From Acaryochloris marina S15 (GTDB lineage: Bacteria; Cyanobacteriota; Cyanobacteriia; Thermosynechococcales; Thermosynechococcaceae): a DNA stretch of 24,000 nucleotides. The stretch spans positions 4,779,846 to 4,803,845 of the forward strand of contig NZ_CP064923.1 in NCBI RefSeq assembly GCF_018336915.1. Direction: 5' to 3'. This document shows positions 1 through 24,000 of this stretch, one piece after another (positions within the stretch are counted from its first letter, which is position 1; every line of letters starts with the position of its first letter). The translations under genes were made by a program, and so were the position numbers. The notes under the pieces were generated by a model. The model searched no databases, was not told the origin of the DNA, and saw only the letters and a program-made list of their open reading frames with translations.

Positions 1-406
1 CAGCAAACTGTAGGGCAACATCAAGATTGAGAGTCCATGAGATGCCCTGTAGTAAAGGATGATCATGGCCGCGGAATATCATCAATTCGTCTGATAATAC
101 CGCCAGTTTTTCCTGTTCGGCAGACGTCATCATATTGTGAACATGCTTGCTAAGTGGTAAATCAACCATAGTACCTAGCATTAATTCAAGAAATGATGAT
201 GATTGCCCCAGTGACTCAGGATTTGTCCAAATTTGGCCTAGCATTCTGAAGTATTCAGGATCTCGCTCTGGGAAATCAGGCTTATTTAATTCTTCAATAC
301 AAAATTTTAGAATTCGCTCCACGACTTCTAAATGAGGGTAATAAGATTGCCACAAATATAGTCCGCGATCTCTTTTGTGCTTTGCCTTTTGATCTTGGTA
401 AACCTT
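1..406 (-). pseudogene. 3' portion (runs off the window) of an ORF interrupted by the IS at 407-2183; function unknown
   Basis: The minus-strand frame is open from 406 down to base 1 (KVYQDQKAKHKRDRGLYLWQSYYPHLEVVERILKF...MMTSAEQEKLAVLSDELMIFRGHDHPLLQGISWTLNLDVALQFA). There are 54 sense codons before the first ATG (242-244). It is absent from the ORF track because it has no stop inside the window. Confidence 0.5.
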
Positions 407-2183
407 ATTAATCCGACATTCAGCAGGTACTAACCATCAAGGGATAATTTTGAGGTTGTCTCTCAACGCAAGTCCATGTATTCACCTCAAGAGATAGACG
501 TTCAGGATATTGACCATCTCGGTATTATTGCCGGTATCGTCGATGAGATCGGCATTGTCGAAATAGTGGATCGATTATTAGGTACTCACGAGCAAGAGAA
601 TGTTAGTTGTGGTCAAGTTGTCAAAGCCCTGATTCTAAATGGTATGGGCTTTTTGAGTGCTCCATTGTACTTATTTAGTGAGTTTTTCGAAAGCAAAGCA
701 ACCGAGCACTTACTCGGTCAAGGTGTACTGCCAGAGCACCTCAACGATACCCGTATCGGTCGAGTCCTCGACAAGCTCTATGCCTATGGTGTGACCCAGA
801 TATTTATCCATGTGGCAATGGCAGTCGTTCAGAAATTCGATGTAGCTCTAAGGTGTGCGCATCTAGATGCGACAAGCCTTAGTGTTGAGGGGCAATACTT
901 AGATAAACCACAGGTTGAGGCGTCAGACGAATCCCCCTCTGCACCTGAGTCCCCCTCCCCTGCACTGGCTGAATCAGAGGAGCCGATACCCGTGAAAATC
1001 ACCTACGGCTACTCACGGGACAATCGTCGTGATCTCAAGCAGTTTGTATTGAACCTACTGGTGAGTGGGGACGGGGGTATTCCTTTATTTTTACAAGTGG
1101 GCAACGGTAATGATGCGGACAAAAGTACGTTTGTGCCTATCATCCATGAATTTAAGCAACAGTGGAGTCAGCAACAGCCAGAGGTGATTGTTGCTGATAG
1201 TGCCCTCTACAGTGCCGACAATCTGCAAGCATTAGGAAGTACATCTTGGATTAGCCGAGTTCCAGCAAGTTCAACGGCAGCCCAAGACTTATTACAAGGG
1301 CTGCCGGGTTCACAGTTTCACCCCAGTGCTCTCAACGGCTATAGCTTTGTCGAAGTATGTAGTACCTATGGAGAGATTCAACAACGGTGGCTGGTGGTTG
1401 AAAGTAAAGCTCGCAGAGACTCTGGACTCAAACAAGTGCAAAAGCGGATTGATCAGGCGTTTAGCCAAAAAACTACTGCACTTAAAACCCTCTGCAAACA
1501 GACCTTCTTGTGCCCTGCAGATGCTTTAGCTGCAGCCCAAGATTTTGGCAAAATCCTCAGGTATCACACCCTTGACGATCTCAAAATCCACAAAAAACCT
1601 CATTATTCAAAGGCTGGACGACCGACAAAAGCAACGGTTGTGACTCACTACACCTATTCTATTGAGGCTACCTTAACCCTCAATGAGCCAGTCATCGAAC
1701 GCTATCGGCGGCAAGCAGGTCGTTTCATCTTAGCCACCAATCTCTTGGAACAAGAGCAATGGAGCAATGATGATATTCTGCGCGAGTATAAGAACCAGCA
1801 GGCGTGTGAAGGAGGCTTTCGCTTTATCAAAGATCCACTCTTCTTTGCCTCTAGTGTTTTCCTGAAGACACCTCGGCGTATCGCTGCCTTAGCCATGATC
1901 ATGGCCTTGTGTTTGATGGTCTACAGCTTAGGACAACGACAGTTAAGAAATGCACTAGAACAAGTACAAACAACTCTCCCTAATCAGAAGGGGAAACAAA
2001 CTATGAAACCTACGTTACGTTGGATTCTCCAATGCTTTCAGGCCGTCCATTTAGTTTGGCTTGATGGTGCCAAGCATCTCATCAAGCTCAACAGCAGGCA
2101 GCAACTTATCTTGCCGTTCCTTGGGAAGGGCTGTAAAAAATATTATCTGCTCTGCTAGCTAGCCTGCTGAATGTAGGATTAAT
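407..2183 (+). mobile_element. IS1634-family (IS4 superfamily) insertion sequence
   Basis: Terminal inverted repeats: ATTAATCCGACATTCAGCAGG at 407-427, versus the reverse complement of 2163-2183 (ATTAATCCTACATTCAGCAGG), 20/21 identical. They enclose a single 560-aa DDE transposase ORF. No clean target duplication abuts these ends. An AACCTT hexamer occurs at 401-406 and 2195-2200, so the right end could instead be 2194. Confidence 0.85.
476..2158 (+). CDS. IS1634/IS4-family DDE transposase
   Basis: 560-aa ORF. The N-terminus (DIDHLGIIAGIVDEIGIVEIVDRLLG...GQVVKALILNGMGF) and the central/C-terminal regions (VADSALYS, RFILATN, YKNQQACEGGFRFIKDP) are typical of IS1634-group transposases. It is flanked by the IRs. 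Confidence 0.9.
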   Translation: MYSPQEIDVQDIDHLGIIAGIVDEIGIVEIVDRLLGTHEQENVSCGQVVKALILNGMGFLSAPLYLFSEFFESKATEHLLGQGVLPEHLNDTRIGRVLDKLYAYGVTQIFIHVAMAVVQKFDVALRCAHLDATSLSVEGQYLDKPQVEASDESPSAPESPSPALAESEEPIPVKITYGYSRDNRRDLKQFVLNLLVSGDGGIPLFLQVGNGNDADKSTFVPIIHEFKQQWSQQQPEVIVADSALYSADNLQALGSTSWISRVPASSTAAQDLLQGLPGSQFHPSALNGYSFVEVCSTYGEIQQRWLVVESKARRDSGLKQVQKRIDQAFSQKTTALKTLCKQTFLCPADALAAAQDFGKILRYHTLDDLKIHKKPHYSKAGRPTKATVVTHYTYSIEATLTLNEPVIERYRRQAGRFILATNLLEQEQWSNDDILREYKNQQACEGGFRFIKDPLFFASSVFLKTPRRIAALAMIMALCLMVYSLGQRQLRNALEQVQTTLPNQKGKQTMKPTLRWILQCFQAVHLVWLDGAKHLIKLNSRQQLILPFLGKGCKKYYLLC

Positions 2184-2336
2184 CCGCCCATAGAACCTTG
2201 GAGCGTTCGCCCATTCAAAATCTACTAGAGGATGGTGGAGTCCATCCTCAGATAGATAAGGCTGAAGATCAGGATGTAAACTTGGCAGCCTATAAGTTTG
2301 GAGAACTTGATTGATATCGGGTCTTGGTGACGACAT
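2184..2336 (-). pseudogene. 5' portion (51 codons) of the ORF interrupted by the IS
   Basis: ATG at 2336. The translation MSSPRPDINQVLQTYRLPSLHPDLQPYLSEDGLHHPLVDFEWANAPRFYGR ends exactly at the IS right IR. The tail of track ORF 2106..2336 (INPTFSRLA...) is read-through into IS sequence. Confidence 0.5.
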
Positions 2337-2613
2337 CTTTATGGTTTGAGAGTTAGTTCAGATACTCATTTGATGCTAACTCGACATACCTCCGTTCACC
2401 TTCTTCTGGTCATCCCACATACAGGTCAGGTATAAAGCGGTTCAGCCATTCTGCTGAGCATCCCAATTTATAGCAATGCAATGGTCGGGCAATCATAGAT
2501 GACGGGCTGCATAGAAATTGACCGCAAGATTGTGACAGTACCGCAACAGGTTGATAGTGGCATTTAAAAGGTTTTCCTAAGCTGAGATTGTCTTGACTTA
2601 GGAGAGCAACATT

Positions 2614-3237
2614 ATGCAATTACTCGTTTTCGGGGCAACAGGAAGCGTGGGTCGCCATGTAGTTGAACAAGCCTTGGCTCAGGGGCACACCGTTACAGCC
2701 TTTGCCCGTAATCCCCAGAAATTTGATATTCAGAACCCTCATCTCAAGCTTTTTCAGGGCGATGTCATGGATTTCCCAACTGTTGTGAGGGCAATGCAAG
2801 GGCAAGATGCTGTGCTCTGTTCTCTGGGAGCCGGTCGAAATGGAGTGATTCGCTCTGAAGGTACTCGGCATATTGTCCAGGCAATGGAGAATGCCTCTAT
2901 ATCACGTCTGATTTGTCAGACCACATTAGGGGTTGGTGATAGCCGAAGCAATCTAGATTTCTTTTGGAAATACATCATGTTTGGGCTGCTATTGCGGCCT
3001 GCCTATGCGGATCATGTGACCCAAGAAACCTACGTCAAACAAAGCAATTTGGACTGGACTATCGTCCGTCCTGCAGCATTTACGGACAAGCCTCAAACGG
3101 AAGCCTATCTGCATGGCTTTCCAGCCGATCAACAAGGGCTAACCCTCACCATTTCTAGAGCCGATGTAGCCGACTTTATGCTGCAGCAATTGCAAGACCC
3201 TACCTATTTACACCAAACACCAGGCTTGTCCTATTAA
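2614..3237 (+). CDS. NAD(P)H-binding atypical SDR / NmrA-like oxidoreductase (flavin/biliverdin reductase-like)
   Basis: N-terminal Rossmann motif VFGATGSVGRHVV, a 207-aa length typical of the family, and a GGAG Shine-Dalgarno (taGGAGagcaacattATG) upstream. Confidence 0.85.
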   Translation: MQLLVFGATGSVGRHVVEQALAQGHTVTAFARNPQKFDIQNPHLKLFQGDVMDFPTVVRAMQGQDAVLCSLGAGRNGVIRSEGTRHIVQAMENASISRLICQTTLGVGDSRSNLDFFWKYIMFGLLLRPAYADHVTQETYVKQSNLDWTIVRPAAFTDKPQTEAYLHGFPADQQGLTLTISRADVADFMLQQLQDPTYLHQTPGLSY

Positions 3238-3284
3238 CCACAGTCTATCTTCGTCGAATTGATGTATTCAGTAGGAGAATCACC

Positions 3285-3776
3285 ATGTCAAATCAACTTC
3301 TTTTTTCCATCAAATTGTTCTCGATTCTAGGCTGTGGACTGGTTGCTGGGATGTTCTTTGCTTTCTCAACCTTTGTGATGCTTGCCTTGGAGCAACGACC
3401 ACCCGCTGAAGGGATTGCGGTCATGCAAGCCATTAATATCACAGTGATCAATCCTTGGTTTATGGTCGCGTTTCTCGGAACGGCTGTCACTTGCCTGGGT
3501 CTGGCGATTTCTTCACTGATGCAGTGGCAACAACTGGGGTCTGCCTATCTGCTAATGGGAAGCCTGTTATACCTGATCGGCACTCTATTCGTCACCATGC
3601 GGTTTAACGTGCCAATGAACGATGCCCTAGCGATTGTTCAACCCAATAGCCCTGATGCAGTTGGTCTTTGGAACCACTACCTGACCCAATGGACATTCTG
3701 GAATCATATCCGCACTGCTGCTGCTCTAGCTGCAACAGCATCACTAACCCTCGCCCTGAGAGCACCCCAGTTATAA
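3285..3776 (+). CDS. DUF1772 (anthrone oxygenase-like) integral membrane protein
   Basis: 163 aa with four hydrophobic helices. The pattern GLVAGMFFAFSTFVM...RFNVPMN...W..WNHIRT is characteristic of DUF1772. AGGAG lies upstream of the ATG. Confidence 0.75.
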   Translation: MSNQLLFSIKLFSILGCGLVAGMFFAFSTFVMLALEQRPPAEGIAVMQAINITVINPWFMVAFLGTAVTCLGLAISSLMQWQQLGSAYLLMGSLLYLIGTLFVTMRFNVPMNDALAIVQPNSPDAVGLWNHYLTQWTFWNHIRTAAALAATASLTLALRAPQL

Positions 3777-3790
3777 ATGCTCAGATATGG

Positions 3791-3879
3791 CTTACTCCCA
3801 TCCCAGCATAAGATTGGGTATTCAGATTCTTGATAAATAAGAATTTCAATGATATTTAGATGCACGATCTTATGGCGGG
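3791..3879. repeat. Long imperfect inverted repeat / nested hairpin between convergent genes (possible bidirectional terminator)
   Basis: The arm at 3792-3814 (TTACTCCCATCCCAGCATAAGAT) matches the reverse complement of 3857-3879 at 20/23. There is an inner palindrome ATTCTTgataaatAAGAAT. Confidence 0.5.
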
Positions 3880-3898
3880 AAGGGAGTAAAAAGTGCTA

Positions 3899-4816
3899 TT
3901 AAGCCTTCTGAACTGCAGCTTCTTTGGCACCCAATTGAGAATCTTCTTCTACCACCTCAGTCGACCCTCGCAATTTTGGATCTAATGCATCTCGCAAGGC
4001 ATCACTGACAACATTTAAGGCATAAATAATCAAGAACATAGTAAATACAACCCCCGCCAAGGGCCACCAGATCCCCTGAACTAATTCCCCGGTTGCATCC
4101 GAAATCATAGACCCCCAACTGGCTCCATCTTGAATACCTACGCCCAAAAAGGTCAGAATCACTTCTGATTTGATTGCCCCAAGAATTTGGAGAGAGGCAC
4201 TGATAATCGCTAAATGTACAACGTTGGGCAGAATATGCCTAAAAATGATCTGCAGGTCGTTGGCACCAATGACTCGTGCTGCAGCTACATATTCAAGATT
4301 GCGGTTTTTGAGGACCTCACTCCGAATCAGGCGACACAGACCGACCCAACCGAGTAGCCCCATTGCCAGACAAATAGCAACTAGACCCTTGCCAATCACA
4401 TAAGAGATAGCAATCACCATCAAAATATAAGGCACAGAACTGATGACGGTGTAGAGCCAAACAATACCCACATCCACTAAACCACCGTAATATCCAGCAA
4501 CGGCTCCTAACGTCACTCCAAGGGGAACAGAGATACTGGTCACCAAGATGCCAATCAGCATCGCCGTTTTGGTTCCAGCTAGAATTTTATATAGGACTGA
4601 GCGACCAAATATATCCGTGCCCAACAGTTTTGCGAGGCCTAGAGAAGGAGCTTCGTATCCTGTCGCTACCCGAGTTTGGTAATCGGGCAGCAGATTTAAG
4701 ATACCTAGTAAAGCCACAAAAATATAAACAGCAATAATCCCCAAGCAGATGACGACTAACTTTTGACGACTCAGCTTTTGGGCAGCGTCCCAATAGAGGT
4801 TATTAAAACGGGGCAT
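3899..4816 (-). CDS. ABC transporter permease, DppC/OppC-like (peptide/nickel family)
   Basis: Multi-pass membrane protein with a binding-protein-dependent transport signature region (AARVIGANDLQIIFRHILPN). I prefer the ATG at 4816 (MPRFNNLYW), which is preceded by GAGGAA 5 nt upstream. The track start at 4858 would overlap the upstream gene by 35 nt. Confidence 0.85.
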   Translation of the reverse strand: MPRFNNLYWDAAQKLSRQKLVVICLGIIAVYIFVALLGILNLLPDYQTRVATGYEAPSLGLAKLLGTDIFGRSVLYKILAGTKTAMLIGILVTSISVPLGVTLGAVAGYYGGLVDVGIVWLYTVISSVPYILMVIAISYVIGKGLVAICLAMGLLGWVGLCRLIRSEVLKNRNLEYVAAARVIGANDLQIIFRHILPNVVHLAIISASLQILGAIKSEVILTFLGVGIQDGASWGSMISDATGELVQGIWWPLAGVVFTMFLIIYALNVVSDALRDALDPKLRGSTEVVEEDSQLGAKEAAVQKA

Positions 4817-4823
4817 GGGTTCC

Positions 4824-5756
4824 TCAATGTAGTTTGACGCGCGGATCCACCGCAGCAATGAGCAAATCCGTCAGAAGATTAAACAGTGCATAGGTCATCG
4901 TGATATACATCGTCATCCCTTTGAGTACGGGGAAATCACCATTATTAATGGCTGTAATCATCAAATCGCCTAAGCCAGGAATACTAAAAAATCGCTCCAT
5001 TAAGAACGAGCCCAATATTAAGAAGGGAACCGCCACGATAGTAAAAGTCAGGATGGGAATCATGGCGTTTTTGAGAATATGGATAAAGAGGATACTGCGT
5101 TCGCTTACCCCTTTAGCCCGAGCCGTACGAACATAATTAGCCTGCATCTCATTCAGAAAGATCGTTCTATAGATGCGCACATCTGGGCCAATGGATACCA
5201 GGATAATAATCAGCCACGGTAAGGCCAGATAAGGAAGTGCATCCCATCCTGGCGCATAGCCATTGATGGGAAACCACTCAAACTCATAGGCCAGAAAATA
5301 CTGCATGGCAATGATATAAACCAAGTAAGAGAAACTCATGGAAATCACCGCTGTGGCCGTTGAAAAGCGATCAATCCAGGTATCTCGGTAGTAAGCAATC
5401 ATCATTGCGATCGCAATATTCAATACCAAACCAAAAACAAAAGGTGGTAGCGTCAAGCTCAGAGACACCAACGCCCCACTAGCAAACGCTTCACTCAAAA
5501 CCTCGCCCGTAAAGTAAGACTCTCCATAATTAAAGGTGACAATTTGCCCCAGAAAGCTAATGAACTGCCTCCATAGGGGCTGATCCAATCCCCAAAGCGC
5601 TTCTAGATCCGCAATCGCTTGCGGTGTGGCATGTTGTCCTAAAGCCACTCTAACGGGGTCTTCCCCAGCAGCGGTGAATAACACAAAAACTAAAACAGCA
5701 ACCCCAAAAATGGTGGGAATGATATAGAGGAGGCGGCGAATGATATACCCAACCAT
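4824..5756 (-). CDS. ABC transporter permease, DppB/OppB-like
   Basis: 310 aa. N-terminus MVGYIIRRLLYIIPTIFGV and EAA-loop region YVRTARAKGVSERSILFIHILKNA are typical of DppB/OppB. The start overlaps the binding-protein stop (TAATG at 5754-5758). Confidence 0.9.
   Translation of the reverse strand: MVGYIIRRLLYIIPTIFGVAVLVFVLFTAAGEDPVRVALGQHATPQAIADLEALWGLDQPLWRQFISFLGQIVTFNYGESYFTGEVLSEAFASGALVSLSLTLPPFVFGLVLNIAIAMMIAYYRDTWIDRFSTATAVISMSFSYLVYIIAMQYFLAYEFEWFPINGYAPGWDALPYLALPWLIIILVSIGPDVRIYRTIFLNEMQANYVRTARAKGVSERSILFIHILKNAMIPILTFTIVAVPFLILGSFLMERFFSIPGLGDLMITAINNGDFPVLKGMTMYITMTYALFNLLTDLLIAAVDPRVKLH
5407..5414. repeat. HIP1 (GCGATCGC) palindrome, one of seven in the window
   Basis: GCGATCGC occurs at 5407, 8065, 8832, 12360, 16516, 17056 and 22731. 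Such over-representation is a hallmark of many cyanobacterial genomes. Confidence 0.7.
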
Positions 5757-7570
5757 TACTTCAGTCCTTCAGCCTTCATTTCTGTATCAATATCCAGAAA
5801 TTTAGCAGTCGATCCCAACATCAGGTTCGGCTTGGAATTCAGCAGCCATTTCTGGCGCATCCCTACACTAATAGGTGCTTTCAAAAAGACCACTGGAACA
5901 TCTGCTTTCAGTAACAACGCCATCTTTTCAATAATCTGATTACGCTCTGATCCGGCAGGCATCCGTCGCATCTGCTCATACAGTCGATCAAATTCAGGGT
6001 TTTGGTAAGAGCCATCATTGGGTCCCGGCGCTTTATTAGGACCATAGAAGAGTTGATAGAAGTTCTCGGCATCGGGATAGTCGGCTCTCCACCCCCCACT
6101 GGCTAGCTGAAAACTGCCTCCTTCCTTACGACCTAAATAGTCAGAGAAGGATAGAAATTCACCCTTTAACTGAATGCCAGATTTAGCCAGTTGCGCCCGC
6201 AGAAACTCATGATTCTGACGGGTAATATTATCTTGTGATCCATATAGGATAACGACAGGAGGAAGTCCTTTCCCCTCTGGATATCCAGCTTCTTTTAACT
6301 TGGCTTTGGCCTTTTGCAAGTTGTGAGAATACCATTGGACCGAAACGGACTGCTCACTCCCCGCAATCGGTAGCGGCACGATGGTATTAAGGGTATGGCC
6401 ACGACCATTTTCCATTTTCTCAATATAGGCTGGAGTATCCAGGGCATAGGCTAAGGCTTGACGTAGCACCTTATTTTGGCCAAAGACTTTATCTCTAAAG
6501 TTAATAGTGATGTAAAAAGAGGAGAGTGCATCAACGGAGGAAATATTAAATTGCTTAGCAAACTTACCCTTGAGCTGAAACTCATTGCTCACTTTTTCAG
6601 CCATTTTGGTGAAATTATCCCGATCAATACCAATGGAGTCCAACTCTCCACTCAGAAATTTGAGCATTCGAGGCTGCGCTTCTTCGATCAGGGGAATTCG
6701 AACTTCGTCAACAAAAGGGAGCTGTTCTCCTGCGTTGGTGAGTAGACCCTGGCTTTGATCGTCCGGATCTCCTTCAGTGGGATAGGTGCCATGGTAGTTG
6801 GGGTTTTTCTTAAGCACCATCACCCCTTTGCGCGGATTTTTAGCCAAGGTAAAGGGGCCAGTCCCGACAGCATGATGTTCTAATTTACGGCCATACTTCT
6901 CAACGGCTTCCTTTGGCACAATCGACAATGCATTGGTAGCAAAAGACATGAGTAACAATGGATCAGGCTCAATCATCACAATCTTAAAGGTGTACTCATC
7001 GACCTTTTCTAGACCAGCAATATTCTCCTGGTCATAATCTAGATCCTTTTGTTGACGGGTTTTTTCCCGAAACTCATCCAGCCCCTTAATTCGATTTTGA
7101 AGTAGTGCTGGATAACTTTGGGGATTGACGTTCACGTCTGCAAATCGCTTGATCGTGAACAGGACATCATCTGCTGTCAGTTCTCGCCCTTTCCCGCCTG
7201 AGAAACACGGATCATCATGAAACTTGATACCTTTGCGAAGTTTGAACGTGTAGGTGAGCTTATCCTCTCCTATCTCAGGCATAGACTCTAAAAGATTTGG
7301 GGTTAACTCATAGGGACGTTTGAGATAGTGATAGTCCAAGAGAGGGTCATAGATATGACTAATGATTCGGGAAGATGCTGCATCAAACTGTTTAGGTGGA
7401 TCGAGGCTCCTATAGACATCCCCCCGATAAGAATCCAATACTTTGACATCGGTATTCCCCACACCGTCTCGTGGGCGACACCCAAGGGGCACTGCCACTG
7501 TGGCGATAAGTAAGGCAGACAAAACTAATTGGGGTGCTTTTTGCCAGATTGAAATTCTCTGTACAGCCAT
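5756..7570 (-). CDS. ABC transporter substrate-binding lipoprotein, family 5 (peptide/nickel)
   Basis: Family-5 SBP-like sequence throughout. The likely start is the ATG at 7570 (MAVQRISIWQKAPQLVLSALLIATVAVPLGC), giving a signal peptide plus lipobox. The track start at 7621 adds 17 unlikely residues. Confidence 0.85.
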   Translation of the reverse strand: MAVQRISIWQKAPQLVLSALLIATVAVPLGCRPRDGVGNTDVKVLDSYRGDVYRSLDPPKQFDAASSRIISHIYDPLLDYHYLKRPYELTPNLLESMPEIGEDKLTYTFKLRKGIKFHDDPCFSGGKGRELTADDVLFTIKRFADVNVNPQSYPALLQNRIKGLDEFREKTRQQKDLDYDQENIAGLEKVDEYTFKIVMIEPDPLLLMSFATNALSIVPKEAVEKYGRKLEHHAVGTGPFTLAKNPRKGVMVLKKNPNYHGTYPTEGDPDDQSQGLLTNAGEQLPFVDEVRIPLIEEAQPRMLKFLSGELDSIGIDRDNFTKMAEKVSNEFQLKGKFAKQFNISSVDALSSFYITINFRDKVFGQNKVLRQALAYALDTPAYIEKMENGRGHTLNTIVPLPIAGSEQSVSVQWYSHNLQKAKAKLKEAGYPEGKGLPPVVILYGSQDNITRQNHEFLRAQLAKSGIQLKGEFLSFSDYLGRKEGGSFQLASGGWRADYPDAENFYQLFYGPNKAPGPNDGSYQNPEFDRLYEQMRRMPAGSERNQIIEKMALLLKADVPVVFLKAPISVGMRQKWLLNSKPNLMLGSTAKFLDIDTEMKAEGLK

Positions 7571-7701
7571 AAATTCAGACAACGCTACATAAACGACAAA
7601 CCCATCAGAGGGAATCATCAAACCGTTGAGACAAGATTAATGGGAAGTTATGGTTTGATCAAATCTGAGTGTTCATTTAGATCGTATTGTGGCACCAATG
7701 C

Positions 7702-7731
7702 CCAAAAACCGCCCCTACTCATCGCAGGGGC
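7702..7731 (-). terminator. Rho-independent terminator candidate downstream of the SIMPL gene
   Basis: The minus strand reads GCCCCT-gcgatgagt-AGGGGC followed by GGTTTTTGGG. It lies about 85 nt after the stop at 7815. Confidence 0.55.
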
Positions 7732-7814
7732 TATCCCAATATTTTCTGCTCATAGCAAATTATAGATGGGCCATCAAGTGATGCCGATCGGGAATAACTA
7801 TCGCTAAAAGAGGC

Positions 7815-8579
7815 TTAGTATCTGATGTGTAGAGTGACCGAGGCCCTTACCGTTTGTTCACCTCCGACAACAGGGGTAGACGCGGCTTCTCCTCGCAACA
7901 TGCTCGTTGTCTGAAATGGAACTGGGGGCGGCACAGGTGCATTAGCACCGTTAATTTGAATACTAATGACGTCTTGGGGAGAGAGATTGAGCGCAGATAG
8001 TACAGCCCTGGCCTGAGCTTGGGCATCCTGAGTGGCCTTGGTTAAAGCTTGTTTTTGGGCCGTTGCGATCGCATCTTCTGTAGCAACAAACGATACGTTA
8101 TCAATCCGGGACGCTCCTGCCTTCACGGTATCGTCCATCAAGGCTCCTGCTGATGCAATATCGACCCGAAAACTGACCACATTGCTCCCTCGATATCCCA
8201 CTAGTCGCCGTTGACCGTTATTGGAGCTGTAGTTCGGCCTCAGATTAATCCCTGTTGTTTCCAGCTTGTCCACCTTGCGAGACTTTAAGAGAGAGACAAC
8301 GGCAGCAGAACGGCTGGCGACCTGTTGCTGAACCACCTCGGCAGTTTTGCCTTGAACCTCCACACCCAAGCGCACCTGTGCTTCAGTAGTCTGAATATTT
8401 TCAACCCCTTGCCCGGTGACTGACAGCACACGATACTGCCGTTCTGAAATCGTTGGCGGCTGGGGTTGGGCATAAATGGGTCCCGATAGCCCTAACAGAA
8501 TCGTCACTCCTAAGAGGCCAGAGCAAGCAAAATGGCGGACGAAATAGCCTTGATGGTCAACAGAACGATCAGATTTCAT
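7815..8579 (-). CDS. SIMPL-domain (DUF541) periplasmic protein
   Basis: Signal peptide, then the typical SIMPL pattern (VTGQG...AQVRLGVEVQGKTA...GYRGSNVVSFRVD...VSF...). Confidence 0.8.
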   Translation of the reverse strand: MKSDRSVDHQGYFVRHFACSGLLGVTILLGLSGPIYAQPQPPTISERQYRVLSVTGQGVENIQTTEAQVRLGVEVQGKTAEVVQQQVASRSAAVVSLLKSRKVDKLETTGINLRPNYSSNNGQRRLVGYRGSNVVSFRVDIASAGALMDDTVKAGASRIDNVSFVATEDAIATAQKQALTKATQDAQAQARAVLSALNLSPQDVISIQINGANAPVPPPVPFQTTSMLRGEAASTPVVGGEQTVRASVTLHIRY

Positions 8580-8806
8580 AGGGTCTTAGGTTGTGTAATT
8601 TAGAGATAAGAACAGCACTGTTGGCTTTGCTTAAGGGCAATTGTCATCCCCTCAAAGCTGTTAGTTTAGTTGTCTCCTAATATACTTTTTGGGTTCCTAG
8701 AAGGCTGTCCTCAAATAGCTCTGGACACTTGAATTGAGAGGCTCAGATAGCCAGAGCAAGATGATTTCAGAGTGCTAACGACAGTGAGTTAACAATTGTG
8801 GCGATA

Positions 8807-10102
8807 CTAATTGATGGCCTGTCTCGCCATTGCGATCGCACGTTCTTTCTGTGGATCTTGGCCCTGGGCATAGGGGATGGGTAAAGGGATAACCACATTA
8901 GGGGTCACGCCGACCCCCTCTAATCGAACTGTTTTATCGACATAAACATCTTTCACTGCAACATATAGCAAGCTTTGATCTGGCATCAGAAAGGGGCGTC
9001 CAGCCACCACTGCCCCCGCCGTAGGGCTACCAACAACGGGGCCAATATCATATTGTTGAAAGCCATAGGCCAGGATCTCCTTAGCACTGCGGCTTCCTTC
9101 ATTCACAAGCATGACCACAGGCTTATTCCACTGGCCATGGAAGGTAGATGCCTCCCCATCTCTATTAATGCTGGTCAAACTAGGCCCTCTAGCCGTAAAC
9201 AATTGCAGTGCCGTCAGCGGATCGCCTCCCCAACCGTCTCTTAAATCCAGTACCAGGGCATCGGCCTTTCTCAAACGGCCATAGATCACTTCGTCTTCCA
9301 ACTCTTGCTGATACTGATCTCCGGCATAGGACCACATGTGAATATAACCAACCTTTTTTTCATCCGCTTCAACCATCTGCACACTATTAGCGATGGCCTC
9401 TACAAACATCGTGGTGCTATCGAAAAGCTTGGGGGTCACTGTGATGTTTTTTTGACTACTAGAATCTGGAGTCCTTTGGATCCGCAGCTTGATAGGTTGG
9501 TTCGCTTTGCCTTGAAACGATTCCAGCGGGTGAAACGGTTGGTCTGCCACACGAAGAATCTGGTCTCCCACCTTAAGACCAGCCTTGGAGGCAGGGCTAC
9601 CCTCAAAAATTGCCTTAATAAACATTTTGCCTTGGATAGGCTGAGTCACAATCCCAATTCCCTCATACTGAATCTTCCCCTCAGGGAAAGTAGATTTGAG
9701 CTGAGTGCGCAATTCTCTAATGCGGGGATAGAAAATACCCAATAGCTGGTAGTACGCGGGTTCATCAGCAGTAAACAGGTGAGTATGAGACGTTTGCAAA
9801 CGATCCAGCATCTCATTGATCACTTCAGCCTTTTTTGCCCGAGACGATGCCTTGGCCACCTGGGGCTGGTATTGCGATTTCAAGGCTGCCCAGTCTAAGC
9901 CCTTGAATTCAGGGTCGTAAAAGTTTTCATTGACGGTGCTCCAAACTGTATCGAACAAGCTAGGTTGCGCAGAGGACACAGAAGACATCGACCCTTGTGA
10001 GAGCCAAAGCACCAGACCAATGCCTATTGCTATTAGAAAACTTAGTAGATAGCTTTTAGATCGCTTCAATTTTCGGATAACAGTCTGCATCTTTTGTCTC
10101 AC
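8807..10102 (-). CDS. S41-family peptidase with PDZ domain (tail-specific/C-terminal processing protease-like)
   Basis: N-terminal membrane anchor. PDZ segment GSPASKAGLKVGDQILRV. S41 catalytic-region pattern VVMLVNEGSRSAKEILA. Confidence 0.85.
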   Translation of the reverse strand: MRQKMQTVIRKLKRSKSYLLSFLIAIGIGLVLWLSQGSMSSVSSAQPSLFDTVWSTVNENFYDPEFKGLDWAALKSQYQPQVAKASSRAKKAEVINEMLDRLQTSHTHLFTADEPAYYQLLGIFYPRIRELRTQLKSTFPEGKIQYEGIGIVTQPIQGKMFIKAIFEGSPASKAGLKVGDQILRVADQPFHPLESFQGKANQPIKLRIQRTPDSSSQKNITVTPKLFDSTTMFVEAIANSVQMVEADEKKVGYIHMWSYAGDQYQQELEDEVIYGRLRKADALVLDLRDGWGGDPLTALQLFTARGPSLTSINRDGEASTFHGQWNKPVVMLVNEGSRSAKEILAYGFQQYDIGPVVGSPTAGAVVAGRPFLMPDQSLLYVAVKDVYVDKTVRLEGVGVTPNVVIPLPIPYAQGQDPQKERAIAMARQAIN

Positions 10103-10225
10103 CTACAATGAGCTGCGTTGCTAAGCATGATATTGGCGACCATCCCTATAGTGAGAACAACCAACAGTGAATCCGGTCATTATGGGAGTGATACTTTTCT
10201 TCCATGAGGCGCAAAGCGTTCTGGA

Positions 10226-10546
10226 CTAACGTTCGCCCTGGGGTAAGAATTGCCTGCGCTCCAAGTCACGGCGGTGTTTCAGTTGCTGCCTCAACTCCTG
10301 CTGTCGCTGCTTTAGAAATTCATCGATGTGCCGATGCTGATTGAGACAGAACTGCCGATGAAAGTCTAACTGCTGTTGAAGATGCTGCCGCCTTTGTTGA
10401 AACAGAGACCGCTGCTGACGATAGTGTTGAGAATGAACAGGCGTTTGAGCCAGCAGAGGGATTGACCGGCTAAGGGTCAAAGGAGCCGTCAAAAATACCC
10501 TAAGGGATCTGTGGCAAAGTACTGTCATGGAACTGACCTCTGCCAC
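10226..10546 (-). CDS. Hypothetical small secreted Gln/Arg-rich helical protein
   Basis: ORF only. It has a signal-like N-terminus (MTVLCHRSLRVFLTAPLTLSRSIPLLAQ, possibly starting at the internal Met at 10528) and a low-complexity QQRRQ-rich body. Confidence 0.4.
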   Translation of the reverse strand: MAEVSSMTVLCHRSLRVFLTAPLTLSRSIPLLAQTPVHSQHYRQQRSLFQQRRQHLQQQLDFHRQFCLNQHRHIDEFLKQRQQELRQQLKHRRDLERRQFLPQGER

Positions 10547-10660
10547 TAGTGTAGCGAGTTAGATAGATAGCGAGCTTGTTCTTGTCTTGAGCAACTCAGA
10601 CCAATGCAAGTCGGCTTCTTTAGGTCGAACCGACCTCTGCCTGATTGCCTAAATCAGAGG

Positions 10661-12415
10661 TCATTCTCTCACCTCTCGAATATCATGAATATTCCACGTT
10701 ACTTTGCCTAAAGCCGTATATTGGGTGCCTTCAAAGTCATTTCGGACTGCTGCTAGGGCCAACGGATTAATCAGATAAATAAAGGGTAAGTACTCCTGGG
10801 CAATCTGTTGAGTCTCCGCATAAATCGCTTTGCGTTTGGCCTCATCGATCTCTTGAGCACCTTGAATATAGAGATCGTCAATCTTCTGTTCCCAGTCGCT
10901 AACCGTAAAGCCTTGGATGGGTTCACTAGGGGGCTGGGGTTTTTGATTAAACATATGTAGGCCCCCTTCTGGAGACCAGACATTCGCACCCGTATTGGGT
11001 TCTAAACCACCCGTTAACCCCAACAAAGCGCAGTCCCAATCTAATGAGTCACTCAATTTATCAACCATCGTGTTGAAGGCAATGGGGGTATAGTCCACTT
11101 TTATGCCGACTTTCGATAAATCTTGCTTAATTTGGGCTCCTAATGTACTACCTGCAGGGGCCATCAGCGTAAAACGAACTGGATTATCCTTGTCATCAAA
11201 AAGTTGTCCTTTATTTTTGGTGGTAAACCCAGCGTCTTTCAGAAGTTGCTTGGATTTCTCCGGATCATAGTTGTAAACCTTCAGGCCTTCTTCAGGAGAT
11301 AGGTAATAAGGACTTTGAACCGATATCGACGAATTTTGGGGTAAACCTAGTCCTTGATAGGTATTAGCCAGCATTCGCTCTCGATCAATGGCATAGGCAA
11401 CAGCTTGGCGAAATTTGACGTTATTAAACCATCGCGACTTCACAGGGTTGACTAGAGGCTTGTTGTTTCTGCGTCCTCGATTGAGGTTAAAGAGAATAAA
11501 GGTCGTGCCAAAATCAGGCCCCCCTTCATAGATGGTGAAGTTACCAGCCTTTTCTTCCCGCTTCAGGAGCGAAAACGTACTGGCCCGCACCCCTACAGAA
11601 TCTAATCCACCCGAGCGGAATTGTAGAAGAGCCGTATCGGGAGATTCGACAATTTTCCAAATAATGCGCTCAATATTCCCGTTGGCACGACCAGGGATTT
11701 GATAGCGCCAATAAAACTGGTTGCGTCGAAACACGACTCGCTGGTTGGTTTCGTAGGATTCGAGCTGGTAAGGCCCATTGACAATAATTTCCCTGGGGTC
11801 CGTATCGACCCCCCAAGCAGAAATGAATTGGGGATTGCCTTTGCGATCTGGCGTATCCACCAATTTCTTGAGGGCATGGGCCGGCAAAATATTAACGGCC
11901 CCAGCAGTCCGCAGAAATGGGGCAAAGGGTTCCGGAATGGAGAACTCTACTCGCCGGTCATCTAGTTTTCTGACCTTGGGCAAGGCCCGACTTTTACCAA
12001 TTCTGAGAACATCGCGAGTATCAGTAGGAATAGCTTCATTCAGATAGACATCGTTATAGGAAAAAACAACATCATCTGCTGTTAAAGCAACCCCATCTGA
12101 CCATTTCAGATTAGGTCGGAGGGTAAAGATAATTGTGAGTTTATCGGCAGAGAATTCCCAAGACTCCGCAAGGGCAGGCTCAATCTCGCCTGTAAGACCA
12201 TTCTGGGTCGTTAATCCTTCATAAATCAAGCCGAAGACATTGTTGGCTTCTTGACTTTGGGAAGAATTAAACGTTTTAGGGGCACTCAGCAGGGTATCTA
12301 CATACTGGGGCACCCGTGCCGTTTGGGTTTTGAATTGGGAGAGGCTACAGCCAGGGAGTGCGATCGCAACCACCAATACCAAACTCAAAGCCACCCACCG
12401 ACGCAGAAAAGCCAT
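10661..12415 (-). CDS. Second ABC substrate-binding lipoprotein, family 5 (peptide/nickel), orphan
   Basis: Lipoprotein signal MAFLRRWVALSLVLVVAIALPGCS and a family-5 SBP body. There are no adjacent permease or ATPase genes. Confidence 0.85.
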   Translation of the reverse strand: MAFLRRWVALSLVLVVAIALPGCSLSQFKTQTARVPQYVDTLLSAPKTFNSSQSQEANNVFGLIYEGLTTQNGLTGEIEPALAESWEFSADKLTIIFTLRPNLKWSDGVALTADDVVFSYNDVYLNEAIPTDTRDVLRIGKSRALPKVRKLDDRRVEFSIPEPFAPFLRTAGAVNILPAHALKKLVDTPDRKGNPQFISAWGVDTDPREIIVNGPYQLESYETNQRVVFRRNQFYWRYQIPGRANGNIERIIWKIVESPDTALLQFRSGGLDSVGVRASTFSLLKREEKAGNFTIYEGGPDFGTTFILFNLNRGRRNNKPLVNPVKSRWFNNVKFRQAVAYAIDRERMLANTYQGLGLPQNSSISVQSPYYLSPEEGLKVYNYDPEKSKQLLKDAGFTTKNKGQLFDDKDNPVRFTLMAPAGSTLGAQIKQDLSKVGIKVDYTPIAFNTMVDKLSDSLDWDCALLGLTGGLEPNTGANVWSPEGGLHMFNQKPQPPSEPIQGFTVSDWEQKIDDLYIQGAQEIDEAKRKAIYAETQQIAQEYLPFIYLINPLALAAVRNDFEGTQYTALGKVTWNIHDIREVRE

Positions 12416-12483
12416 ACTGTTCCTAACGTTTAACGCTGAGTCTGATGGTAGCGTACAAGTCTATCGGAATTGCCAAGCAAGTT

Positions 12484-13563
12484 TTAAGTCGGGTCAGCAG
12501 CAGGAGTACTCTCCGTACTCACAGGCAAAACAGGGGGCTGAATATAATCGGCAGGGGGTTCTCCGGTTAGGGATTCTAGAAAGGCAACAATATCTCCTGC
12601 TTCCGCATTAGACAGATCTTTACCCAACTGGGTGTTGGCCATTTGCACCACAGCAGCTTTCAGAGATTTGACCGAACCATCATGAAAATAGGGACCGGTC
12701 TCAGCTACGTTGCGCAGAGAAGGCACTTTAAATAGCATCCGGTCATCGTCACTTCCAGTCACTTTGTAGCGCCCTTGATCATCTTGGTTCGGCCAAGGAT
12801 TAACTCGACCGGCTTTTTGATAGGTGTTACCGCCCAAATAAGTGCCGTTATGACATTGAGCACACCCTGCATCCGTAAAGAGGGTTAGACCCCGTTTTTG
12901 TTTGGCATTGAGAGCGGTTTGGTCGCCAGCAAAGTAGCGATCAAAAGGGGCAGGCGTCACCAATCCTCGCTCAAAAGAACCAATAGCTTGACCCAGGTGA
13001 TCATAAGTCACGGACGGTTTGTCTTGGGGAAAGGCTGTGGCAAAGGCTTCCACATATTCCGGCATAGAATTAAGGACTTTGAGAACCTGAGCCTCGGAAG
13101 GCATCGCCATCTCTACTGGATTGAGAATTGGGCCTTTAGCCTGGGCTTCTACATCAGCAGCTCGGCCATCCCAGAATTGAGCCACATGGGAAGCGGCGTT
13201 ATACACCGAGGGAGAATTACGTCCCCCGAGTTGTCCCTTGTGGCCAGGAGAAAAAGGCTGGTTATCAACGCCATAGTGATCGAGCTGATGGCAGCTATTG
13301 CAGGAAATATCCTGATTTTTGCTGAGGCGCTTTTCAAAGTAGAGGCTCCGGCCTAAGGCTACTAGCTCAGGATCGGCAGGCTGCTGTTGGGGATAGAAAT
13401 TCTCGGGTAAGGGCGGACCAAATAAGGCGAGGTTGGGGACTTCATCGGCAATCGCAACATCCGAAACGCAGAGCAACATCAACAAAGTCGCTGCCAATAC
13501 TACCCAAAACACAATCAACCGCTGAATCTTATCGCGGGTTCCGTGATGCCATTGCAAAGTCAT
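12484..13563 (-). CDS. Di-haem cytochrome c peroxidase (CCP/MauG family)
   Basis: Two CxxCH haem motifs (CNSCH, CAQCH), FKVPSLRNV and the GPYFHDG motif typical of bacterial CCPs, and an N-terminal signal/anchor. Confidence 0.9.
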   Translation of the reverse strand: MTLQWHHGTRDKIQRLIVFWVVLAATLLMLLCVSDVAIADEVPNLALFGPPLPENFYPQQQPADPELVALGRSLYFEKRLSKNQDISCNSCHQLDHYGVDNQPFSPGHKGQLGGRNSPSVYNAASHVAQFWDGRAADVEAQAKGPILNPVEMAMPSEAQVLKVLNSMPEYVEAFATAFPQDKPSVTYDHLGQAIGSFERGLVTPAPFDRYFAGDQTALNAKQKRGLTLFTDAGCAQCHNGTYLGGNTYQKAGRVNPWPNQDDQGRYKVTGSDDDRMLFKVPSLRNVAETGPYFHDGSVKSLKAAVVQMANTQLGKDLSNAEAGDIVAFLESLTGEPPADYIQPPVLPVSTESTPAADPT

Positions 13564-13655
13564 GGGCCACCTCTCCTCTTAGAAAACTCTATGGGCGCAA
13601 GCTGCACTCCACTCAAATTTTATGAGTTAGCCAAAAGTGAATGACGACCCGTAAG

Positions 13656-13681
13656 AAAACGTGATGGCTCCATGACGTTTT
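13656..13681. terminator. Hairpin flanked by an A-run and a T-run (bidirectional terminator-like)
   Basis: AAAACGT(13656-13662) pairs with ACGTTTT(13675-13681), plus 4 inner base pairs. It lies just downstream (minus sense) of the gene remnant at 13745-13840. Confidence 0.4.
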
Positions 13682-13744
13682 GGCACAAAACCATACATAG
13701 CTTCGAAGTTCGCAAGAAAAGGTTGAACTCAATCATTAACCCTT

Positions 13745-13840
13745 CAATATCAATGGAGATGTCATCTATGGACAGATCCTTAAGGGGATTATCGCCCATG
13801 GGGGAAAGCTATCCTGAGAGATTTTTCTCGTAAGGCTGCC
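13745..13840 (-). pseudogene. Degenerate, frameshifted remnant homologous to the 3' end of the gene at 16368-17108
   Basis: 13745-13840 aligns with 16385-16504 (e.g. CAATATCAATGGrGATGTCATC, GGGGATTATCGCC, GGGGAAAGCyATCyTGAG). One frame gives GDNPLKDLSIDDISIDIEG, versus GDNPLKNFPIDDIPIDDIPIDIGD in the intact gene. The upstream part (ISQDSFP versus IPQDGFP) sits in another frame. There is no start codon. Confidence 0.6.
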
Positions 13841-14144
13841 ACCCTTGCAAAGTCAGATGCAGCTCACAACAATGCCTTCATGGCACTTCCAAACCGAGTA
13901 ATTGCAATCACTCGGTAACTGGCAAAGGCTGATCGCTTTGTCTGAGGTGAAGCAATAACGCCCAGTTACCATCTACTGACTGTTTTATTTTTTTTCAATG
14001 ACGACCGAAAATGCTCTCCAGAACTTGCTTAAAAACCTTGATACGTTCGCTTACAGATGGTTAATATCTAAGTTTCTAAATTCTTCATGTGTCAGGTCAT
14101 CTTTTTTATACGTTTAACATAAAATAGCTCTGACGCTTGAGATC

Positions 14145-16247
14145 ATGATGCTAGGCATCCAACCATTTAGAGCGGCTTTAACCCCACTCCAAAAAGCTTT
14201 TACCTGTATTTGTTGTTCATCCATGTACCTGACTCGTCTTGTTCACTCTAAGACCCTGCTGTTATTGCGAGAGGCATTTACATCCCTCTTGCCTGTCGTC
14301 TTAGTGATGAATATTATCGTTTTGCTGTCAGGTCTGTCTGGCCTGCTGGCATCTCAGAGCGTGGTAGCAGAGAGTTTCATCAACGGGAATGAAGTCAGCC
14401 GACTCTATTTCTTTTTAGTCCCGTTTTTTCTCAACATTTCCCTGAGCACCCTAATGGCCAAGGAGAAAGATCTGGATCAGGTGAGTACTGTTCTGATCTC
14501 AGTCGTTTGTTTTTTGCGGGTGTCGGGCTTTTTGTTTATCGATTCGACAGGCCAAATCCTCTCGTTTCAAGGTTCAGTGCTCACTAGTATTCCAGCCACA
14601 CTGGTAGCAGTCACACTACTCCATTACTTCAGTCGATTCTCTGCTCTGCAATTTTTTAGAGGTCGATCTGAGGTGAGTCCAGCCCTCCAAAGAACCCTGA
14701 ACCTCCTGATTCCAGGTCTCCTAACAGTGTTGTGTTTTGAGTTAATCGGCCAAGGATTTAGGCTATTTTTTAAGACTGGTCTGTTCAGTTTTTTATTCGA
14801 AATCCTACCTAAATTGCAAGCCACCCAAGAAGTCATTCTCTTTAAGCTAATTTCTCAACTTTCTTGGTTTTTCGGGATTCATGGCGAGTATAGTGCCGAT
14901 GGTCTATTTCGAATTTTGAATGCGATTCCATCCTCTGAAGCTGGCAGTATTCACTTCAAAGTTTTGCATGATGTTTTTATGAATATTGGAGGGTCTGGCT
15001 CCACTTTCGTCGTGCCATTGGCGATTCTTTTTCTACCCGGATCTACCCAATTCAAACCCATTGCGCAGCTGAGTCTGCCATTCGCACTCTTCAATGTGAA
15101 TGAGATTTTATTGTTCGGACTTCCGATTATTCTAAATCCACTCTTTCTGGCACCGTTTCTGTTAGCTCCGCTGGTCAATATGGCTATTGCGCTGACTGCA
15201 ATTCACTGGGGAGCATTCACCATTAGTGCGACTGCCATAAACTGGATGTCTCCGCCTTTATATAGTGCCTATGCGGCCTCTGGAGGATCGGGAGGGGCGG
15301 TACTGACCCAGTTCCTTTGCATCGTTATCGATATGGGTATCTACTATCCATTTCTGGTTCTGGCAAAGCAGCAGTCCAATACTCCACGTGCGCTCCGCAA
15401 GCTCTTGGATGGTGATGCCTACCAGTTTGTGAATAGAGAAATCAATCGCCAAGAAGAGCGGCGTTTTATGACTCAGAAAATGGATCAAGTCCAAGACATG
15501 GAAGAGGTCCAACGCTTACTACAGCAACTCAAAGGCGGGCAGTTTCTCCTCTACTTTCAGCCTAAGGTAGATGCCCAGTCGAAAGCACTCGTTGGCTTAG
15601 AAACGTTGCTGCGTTTCCAAGATGCAGGGGGTAACATTGTCCCCCCTACGTTTTTGCCGATCCTCTACCAACAGGGCTTATCTAAGGCTATAGATCAAAA
15701 AGTGCTGTCGCTTGTTTTTGACCAGATCAAACAGTGGCGAGGGAATGGTCAAGGATTTCCTCAGATTAGTATTAACCTGGATAAACATTTTTTATTAGAT
15801 CCACCCTCTGTAAAGACTTTGATTGCTAAAGCCAGACAAGAAGGGATTTGCTTTGAACTAGAAATTACTGAACATACCTACACTTCGGAAGTGAAATCTT
15901 TGGCATCAGTGGTTCGTGACCTTCGATCTGCTGGGCATCAAGTTTCAATTGATGATTTTGGGGCAGGCTATTCTTCCCTCACAACCTTAGTTTCTCTGGA
16001 AGCAGATTCGGTCAAATTAGACCGCAAGCTGGTCGTCGCCCCTGAAGGGGAAATCCAGCGGGGACGAGTGTTACTAGAGTCTAGTGTGAAGCTCTGTCAT
16101 GACTTAGGATTTTCTGTGGTGGCAGAAGGAATTGAAAACTTGTCTCAGTTACAACTAGTGCAACACTGTGGAGTAGATTTCGTGCAAGGGTATTACACAG
16201 GCAAACCCATGCCTGCTAATCAGGTCAGTCGCCTATTTCAGGCGTAA
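14145..16247 (+). CDS. Membrane protein: PTS EIIC (lactose/cellobiose family)-like domain fused to a C-terminal EAL c-di-GMP phosphodiesterase domain
   Basis: The N-terminal ~430 aa are polytopic, with WFFGIHG, GGSGST, NEILLFGLPIILNP and YYPFLVLAKQQ. These match the ChbC/CelB-type EIIC signatures (WFFGIHG, GGSGAT, NEPILFGLPIIMNP). The C-terminus carries the EAL motifs ETLLR, ISINL, ELEITE, IDDFGAGYSSL, VKLDR, AEGIEN and QGYY. Confidence 0.85.
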   Translation: MMLGIQPFRAALTPLQKAFTCICCSSMYLTRLVHSKTLLLLREAFTSLLPVVLVMNIIVLLSGLSGLLASQSVVAESFINGNEVSRLYFFLVPFFLNISLSTLMAKEKDLDQVSTVLISVVCFLRVSGFLFIDSTGQILSFQGSVLTSIPATLVAVTLLHYFSRFSALQFFRGRSEVSPALQRTLNLLIPGLLTVLCFELIGQGFRLFFKTGLFSFLFEILPKLQATQEVILFKLISQLSWFFGIHGEYSADGLFRILNAIPSSEAGSIHFKVLHDVFMNIGGSGSTFVVPLAILFLPGSTQFKPIAQLSLPFALFNVNEILLFGLPIILNPLFLAPFLLAPLVNMAIALTAIHWGAFTISATAINWMSPPLYSAYAASGGSGGAVLTQFLCIVIDMGIYYPFLVLAKQQSNTPRALRKLLDGDAYQFVNREINRQEERRFMTQKMDQVQDMEEVQRLLQQLKGGQFLLYFQPKVDAQSKALVGLETLLRFQDAGGNIVPPTFLPILYQQGLSKAIDQKVLSLVFDQIKQWRGNGQGFPQISINLDKHFLLDPPSVKTLIAKARQEGICFELEITEHTYTSEVKSLASVVRDLRSAGHQVSIDDFGAGYSSLTTLVSLEADSVKLDRKLVVAPEGEIQRGRVLLESSVKLCHDLGFSVVAEGIENLSQLQLVQHCGVDFVQGYYTGKPMPANQVSRLFQA

Positions 16248-16367
16248 TCCAATGCGTTACTGCCAAACCAGCACTTACTATGAGCTGAAACTGGTCTGGG
16301 ATTCATTATGAAGTAACACCAGGCTGCTTTACACCATAGTCCTTCAGCCTCTAGGCAAACGGCTGAC

Positions 16368-17108
16368 TTAGGGAATCAAGTCTCCAATATCAATGGGGAT
16401 GTCATCAATAGGAATATCGTCAATGGGAAAGTTCTTGAGGGGATTATCGCCATCAAGCTTGAGGGGAAAGCCATCTTGAGGAATTTTTTCGAGTAAAGCA
16501 GTGGTTACGGCATTTGCGATCGCAACCGACAATTTTCCCTCTGCATTTTTAGAGGTCACATCCGTCAACTCAATATCGCTGATATCAAGATCCTCTTCGA
16601 TGCCAAAATCACCAATGGCAGTGACTTTAATGGAAGCTTTGATATTACGGATACTGAGGCGACCAATCTTAACCACCTTCTCGTTACCGCTGCTTTCAGG
16701 CTGATCCTTTTCTTGCAGGGTATCAACCACTTTCACCAAATTATTGTCTGGAATCTGTTGCTCCACCTTCAGATCCAATCCGTTGACGGTCAGGGATTCA
16801 ATGTCCACCTGATCTTGCCAAAGGTTGGAGAGCTGAAAATCTAAATCTAAATTTTGGACTTTAATCAGATGAGGCGTGGAAAATCCATCGGGATTCTTGA
16901 GGGTAATGGCTTTAATGGTCAAATCCCCAGCGAAGGGCTGAAAGTTGAGTCCCTCTACATCCGTATTCACGCCCGTCGTATCTTTAATGGCCCCTTCTAG
17001 GGCTGACTCAATGATGCCATTGCGACTAAACCAGCCAATTCCCAATGCGAGAACTGCGATCGCAACTCCGCCACCCAAAATCTTTAATGCACGCTTCGCC
17101 ATAGCCAC
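16368..17108 (-). CDS. Membrane-anchored protein, AsmA-family N-terminal-domain-like; C-terminal PIDDI repeats
   Basis: N-terminal TM helix, then a pattern resembling AsmA/DUF748 N-termini (TGVNTDVEGLNFQPFAGDLTIKAITLKNPDGFSTPHLIKVQNLDLDFQL...VDIESLTVNGLDLKVEQ). The C-terminus PIDDIPIDDIPIDIGDLIP is encoded by 15-nt tandem units at 16384-16428. Confidence 0.6.
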   Translation of the reverse strand: MAMAKRALKILGGGVAIAVLALGIGWFSRNGIIESALEGAIKDTTGVNTDVEGLNFQPFAGDLTIKAITLKNPDGFSTPHLIKVQNLDLDFQLSNLWQDQVDIESLTVNGLDLKVEQQIPDNNLVKVVDTLQEKDQPESSGNEKVVKIGRLSIRNIKASIKVTAIGDFGIEEDLDISDIELTDVTSKNAEGKLSVAIANAVTTALLEKIPQDGFPLKLDGDNPLKNFPIDDIPIDDIPIDIGDLIP

Positions 17109-17118
17109 CCTGCACTGA

Positions 17119-17144
17119 GAACTGCCGCGCTAGCACGGCAGTTC
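17119..17144 (-). terminator. Stem-loop between gnd and the downstream gene (terminator/processing hairpin candidate, no U-tract)
   Basis: GAACTGCCG(17119-17127) pairs perfectly with CGGCAGTTC(17136-17144), with an 8-nt loop. It lies 33 nt after the gnd stop. Confidence 0.4.
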
Positions 17145-17176
17145 CAGCTTATCCCACAAAAATCCAGCTTGGGAAA

Positions 17177-18607
17177 CTAGCTGTTGGACTCATTAATAGC
17201 AGTCCATTCCGTATGAAACGTCCCTTCCTTGTCAATCCGCTGATAGGTATGGGCACCAAAGAAATCGCGCTGGGCCTGGGTTAGGTTTTGGGGCAGGCGA
17301 TCACGGCGATAGCTATCAAAGTAATCCAAAGAAGCACTAAAGGCCGGGACTGGAATACCGAGCTGAGCTGCAGTGGCCATCACTTCTCGCCAGGCTTGCT
17401 GACGGTCCAAAATGGTCTGCCGAAACTCAGGAGCAAGCAGTAGGTTGGCTAGGGCCGGATCATCGGCAAAGGCTGACTTGATCTTGTCCAAGAAGCTCGC
17501 CCGAATAATACAGCCCCCCTTCCAAATCCGAGAGATTTCACTCAAATTCAGATTGAAATTAAATTCCTTTGAAGCGGCACTCATCAAAGCCATGCCCTGA
17601 GCATAGGAGCAAATCTTGGAGCAATAAAGGGCATCTCGAACTTTGCCAATAAAGGCTTGCTTGTCGCCACTAAAGGTGGCCGTGGGTCCGGTCAAGATTT
17701 CAGCAGCCTTAACCCGCTCATCCTTAAAAGATGAGGTAATTCGAGCATTCACAGCTGCTGTAATCGTGGGGATGGGTACGCCTAATTCCAAGGCACTCAT
17801 CACGGTCCAACGGCCTGTGCCTTTCTGGCCTGCTTTATCCAAAATTAGCTCGACTAGAGGCTGCTGGGTACCTGGATCAACGTAGGTAAAAATTTCAGCC
17901 GTAATTTCCACCAAAAAGGAATTCAGTTCATCCGTGGTGTTCCACTCACTAAACACCTCATGCAGTTCTGTATGACTCAGTCCTAGAACATTTTTGAGCA
18001 GGTCATAGGCTTCGGCAATCAGCTGCATATCGCCATATTCAATGCCGTTATGGACCATTTTGACGTAGTGACCTGCACCCCCTGGGCCAATATAGGTGAC
18101 GCAAGGCCCGTCATCCACCTGAGCCGCAATTTTCGTCAGAATTGGAGACAGATCTTTATAGGCTGCTTCTGTGCCTCCGGGCATCAGACTGGGACCGTTC
18201 AGCGCCCCTTCTTCACCACCACTAACGCCCATGCCGATGAAGCGCAAGCCAACTGCTTCTAGCTCTTCTGTGCGGCGAACTGTATCTCCATACAAAGAGT
18301 TACCGCCATCAATCAGCACATCGCCTGGCTCTAGCATGGGCTTAAGCTGCTGAATCACCGCATCCACAGGTGCGCCAGCTTTCACCATGATCATGATGCG
18401 TCGAGGACGGGCAAGGGATGCTACGAGTTCTTCGGGCGTAAACGCGGCGACCACTTGTCGTCCTTGGGCCCGCTCCGCCATAAAGGCATCTGTTTTTGCT
18501 CGTGTCCGATTGTAGACAGCGATGGGAAAACCATTGCGCTCAACGTTGAGGGCTAGATTTTCCCCCATGACCGCGAGGCCAATCAGTCCAAATTGTTGCT
18601 GGGGCAT
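17177..18607 (-). CDS. gnd: 6-phosphogluconate dehydrogenase, decarboxylating (NADP+)
   Basis: 476 aa with an unmistakable Gnd sequence (GLIGLAVMGENLALNVERNGF..., IDGGNS, GMGVSGGEEGA, HNGIEYGDMQLI, AQRDFFGAHTY). Confidence 0.95.
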   Translation of the reverse strand: MPQQQFGLIGLAVMGENLALNVERNGFPIAVYNRTRAKTDAFMAERAQGRQVVAAFTPEELVASLARPRRIMIMVKAGAPVDAVIQQLKPMLEPGDVLIDGGNSLYGDTVRRTEELEAVGLRFIGMGVSGGEEGALNGPSLMPGGTEAAYKDLSPILTKIAAQVDDGPCVTYIGPGGAGHYVKMVHNGIEYGDMQLIAEAYDLLKNVLGLSHTELHEVFSEWNTTDELNSFLVEITAEIFTYVDPGTQQPLVELILDKAGQKGTGRWTVMSALELGVPIPTITAAVNARITSSFKDERVKAAEILTGPTATFSGDKQAFIGKVRDALYCSKICSYAQGMALMSAASKEFNFNLNLSEISRIWKGGCIIRASFLDKIKSAFADDPALANLLLAPEFRQTILDRQQAWREVMATAAQLGIPVPAFSASLDYFDSYRRDRLPQNLTQAQRDFFGAHTYQRIDKEGTFHTEWTAINESNS

Positions 18608-18862
18608 AAGGAATTTGCTCTAAATAATGAGAGTCACAATGCGTTCACTACAGGGTAGCTCGATCCCCATGGGAACTACTGGAAGAAGAGATTAAAAGAC
18701 ACCAAGAATCGGGTGAGAATCGGTCAGACATTACACAAGTCAGCCATCCTGAGCGGGTATTTAATGCCTATCAACAGTGTTCAGCTAAGCTTCATCAAAT
18801 GGTTGTCAGAATACAAGCCTTCAAATAGCTTCTCAATCTTAAAGCGCAGGTGTTTTCAGAAT

Positions 18863-18888
18863 CTGCTTCCTTAAATTTAAGGAAGCAG
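18863..18888. repeat. Perfect 26-bp palindrome CTGCTTCCTTAAA|TTTAAGGAAGCAG
   Basis: Read directly. The 13-nt arms have no spacer. It lies 256 nt upstream of gnd and 65 nt from the IS1-family end. Confidence 0.7.
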
Positions 18889-18944
18889 AGTTATTGATTG
18901 CTCTTGTAGCTCAAAAAACACATTGCTAAATAGACTTGTTCCTC

Positions 18945-18952
18945 ATTCATTG
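18945..18952. repeat. Target-site duplication (left copy) of the IS1-family element
   Basis: ATTCATTG immediately abuts the left IR. An identical octamer sits at 19856-19863. Confidence 0.85.
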
Positions 18953-18961
18953 GGTCGTGCA

Positions 18962-19462
18962 TCAAACAATTGTGGGGTAGGTGAGTATGTCATCCCAATG
19001 CCAAGCTCGCGAGGCTAGATCAGCACGTTGTGCCGCCGTTGTTTTAAGCCGACTGTGTGTCCAAATCCAATTGAAATAGCTGACCACTAATCGAGCAGTG
19101 ACTTTGGTTTGCGCCCACACTTTGCCAAATTTGTTCTGGCGTCGATGCCATCGACCACTGTGCTGTCGAATAATGCCATTGGTGCGTTCGAGTCGTTGAG
19201 TTCTGTCCTTGCCAATGTAATGGTCAATCTCCCAAGGCAACACTCTTTCGTAACCACCCCAATCGTCGCTATTCCAGTCCTTGCAATCGGTCTTACCTTC
19301 AGTGCTAGTCACCAGTTCATTCAATAATGAATCGGTGTGCTTGCCCACACGACACGAGAGGATCACGCCGCTTGTGTTTGCCAAGGTAATCGCCATCCAA
19401 CAATCACCCATCTCTAGCTCATGGGGAAGACAGTGTTTTTGCTTTTTTTCACAAAGGACCAC
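18962..19462 (-). CDS. IS1-family transposase catalytic part (InsB-like frame; expressed as an InsAB fusion)
   Basis: The -1 frame relative to InsA has no convincing independent start (GTG in the track). The IS1-type DDE region includes WMAITL..., DDWGGYERV and IGKDRTQRLERTNGIIRQ. Confidence 0.85.
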   Translation of the reverse strand: MVLCEKKQKHCLPHELEMGDCWMAITLANTSGVILSCRVGKHTDSLLNELVTSTEGKTDCKDWNSDDWGGYERVLPWEIDHYIGKDRTQRLERTNGIIRQHSGRWHRRQNKFGKVWAQTKVTARLVVSYFNWIWTHSRLKTTAAQRADLASRAWHWDDILTYPTIV

Positions 19463-19791
19463 ATTTCATCTGCACTGACATCCTCCGTTTCAACGGCTTG
19501 CACTTGGCCATTATGGAGTTGCTGAGATCGTTGGCTAGCAGCTCTTACTAGAGAGACTACAGTGTTGTAAGCCAGGCCACTGGTCCGAGTGATACCTCGA
19601 AGACTACTCCCTTCTGCATGGGCTTGGAGAACTTGTCGGACCTGCTCTGGACTCACCTGACGACGATAGTAAAGGGTATCAAAGCGTTCAGTAAAGGTCT
19701 GCTGGCACTCAGGACAACGGTATCGTTGAAGCATGTTGGGCATCTTGCCATGCTTGTGTGCTTTGGAATGACCGCATAGTGGGCATTGCAT
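19414..19791 (-). CDS. IS1-family InsA-like protein (zinc finger + HTH), upstream frame of the transposase
   Basis: MQCPLCGHSKAHKHGK...YRCPECQQTF zinc-finger pair, an HTH region and ADEMWSFVKK at the frameshift window. Confidence 0.85.
   Translation of the reverse strand: MQCPLCGHSKAHKHGKMPNMLQRYRCPECQQTFTERFDTLYYRRQVSPEQVRQVLQAHAEGSSLRGITRTSGLAYNTVVSLVRAASQRSQQLHNGQVQAVETEDVSADEMWSFVKKSKNTVFPMS
19443..19449 (-). promoter_or_regulatory. Programmed -1 ribosomal frameshift site (A7 run)
   Basis: The minus strand reads TTT GTG AAA AAA AGC. A -1 slip joins ...EMWSFVKK to KQKHCLPHELEMGDCWMAI of the downstream ORF, as in IS1 InsAB' production. Confidence 0.7.
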
Positions 19792-19855
19792 GGGTAGGTT
19801 AGAAGCTGAGCTGAGCCTCTAGTATACTCAACCCACAATTACTTGAGGCACGACC

Positions 19856-19863
19856 ATTCATTG
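19856..19863. repeat. Target-site duplication (right copy) of the IS1-family element
   Basis: ATTCATTG immediately follows the right IR. Confidence 0.85.
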
Positions 19864-19989
19864 CTATCGTTGCCGTTGAATCGTCGCTCCTAACACAGAG
19901 AATCATCAACGAGTAAGTGCATGCGGAAAGCAGGCTATATCACATGCTGCTGTATTCTACTTGGGAATGAAGAATGTAAAGCGTAGTAC

Positions 19990-20331
19990 ATGGCAAAACT
20001 ACCCGAGAGTCTCCTATCCACAATTTTTGAGTTGCTTCAGAAACTTGCTAAAGGGATTGAGGAGGCATCTGCAATTGAGTGGACTCTCTACGAGCAGCAT
20101 GGTGAAACAGCTGAAACAATGGAAGAGTTAAGAGAACTACAGAATGCTAGAGAGCGTCTGGTGTCCCCTTACTCACGTTTGAACACATTATTGCTTAGAA
20201 TTTTGGAGTCCCAACCTATAGCTGACCCTGCTATGCTGGAATTATTGATCCAAACAGTAAGTCAAGCTCAAGCCTCAACTGATGCGTCTTGGGCCAGTGT
20301 TCAAGAGGTCAAACGAGTTTGGAGGCTTTGA
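19990..20331 (+). CDS. Hypothetical small acidic helical protein (113 aa)
   Basis: ORF only, with no recognisable domain. Its stop overlaps the start of the next ORF. Confidence 0.55.
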   Translation: MAKLPESLLSTIFELLQKLAKGIEEASAIEWTLYEQHGETAETMEELRELQNARERLVSPYSRLNTLLLRILESQPIADPAMLELLIQTVSQAQASTDASWASVQEVKRVWRL

Positions 20332-20507
20332 TGGCAGATAACAAAACAGCGATTCCAAGCATTGAAGAAAGGCAACAGGCTCTTGAAATGCTAAGAGTGA
20401 GCAACCAACAGTTGGAACTCACCGCCATAGCATTAGACAAACTGATAACCACAGTAGAGACAGGTCTAAGCCGACAATATCACCAGCGCGTGGAGAAAAG
20501 CCTCTAG
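20331..20507 (+). CDS. Hypothetical small helical protein (58 aa), translationally coupled to the upstream ORF
   Basis: I prefer the ATG at 20331 (MADNKTAIPSIEERQQ...) because of the TGATG stop/start overlap and a GGAGG at 20321-20325. The track start at 20289 lies inside the upstream gene. Confidence 0.5.
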   Translation: MADNKTAIPSIEERQQALEMLRVSNQQLELTAIALDKLITTVETGLSRQYHQRVEKSL

Positions 20508-20517
20508 CAGCTCTACT

Positions 20518-20588
20518 TCCTAACAAGTTTGTCTCAGGGGCGCAGGTGGAATTTGAAAAATCTCCATAGAGGGTGCGCATTGTTAATG
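20518..20588 (-). other. attC-like recombination site (P3), 71 bp
   Basis: The minus strand reads CATTAAC...GTTAGGA. The TAACAA/TTGTTA, GCGCA/TGCGC and TGGA/TCCA pairings form an imperfect hairpin. It shares the central ATTTGAAAA with P2 in the same orientation. It lies 34 nt after the stop of the 20623-21162 ORF. Confidence 0.5.
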
Positions 20589-20622
20589 CCGTACACTCCG
20601 TATAAGCGAGACACACTAAGGT

Positions 20623-21162
20623 CTAATAGTATTTTTCAGGGAAACCATAAAGCAGTTCACTCGGATAGGCTGTATCAACTAGAAATTCAGAAACTTCGAC
20701 ATCAAATAATTGGCTGATCGAATACTTATCGAGGTATTCCTTGATTTGACTTGGATTTGAAAGATCGTAGTCATTGATGTATTGATCAACAATTTCACTG
20801 CGCAAAGAATGCAGCCATCTCTGAGGAAAATCACTGTCTAAGTCTGAATCAAAAAAAGGAATTAATAAGAAGATAGGATCCAGCTTTTCTGAAGATTTAC
20901 TCTGCAATATTGGCAGAGGTTGCAGAATACATATTCCTCTATTGATACGAGCATCCGACCAATGTTCGAATTTCGGTAGTGGCGGGAAAAATCTACTAAT
21001 CCCTGTGTCGCAGGCGGCTCGCCATTCAGCCATACCAGATGTATAGACTAACGTTTTTTGATTGACTACATTTGTTAATGCCAGCTCTCTAAGTTGAGCG
21101 AGAGAGATAGGGCCTACAACTTCTTTGCCAACCATATAATGCCAAGCATCATTGTCGCTCAT
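20623..21162 (-). CDS. GYF_2 (DUF4339)-domain protein with an uncharacterised C-terminal domain
   Basis: The N-terminus WHYMVGKEVVGPISLAQLRELALTNVVNQKTLVYTSGMAEWRAA fits the bacterial GYF_2 pattern. I do not recognise the rest. Confidence 0.7.
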   Translation of the reverse strand: MSDNDAWHYMVGKEVVGPISLAQLRELALTNVVNQKTLVYTSGMAEWRAACDTGISRFFPPLPKFEHWSDARINRGICILQPLPILQSKSSEKLDPIFLLIPFFDSDLDSDFPQRWLHSLRSEIVDQYINDYDLSNPSQIKEYLDKYSISQLFDVEVSEFLVDTAYPSELLYGFPEKYY

Positions 21163-21354
21163 ATCAGCATTTAATTGATTTTGGTAACAGCTTCACGAAG
21201 TGCCATCAAAGGTACGAATGGCTATCAGAAAAGTTCAATAAATCGCTCAAGTCTAAGCTTTCCTTGCACAGGATGAATTAGATAACGCAACAACAAAGAG
21301 TGACTTATAAAACTATAGGTGATCTCCCATCTACCCCAAACACATAGAAAATAT

Positions 21355-21870
21355 TTAGAACGTCACATACAGCCCACTCTGTCGCGCAAGGCAACTTCTG
21401 AGGAATGAAAGGTACTCTATCGTCAAGGAATTATCCGACTTAGATAGAAGTTCAAAGGACTGGCTTACCTCATCTGGTGATTGAAAATACGATCCCATTT
21501 TCCCTGGATCAAACGGATTGAAAGAAGGTCCAACGGTTTGACCCAACAGAGCGGCTTGGGATGAGTGAGTTAAACAATCGCCACAATCAAGCCATGCAGA
21601 ACCGATACCAAAATCTTTGATTGGATCATAGAAGCGGGTAATCGCAAAATCTCCAAGTGTGTGAACATCATGAACATTTTCTACTTGTGTTCGCCAATCT
21701 AAATTGAGAGGTTCCCCTTCATATGGATCAACAAGGAATCGCACATTTTCTTCTATGTATGAGTGCAGTGGAACTACATCATTTGATGCAAGAGCATTAT
21801 GTAAAATCGTGAGAAAGTCAGTCTTAAAAAACTGCCAATCAAATTCGAAAGCTTTATGCTCCATCGACAT
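21355..21870 (-). CDS. Hypothetical protein (171 aa), no recognisable domain
   Basis: ORF only, A+T-rich. It starts 17 nt after the attC-like site P1. Confidence 0.6.
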   Translation of the reverse strand: MSMEHKAFEFDWQFFKTDFLTILHNALASNDVVPLHSYIEENVRFLVDPYEGEPLNLDWRTQVENVHDVHTLGDFAITRFYDPIKDFGIGSAWLDCGDCLTHSSQAALLGQTVGPSFNPFDPGKMGSYFQSPDEVSQSFELLSKSDNSLTIEYLSFLRSCLARQSGLYVTF

Positions 21871-21886
21871 AAATCAAAGTTGGATC

Positions 21887-21976
21887 GGTTAACGCCCAAA
21901 ATCACCGGGCCGCTGCTAGCGACGCTCCATTTAAATCTGACTGAATCGGCGGCTCCGGTGCATGTATTTGTTAGGC
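21887..21976 (-). other. attC-like recombination site (P1), 90 bp
   Basis: The minus strand reads GCCTAAC...GTTAACC. The TAA stop of the TIR ORF lies within the first box. CACCGGGCCGC (21903-21913) pairs with GCGGC-T-CCGGTG (21949-21960), leaving one extrahelical base. TAAC/GTTA close the hairpin. It is homologous to P2 over most of its length. Confidence 0.65.
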
Positions 21977-22822
21977 ATTTTTTACGCCGAGTGCAAAATC
22001 GAGTGCGCGCTGAAAACGGGATAAAGGGATTCCGTGCTCCGTTCGTTCTAAGTCAGACGAGTGATAGTTCAGCCAATGATATTTCTTCAACGCCTCTGGT
22101 GGTTCACAGTCTGTGTCCAACAAAACGGGAATAATGTAGATTTCGCCCTCTGGCACCTCCTCTGCGACCTCAACGCTCTTGCGCAGTTCTTTTTGAAAGT
22201 AGCCGCGCTTAGCTATTGCATTGGAAGAGAGCAGCGGCATAAACACCTGAGATCGACGAATAGCCCTTCGGATTTCAAGCCCCCAATCCTGGCCGGGAAT
22301 TAATGACTCTTCGTCGAACCAGAGTCGGTATCCCATTATCTTGAGTTTTTCGTAAATCGTACGGGCAATTTCCACGTCGACGCGCGAATAAGATAGGAAA
22401 ATCTGGTCGGAGCTGCGCTGGTGCCGTTCTCCCAATTCATCCACGTGTCTAAGAATCTCGTTGATCGCAGCATCTTCATCGCCATCAAAGTAAACAAGTC
22501 GTTCTCCAGCAAGATATTTCGGCGCACGGCTAACAAGCTTTTGTGTGGTGAGCAAGACGGTCCGATGGTCGTTGCCGTGACCAGTGAAAAAGGCAATCTC
22601 ACTTGCCACATTTGCGTACCATGTGGTGTGCAAACCAACAGCAACCAATGTGTCGGCATTCCGAATTGCTTTCGCGACGTCATCATCAACGAACGAAAAC
22701 TCGGAAAAATCGGCCCGGATTTGTTCACCAGCGATCGCTTGGTGTCCTGATTTTGTGATGCGCTGCGCAATCTTGAGAGCGAATTCCTTGTCGTAGTTGG
22801 TATGAGCGACGAAAACAATCAT
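21971..22822 (-). CDS. Tandem TIR-like / TIR-domain protein
   Basis: The C-terminal half is a clear TIR_2-type domain (IFLSYSRVDVEIARTIYEKLKIMGYRLWFDEESLIPGQDW...VFMPLLSSNAIAKRGYFQKELR...IIPVLLD), including the conserved Glu position. The N-terminal half (MIVFVAHTNYDKEFALKIAQRI...ADTLVAVG...WYANVASEIAF) looks like a second, divergent TIR/flavodoxin-like fold. Confidence 0.85.
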   Translation of the reverse strand: MIVFVAHTNYDKEFALKIAQRITKSGHQAIAGEQIRADFSEFSFVDDDVAKAIRNADTLVAVGLHTTWYANVASEIAFFTGHGNDHRTVLLTTQKLVSRAPKYLAGERLVYFDGDEDAAINEILRHVDELGERHQRSSDQIFLSYSRVDVEIARTIYEKLKIMGYRLWFDEESLIPGQDWGLEIRRAIRRSQVFMPLLSSNAIAKRGYFQKELRKSVEVAEEVPEGEIYIIPVLLDTDCEPPEALKKYHWLNYHSSDLERTEHGIPLSRFQRALDFALGVKNA

Positions 22823-22848
22823 CTGAATGCCTAAATATACTTATGAAT

Positions 22849-22949
22849 ACCTAACGTCTGGCATAATCGGGCCGCCGCGATTGATGCTCTATTTGAAAAC
22901 GTGTTGAAAACGTGCTGACGGGGGCTCCGCGTTCATGCCTTTGTTATGC
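22849..22949 (-). other. attC-like recombination site (P2), 101 bp
   Basis: The minus strand reads GCATAAC...GTTAGGT. The TAA stop of the upstream ORF lies within the first box. GGCAT/ATGCC and GC-rich pairings are present. There is an internal 11-nt tandem duplication TTGAAAACGTG x2 (22893-22914). It is homologous to P1. Confidence 0.65.
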
Positions 22950-23969
22950 GATATTGGAAAACATCTTGGGAGGCTCCTCATCGCTGTGGTCAATATTGAA
23001 CTTGGCGACTCCGTTATCATATGCAGTCCGGTAGTCGCTGCTGTTACCAATTGCGGTGTAGAATCCACTGGTAAACACTGTGGCCCCTGCATCGGAGATG
23101 ATTCCGGTCGCACCGATGGTGAATGGGACATCAGCGGACACACGCTCGGCCAATCCATCAGTTTCGCAGCACGAGAACAGGACGCATTCGAGCTTCTTTG
23201 CGAGCGGGCGAAGGAGCGCATGGAATAAATCGTAGCTCACAGCTTTAGTGGTACCATCCGATGATTCAAACAGAAATCCGCCTGTCTCCGTGCCAGAGCA
23301 CGACAAATGAAGGATTTCGGGATGGTGCAAAAGCAGTAATCGATCCAAGTCGTGGGCTTGCACGGCCCACTCTTGTTCAAGAACTATTTCACCAGATCGA
23401 CGTGCAGATTCGAGTGCCCGCGTAATTCGCCGCACCTCACAATCCATTCGAAGCCGATTCTCGTCAATCGGATTGGCACAGAGCACCAGTACCTTTCGTG
23501 CGGCTTTCCGCTGACCCCAATTTTGTAATTCTTGCCGAATCGTGAAGCATGCGGGACCGACCGCGGTCAATAAGTTTCCTTGGTCCGCACTGCGGTAAGC
23601 GGCAAAGGTCACACCATGGAGGTCACTGATAACGTCAGGCTTGGCACTTGCGTCGAAAACAGCAAATGTCCGTGAACGCCCGACGTGACCATAGAAAAGT
23701 CCAAGTTCAAAAAGAACGTTTCCGCGCGTAGTTCCGGTCTCCGCTCCGCGGCTAACAAGAGTATCGTCGCTGCGAAGAACGAAAATGCCGTAGTCGAATT
23801 GCTTGACGGTGTCCACCAACGTCTCAAGATAGCCATGCGATAGACTGAATACACCTTCGTTCCAAAGGACGACCTCGGCGGCGTCAGCGAGTTGGTGTTG
23901 GATCGCTCTGGCAACATCAAGCCCTTCAGACGACGACCCAATGAAGACTCGTGGTTTTTGTATTGTCAT
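22944..23969 (-). CDS. TIR-like (CAP12/Pycsar-effector-type, PF10137-like) N-terminal domain fused to a CHAT/caspase-like C-terminal domain
   Basis: The N-terminus RVFIGSSSEGLDVARAIQHQL...WNEGVF...LETL...FDYGIFVLRSDD...RGNVLFELGLFYGHVGRSRTF fits the TIR-like nucleotide-binding family. The C-terminus KVLVLCANPIDENRLRMDCEVRRI...ILHLSCSG...ECVLFSCCETDG...IGATGIISDAGATVFTSGFY matches the small CHAT-like module common in cyanobacteria (consensus ...HFSGHG...LNAC...). Confidence 0.8.
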   Translation of the reverse strand: MTIQKPRVFIGSSSEGLDVARAIQHQLADAAEVVLWNEGVFSLSHGYLETLVDTVKQFDYGIFVLRSDDTLVSRGAETGTTRGNVLFELGLFYGHVGRSRTFAVFDASAKPDVISDLHGVTFAAYRSADQGNLLTAVGPACFTIRQELQNWGQRKAARKVLVLCANPIDENRLRMDCEVRRITRALESARRSGEIVLEQEWAVQAHDLDRLLLLHHPEILHLSCSGTETGGFLFESSDGTTKAVSYDLFHALLRPLAKKLECVLFSCCETDGLAERVSADVPFTIGATGIISDAGATVFTSGFYTAIGNSSDYRTAYDNGVAKFNIDHSDEEPPKMFSNIA

Positions 23970-23979
23970 TTGTTCGATC

Positions 23980-24000
23980 GCATAACTATAATTAGCAGGC
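23980..24000 (-). other. attC-like site (P0), only the R' end is inside the window
   Basis: The minus strand shows GTTATGC at 23986-23980, 10 nt upstream of the ATG at 23969. It is the exact complement of the GCATAAC box (22949-22943) at the other end of the same unit. Confidence 0.4.

Follow-up and report, generated by a model that had tools for sequence, protein, structure and literature searches.

The region analysed here, at a fixed locus with Coq4 on one side and gnd on the other, is very probably the cassette-bearing end of a chromosomal integron of Acaryochloris marina that has degenerated. In class it is a CALIN (a cluster of attC sites without an integrase) accompanied by a truncated intI gene, in other words a decayed integron, and the locus is a genuine yet ordinary instance of an already known element type. 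A first-pass annotation of the letters had proposed an integron-type cassette array on the minus strand, and this is borne out by two covariance models, R1 and R2, that match its elements P1 and P2. The proposal that the array belongs to an intact sedentary integron fares less well: what is left of intI is an N-terminal stretch of only 45-60 codons, interrupted by a stop and a frameshift, so that the integron has to be regarded as decayed. The window (the whole 24,000-nucleotide stretch) is chromosomal DNA of A. marina. In minus-strand order its features are as follows.

~300-420 nt to the right of position 24000, divergent: truncated, mutated integron-integrase gene
23979..24000, minus strand: P0, predicted attI-type junction, crossover G|TT at 23985/23984, leader conserved across six strains
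22855..23984, minus strand: cassette A, 1130 bp, one ORF at 22944-23969 (341 aa)
22849..22949, minus strand: P2, predicted attC of cassette A (R1 and R2)
21893..22854, minus strand: cassette B, 962 bp, one ORF at 21971-22822 (283 aa)
21887..21976, minus strand: P1, predicted attC of cassette B (R1 and R2)
21335..21892, minus strand: module C1, one ORF at 21355-21870 (171 aa) without known domain
20589..21268, minus strand: module C2, one ORF at 20623-21162 (179 aa) with a GYF_2 domain (Pfam PF14237); boundaries from blastn
20518..20588, no strand assigned: P3, attC-like palindrome, unsupported as attC
19990..20507, plus strand: module D, two overlapping ORFs (113 aa and 58-72 aa)
18953..19855, minus strand: IS1-family insertion sequence with InsA zinc ribbon and DDE_Tnp_IS1, distal end of array
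beyond the insertion sequence: housekeeping gene gnd

Cassettes A and B are intact, each with a single ORF that lacks a promoter and, 3' of it, an attC of its own (P2 in A, P1 in B). C1, C2 and D are older modules whose attC sites are eroded.

P1 and P2 are, judged on sequence, bona fide minus-strand attC sites. R1 was trained only on 11 class-1 integron attC sites; searched against both strands of the 24-kb window with filters off, it returns P1 (29.7 bits, E=1.9e-5) and P2 (26.0 bits, E=1.6e-4, a full-length match) as the only matches at E<0.5. R2, trained on 145 metagenomic (environmental) attC sites, matches both on the minus strand only (P1, 50.6 bits, E=3.5e-10; P2, 51.8 bits, E=1.8e-10); P1 read on the plus strand reaches 9 bits. 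The layout of P2 is R'' GCATAAC, 5 nt, CAT, an extrahelical G, a stem, ATG, 6 nt and R' GTTAGGT. That of P1 is R'' GCCTAAC, 5 nt, CAT, an extrahelical G, a stem and R' GTTAACC, its stem being the 11 bp with a single bulged A (CACCGG-A-GCCGC / GCGGC-CCGGTG) that had been pointed out at the outset. Coordinates, strand and R boxes of the two sites had been given exactly, and P1 and P2 have sequence in common in both arms. The window strain has two detectable attC sites in all.

The attC family to which P1 and P2 belong is an environmental one with the conserved stem CACCGG-A-GCC ... GGC-CCGGTG. The left-arm motif common to P1 and an attC of strain MBIC11017 is found on at least 120 metagenome contigs. 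R1 locates 145 attC sites in co-oriented arrays on 80 fetched metagenome contigs, 3 of which encode IntI homologues.

That these elements are generic REP/MITE-like palindromic repeats or terminators lying 3' of ORFs, unrelated to integron recombination, is scarcely credible. P1-P3 are indeed imperfect palindromes 3' of ORFs, and Rfam has no family for elements of the P1/P2 type. Their folding is also unremarkable: the extrahelical bases expected in P1-P3 are present in P1 and P2, but the energies of the three show no significant advantage over shuffled sequence (z -0.3 to -1.3), and thermodynamic folding taken alone is weak evidence for attC. On the other hand, a model built from class-1 attC sites alone picks out P1 and P2 specifically and strand-specifically, and the same family stands in arrays adjoining intI in metagenomes. 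Dispersal of the repeat through the chromosome, which would have told against integron sites, is not seen: no further copies of the P1/P2 type occur elsewhere in the window (~20 kb) or in ~100 kb of flanks from other strains, in all ~120 kb of flanking Acaryochloris chromosome. Moreover, the array has beside it the remnant of an intI gene and a conserved G|TT junction.

This junction is P0. The leader (...ctaattataG), which extends rightward past the window edge, is followed directly by TTATGC, the start of cassette A, with the crossover between G 23985 and T 23984. Six strains keep the leader up to G|TT and then continue into four different first cassettes, whose starts are GTTATGC, GTTAGAC/GTTAGGC, GTTGTGC and GTTAGAC. 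P0 had been counted with P1, P2 and P3 as one of four attC-like elements. P1 and P2 stand under both models; P3 does not (1.6 bits at best), and P0 is rejected as an attC since the conserved leader has no attC-model match in any strain and forms a constant junction ahead of differing first cassettes. P0 is thus read, from this comparison of strains, as a putative attI-type junction. A search of the leader for a σ70-like promoter found none. A second, paralogous platform adjoins leuS, with a duplicated leader and its own attC-bearing first cassette.

No integrase is found in the 24-kb window, as the first-pass annotation had said; it had placed the integron platform to the right of position 24000. 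An attI-type leader and intI-derived sequence are there, but no working integrase, and Coq4 follows. In every strain, tblastn with IntI1 finds a match in the leader on the divergent strand (E down to 3e-7), the remnant aligning with IntI1 residues 8-66 at 39-43% identity. The fragments match the NCBIfam 'integron integrase' model TIGR02249 (E 1e-8 to 2.5e-38) and XerC/XerD far more weakly, and are 41-55% identical to IntI proteins of attC-bearing metagenome contigs. The remnant lies ~300-420 nt to the right of the window.

An intact, active integron, with a functional integrase carrying the IntI-specific domain to the right of the window and cassette turnover in cis, is extremely unlikely, even though the junction and the intI-derived sequence exist where it would have them and first cassettes vary among strains. 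The window strain keeps ~59 intI codons with a stop and a frameshift (in GenBank, the 44-aa hypothetical protein I1H34_21885). The housekeeping gene Coq4 starts ~620 nt from the window edge, so that an intI gene of ~960 nt cannot fit. The same truncation recurs at all eight of the other loci examined; the homologues found are all fragments of 44-123 aa, and no strain examined has a functional integrase beside the array. For the adjacent gene, then, an active integron is already refuted, unless the reconstruction of the right flank is wrong. (This flank was rebuilt from Logan contigs L012 and L001, whose join consists of a 21-nt overlap and collinearity with other strains and is not carried by any single sequenced molecule.)

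The two intact cassettes of the decayed integron encode TIR-domain proteins. The cassette A protein has an N-terminal CAP12/Pycsar-type TIR domain (Pfam PF10137, E=2.3e-26) and matches PADLOC TIR effector and PycTIR models at E 1e-33 to 5e-43; that of cassette B has a C-terminal TIR_2 domain (Pfam PF13676, E=4.5e-31) and also matches PADLOC TIR models. Their domains suggest that both are probably of the NAD-degrading anti-phage effector type, and the cassettes compact defence genes. The 5' leaders are very short, as had been remarked (15 nt in A, 32 nt in B), and the stop codons do lie within the R'' boxes (TAA at 22946-22944 in A and 21973-21971 in B). The contrast in composition is likewise real: A (GC 0.523, CpG o/e 1.29) and B (0.489, 1.33) are GC- and CpG-rich relative to the C region (0.400, 0.83) and the remaining chromosome (0.470, 0.72). 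Both cassettes are absent from the other strains fetched, and the 90%-identity cluster of B has a single member, which makes B strain-specific. A and B are thus strain-specific in occurrence and foreign in composition.

The first bases of each cassette complement its own R'' to the extent originally reported: 7/7 in A (GTTATGC / GCATAAC) and 6/7 in B (GTTAGGT / GCCTAAC), where the mismatch is a G-T wobble. In other strains, the 947-aa cassette of L009 (with the unusual pair GTTGTGC/GCACAAC) and the first cassette of L148 are also 7/7; weaker cases are cassette X (5-6/7) and the ThsB cassette of MBIC11017 (4/7). By our own arithmetic, at least 3 perfect start–R'' matches out of 6 have P ~0.005 at a generous chance of 1/16 each. 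The ThsB cassette of MBIC11017 is a poor fit to the circle-junction rule.

If the established biology of integrons holds here, an IntI tyrosine recombinase would have inserted circular cassettes by recombining the folded attC bottom strand (in this case the plus strand of the window) with attI at G|TT, and each cassette would begin with the TTRRRY of its own attC. Insertion of this kind would bring the newest cassettes in beside attI. It would explain why the attI-proximal A and B are the foreign, strain-specific cassettes, why they alone keep intact attC sites, and why their first bases complement their own R''. With the adjacent integrase dead the array would now be static, and could change only through an integrase acting in trans or through homologous recombination with other strains that swaps segments.

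Comparison with relatives places cassette boundaries where recombination at G|TT would put them. In blastn of the window against L004, homology stops at 23983 and picks up again at 21892 (the TT of the P1 R' box). Relatives differ in cassette content precisely at the G|TT sites of P0 and P1, which is the outcome that had been looked for. Junctions 22855/22854 and 21893/21892 hold, as does 23985/23984, but the third one proposed, 20524/20523, does not: near P3 the homology break between strains is at 20588-20615.

The distal modules are less orderly. The region between P1 and P3 had been taken as one cassette, unit C; this is rejected, as other strains have one of the modules C1 and C2 without the other (C1 without C2 in L004, C2 without C1 in L009) and no attC lies between them. 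L004, L007 and L010 also have C1, at 92-95% identity; there the cassette in front of it, with its attC, is a different one, X. C1 is an old cassette with no detectable attC of its own left, neither model matching 3' of it. P3 is also rejected as an attC. It fails both models (under R1 its 1.6 bits are on the plus strand and come from the R boxes only, and it is absent from the R2 list), its AAC is altered to ATC in L009, and its arm asymmetry is the wrong way round for a minus-strand site. Possible readings of P3 are a fully eroded attC and a part of the oppositely oriented module D, which is present in L009 and left as a remnant in L007 and L006. The IS1-family element has an A7 frameshift motif, inverted repeats (GGTCGTGC...) and an 8-bp target duplication, CAATGAAT, at 18945-18952 and 19856-19863; Logan contig L001 ends inside it.

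The blastn breakpoints of C1, C2 and D do not fall on attC cores, so some of the variability of the locus has another origin, for instance deletions, homologous exchange or the activity of IS elements. One might go further and regard the Coq4–gnd interval as a defence-island hot spot that changes by homologous recombination in its flanks, IS elements and deletions, with attC cassettes as mere passengers. The breakpoints of the toxin-antitoxin modules are likewise off attC cores, L007 and L009 contain half-attC and truncated attC sites, IS elements are present at the locus in the window strain and MBIC11017, and integrase truncation looks common to all strains, yet first cassettes vary. This account leaves unexplained the conserved G|TT junctions, the circle-junction complementarity, the intI remnant and the attI leader. 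The leader copy at leuS, with its own attC-bearing first cassette, also speaks against it. We give it a slim chance as an account of the locus; it fits better as a later layer on top of the integron than as a competing explanation. Cassettes at these loci encode TIR effectors, a ThsB-like TIR protein, a STAND NTPase, HigBA and Gp49/HI1420 toxin-antitoxin pairs and a nucleotidyltransferase, a content that is typical of integrons.

CALINs, as defined with IntegronFinder (Cury et al. 2016, PMC4889954), are sets of at least 2 attC sites spaced <4 kb without a functional IntI in the neighbourhood. The Acaryochloris array has this spacing, lacks such an IntI and is adjoined by an IS, as are 38% of CALINs in that study, which proposed that some CALINs arose when a complete integron lost its integrase. 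The same study found pseudogenes near only 15/279 CALINs in a screen that used the IntI C-terminal domain. The Acaryochloris array differs in its still recognisable attI-type junction and in its intI pseudogene, which has kept only N-terminal sequence (45-120 codons) and would therefore escape that screen.

In Xanthomonas an ancestral integron occupies one fixed locus (ilvD) across the genus (bioRxiv 10.1101/2025.06.18.660453; Gillings et al. cited there), most lineages have an intI inactivated through stops, frameshifts or large deletions, and the arrays vary from lineage to lineage, with many singleton cassettes (bioRxiv 10.1101/2025.06.18.660453). A fixed locus, an inactivated intI and varying arrays are also found in Acaryochloris, but this is a cyanobacterium, its arrays are much shorter (1-2 intact attC sites), intI is truncated in all strains seen, and there is a second platform adjoining leuS. 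Cassettes for defence against phages are stored in sedentary chromosomal integrons (Darracq et al. 2024, bioRxiv 10.1101/2024.07.02.601686), and the Acaryochloris cassettes appear comparable as compact single-gene defence components (TIR effectors, ThsB-like TIR, STAND NTPase, toxin-antitoxin). Vibrio-type superintegrons, by contrast, carry tens to hundreds of cassettes together with an active IntIA, where Acaryochloris has a dead integrase and a tiny array.

Relative to class 1 attC sites, P1 and P2 are chromosomal, not on a transposon or plasmid, and are not associated with resistance genes. Nevertheless, they share with them (those compared include aadA1, VIM-2, IMP, dfrA14, arr-2, estX and cmlA1) the R''-UCS-L''...L'-UCS-R' register and the position of the extrahelical base (R''(7) + 5 + 3 + extrahelical base, the 9th nt after AAC), and the left arm of the arr-2 attC, GCATAACAAAGCCATCAAACCGG, is nearly identical to that of P2, GCATAACAAAGGCATGAACGCGG.

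The window belongs to the chromosome of Acaryochloris marina, a cyanobacterium. The array at its right is a CALIN (a cluster of attC sites lacking an integrase), in the terms of IntegronFinder, lying next to a pseudogene of the integron integrase, intI. It holds two attC sites, 973 nt apart from start to start, with no functional integrase near (the class asks for at least two attC within 4 kb); of what makes a complete integron, an attI-type site adjacent to the intI remnant and a first cassette starting at G|TT, the crossover point, are present, and the full-length integrase is lacking. The units of the locus are, in window numbering or its equivalent beyond position 24000:

~24620, window-equivalent: start of the housekeeping gene Coq4
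~24298-24423, window-equivalent, divergent from the cassettes: intI remnant with a stop and a frameshift
22944-23969, minus strand: ORF of cassette A, 341 aa, CAP12/Pycsar-type TIR domain
21971-22822, minus strand: ORF of cassette B, 283 aa, TIR_2 domain
21355-21870, minus strand: ORF of module C1, 171 aa, without known domain
20623-21162, minus strand: ORF of module C2, 179 aa, GYF_2 domain
19990-20507, plus strand: module D, two ORFs, between C2 and an IS1-family element
18953-19855: IS1-family element, distal to D, in which an A7 frameshift motif accompanies two ORFs, one for an InsA zinc ribbon and one for DDE_Tnp_IS1

On the evidence of their sequence and of model matches, the elements P1 (21887-21976) and P2 (22849-22949) are attC sites. 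Both satisfy the core formula (R'' RYYYAAC and R' GTTRRRY, with AAC and GTT at the ends and 57-141 nt between), P1 with GCCTAAC...GTTAACC over a span of 90 nt and P2 with GCATAAC...GTTAGGT over 101 nt. Thermodynamic folding was dropped as a discriminator: the DNA minimum free energies of -13.6 and -14.1 kcal/mol correspond, in comparison with shuffled sequences, to z-scores no stronger than -0.7 and -1.1, z across the elements ranges from -0.3 to -1.3, so that energy does not separate them from shuffled sequence, and the minimum-energy fold runs end to end in P1 and not in P2. Rfam at its gathering thresholds is equally silent (none of 4227 families matches). Since folding energy and Rfam were uninformative, an independent test was built in the form of a covariance model, R1, made in-house from an alignment of 11 attC sites of class-1 integrons on R100 and six other plasmids (aadA1, aacA4, VIM-2, IMP-34, dfrA14, arr-2, dfrA1, estX, psp, aadA2 and cmlA1), with the textbook R-box, spacer and L-box pairing scheme.

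In a search of the 24 kb of the window, with both strands included and filters off, R1 matches P1 (29.7 bits, E=1.9e-5) and P2 (26.0 bits, E=1.6e-4) over their full length, on the minus strand and exactly at the coordinates originally assigned to them, and finds nothing else with E<0.5. A second model, R2, built from environmental sites described below, gives P2 51.8 bits and P1 50.6 bits on the minus strand versus 9 bits on the plus strand. The model alignment also places an extrahelical G in both elements, at the ninth nucleotide after AAC (unpaired position 16 of the model), where VIM-2, IMP, dfrA14, estX and cmlA1 likewise have G; the P1/P2 arm contains a further bulged A within CACCGG-A-GCC. 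Extrahelical bases on the R''-L'' arm are what distinguishes the recombinogenic bottom strand of an attC. The core boxes, stop codons, short leaders, shared internal blocks and contrasts of base composition that the first-pass annotation had described are all to be found in the sequence. Its array of four attC sites shrinks to these two by R1 and R2.

The third of the proposed sites, P3 (20518-20588), has R'' and R' cores, yet fails the remaining attC tests: R1 gives it 1.6 bits, on the opposite strand and for the R boxes only, and R2 does not match it; as an attC it was rejected in either orientation. A site separating C1 from C2 is likewise rejected, the model search between them being empty. 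Both models match 21046-21080 (minus strand) by the R boxes only, at 12-13 bits and E of 0.3-0.5; this stretch lies inside the C2 coding sequence, is kept in L007 and L010 (loci of other strains) as part of the gene, and is judged a chance match. In MBIC11017 (locus L013) a 59-nt attC-like palindrome, GCATAAC...GTTATGG (3036-3094, plus strand), lies directly upstream of gnd and opposite in orientation to the array. At 12.7 bits and E=1.3 it is not significant; it resembles P3 in lying at the gnd-proximal array end and in reading better on the plus strand.

The fourth proposed site, P0 (near 23984), is on sequence comparison an attI-type junction and not an attC. Its reading as the R' of an upstream attC was rejected: no R'' was found in the 84 nt upstream; the attC-model search gave no match covering the leader of any strain. 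Instead, a leader ending ...(c)taattataG is conserved upstream of the first cassette in every strain, with the intI remnant starting some 230-300 nt away. Past the following TT divergence is complete: first cassettes of four kinds occur at the Coq4 locus, and a paralogous locus beside leuS has one of a fifth kind. It is this conservation up to G|TT, followed by divergence between strains, that makes P0 attI-type. (In a blastn alignment of the window with L004, the locus of another strain, homology stops at 23983 and restarts exactly at 21892, the TT of the R' of P1, so that the polymorphism among relatives expected of cassettes is seen at G|TT itself.) In every leader the crossover GTTA is preceded, at a distance of 25-32 nt, by a second conserved box, GTTARGA (window-equivalent ~24010-24020; ~9025 in L004, ~5975 in L009 and ~7975 in L013), which looks similar to the accessory repeats bound by integrase in attI1. 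A simple scan of the L004 leader for σ70 promoters, as candidates for the cassette promoter Pc, returned no site (a consensus from which the promoters of cyanobacteria may depart), and a scan of the leader for terminators found none.

The window contains no ORF for a tyrosine recombinase, as had been noted at the outset, and the integrase that was expected to the right of 24000 proves to be a truncated stub followed by Coq4. The sequence beyond the window was rebuilt by joining two Logan contigs that come from one sample: L001 adds 67 nt, and L012 carries Coq4 (QUY41852). The L004 leader shows the same order as each of them, and the contig break reflects a shared 21-nt overlap rather than an inserted IS. 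With Coq4 starting at ~24620 there is no space for a whole intI. IntI1 matches the leader of every strain by tblastn, on the strand divergent from the cassettes and with in-frame stops, over residues 8-66 at 39-43% identity (E down to 3e-7). The fragments match the N-terminal positions of the integron integrase family TIGR02249 of NCBIfam, with E of 1e-8 to 2.5e-38; their matches to XerC and XerD are far weaker. What is retained is about residues 8-66, extending to 8-122 at leuS, broken by stops and frameshifts, and the portion that would hold the IntI-specific domain is deleted. In GenBank the window-strain remnant is partly annotated as a 44-aa hypothetical protein (I1H34_21885), and every relative found in the databases is likewise a fragment, 44-123 aa long. 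In each strain the remnant is followed by ...LDTIV(T/K)VH..., so that the end point looks shared and a single ancestral truncation appears to be common to all strains.

A cassette excised as a circle and inserted at attI should begin with bases that complement its own R''. Cassette A does so at 7/7 positions and B at 6/7, the mismatch being a G-T wobble, as first claimed for both. The rule extends to the first cassette of L148, a contig with the leuS locus (7/7, GTTAGCC/GGCTAAC), and to a cassette for a 947-aa protein (7/7, with the unusual pair GTTGTGC/GCACAAC); cassette X, the first cassette of other strains, scores 5-6/7 and the ThsB cassette of MBIC11017 4/7. The R' that physically adjoins an attC gives a poorer match (3-5/7). 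By our own arithmetic on a generous null, the chance of three perfect matches among six cassettes is about 0.005. This complementarity, together with the strain polymorphism, is indirect evidence of recombination by an IntI at G|TT.

Exact-protein look-ups retrieved the Coq4...gnd locus of other strains, and the locus is the same in all of them (the window strain, L004/5, L007/8, L009, L010 and L013-16), with one or two attC each. Its contents differ in a modular way:

Arrays between Coq4 and gnd, in order from attI towards gnd
Window strain: A, B, C1, C2, D, IS
L004/L005: X (ORFs of 96, 39 and 139 aa), C1
L007/L008 (NIES-2412): X, C1, C2, Gp49/HI1420 toxin-antitoxin pair, D remnant
L009: 947-aa STAND/TPR protein, HigBA, C2, D
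L010: X, C1, C2, one more segment, nucleotidyltransferase resembling Lnu/ANT(2'')
L013 (MBIC11017, CP000828): ThsB-like TIR, HigBA, several ISs

Intact attC are confined to proximal cassettes, that is to A and B, to the first cassettes elsewhere and to the first cassette at leuS. C1, C2, D and the toxin-antitoxin modules have lost theirs, with breakpoints off the attC cores; a half or truncated attC is retained in L007 and L009. A and B are strain-specific and foreign in composition, with a CpG o/e of 1.29-1.33 versus 0.72 in the rest of the chromosome. The gnd, TIR, GYF and cytochrome-c peroxidase proteins of the window are identical to GenBank QUY41841-QUY41849; exact-protein look-up of A and C1 gave no record. 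Among representative genome contigs (which do not include the window genome) protein A matches only a distant Deinococcales homologue, at 32% identity, and a first scan of metagenomes with protein A found nothing.

Module D consists of two overlapping ORFs (113 aa and 58-72 aa) running against the array; it is intact in two strains (the L009 counterpart is at 10656-11173, minus strand) and a 140-nt remnant in two more. Its ORFs match nothing in Pfam or PADLOC, and the two may form a pair of toxin-antitoxin type. In L010 the module nearest to gnd (9490-10038, plus strand) encodes a PF10706 nucleotidyltransferase of the aminoglycoside-2''-adenylyltransferase/Lnu type; a link through it to aadB-type integron cassettes was rejected, its relatives being Lnu-like and its identity to plasmid-borne Lnu and ANT only 30-34%.

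The second, degenerate platform adjoins leuS in another Acaryochloris strain (L148, 5280-6583, Logan SRR12447970). Here the intI remnant spans IntI1 residues 8-122, the attI leader is again the one seen at Coq4 (...ctaattataG|TTAGCC), and the first cassette, GC-rich and of 132 aa, has an attC of 53 bits; its distal part holds small ORFs and toxin-antitoxin pairs with no detectable attC. Within the window, gnd adjoins the IS1-family element past the array end. The inverted repeats of this element begin GGTCGTGC, an 8-bp target duplication CAATGAAT flanks it at 18945-19863, and it is missing from the same site in other strains. The rest of the window encodes oligopeptide ABC transport, a peptidase, cytochrome-c peroxidase, gnd and, at the left end, a 560-aa IS4-like transposase (476-2158, plus strand; DUF4277 and DDE_Tnp_1). 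A 700-aa protein at 14145-16247 (plus strand) joins a PTS EIIC membrane domain to a C-terminal EAL (c-di-GMP phosphodiesterase) domain, an architecture that looked unusual; the protein is at the same position in all Acaryochloris strains fetched.

The attC of these arrays belong to a family that is abundant in the environment. P1 and the ThsB attC of MBIC11017 share a 19-base left-arm motif, TAACAAANNNATGNACCGGAGCC, which recurs without mismatch on at least 120 contigs from metagenomes, of which 80 (L028-L107) were surveyed. R1 finds 145 attC on these 80 contigs, at 23-49 bits and in co-oriented arrays (13 sites in L033), and it is from these 145 that R2 was built; IntI homologues lie on three of the 80, two of them 41-55% identical to the Acaryochloris remnants. 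R2 scores the ThsB attC (L013) at 58.5 bits, those of X at 30-34 bits and that of the 947-aa cassette (L009) at 25.7 bits. In metagenomes of marine, sediment and soil origin the P1/P2 family, which has the stem CACCGG-A-GCC...GGC-CCGGTG, is very common, and an attC on L057 is about 93% identical, by eye, to that of the ThsB cassette. None of 13 cassette proteins matches the 80 attC-bearing contigs by tblastn. The cores could also have belonged to a dispersed REP/MITE repeat that merely happens to abut ORF ends. A family dispersed locally is ruled out, since R2 finds no copy outside the arrays in about 120 kb of flanking chromosome from all strains (window positions 1-20500 included; about 100 kb comes from other strains). 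The environmental family thus ties a cyanobacterial array to a large pool of cassettes.

Cassettes would enter at attI, as established integron biology has it, which would make the attI-proximal cassettes the youngest; intact attC and foreign, strain-specific content in A and B fit this. The distal breakpoints, lying off the attC cores, argue that deletion, IS activity and homologous exchange have also shaped the locus. With the adjacent integrase dead the array should now be static, unless an integrase acts in trans. That exception is kept open because the truncation is seemingly common to all strains while their first cassettes differ. In such a scheme, which we think improbable on the present sequence comparisons, orphan attI "landing pads" would be supplied with cassettes by a trans-acting integrase, for example from one of the many Acaryochloris plasmids, and the first slot, the best-expressed one, would be refilled time and again with phage-defence genes (TIR in the window strain, ThsB-like TIR in MBIC11017, STAND NTPase in L009). 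It would account for a different foreign first cassette in each lineage, with a pristine attC and at exactly the same G|TT, also at the leuS attI.

The integron reading is right at its core. Three points of it change: the attC sites number two rather than four, P0 is attI-type, and no functional integrase lies to the right. Nothing in current understanding is overturned. What is added is the record of an Acaryochloris integron platform that occupies one fixed place on the chromosome in the strains retrieved here (a full-text literature search yielded no description of integrons from this genus), with attI-proximal TIR or STAND cassettes in several strains that are small candidate phage-defence genes. 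Cury et al. (PMC4889954) report integrons in Cyanobacteria, count as sedentary those that keep one locus throughout the genomes of a species or have >19 attC, and recognise intI pseudogenes in the vicinity of 15 out of 279 CALINs. Their screen relies on the C-terminal domain and would miss an N-terminal stub of the kind seen here; a CALIN may retain a recognisable attI together with such a stub, and it is the stub that would escape screens of this type. The defence-like cassettes agree with the view of chromosomal integrons as anti-phage reservoirs (Darracq et al., bioRxiv 10.1101/2024.07.02.601686). The closest natural analogue is the ilvD-linked integron of Xanthomonas, which likewise combines a fixed locus, a widely inactivated intI and lineage-specific arrays (bioRxiv 10.1101/2025.06.18.660453).

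Follow-up and report, generated by a model that had tools for sequence, protein, structure and literature searches.

A rare two-TIR protein encoded in an integron gene cassette of Acaryochloris marina S15, a probable NAD+-cleaving defence or toxin protein

A gene that encodes a protein with two TIR domains is present in a 24,000 nt stretch of DNA from Acaryochloris marina S15, the whole of which is referred to here as the window. The protein is 283 aa in length and has a diverged TIR domain at the N-terminus and a canonical TIR_2 domain at the C-terminus. A glutamate at the TIR catalytic position is conserved in both domains. The gene stands alone in an integron gene cassette, and its family is rare and has no conserved neighbouring gene. 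Judged from sequence, the product probably cleaves NAD+ and serves on its own in defence or as a toxin. The enzyme class is already known; the two-TIR layout is uncommon and uncharacterised.

The tandem-TIR gene, its cassette and the neighbouring cassette

The features of the locus are as follows.

21971–22822, minus strand: tandem-TIR open reading frame, 283 aa, ATG start, TAA stop, intact
22854 down to 21893, minus strand: tandem-TIR cassette, 962 nt, with one promoterless gene
21887–21976, minus strand: attC closing the tandem-TIR cassette; R'' GCCTAAC (holds the TAA stop of the gene), R' GTTAACC; nhmmer E 5.2e-16
22849–22949, minus strand: attC of the upstream cassette, where the tandem-TIR cassette has its 5' boundary; R'' GCATAAC, R' GTTAGGT; nhmmer E 7.1e-13
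22944–23969, minus strand: gene of the neighbouring (upstream) cassette, 341 aa; Cap12/Pycsar-type TIR (residues 5–130) and a CHAT-like domain

A preliminary description of this DNA had placed the open reading frame at 21971–22822 and quoted a number of motifs from it, all of which are present in the translation: MIVFVAH (residues 1–7), DTLVAVG (57–63), W68, ASEIAF (73–78) and FQKELR (209–214). The same methionine opens the related proteins, so the start codon call is right. There is no promoter-like site before the gene on its strand.

The two attC elements are homologous and align end to end. The stop codon of each gene upstream of an attC sits inside the R'' box, i.e., GCC-TAA-C and GCA-TAA-C. 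An nhmmer profile built from 57 metagenome elements only matches positions 21890–21976 (over the full model) and 22850–22948, and nothing else in the window. This attC class is represented by 153 copies on 63 metagenome contigs and is never found on both strands within one contig. The spacing in the metagenome arrays has a median of 650 nt (range 291–2004), with 9 copies on one 7.7 kb contig. The consensus hairpin has 21 base pairs, of which six show compensatory changes, and the two bulges of a single base each are conserved. A strict regular expression for attC (RYYYAAC...GTTRRRY) finds one chance palindrome and no more, and single-sequence folding of the two sites is no better than that of shuffled sequences (z values of -0.9 and -0.45). 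It is thus the family profile, together with array organisation and covariation, that identifies the two elements as attC. The term cassette, as used in the preliminary description, is upheld by the two homologous attC that flank the gene, the stop codons in the R'' boxes and the same-strand arrays, and at the level of sequence features the two units are verified as real integron gene cassettes. The 962 nt cassette holds no second gene, in agreement with the earlier remark that it has no partner sensor gene.

No integrase is seen in the window. Tyrosine-recombinase box motifs are not found in the metagenome arrays, and the open reading frame listing of L070 likewise shows none. The array heads toward the window end at position 24000, and the sole other contig with this locus stops at 24067 and, on its other side, at the IS boundary. 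The attC cluster may represent a CALIN, i.e., a cluster without an integrase. An Rfam scan of the window returned nothing.

The neighbouring gene has a TIR domain that matches Pfam PF10137 (E 2.3e-26), NCBIfam Cap12 (E 5e-35) and the PADLOC models for CBASS/Pycsar TIR effectors (E 1e-33 to 1e-43). The second half of the protein resembles the CHAT domain of 8tl0_A (E 6.9e-7), with a Ser where the catalytic His would be. The 341 aa protein is not on record in the form called here. Based on these Pfam, PADLOC and NCBIfam matches and on the attC boundaries, two consecutive cassettes do both carry TIR-superfamily proteins, as had been proposed. None of 961 open reading frames in 190 kb of metagenome arrays of the same attC class matches either TIR profile; hence the two adjoining TIR cassettes are unusual but anecdotal, and a pair of cassettes is too small a number to demonstrate selection for NAD+-targeting functions in the array. 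Neither a CD-NTase nor a pyrimidine cyclase is found in the window. The tandem protein was also considered as a CBASS/Pycsar TIR effector (Cap12, PycTIR), and this was rejected since it has two TIRs only and the window has no cyclase.

The two TIR domains and their glutamates

The 283 aa protein is laid out as a diverged TIR, a linker helix, a TIR_2 domain and a short C-terminal tail, with the following landmarks.

22427–22822, minus strand: N-terminal diverged TIR, residues 1–132; invariant F4, H7, G32, S43, E75 and P101
22598–22600, minus strand: codon of E75, the N-domain counterpart of the TIR catalytic Glu, as placed by bridging alignments
22055–22405, minus strand: C-terminal canonical TIR_2, residues 140–256; IFLSYSR (beta-A), PGQDW BB-loop and RGYFQKE motif
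22187–22189, minus strand: codon of E212 (in FQKELR), the catalytic-glutamate position, as aligned to L6 and SPARTA TIRs

The AlphaFold2 model of the full 283 aa protein has a pLDDT of 84.8 and a pTM of 0.74. In this predicted model a long confident helix ties the N-domain rigidly to the C-domain. No defence-system model in PADLOC or NCBIfam spans the full tandem architecture. The match to the PADLOC candidate PDC-S66, a model of 282 positions, is limited to residues 132–232 and model positions 142–239 (E 7.6e-8); the N-terminal half does not align with it, and the match is thus not full length.

The C-terminal half was originally described as a canonical bacterial TIR with a putative catalytic Glu, and this is well founded. 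Pfam TIR_2 matches residues 141–256 with an E of 4.5e-31 and 108.3 bits, against a curated cut-off of 28, and the domain scanned alone scores 87 bits. Pfam TIR also matches this half (E 3e-7), and the PADLOC model for the short-Argonaute-associated TIR matches the C-domain with an E of 1.9e-13. PDB sequence matches are to the L6 TIR, SPARTA TIR-APAZ, Cat1 and AbTir. The Foldseek neighbours are the SPARTA TIRs (top) and the SARM1 TIR, i.e., enzymatic TIRs. When properly aligned, E212 does fall at the catalytic Glu: in the PDB sequence matches it is opposite the Glu of the L6 TIR (..WCLMEL..) and of the SPARTA TIRs (..KEL..). It is unchanged in every intact family member that covers the position. 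The C-domain falls in the TIR_2 clade to which the SPARTA TIR belongs, and is a putative NAD+ glycohydrolase with E212 as the likely catalytic residue. Elsewhere the C-type TIR is fused to LRR, HTH, DUF3298, transmembrane and deoxyribosyltransferase-like modules; with so many different fusions, it acts as a portable effector module.

The N-terminal half had been thought to be TIR-like or deoxyribosyltransferase-like. This is a fair reading in that the predicted fold matches both about equally; the sequence profiles point to TIR_2. With the halves searched separately, the C-half is a clear TIR_2, and the N-half matches the full TIR_2 profile (positions 1–120 of 122) with an E of 1.5e-5 to 1.7e-5 and 25.7–25.9 bits, just under the Pfam curated gathering cut-off of 28. 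The matches of both halves are much stronger than chance would give. The N-halves of six of eight family members match TIR_2 (best E 1.5e-6), and five of the eight have weak matches to PF10137 (CAP12/Pycsar-TIR). One relative, P0036, clears the PF10137 cut-off (26.0 vs 24.7); the score of the window protein itself is 12 bits, far under it. A search of 1.84 billion cluster representatives with the N-half profile recovers, outside of its own family, bona fide TIR_2 proteins only. Single-domain bridging proteins match both profiles, N and C, in register, and all ten that were scanned with Pfam score above the TIR_2 cut-off, with E values of 1e-15 to 1e-33. Of 14 such bridging proteins, 10 have a single Glu that aligns both to E75 in the N profile and to E212 in the C profile. 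E75 is unchanged in all 18 family sequences.

Modeled alone, the N-domain has a pLDDT of 91.1 and strands at residues 2–7, 28–31, 58–63, 88–92 and 108–111. The predicted fold is a flavodoxin-like five-strand beta-alpha sandwich, and the bridging alignments put E75 at the alpha-C position of the catalytic Glu. A fold search with this model yields a mixture of the AdiA wing domain, receiver domains, deoxyribosyltransferases and TIRs, which confirms the fold class and does not separate the family. Among the TIR structures matched are RRS1 (TM 0.66), TIR-STING and BtpA; deoxyribosyltransferase and receiver folds score alike. The identification of the N-half as a diverged TIR domain is thus supported by the Pfam matches, the bridging TIR_2 proteins and the predicted fold. 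Some observations weigh on the other side. The N-domain does not have the Arg of the SYSR beta-A motif that is present in the C-domain, a direct profile-profile comparison of the two halves gives a weak match (E 0.033 over 50 columns), and the N-half profile finds no match among PDB sequences. The N-half also bears a visual likeness to the TIR of the neighbouring cassette (NV..E...F.GH....RT), which was set aside because BLASTP finds no match between the N-half and that Cap12-type TIR and the likeness has no pairwise statistical support.

The likeness of the N-domain model to MilB, DNPH1/Rcl and 2'-deoxyribosyltransferases as well as to TIRs (TM 0.62–0.70) is relevant to an alternative reading, in which the two TIR-fold domains would form one composite pocket acting on a nucleotide other than NAD+. 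The reaction would be hydrolysis of a cADPR-type signal or base cleavage or exchange, and the protein would be a signal eraser, a regulator or a counter-defence enzyme. The two-domain relatives P0048, P0051 and P0011 do hold a genuine Nuc_deoxyrib_tr domain beside TIR_2, E75 and E212 are both invariant, and the pTM of the full-length model suggests a fixed inter-domain arrangement. A precedent is Drosophila Raw, which requires both of its TIRs, has a proposed inter-domain pocket with essential Glu residues and hydrolyses cADPR and not NAD+ (PMC13455253). However, apart from the TIR fold Raw has no sequence relationship to the tandem protein, the C-domain is very like NADase-type TIRs, and by sequence profile the N-domain belongs to TIR_2 rather than to Nuc_deoxyrib_tr. 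A composite pocket of this type is considered distinctly unlikely.

Conservation of the family and proposed function

The family is rare, with approximately 13 complete tandem proteins among the 1.84 billion cluster representatives and seven full-length relatives in the protein search. The N-half identities of relatives to the window protein are 86, 51, 48, 33, 24 and 30%, and the C-half identities of the same relatives are 85, 57, 52, 53, 51 and 48%. By this measure, the N-half evolves faster than the C-half. A fast-evolving N-half and a conserved C-half form a pattern typical of a sensor or regulator joined to a conserved effector. Both E75 and E212 are retained even though N-half identity falls to as low as 24–33%, which points to a role in catalysis or ligand binding rather than in scaffolding alone.

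No conserved partner gene is present around the homologues (contexts L002, L003, L004 and L011 and the P0005 contig), and SLOG, Macro, SIR2 or caspase partners are not found in the homologue contexts. In the contigs examined, homologues outside this genome do not have attC-like flanks or evident defence islands beside them. The tandem protein has no match in the phage collection and no tandem counterpart in the viral structure library; the plasmid collection shows matches to the C-domain only. No description of this bacterial tandem-TIR family was found in the literature, and no member is characterised.

The pattern of conservation also bears on whether the protein is enzymatic. It could be a Tcp-like scaffold or effector directed against eukaryotic TIR signalling, or silent cargo of the array. 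TIR proteins on cassettes in plant-associated metagenomes have been interpreted as host immune modulators (PMC11089894), and the missing promoter-like site would fit silent cargo. Yet both catalytic glutamates are strictly conserved, the open reading frame is intact and clearly constrained across relatives at 39–85% identity, and relatives are found in contigs of free-living planctomycete and of environmental origin. In addition, there is no secretion signal and no Tcp-type coiled-coil N-domain, the N-terminus itself being a TIR. A host-directed or silent protein is very improbable.

In known TIR NADases, the active site arises only at a TIR-TIR (BE) interface, between assembled domains. The N-TIR is therefore most likely a built-in partner. 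Its role would be either to cap the C-TIR and keep it switched off, or to make up one asymmetric TIR pair in advance. Higher-order assembly of the tandem protein would then be induced by a phage-derived cue or by crowding, and would result in NAD+ depletion and abortive infection, with no need for a separate sensor or effector gene. The N-TIR keeps E75 and a few invariant polar residues (H7 and S43). A single-gene NAD+ glycohydrolase for abortive infection, with the C-TIR as effector and the N-TIR as built-in regulator or assembly partner, is the reading that we favour, with moderate confidence. There are precedents for its elements. SpbK is a single TIR protein that defends through a NADase activity brought on by clustering, and its active site lies at the BE interface (PMC12847820). 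Two reports document integron cassettes as carriers of compact phage-defence genes (the preprint 10.1101/2024.07.02.601719, and 10.64898/2026.03.17.712381). The first of these reports never mentions TIR, and in the second the term occurs once.

A variant of the asymmetric pair, also distinctly improbable, is that the protein would be a minimal self-sufficient unit, with a single-chain active site that uses both E75 and E212 and needs no filament. Such a site may give a new NAD-derived product or hydrolyse a cADPR-type signal, and the cassette would then encode a portable protein that makes or erases a signal, rather than one that simply depletes NAD+.

Production of a signal is the basis of a further alternative, where the protein would be ThsB-like. 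Infection would lead to a cADPR-type or NAD-derived messenger that acts on an effector elsewhere, either the TIR-CHAT-like neighbour or a distant gene. The protein is short and without a sensor, as are Thoeris TIR proteins, and there are weak matches to ThsB models (PADLOC E 1e-4 to 1e-2) and to the ThcB4 model of type III Thoeris (NCBIfam E 7e-4). Some of the single-domain relatives of the N-domain match ThsB_TIR as well. Type IV Thoeris pairs a TIR with a caspase-family protein (10.1101/2024.10.24.620036), and the CHAT domain of the neighbour is of the caspase family. Nevertheless, the ThsB and Thoeris scores are far under the family cut-offs, and the two genes are separated by an attC, so that the cassettes move independently. 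The CHAT-like domain of the neighbour has the Ser for catalytic His replacement, and its N-terminus is an effector-type Cap12 TIR and not a known signal receptor. The homologue contexts, which have none of the SLOG, Macro, SIR2 or caspase partners, also count against this reading, and a signal maker of this kind is held to be unlikely. Membership in Thoeris proper (ThsB with ThsA) was rejected, as there is no adjoining SLOG/SIR2, Macro or caspase effector in the window or in the homologue contexts and the ThsB and ThcB4 matches are below cut-offs.

Should the protein be no more than another NAD+-depleting abortive-infection protein, it extends a familiar class by a small step. Two different TIRs hard-wired in one short chain, each with a catalytic Glu, represent a compact test case. 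The protein could reveal in what way catalysis is turned on or off by TIR-TIR interfaces, and whether a TIR can be the regulator, cap or co-catalyst of another. With the adjoining TIR-CHAT-like cassette, it adds TIR-based conflict genes to the integron-shuffled repertoire. The cassette of approximately 1 kb is a ready unit for phage-challenge and NADase assays.

Comparison with known TIR systems

SpbK of Bacillus subtilis is similar in that one chain, of 266 aa, carries a TIR at its C-terminus with a catalytic Glu and has no partner effector, and its activity is proposed to come from TIRs brought together at the BE interface (PMC12847820). The N-terminal modules are different. That of SpbK is a four-helix bundle that binds the phage portal, whereas here it is a TIR with a catalytic Glu, and a sequence relationship is detectable in the TIR domain only.

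The TIR-APAZ proteins of SPARTA and short pAgo systems (PADLOC Aga_TIR; PDB 8qlo, 8ifk, 8fex and others) are the best-scoring characterised clade for the C-domain, with a PDB E of approximately 2e-4. SPARTA is a NADase activated by oligomerisation. The tandem locus, however, has no APAZ domain and no Argonaute gene, and therefore guide/target activation cannot apply. The Cap12/PycTIR clade (PF10137) is resembled by an N-domain motif, NV..E..(F/Y)F followed by ...P.YL..., and the neighbouring cassette encodes a true member of this clade. The tandem protein differs in that it has no cyclic-nucleotide sensor (STING or cNMP-binding) and no cyclase gene.

Two TIR-fold domains per chain are also found in Drosophila Raw (PMC13455253) and Dictyostelium TirE (PMC13142454). 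These are large multi-domain eukaryotic proteins with no specific sequence similarity to the tandem protein, and Raw is a cADPR hydrolase and not a NADase. Integron phage-defence cassettes (BRiCs and SCI) are similar in having a compact, promoterless, attC-bounded gene with a predicted conflict function; those are in Vibrio or class 1 systems, and the attC class and host are different here.

Other bacterial proteins have the same size and layout, i.e., the TIR_2-TIR_2 proteins P0043, P0046, P0055 and P0059–P0062 (approximately 285–295 aa) and the TIR+TIR protein P0032, all of which are uncharacterised. In these proteins both domains are canonical TIR_2, with a combined E down to 5e-47. They match the profiles of the window family only weakly, and so are either a lineage apart or duplicates that have diverged far less.

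Two TIR genes on integron cassettes

The tandem-TIR protein and the genes next to it are encoded on the minus strand:

21971–22822, minus: tandem-TIR ORF, intact, 283 aa, ATG to TAA
22944–23969, minus: upstream cassette gene, 341 aa, a Cap12/Pycsar-type TIR (residues 5–130) with a CHAT-like (caspase-family) domain
21355–21870, minus: 171-aa ORF, starting 23 nt past the last attC in a cassette-like position
20623–21162, minus: GYF_2-domain protein, 179 aa, next after the 171-aa ORF

The start Met of the tandem-TIR ORF is the same Met as in its relatives. One element is found 3' of each of the two TIR genes (positions 21887–21976 and 22849–22949). The two align over their full length, and each holds the stop codon of the preceding gene in a ..TAAC box, with GTTA.. 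at the end. A 20-base pattern from their 5' arm, used to search metagenomes, matched 63 contigs (loci L012–L074). These carry 153 copies of the class, always on one strand per contig, at a median spacing of 650 nt and with up to 9 copies in 7.7 kb. A profile built from the metagenome elements alone, with the window's elements left out, has exactly two matches in the window (E 5e-16 and 7e-13) and none elsewhere in it. In the consensus structure R'' pairs with R' and L'' with L'; there are two conserved single-base bulges and compensatory changes at six pairs. The two elements are attC sites and belong to a widespread, highly conserved class present in many metagenome samples, with the consensus ..YTAACAAANNCATGCACCGGAGCC ... 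GGCCCGGTGATGCC NNNC GTTAGRC. A subclass, GAACGCGGAGCC...CCGGTTATGCC, has the central loop sequence in common with the window's second site.

The cassette that carries the tandem-TIR gene measures 962 nt, from 22854 down to 21893, and has this one gene with no partner gene beside it, as the preliminary description had it. The attC profile detects no further site of the class 3' of the 171-aa and GYF-domain ORFs, and the 171-aa ORF has no match in Pfam, NCBIfam, PADLOC or PHROGs. These two ORFs may represent a degenerate last cassette or the array flank. The array extends past the window end, and any integrase gene is therefore out of view; an attC cluster without an integrase is a possible alternative. 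The DNA upstream of the TIR-CHAT-like gene has no same-class attC in 98 nt and carries a promoter-like site:

23963–23992, plus: near-consensus sigma-70-type promoter (TTGTCA, 18 nt, TATAAT; 11/12)

This site is divergent from the cassette genes and points out of the window. Together with the attC-free 98 nt, it would fit an attI/intI junction just past the window.

The CHAT-like domain of the 341-aa protein matches the CHAT domain of PDB 8tl0_A (E 6.9e-7), although Pfam does not recognize this C-terminal half. Ser takes the place of the catalytic His (ILHFIGHG to ILHLSCSG), and the Cys position is retained (VLFSCCET). The TIR plus CHAT-like architecture is unusual and possibly uncharacterised. 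Both neighbouring cassettes thus encode TIR proteins, as had been proposed. In 190 kb of metagenome arrays with same-class attC sites, 961 ORFs were compared with the two TIR profiles and none matches either, so the pairing is unusual; a single case is no proof of selection.

The two TIR domains

Residues 141–256 match Pfam TIR_2 with an E value of 4.5e-31 (108 bits, cut-off 28), and the domain also matches Pfam TIR (E 3e-7). Among solved structures, those nearest in sequence are the TIR of flax L6, several SPARTA TIR-APAZ proteins, Cat1 and AbTir, and E212 (FQKELR) aligns onto the catalytic Glu of these matches. The AlphaFold2 model of the full-length protein (pLDDT 84.8, pTM 0.74) is most similar in structure to TIRs, among them those of SPARTA and SARM1, and the top PADLOC match is a short-Argonaute-associated TIR (E 1.9e-13). 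The C-terminal domain is a TIR superfamily member on all testable counts. The preliminary description had called it a canonical TIR with its catalytic Glu in FQKELR, which agrees with these results, and each motif it quoted is found at its given position. The shared sequence type (..PGQDW.., ..KRGYFQKE.., ..PEG.IFIIPVLL..) is elsewhere fused to LRR, HTH, DUF3298, membrane and deoxyribosyltransferase-like modules; with such varied partners it acts as a transferable effector unit.

The N-terminal half alone (residues 1–132) matches TIR_2 with an E value of 1.5e-5 and 25.9 bits, slightly below the curated cut-off of 28, over profile positions 1–120 of 122. Six of eight family N-halves match TIR_2 (best E 1.5e-6), five of eight the CAP12/Pycsar TIR model and one of eight ThsB_TIR. 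One rival explanation is that the protein generates a signal in the manner of ThsB, for an effector that acts in trans; no shared partner gene was found around homologues in the neighbourhoods compared. A profile of N-halves searched against 1.84 billion cluster representatives matches 44 proteins in total, which outside the family include single-domain or otherwise fused proteins. In the bridging proteins the N and C profiles match the same residues in register. All ten of those scanned with Pfam are TIR_2, well over the cut-off, and in 10 of 14 a single Glu aligns to both E75 (N profile) and E212 (C profile). Further equivalences are F4 with F142 and H7 with Y145. Direct profile comparison of the two halves is weak (E 0.033).

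The predicted structure of the N-half alone is a five-strand beta-alpha sandwich (pLDDT 91.1). Its fold matches include the TIRs RRS1, TIR-STING and BtpA, but deoxyribosyltransferases, DNPH1, MilB and receiver domains score about as high, and the structure therefore supports the fold class and not the family. TIR superfamily membership of this domain is reached through intermediate sequences and not through the Pfam cut-off. Taken together, the TIR_2 matches, the bridging proteins and the fold identify the N-half as a diverged TIR that retains the catalytic-Glu position; its earlier description as a diverged TIR-like or deoxyribosyltransferase-like domain was accurate.

A rare family and its possible mode of action

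Full-length relatives number 7 among 5.8 billion clustered proteins. Additions from the representative search and a Schlesneria (Planctomycetota) MAG bring the complete tandem proteins to about 13. No relatives were found in the phage collection, a plasmid search gave matches to the C-domain only, and no attC-like features are seen in the readable flanks of homologues. Two canonical TIR_2 domains also occur together in a distinct group of proteins of ~290 aa, which shows that tandem TIRs recur in bacteria; a literature search found no paper characterising any bacterial tandem-TIR protein. The protein is rare and uncharacterised, and is on a verified integron cassette, while its enzyme class is well studied. 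The contig of homologue P0005 (JGI 3300056388, 8152 nt) is another instance of clustered TIR genes: less than 4 kb from the homologue are a transposase and two proteins (354 and 373 aa) that combine TIR_2 with pentapeptide repeats. P0041, a 1773-aa match to the N profile, has an extreme TIR-repeat architecture, with at least seven successive TIR domains by the C-domain profile.

The N-half diverges faster, with identity down to 24–33% compared with 48–53% for the C-half. E75 is nevertheless invariant in 18/18 family sequences, and E212 in all intact sequences covering it (one fragment, truncated or frameshifted, has K). Little or no variation is seen either at F4, H7, G32, S43 and P101 of the N-domain or at FLSY, W168, D170, G177, W180, R206 and G207 of the C-domain. 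Another rival explanation is that the gene is silent cargo or that its product is not an enzyme. Because E75, H7 and S43 are strictly conserved, the N-domain must do more than serve as a scaffold; possible roles are binding of NAD+ or a nucleotide, or catalysis of its own. In a further rival explanation the protein is an enzyme with a composite pocket for cADPR-type molecules, like Raw (PMC13455253).

Membership in Thoeris, CBASS/Pycsar, SPARTA and PDC-S66 was rejected, since the partners or domains that define them are lacking. Closest in predicted working are the SpbK-type single-gene TIR abortive-infection proteins, which have a sensor module where the tandem-TIR protein has a second TIR. 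In TIR NADases (SARM1, AbTir, SPARTA, SpbK) the active site is at the TIR-TIR BE interface, and activity is tied to induced self-association (PMC12847820). We infer NAD+ glycohydrolase activity for the C-TIR, with catalysis by E212. In the AlphaFold2 model a confident helix (116–136) joins the two domains, and the predicted linkage is rigid. The N-TIR would serve as a partner within the same chain, either capping the C-TIR or forming one asymmetric pair with it in advance, pending a trigger. The trigger would then lead to assembly, NAD+ depletion and abortive infection, all from one gene.

Flanking DNA

An IS1-family element stands between the cassette region and ordinary chromosome (gnd, 17177–18607):

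18953–19855: IS1-family insertion sequence, 24-nt terminal inverted repeats, 88% complementary
19414–19791: its InsA-like zinc-ribbon ORF, overlapping the DDE_Tnp_IS1 ORF
18962–19462: its DDE_Tnp_IS1 ORF
19990–20331 and 20289–20507, plus: pair of small ORFs (113 and 72 aa) that overlap each other, in the stretch from the IS to the cassette region
14145–16247, plus: 700-aa protein, PTS_EIIC-type membrane domain and C-terminal EAL (c-di-GMP phosphodiesterase) domain
476–2158, plus: second mobile element gene, DUF4277 and DDE_Tnp_1 transposase, 560 aa

The 113-aa and 72-aa ORFs have no family match; they are arranged much like a two-gene toxin-antitoxin-type module. The PTS_EIIC-type plus EAL fusion is uncommon. 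An independent Logan contig (L001) breaks at 19828, adjoining the IS terminal repeat at 19832–19855.

Follow-up and report, generated by a model that had tools for sequence, protein, structure and literature searches.

Cap12/TIR-STING (SfSTING; PDB 7un8 and 9lmq), an effector of CBASS, and PycTIR (PDB 8jsj), an effector of Pycsar, are characterised relatives within the PF10137 class of TIR-like NADases. In SfSTING the NAD+ pocket comprises F6, S10, W33, F37, L47, R78, N80, the catalytic E84 and the trans-acting D110, the latter completing the active site of the neighbouring TIR domain, and the enzyme is activated through ligand-induced filament formation (PMC9402430). PycTIR, which has an N-terminal cNMP-binding domain and an associated pyrimidine cyclase, is likewise activated through ligand-induced filament formation. 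The SAVED-CHAT protein of Haliangium ochraceum (PDB 8tl0) is a type III-B CRISPR/CBASS-like protease with the catalytic dyad H375/C422 and a cA3-sensing SAVED domain; its filaments build CHAT-CHAT interfaces and rigidify the CHAT domains (10.1101/2023.06.23.546230). Modules of the TIR and caspase superfamilies occur together in type IV Thoeris, a two-gene operon for a signal-producing TIR protein and an active, Arg-specific caspase-like effector (ThsE). Caspase folds that have lost catalysis are represented by domains of the vWA-MoxR conflict systems (Kaur et al. 2020), the bacterial cases being computational predictions, and by c-FLIP(L); roles as regulators, peptide binders or decoys have been proposed or shown for them.

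The protein described here, from Acaryochloris marina, resembles Cap12/TIR-STING in its size (about 310-340 amino acids), in the identity of the nine pocket residues of the N-terminal PF10137 domain, and in the arrangement of an N-terminal effector and a putative C-terminal regulatory domain; in contrast to Cap12/TIR-STING, a CHAT-like pseudo-protease takes the place of STING, no CD-NTase is encoded nearby, and no cyclic-dinucleotide sensor is recognisable. With PycTIR it shares the class of TIR-like NADase (E 3e-18) and, likely, an activation logic in which oligomerisation is driven by the non-TIR domain, whereas the domain order is reversed and neither a cNMP-binding domain nor a cyclase is present. 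SAVED-CHAT, with its compact CHAT fold and two-domain layout, is the closest solved structure to the C-terminal domain, but the A. marina protein carries Ser225 in place of the catalytic His, has no dyad, and has an NADase-type domain as the partner. As in type IV Thoeris, TIR and caspase-superfamily modules are combined, but in one polypeptide, with a TIR-like domain of the NAD+-degrading Cap12 type and an apparently dead CHAT domain. The inactive caspase-like domains of vWA-MoxR systems and c-FLIP(L) share the caspase fold and the loss of catalysis; they belong to other clades and contexts, however, and no PF10137 NADase is attached to any of them. No characterised example of the present architecture was found in the literature searched, in agreement with the initial annotation of this DNA. 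Our analysis suggests that the gene encodes an apparently intact NADase fused to a caspase-like pseudo-protease, and that the latter now serves, in a new role, to control a suicide defence made of a single gene.

Gene and domain organization

The gene was analysed in a stretch of 24,000 nucleotides of A. marina DNA (the window), and its product is identical to WP_212663043.1/QUY41850.1, annotated as 'nucleotide-binding protein' (100 % match; P0001). The open reading frame is present as initially annotated and lies on the minus strand, which had been left unstated; the motifs FELG, HLSCSG and FSCCETDG were located at their claimed places when the codons were checked against the sequence. The claimed make-up of a TIR-like N-terminal half and a compact CHAT-like C-terminal half also holds, on profile, PDB-sequence and fold evidence. 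The features are summarized in Table 1.

Table 1. Features of the gene and of the adjacent TIR_2 gene (positions within the window)
Feature	Position	Strand	Basis
Complete gene, 341 aa + stop	22944..23969	(-)	ORF list; ATG start
TIR-like NADase domain, aa 5-150, Cap12/PycTIR class	23520..23957	(-)	PF10137, PADLOC, PDB 9lmq/8jsj/7un8
Glu88 codon (FELG)	23706..23708	(-)	Aligns to catalytic E84 of SfSTING (7un8); conserved 27/27
Asp116 codon	23622..23624	(-)	Aligns to SfSTING D110; conserved 27/27
Compact CHAT/caspase-fold domain without catalytic dyad, aa 158-337	22959..23498	(-)	8tl0 phmmer, hhalign, AF2, Foldseek
HLSCSG, aa 221-226; Ser225 at catalytic-His position	23292..23309	(-)	Alignment to 8tl0
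FSCCETDG, aa 265-272; Cys268 at catalytic-Cys position	23154..23177	(-)	Alignment to 8tl0
Adjacent TIR_2 protein, 283 aa	21971-22822	(-)	Strong TIR_2 domain; ThsB-like PADLOC matches

The TIR-like NADase domain

The PF10137 profile matches residues 7-125 with 92.6 bits (curated threshold 24.7; E 2.3e-26), which bears out the CBASS/Pycsar-type TIR-like identity proposed for this half. The N-terminal domain further matches the PADLOC models for the CBASS 'Effector TIR' and for PycTIR (E 1e-33 to 1e-43), and the Cap12/PycTIR sequences in the PDB (9lmq, 8jsj, 7un8; E 1e-17 to 1e-22). In the alignment to 7un8, F9, S13, W36, F41, L51, R82, N84, E88 and D116 are identical to the nine site residues of SfSTING, and all nine are kept in the 27 fusion proteins described below, save for two N-terminally truncated gene calls; from this conservation the NADase site looks intact. 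The TIR-like half was modelled with moderate confidence in the full-length prediction (pLDDT 50-88).

The CHAT-like domain

The PF12770 (CHAT) profile, which had been proposed as a check, gave no score for the protein or for its C-terminal half alone, even at E<=10, and the CHAT call therefore needs PDB-sequence, profile-profile and fold evidence. By phmmer, the C-terminal domain matches SAVED-CHAT (8tl0) with E 1e-6; by hhalign it matches, with a probability of 100 % and E 7.6e-63, an alignment of which 45 of the 46 members match PF12770. The AF2 model of the domain is of very high confidence (pLDDT 94.8), and its superposition by Foldseek yields TM 0.88-0.90 with 8tl0 (rmsd 2.1 A, about 20 % identity) and TM 0.6-0.66 with caspases-3/7/8/9/4/11 and MALT1. 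The assignment to CHAT, and with it the compact CHAT-like identity read initially from the letters, is thus solid despite the silent PF12770 profile. The HFSGHG motif that had been cited for related modules was reproduced, as part of IVHFSGHG ... VVLNACYS, in the A3 consensus.

The alignment to 8tl0, taken together with the published dyad, places H375 of SAVED-CHAT at Ser225 and C422 at Cys268 (the deposited chain is numbered 20 below the numbering of the paper, as counted from the alignment), so that the canonical His is replaced and the Cys is kept, as had been noticed from the motifs. A four-ligand metal site formed by H215, H221, C224 and C262, all of them invariant, was considered and set aside: H221 and C262 are general scaffold residues of compact CHATs, and the strand topology of the model probably places C224 at one end of the sheet and H215 and C262 at the other.

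Loss of the catalytic dyad across the family

Relatives of the C-terminal domain were gathered by exhaustive HMMER profile search, and 27 proteins with TIR-like plus CHAT-like architecture were found in three lineages, i.e. a main family of 13 members and 14 proteins in the divergent lineages. The His-Cys dyad is intact in none of these 27 proteins, compared with 103 of 105 single-domain compact-CHAT relatives (Fisher p 4e-26, a value not corrected for phylogeny). The losses are heterogeneous, with His, Cys or both missing depending on the member: in the main family the His column reads S, Q, S, S, M, P, S, S, H, H, H, P, H and the Cys column reads C, C, C, C, E, C, C, C, D, G, D, G, G, while the His column of the other lineages holds F/Y/N/S; P0155 has neither residue.

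The initial annotation had offered two alternatives for the altered His region, an inactive module serving as sensor or for oligomerisation, or a protease with a non-canonical dyad. Since no fusion protein of the 27 combines His and Cys, and since the losses differ between members, the family-wide pattern favours the former alternative, a conserved pseudo-protease, over the latter. By fold and ancestry the domain belongs to the CHAT (PF12770)/clan CD caspase-like peptidases, whose caspase-hemoglobinase fold it shares, but it is no enzymatic member of them. An active protease would have to pair Cys268 with a base such as His221, or else rely on the family-specific Cys224, and we regard this as quite improbable. 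Its candidates are present, in that Cys268 is found here and in 21 of the 27 members (all 14 proteins of the divergent lineages among them), His221 is invariant, and Cys224 is invariant across the main family at a position where canonical domains carry Gly (177/205); however, there is no universal nucleophile, given E, D or G in place of Cys268 in six of the 13 main-family members, Gly/Ala/Ser/Val in place of Cys224 in the other two lineages, and the example of P0155. Furthermore, canonical enzymes in which the normal His is present conserve His221 just as strongly (199 of the 205 compact-CHAT domains), and by this pattern it is a scaffold residue rather than a stand-in for the catalytic His. 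Cys268 is kept more often than expected under pure neutral drift, and some Cys-dependent function may therefore persist.

Maintenance of the CHAT-like domain

By its conservation, the CHAT-like domain is under maintenance despite the lost catalysis: it persists at full length in three lineages whose identity falls to about 28 %, with some 27 scaffold positions that vary little or not at all and with the motifs NP, D-x-E-x-R, H221 and F-x3-FY, and no truncated CHAT-like domains were found among the fusion proteins of these lineages. In all 55 pairs compared, the C-terminal domain has diverged faster than the TIR domain (42 % versus 63 % identity), and a 73 %-identical TIR-like half was found fused to another, PAS-like C-terminus; this is the pattern expected if the effector stays constant and its sensor can be exchanged.

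The heterogeneous loss of the dyad and the lower conservation of the C-terminal domain might also be read as the decay of a once-active CHAT, left without a present role beside a TIR-like domain that acts independently. Such a relic is very unlikely, in view of the full-length domain and its kept scaffold across the lineages and of the very confident prediction of its fold.

A further reading, in which the dead CHAT mimics host CHAT proteases, such that inhibitors or substrates of phage origin would bind to it and switch on the NADase, draws on the same faster evolution of the domain and on the combination of kept scaffold motifs and lost catalytic residues; Kaur et al. (PMC7159879) explicitly suggest that inactive enzyme domains may act as decoys. 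We hold this hypothetical integrated decoy to be distinctly unlikely; a search of a viral fold library returned only generic caspase folds of giant viruses and two to three uncharacterised viral proteins (one annotated as Myoviridae), and nothing informative on a ligand.

Degenerate copies often share a protein with an intact one, as 26 of 34 two-domain compact-CHAT relatives pair one intact with one degenerate copy, which points to a recurrent partner or scaffold role for non-catalytic copies. By extension, the pseudo-CHAT may pair in trans, in the manner of c-FLIP, with an active protein of the compact-CHAT or caspase-like type whose gene lies elsewhere in the genome, whereby the NADase would be recruited to an activated protease platform or placed under the control of the protease. 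Canonical compact CHATs are abundant (19,515 cluster representatives) and occur in fusions with a wide range of signalling and effector domains; dominant-negative roles have been proposed for inactive caspase domains of bacterial conflict systems (Kaur et al., PMC7159879), and the animal pseudo-caspase FLIP(L) offers a precedent (PMC7586951). A CHAT or caspase gene is, however, conserved near none of the ten loci compared below, and the hetero-pairing adaptor is an unlikely reading.

Genome context

Ten loci were compared, i.e. the window and nine others (L001-L009), mostly short metagenomic contigs; the A. marina locus was seen on the downstream side of the gene, the upstream side lying beyond the window. 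No conserved partner gene for a cyclase, a protease or a TIR protein was found across the ten loci, which agrees with the stand-alone, one-gene status that had been assigned to the gene; the neighbours vary, and defence or toxin-antitoxin genes are located nearby at five loci (window, L001, L003, L004 and L005). A gene for a 348-aa protein beside P0279 was rejected as paralogue or partner, with no similarity and no Pfam family.

No cyclase (CD-NTase) is encoded downstream of the gene in the window or in L001-L009, and the C-terminal domain is CHAT-like and not STING or SAVED; membership in CBASS was rejected on these grounds. Membership in Pycsar was rejected as well, as no cNMP-binding domain was matched in the protein and no PycC cyclase was found at any locus, and so was membership in the SAVED-CHAT group, as the N-terminal domain is a PF10137 TIR-like domain and no SAVED sensor is present.

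The initial annotation had also described the gene as a mobile cassette. This is unsupported, as no convincing flanking repeats, att-like sites or tRNA were found to bound the gene within the window; the nearest IS1-like element (18953-19855) is located about 3 kb past the 3' end of the gene. The GC content is mosaic.

The adjacent TIR_2 protein (Table 1), encoded on the same strand with a gap of 121 bp, raises the possibility of a two-gene, Thoeris-like system, in which the TIR-like/pseudo-CHAT protein would act as the sensor of a nucleotide signal produced by this neighbour. Its strong TIR_2 domain and ThsB-like matches fit this role, and L003 also encodes a TIR_2 protein, two genes away; the two TIR_2 proteins share, however, only 32 % identity over 96 aa, and no TIR neighbour is encoded in L002, the locus of the closest homologue (79 % identity), or in seven other loci. 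In type IV Thoeris, moreover, the signal presumably binds a C-terminal domain distinct from the caspase fold. A two-gene system was therefore rejected as the main reading, chiefly for the absence of the TIR_2 neighbour from L002 and most other loci, and has only a very slight chance of being correct. Membership in type IV Thoeris was likewise rejected (single fused gene, dead dyad, neighbour not conserved).

Proposed mechanism

We propose, with an even chance of being right, that the protein is a stand-alone NADase effector of the abortive-infection type, in which the pseudo-CHAT replaces the STING, SAVED or cNMP sensor and controls TIR-TIR assembly. The N-terminal TIR-like domain would be the enzyme, an NAD+ hydrolase that is probably active only when two TIR domains pack, as in TIR-STING, with Asp116 of one subunit completing the Glu88 pocket of its partner. 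The pseudo-CHAT, which sits where the STING, SAVED or cNMP-binding domain sits in the characterised relatives, would be the regulatory module: it may bind a trigger (a protein or peptide being the likeliest ligand, ahead of a nucleotide), it may self-associate like dimerising caspase and CHAT domains, or it may do both; any of these would bring about TIR-TIR assembly and thereby NAD+ depletion.

A more novel but unlikely reading makes the protein a pseudo-caspase immune sensor, in which the dead CHAT, as a decoy or pairing module, would be recognised by phage proteins that target host CHAT/caspase proteases or by activated host CHAT proteases, and would trigger the depletion of NAD+ through the fused TIR-like domain. 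If true, the protein would be a prokaryotic counterpart of c-FLIP-type pseudo-caspases and of the integrated decoys of plant NLRs.

To our knowledge, NADases of the Cap12/PycTIR type have so far been understood only as second-messenger receptors, in which a STING, SAVED or cNMP-binding domain is paired with a cyclase; an apparently intact NADase of this type with a wholly different control domain, and without a cyclase, implies that it is switched on independently of a messenger. The family also provides a clean case of a bacterial pseudo-protease, with the fold kept in three lineages, the dyad lost in 27 of 27 proteins and the site of the partner enzyme invariant; no report of an experimental test of a non-catalytic bacterial caspase-like domain was found in the literature searched, only predictions in conflict systems. 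The single small gene should make the protein easy to test, and a finding that the pseudo-CHAT senses, acts as a decoy or serves for pairing would add to the parallels drawn between cell death in bacteria and in eukaryotes (TIR, caspase and pseudo-caspase).

Gene and protein family

The protein under study, encoded by an ATG-initiated gene, is identical (100 %) to WP_212663043.1 / QUY41850.1, annotated as 'nucleotide-binding protein' on a 5.88 Mb contig of Acaryochloris marina, and is the sole member of its 90 %-identity cluster among about 15 billion proteins. The motifs quoted in the initial annotation are all present (FELG with Glu88; HLSCSG, aa 221-226; FSCCETDG, aa 265-272), and their codons were checked in the DNA. 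A family of 27 proteins with a PF10137 TIR-like N-domain and a CHAT-like C-domain was assembled from two large searches plus HMM scans run locally: a main family of 13 (the query and 12 relatives at 37-79 % identity) and two more diverged lineages, one comprising P0015 and P0019, the other a 12-member group with P0272, P0274 and P0279 among others.

TIR-like domain

The TIR-like domain read from the sequence was recovered by profile search: aa 7-125 match PF10137, the TIR domain of CAP12/Pycsar effectors (E 2.3e-26; 92.6 bits, cut-off 24.7), and also the PADLOC models for CBASS 'Effector TIR' and PycTIR (E 7e-33 to 5e-43). The nearest solved structures by sequence are TIR-STING/Cap12 (9lmq and 7un8) and PycTIR (8jsj). 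In the cryo-EM structure of SfSTING, the NADase pocket comprises F6, W33, F37, L47, S10, R78, N80 and the catalytic E84, and is completed by D110 of the opposing TIR (PMC9402430). Aligned directly with 7un8 (its chain numbered +8), the query shows identical residues at these positions: F9, W36, F41, L51, S13, R82, N84 and E88, and D116 for D110. Since all nine residues are identical, the TIR-like half is predicted to have every residue that NAD+ hydrolysis is known to require, and by the same alignment D116 would be the residue that ties activity to TIR-TIR packing. The nine residues are kept in all 27 family proteins, save two with truncated N-termini.

C-terminal domain

The Pfam CHAT model (PF12770), named in the initial annotation as a check, gives no score, even when the C-terminal half is searched alone at E<=10. 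The proposed compact CHAT-like identity was nevertheless borne out by four independent lines (PDB sequences, profile search, profile-profile comparison and fold). A phmmer search of PDB sequences matched aa 157-321 to 8tl0, an activated SAVED-CHAT filament (E 1e-6). Exhaustive HMMER searching with a C-domain profile retrieved 19,515 cluster representatives, 5,021 of them at E<=1e-30; 45 of the 46 single-copy relatives scanned match PF12770, the lone exception being a member of the query's own family, and profile-profile comparison of the query C-domain with these 46 gave a probability of 100 % (E 7.6e-63). The AlphaFold2 model of the C-domain (pLDDT 94.8, pTM 0.91) superposes on the 8tl0 CHAT domain with TM 0.88-0.90 and rmsd 2.1-2.3 A, and on caspases-3, -4, -7, -8, -9 and -11 and MALT1 with TM about 0.6-0.66; the full-length model has the same top matches. 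A caspase-like fold was thus found, with 8tl0 as best match. By evolution and structure the C-domain is a member of the compact CHAT family, with SAVED-CHAT nearest; by the enzymatic criterion it is not.

The catalytic dyad of SAVED-CHAT is H375/C422 (10.1101/2023.06.23.546230), which by our own count of the alignment are residues 355 (in GHG) and 402 (in NAC) of the deposited 8tl0 chain, numbered 20 lower. These align with Ser225 and Cys268 of the query, in agreement with the earlier reading that the dyad His is replaced and the Cys retained. Both dyad residues together occur in none of the 27 family proteins, versus 103 of the 105 single-domain relatives of the compact-CHAT type that have no TIR-like domain (Fisher p 4e-26, without correction for phylogeny). 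In the main family the His column reads S, Q, S, S, M, P, S, S, H, H, H, P, H and the Cys column C, C, C, C, E, C, C, C, D, G, D, G, G; Cys is absent from all four members in which His remains. In the diverged lineages F/Y/N/S stands at the His position, with Cys still in place ('ATCDS'). Cys268 persists in 21 of 27 proteins, but a residual non-canonical protease built around it is improbable: none of the candidate nucleophiles or bases is found throughout the family, and P0155 has neither dyad His nor dyad Cys.

Cys224, directly preceding the former catalytic-His position, occurs in all 13 members of the main family; this position is Gly in 177 of 205 canonical CHATs. Cys224 may act as a new functional thiol, may join Cys267/268 in a disulfide or as a metal ligand, or may simply mark the lineage.

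At about 28 % identity, about 27 scaffold positions show little or no variation, including N166-P167, D176-x-E178-x-R180, W201-A202, H215, P217, H221, C224, E235, G239, C262, F299, F303-Y304 and G308, and most are also kept in canonical CHATs. On this conservation the C-domain is judged not to be decaying; a functionless relic is somewhat less probable still than a residual protease, the scaffold being conserved in three lineages. The C-domain reads as a conserved pseudo-protease joined to a conserved and probably active NADase.

Genomic context

Coordinates are summarized in the table.

Features of the window and of two further family loci
Feature	Position	Strand	Remarks
Transposase, 560 aa	476-2158	plus	DUF4277 + DDE_Tnp_1 (IS4-like); opposite window end
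700-aa protein	14145-16247	plus	PTS_EIIC-type membrane domain (E 1e-16), C-terminal EAL (E 2e-56)
IS1-family element	18953-19855		24-nt inverted repeats (88 % complementary); beyond GYF_2 gene
InsB-like ORF	18962-19462		overlaps InsA-like ORF
InsA-like ORF	19414-19791		overlaps InsB-like ORF
GYF_2 protein, 179 aa	20623-21162	minus	downstream of 171-aa protein
171-aa protein	21355-21870	minus	no family match; second of three same-strand genes that follow query gene
283-aa protein	21971-22822	minus	C-terminal TIR_2 (E 4.5e-31), weak PF10137-like N-half (E 0.21); 121 bp downstream of query gene
HIP1 palindrome, GCGATCGC	22731-22738		inside 283-aa TIR gene
TIR-like/pseudo-CHAT gene, 341 aa	22944-23969	minus	ATG start; from ORF list
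Cys224 codon	23298-23300		in query gene
Group II intron RT/maturase	L008 8246-8608		RVT_1 + GIIM; metagenomic contig
Group II intron RT/maturase	L009 2325-3740		RVT_1 + GIIM; metagenomic contig

The neighbouring 283-aa protein has Argonaute-associated-TIR and ThsB-like matches in PADLOC. By eye, its 'NVASEIAFF' apparently places a Glu at the position of the query's catalytic Glu, within the weak PF10137-like match; it would then be a double-TIR protein beside a TIR-like NADase. The HIP1 palindrome in its gene, typical of cyanobacterial genomes, causes a spurious terminator-like hairpin call. The overlapping ORFs of the IS1-family element suggest a frameshift-fused transposase of the usual kind. 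GC content forms a mosaic (42 % between 20 and 22 kb, 52 % over the query gene, background 46-49 %). The GYF_2 and 171-aa protein genes lie in the 42 % stretch, and together with the two TIR genes look like a small acquired island beside an IS element. The remaining window is mostly housekeeping (peptide ABC transporter, 6-phosphogluconate dehydrogenase, cytochrome c peroxidase, S41 peptidase); the 700-aa protein unusually joins a PTS_EIIC-type domain to EAL, a c-di-GMP phosphodiesterase domain.

Defence or toxin-antitoxin type genes lie near the family member in four of nine further loci: ImmA/IrrE-like M78 peptidase, HigB/HTH and Polbeta-HEPN (L001), Mrr-type nuclease and a TIR_2 protein (L003), HEPN_AbiU2 (L004) and HTH-type genes (L005). 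No defence-like neighbours were found in L002, L006 and L007, and in L008 and L009 an RT/maturase lies immediately downstream of the relative P0270. No neighbour is common to the nine loci, and neither a cyclase nor a protease partner occurs at these or on the visible side of the window. On these loci, the gene is most reasonably regarded as stand-alone, as initially proposed, and as an accessory gene often found amid defence or toxin-antitoxin genes. The suggested mobile cassette was not substantiated: within the window, which ends on the gene's upstream side, no flanking repeats or tRNA bound the gene. That the query and the adjacent TIR_2 protein form a Thoeris-like pair is very unlikely, since this neighbour is not conserved (the 79 %-identical homologue in L002 lacks it) and the type IV Thoeris signal is thought to be sensed by a separate C-terminal domain, not by the caspase fold.

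Relation to known systems and proposed function

On its effector side the query resembles Cap12/PycTIR and is a member of PF10137. It does not qualify as part of a CBASS or Pycsar system: it carries no STING, SAVED or CNBD domain, and no cyclase was found downstream of it in the window or at L001-L009. SAVED-CHAT, nearest to the C-domain, differs in having the catalytic dyad. Type IV Thoeris was also ruled out, being two genes with an active caspase rather than a single fused gene. A full-text literature search on TIR/CHAT/caspase fusions, pseudo-caspases and inactive CHAT domains returned no description of this architecture; new here is the non-catalytic caspase-fold control domain, whereas its NADase effector class is known.

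The C-domain changes faster than the TIR half in 55 of 55 pairs (mean identity 42 % vs 63 %). The relative P0011 (306 aa), whose TIR-like half is 73 % identical to that of the query, has a weakly PAS-like C-terminus, not CHAT, which points to a recent C-domain swap on a near-identical NADase. Other PF10137 proteins carry PilZ (PF07238) or TIR_2 (PF13676), and PF02661, PF20016 and PF20300 among precomputed Pfam families. The C-terminal position thus behaves as an exchangeable regulatory slot, the place of STING, SAVED or CNBD in characterised relatives, in which ligand-induced filament formation switches the NADase on (TIR-STING, PMC9402430; PycTIR).

Many of the compact-CHAT relatives closest to the query C-domain have tandem copies, and 26 of 34 two-domain proteins (P0121-P0154) have exactly one copy with the dyad and one degenerate copy, a pairing of active and pseudo CHAT in cis; by analogy to caspase-type dimers, this suggests that degenerate copies may act as scaffolds or as pairing partners. 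When SAVED-CHAT assembles into filaments, CHAT-CHAT interfaces arise and the CHAT domains become more rigid (10.1101/2023.06.23.546230). For the query, a partnership in trans with active CHAT proteins, on the model of c-FLIP and caspase-8, is unlikely, though the least so of the alternatives. About 70 % of caspase domains are inactive in one class of bacterial conflict systems, and were proposed to act as dominant-negative, peptide-binding or decoy domains (Kaur et al., PMC7159879); an integrated decoy for phage factors aimed at CHAT proteases is about as improbable here as a residual protease.

The two domain identities, the intact NADase site, the loss of the dyad and the lack of a conserved partner gene are computed results. 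On these we give an even chance to a one-gene abortive-infection-type NADase with a pseudo-CHAT in place of the nucleotide sensor, and infer for it NADase activity dependent on oligomerisation, a sensing role and a defence function. The TIR-like domain would be the effector; the pseudo-CHAT would replace the Cap12/PycTIR sensor and control TIR-TIR assembly, either through a bound protein or peptide trigger, or through self-association of the caspase kind, or both; Asp116 would then complete the active site of the neighbouring subunit, leading to NAD+ depletion. Small and stand-alone, the gene lends itself to direct testing and bears on what bacterial pseudo-caspases do.
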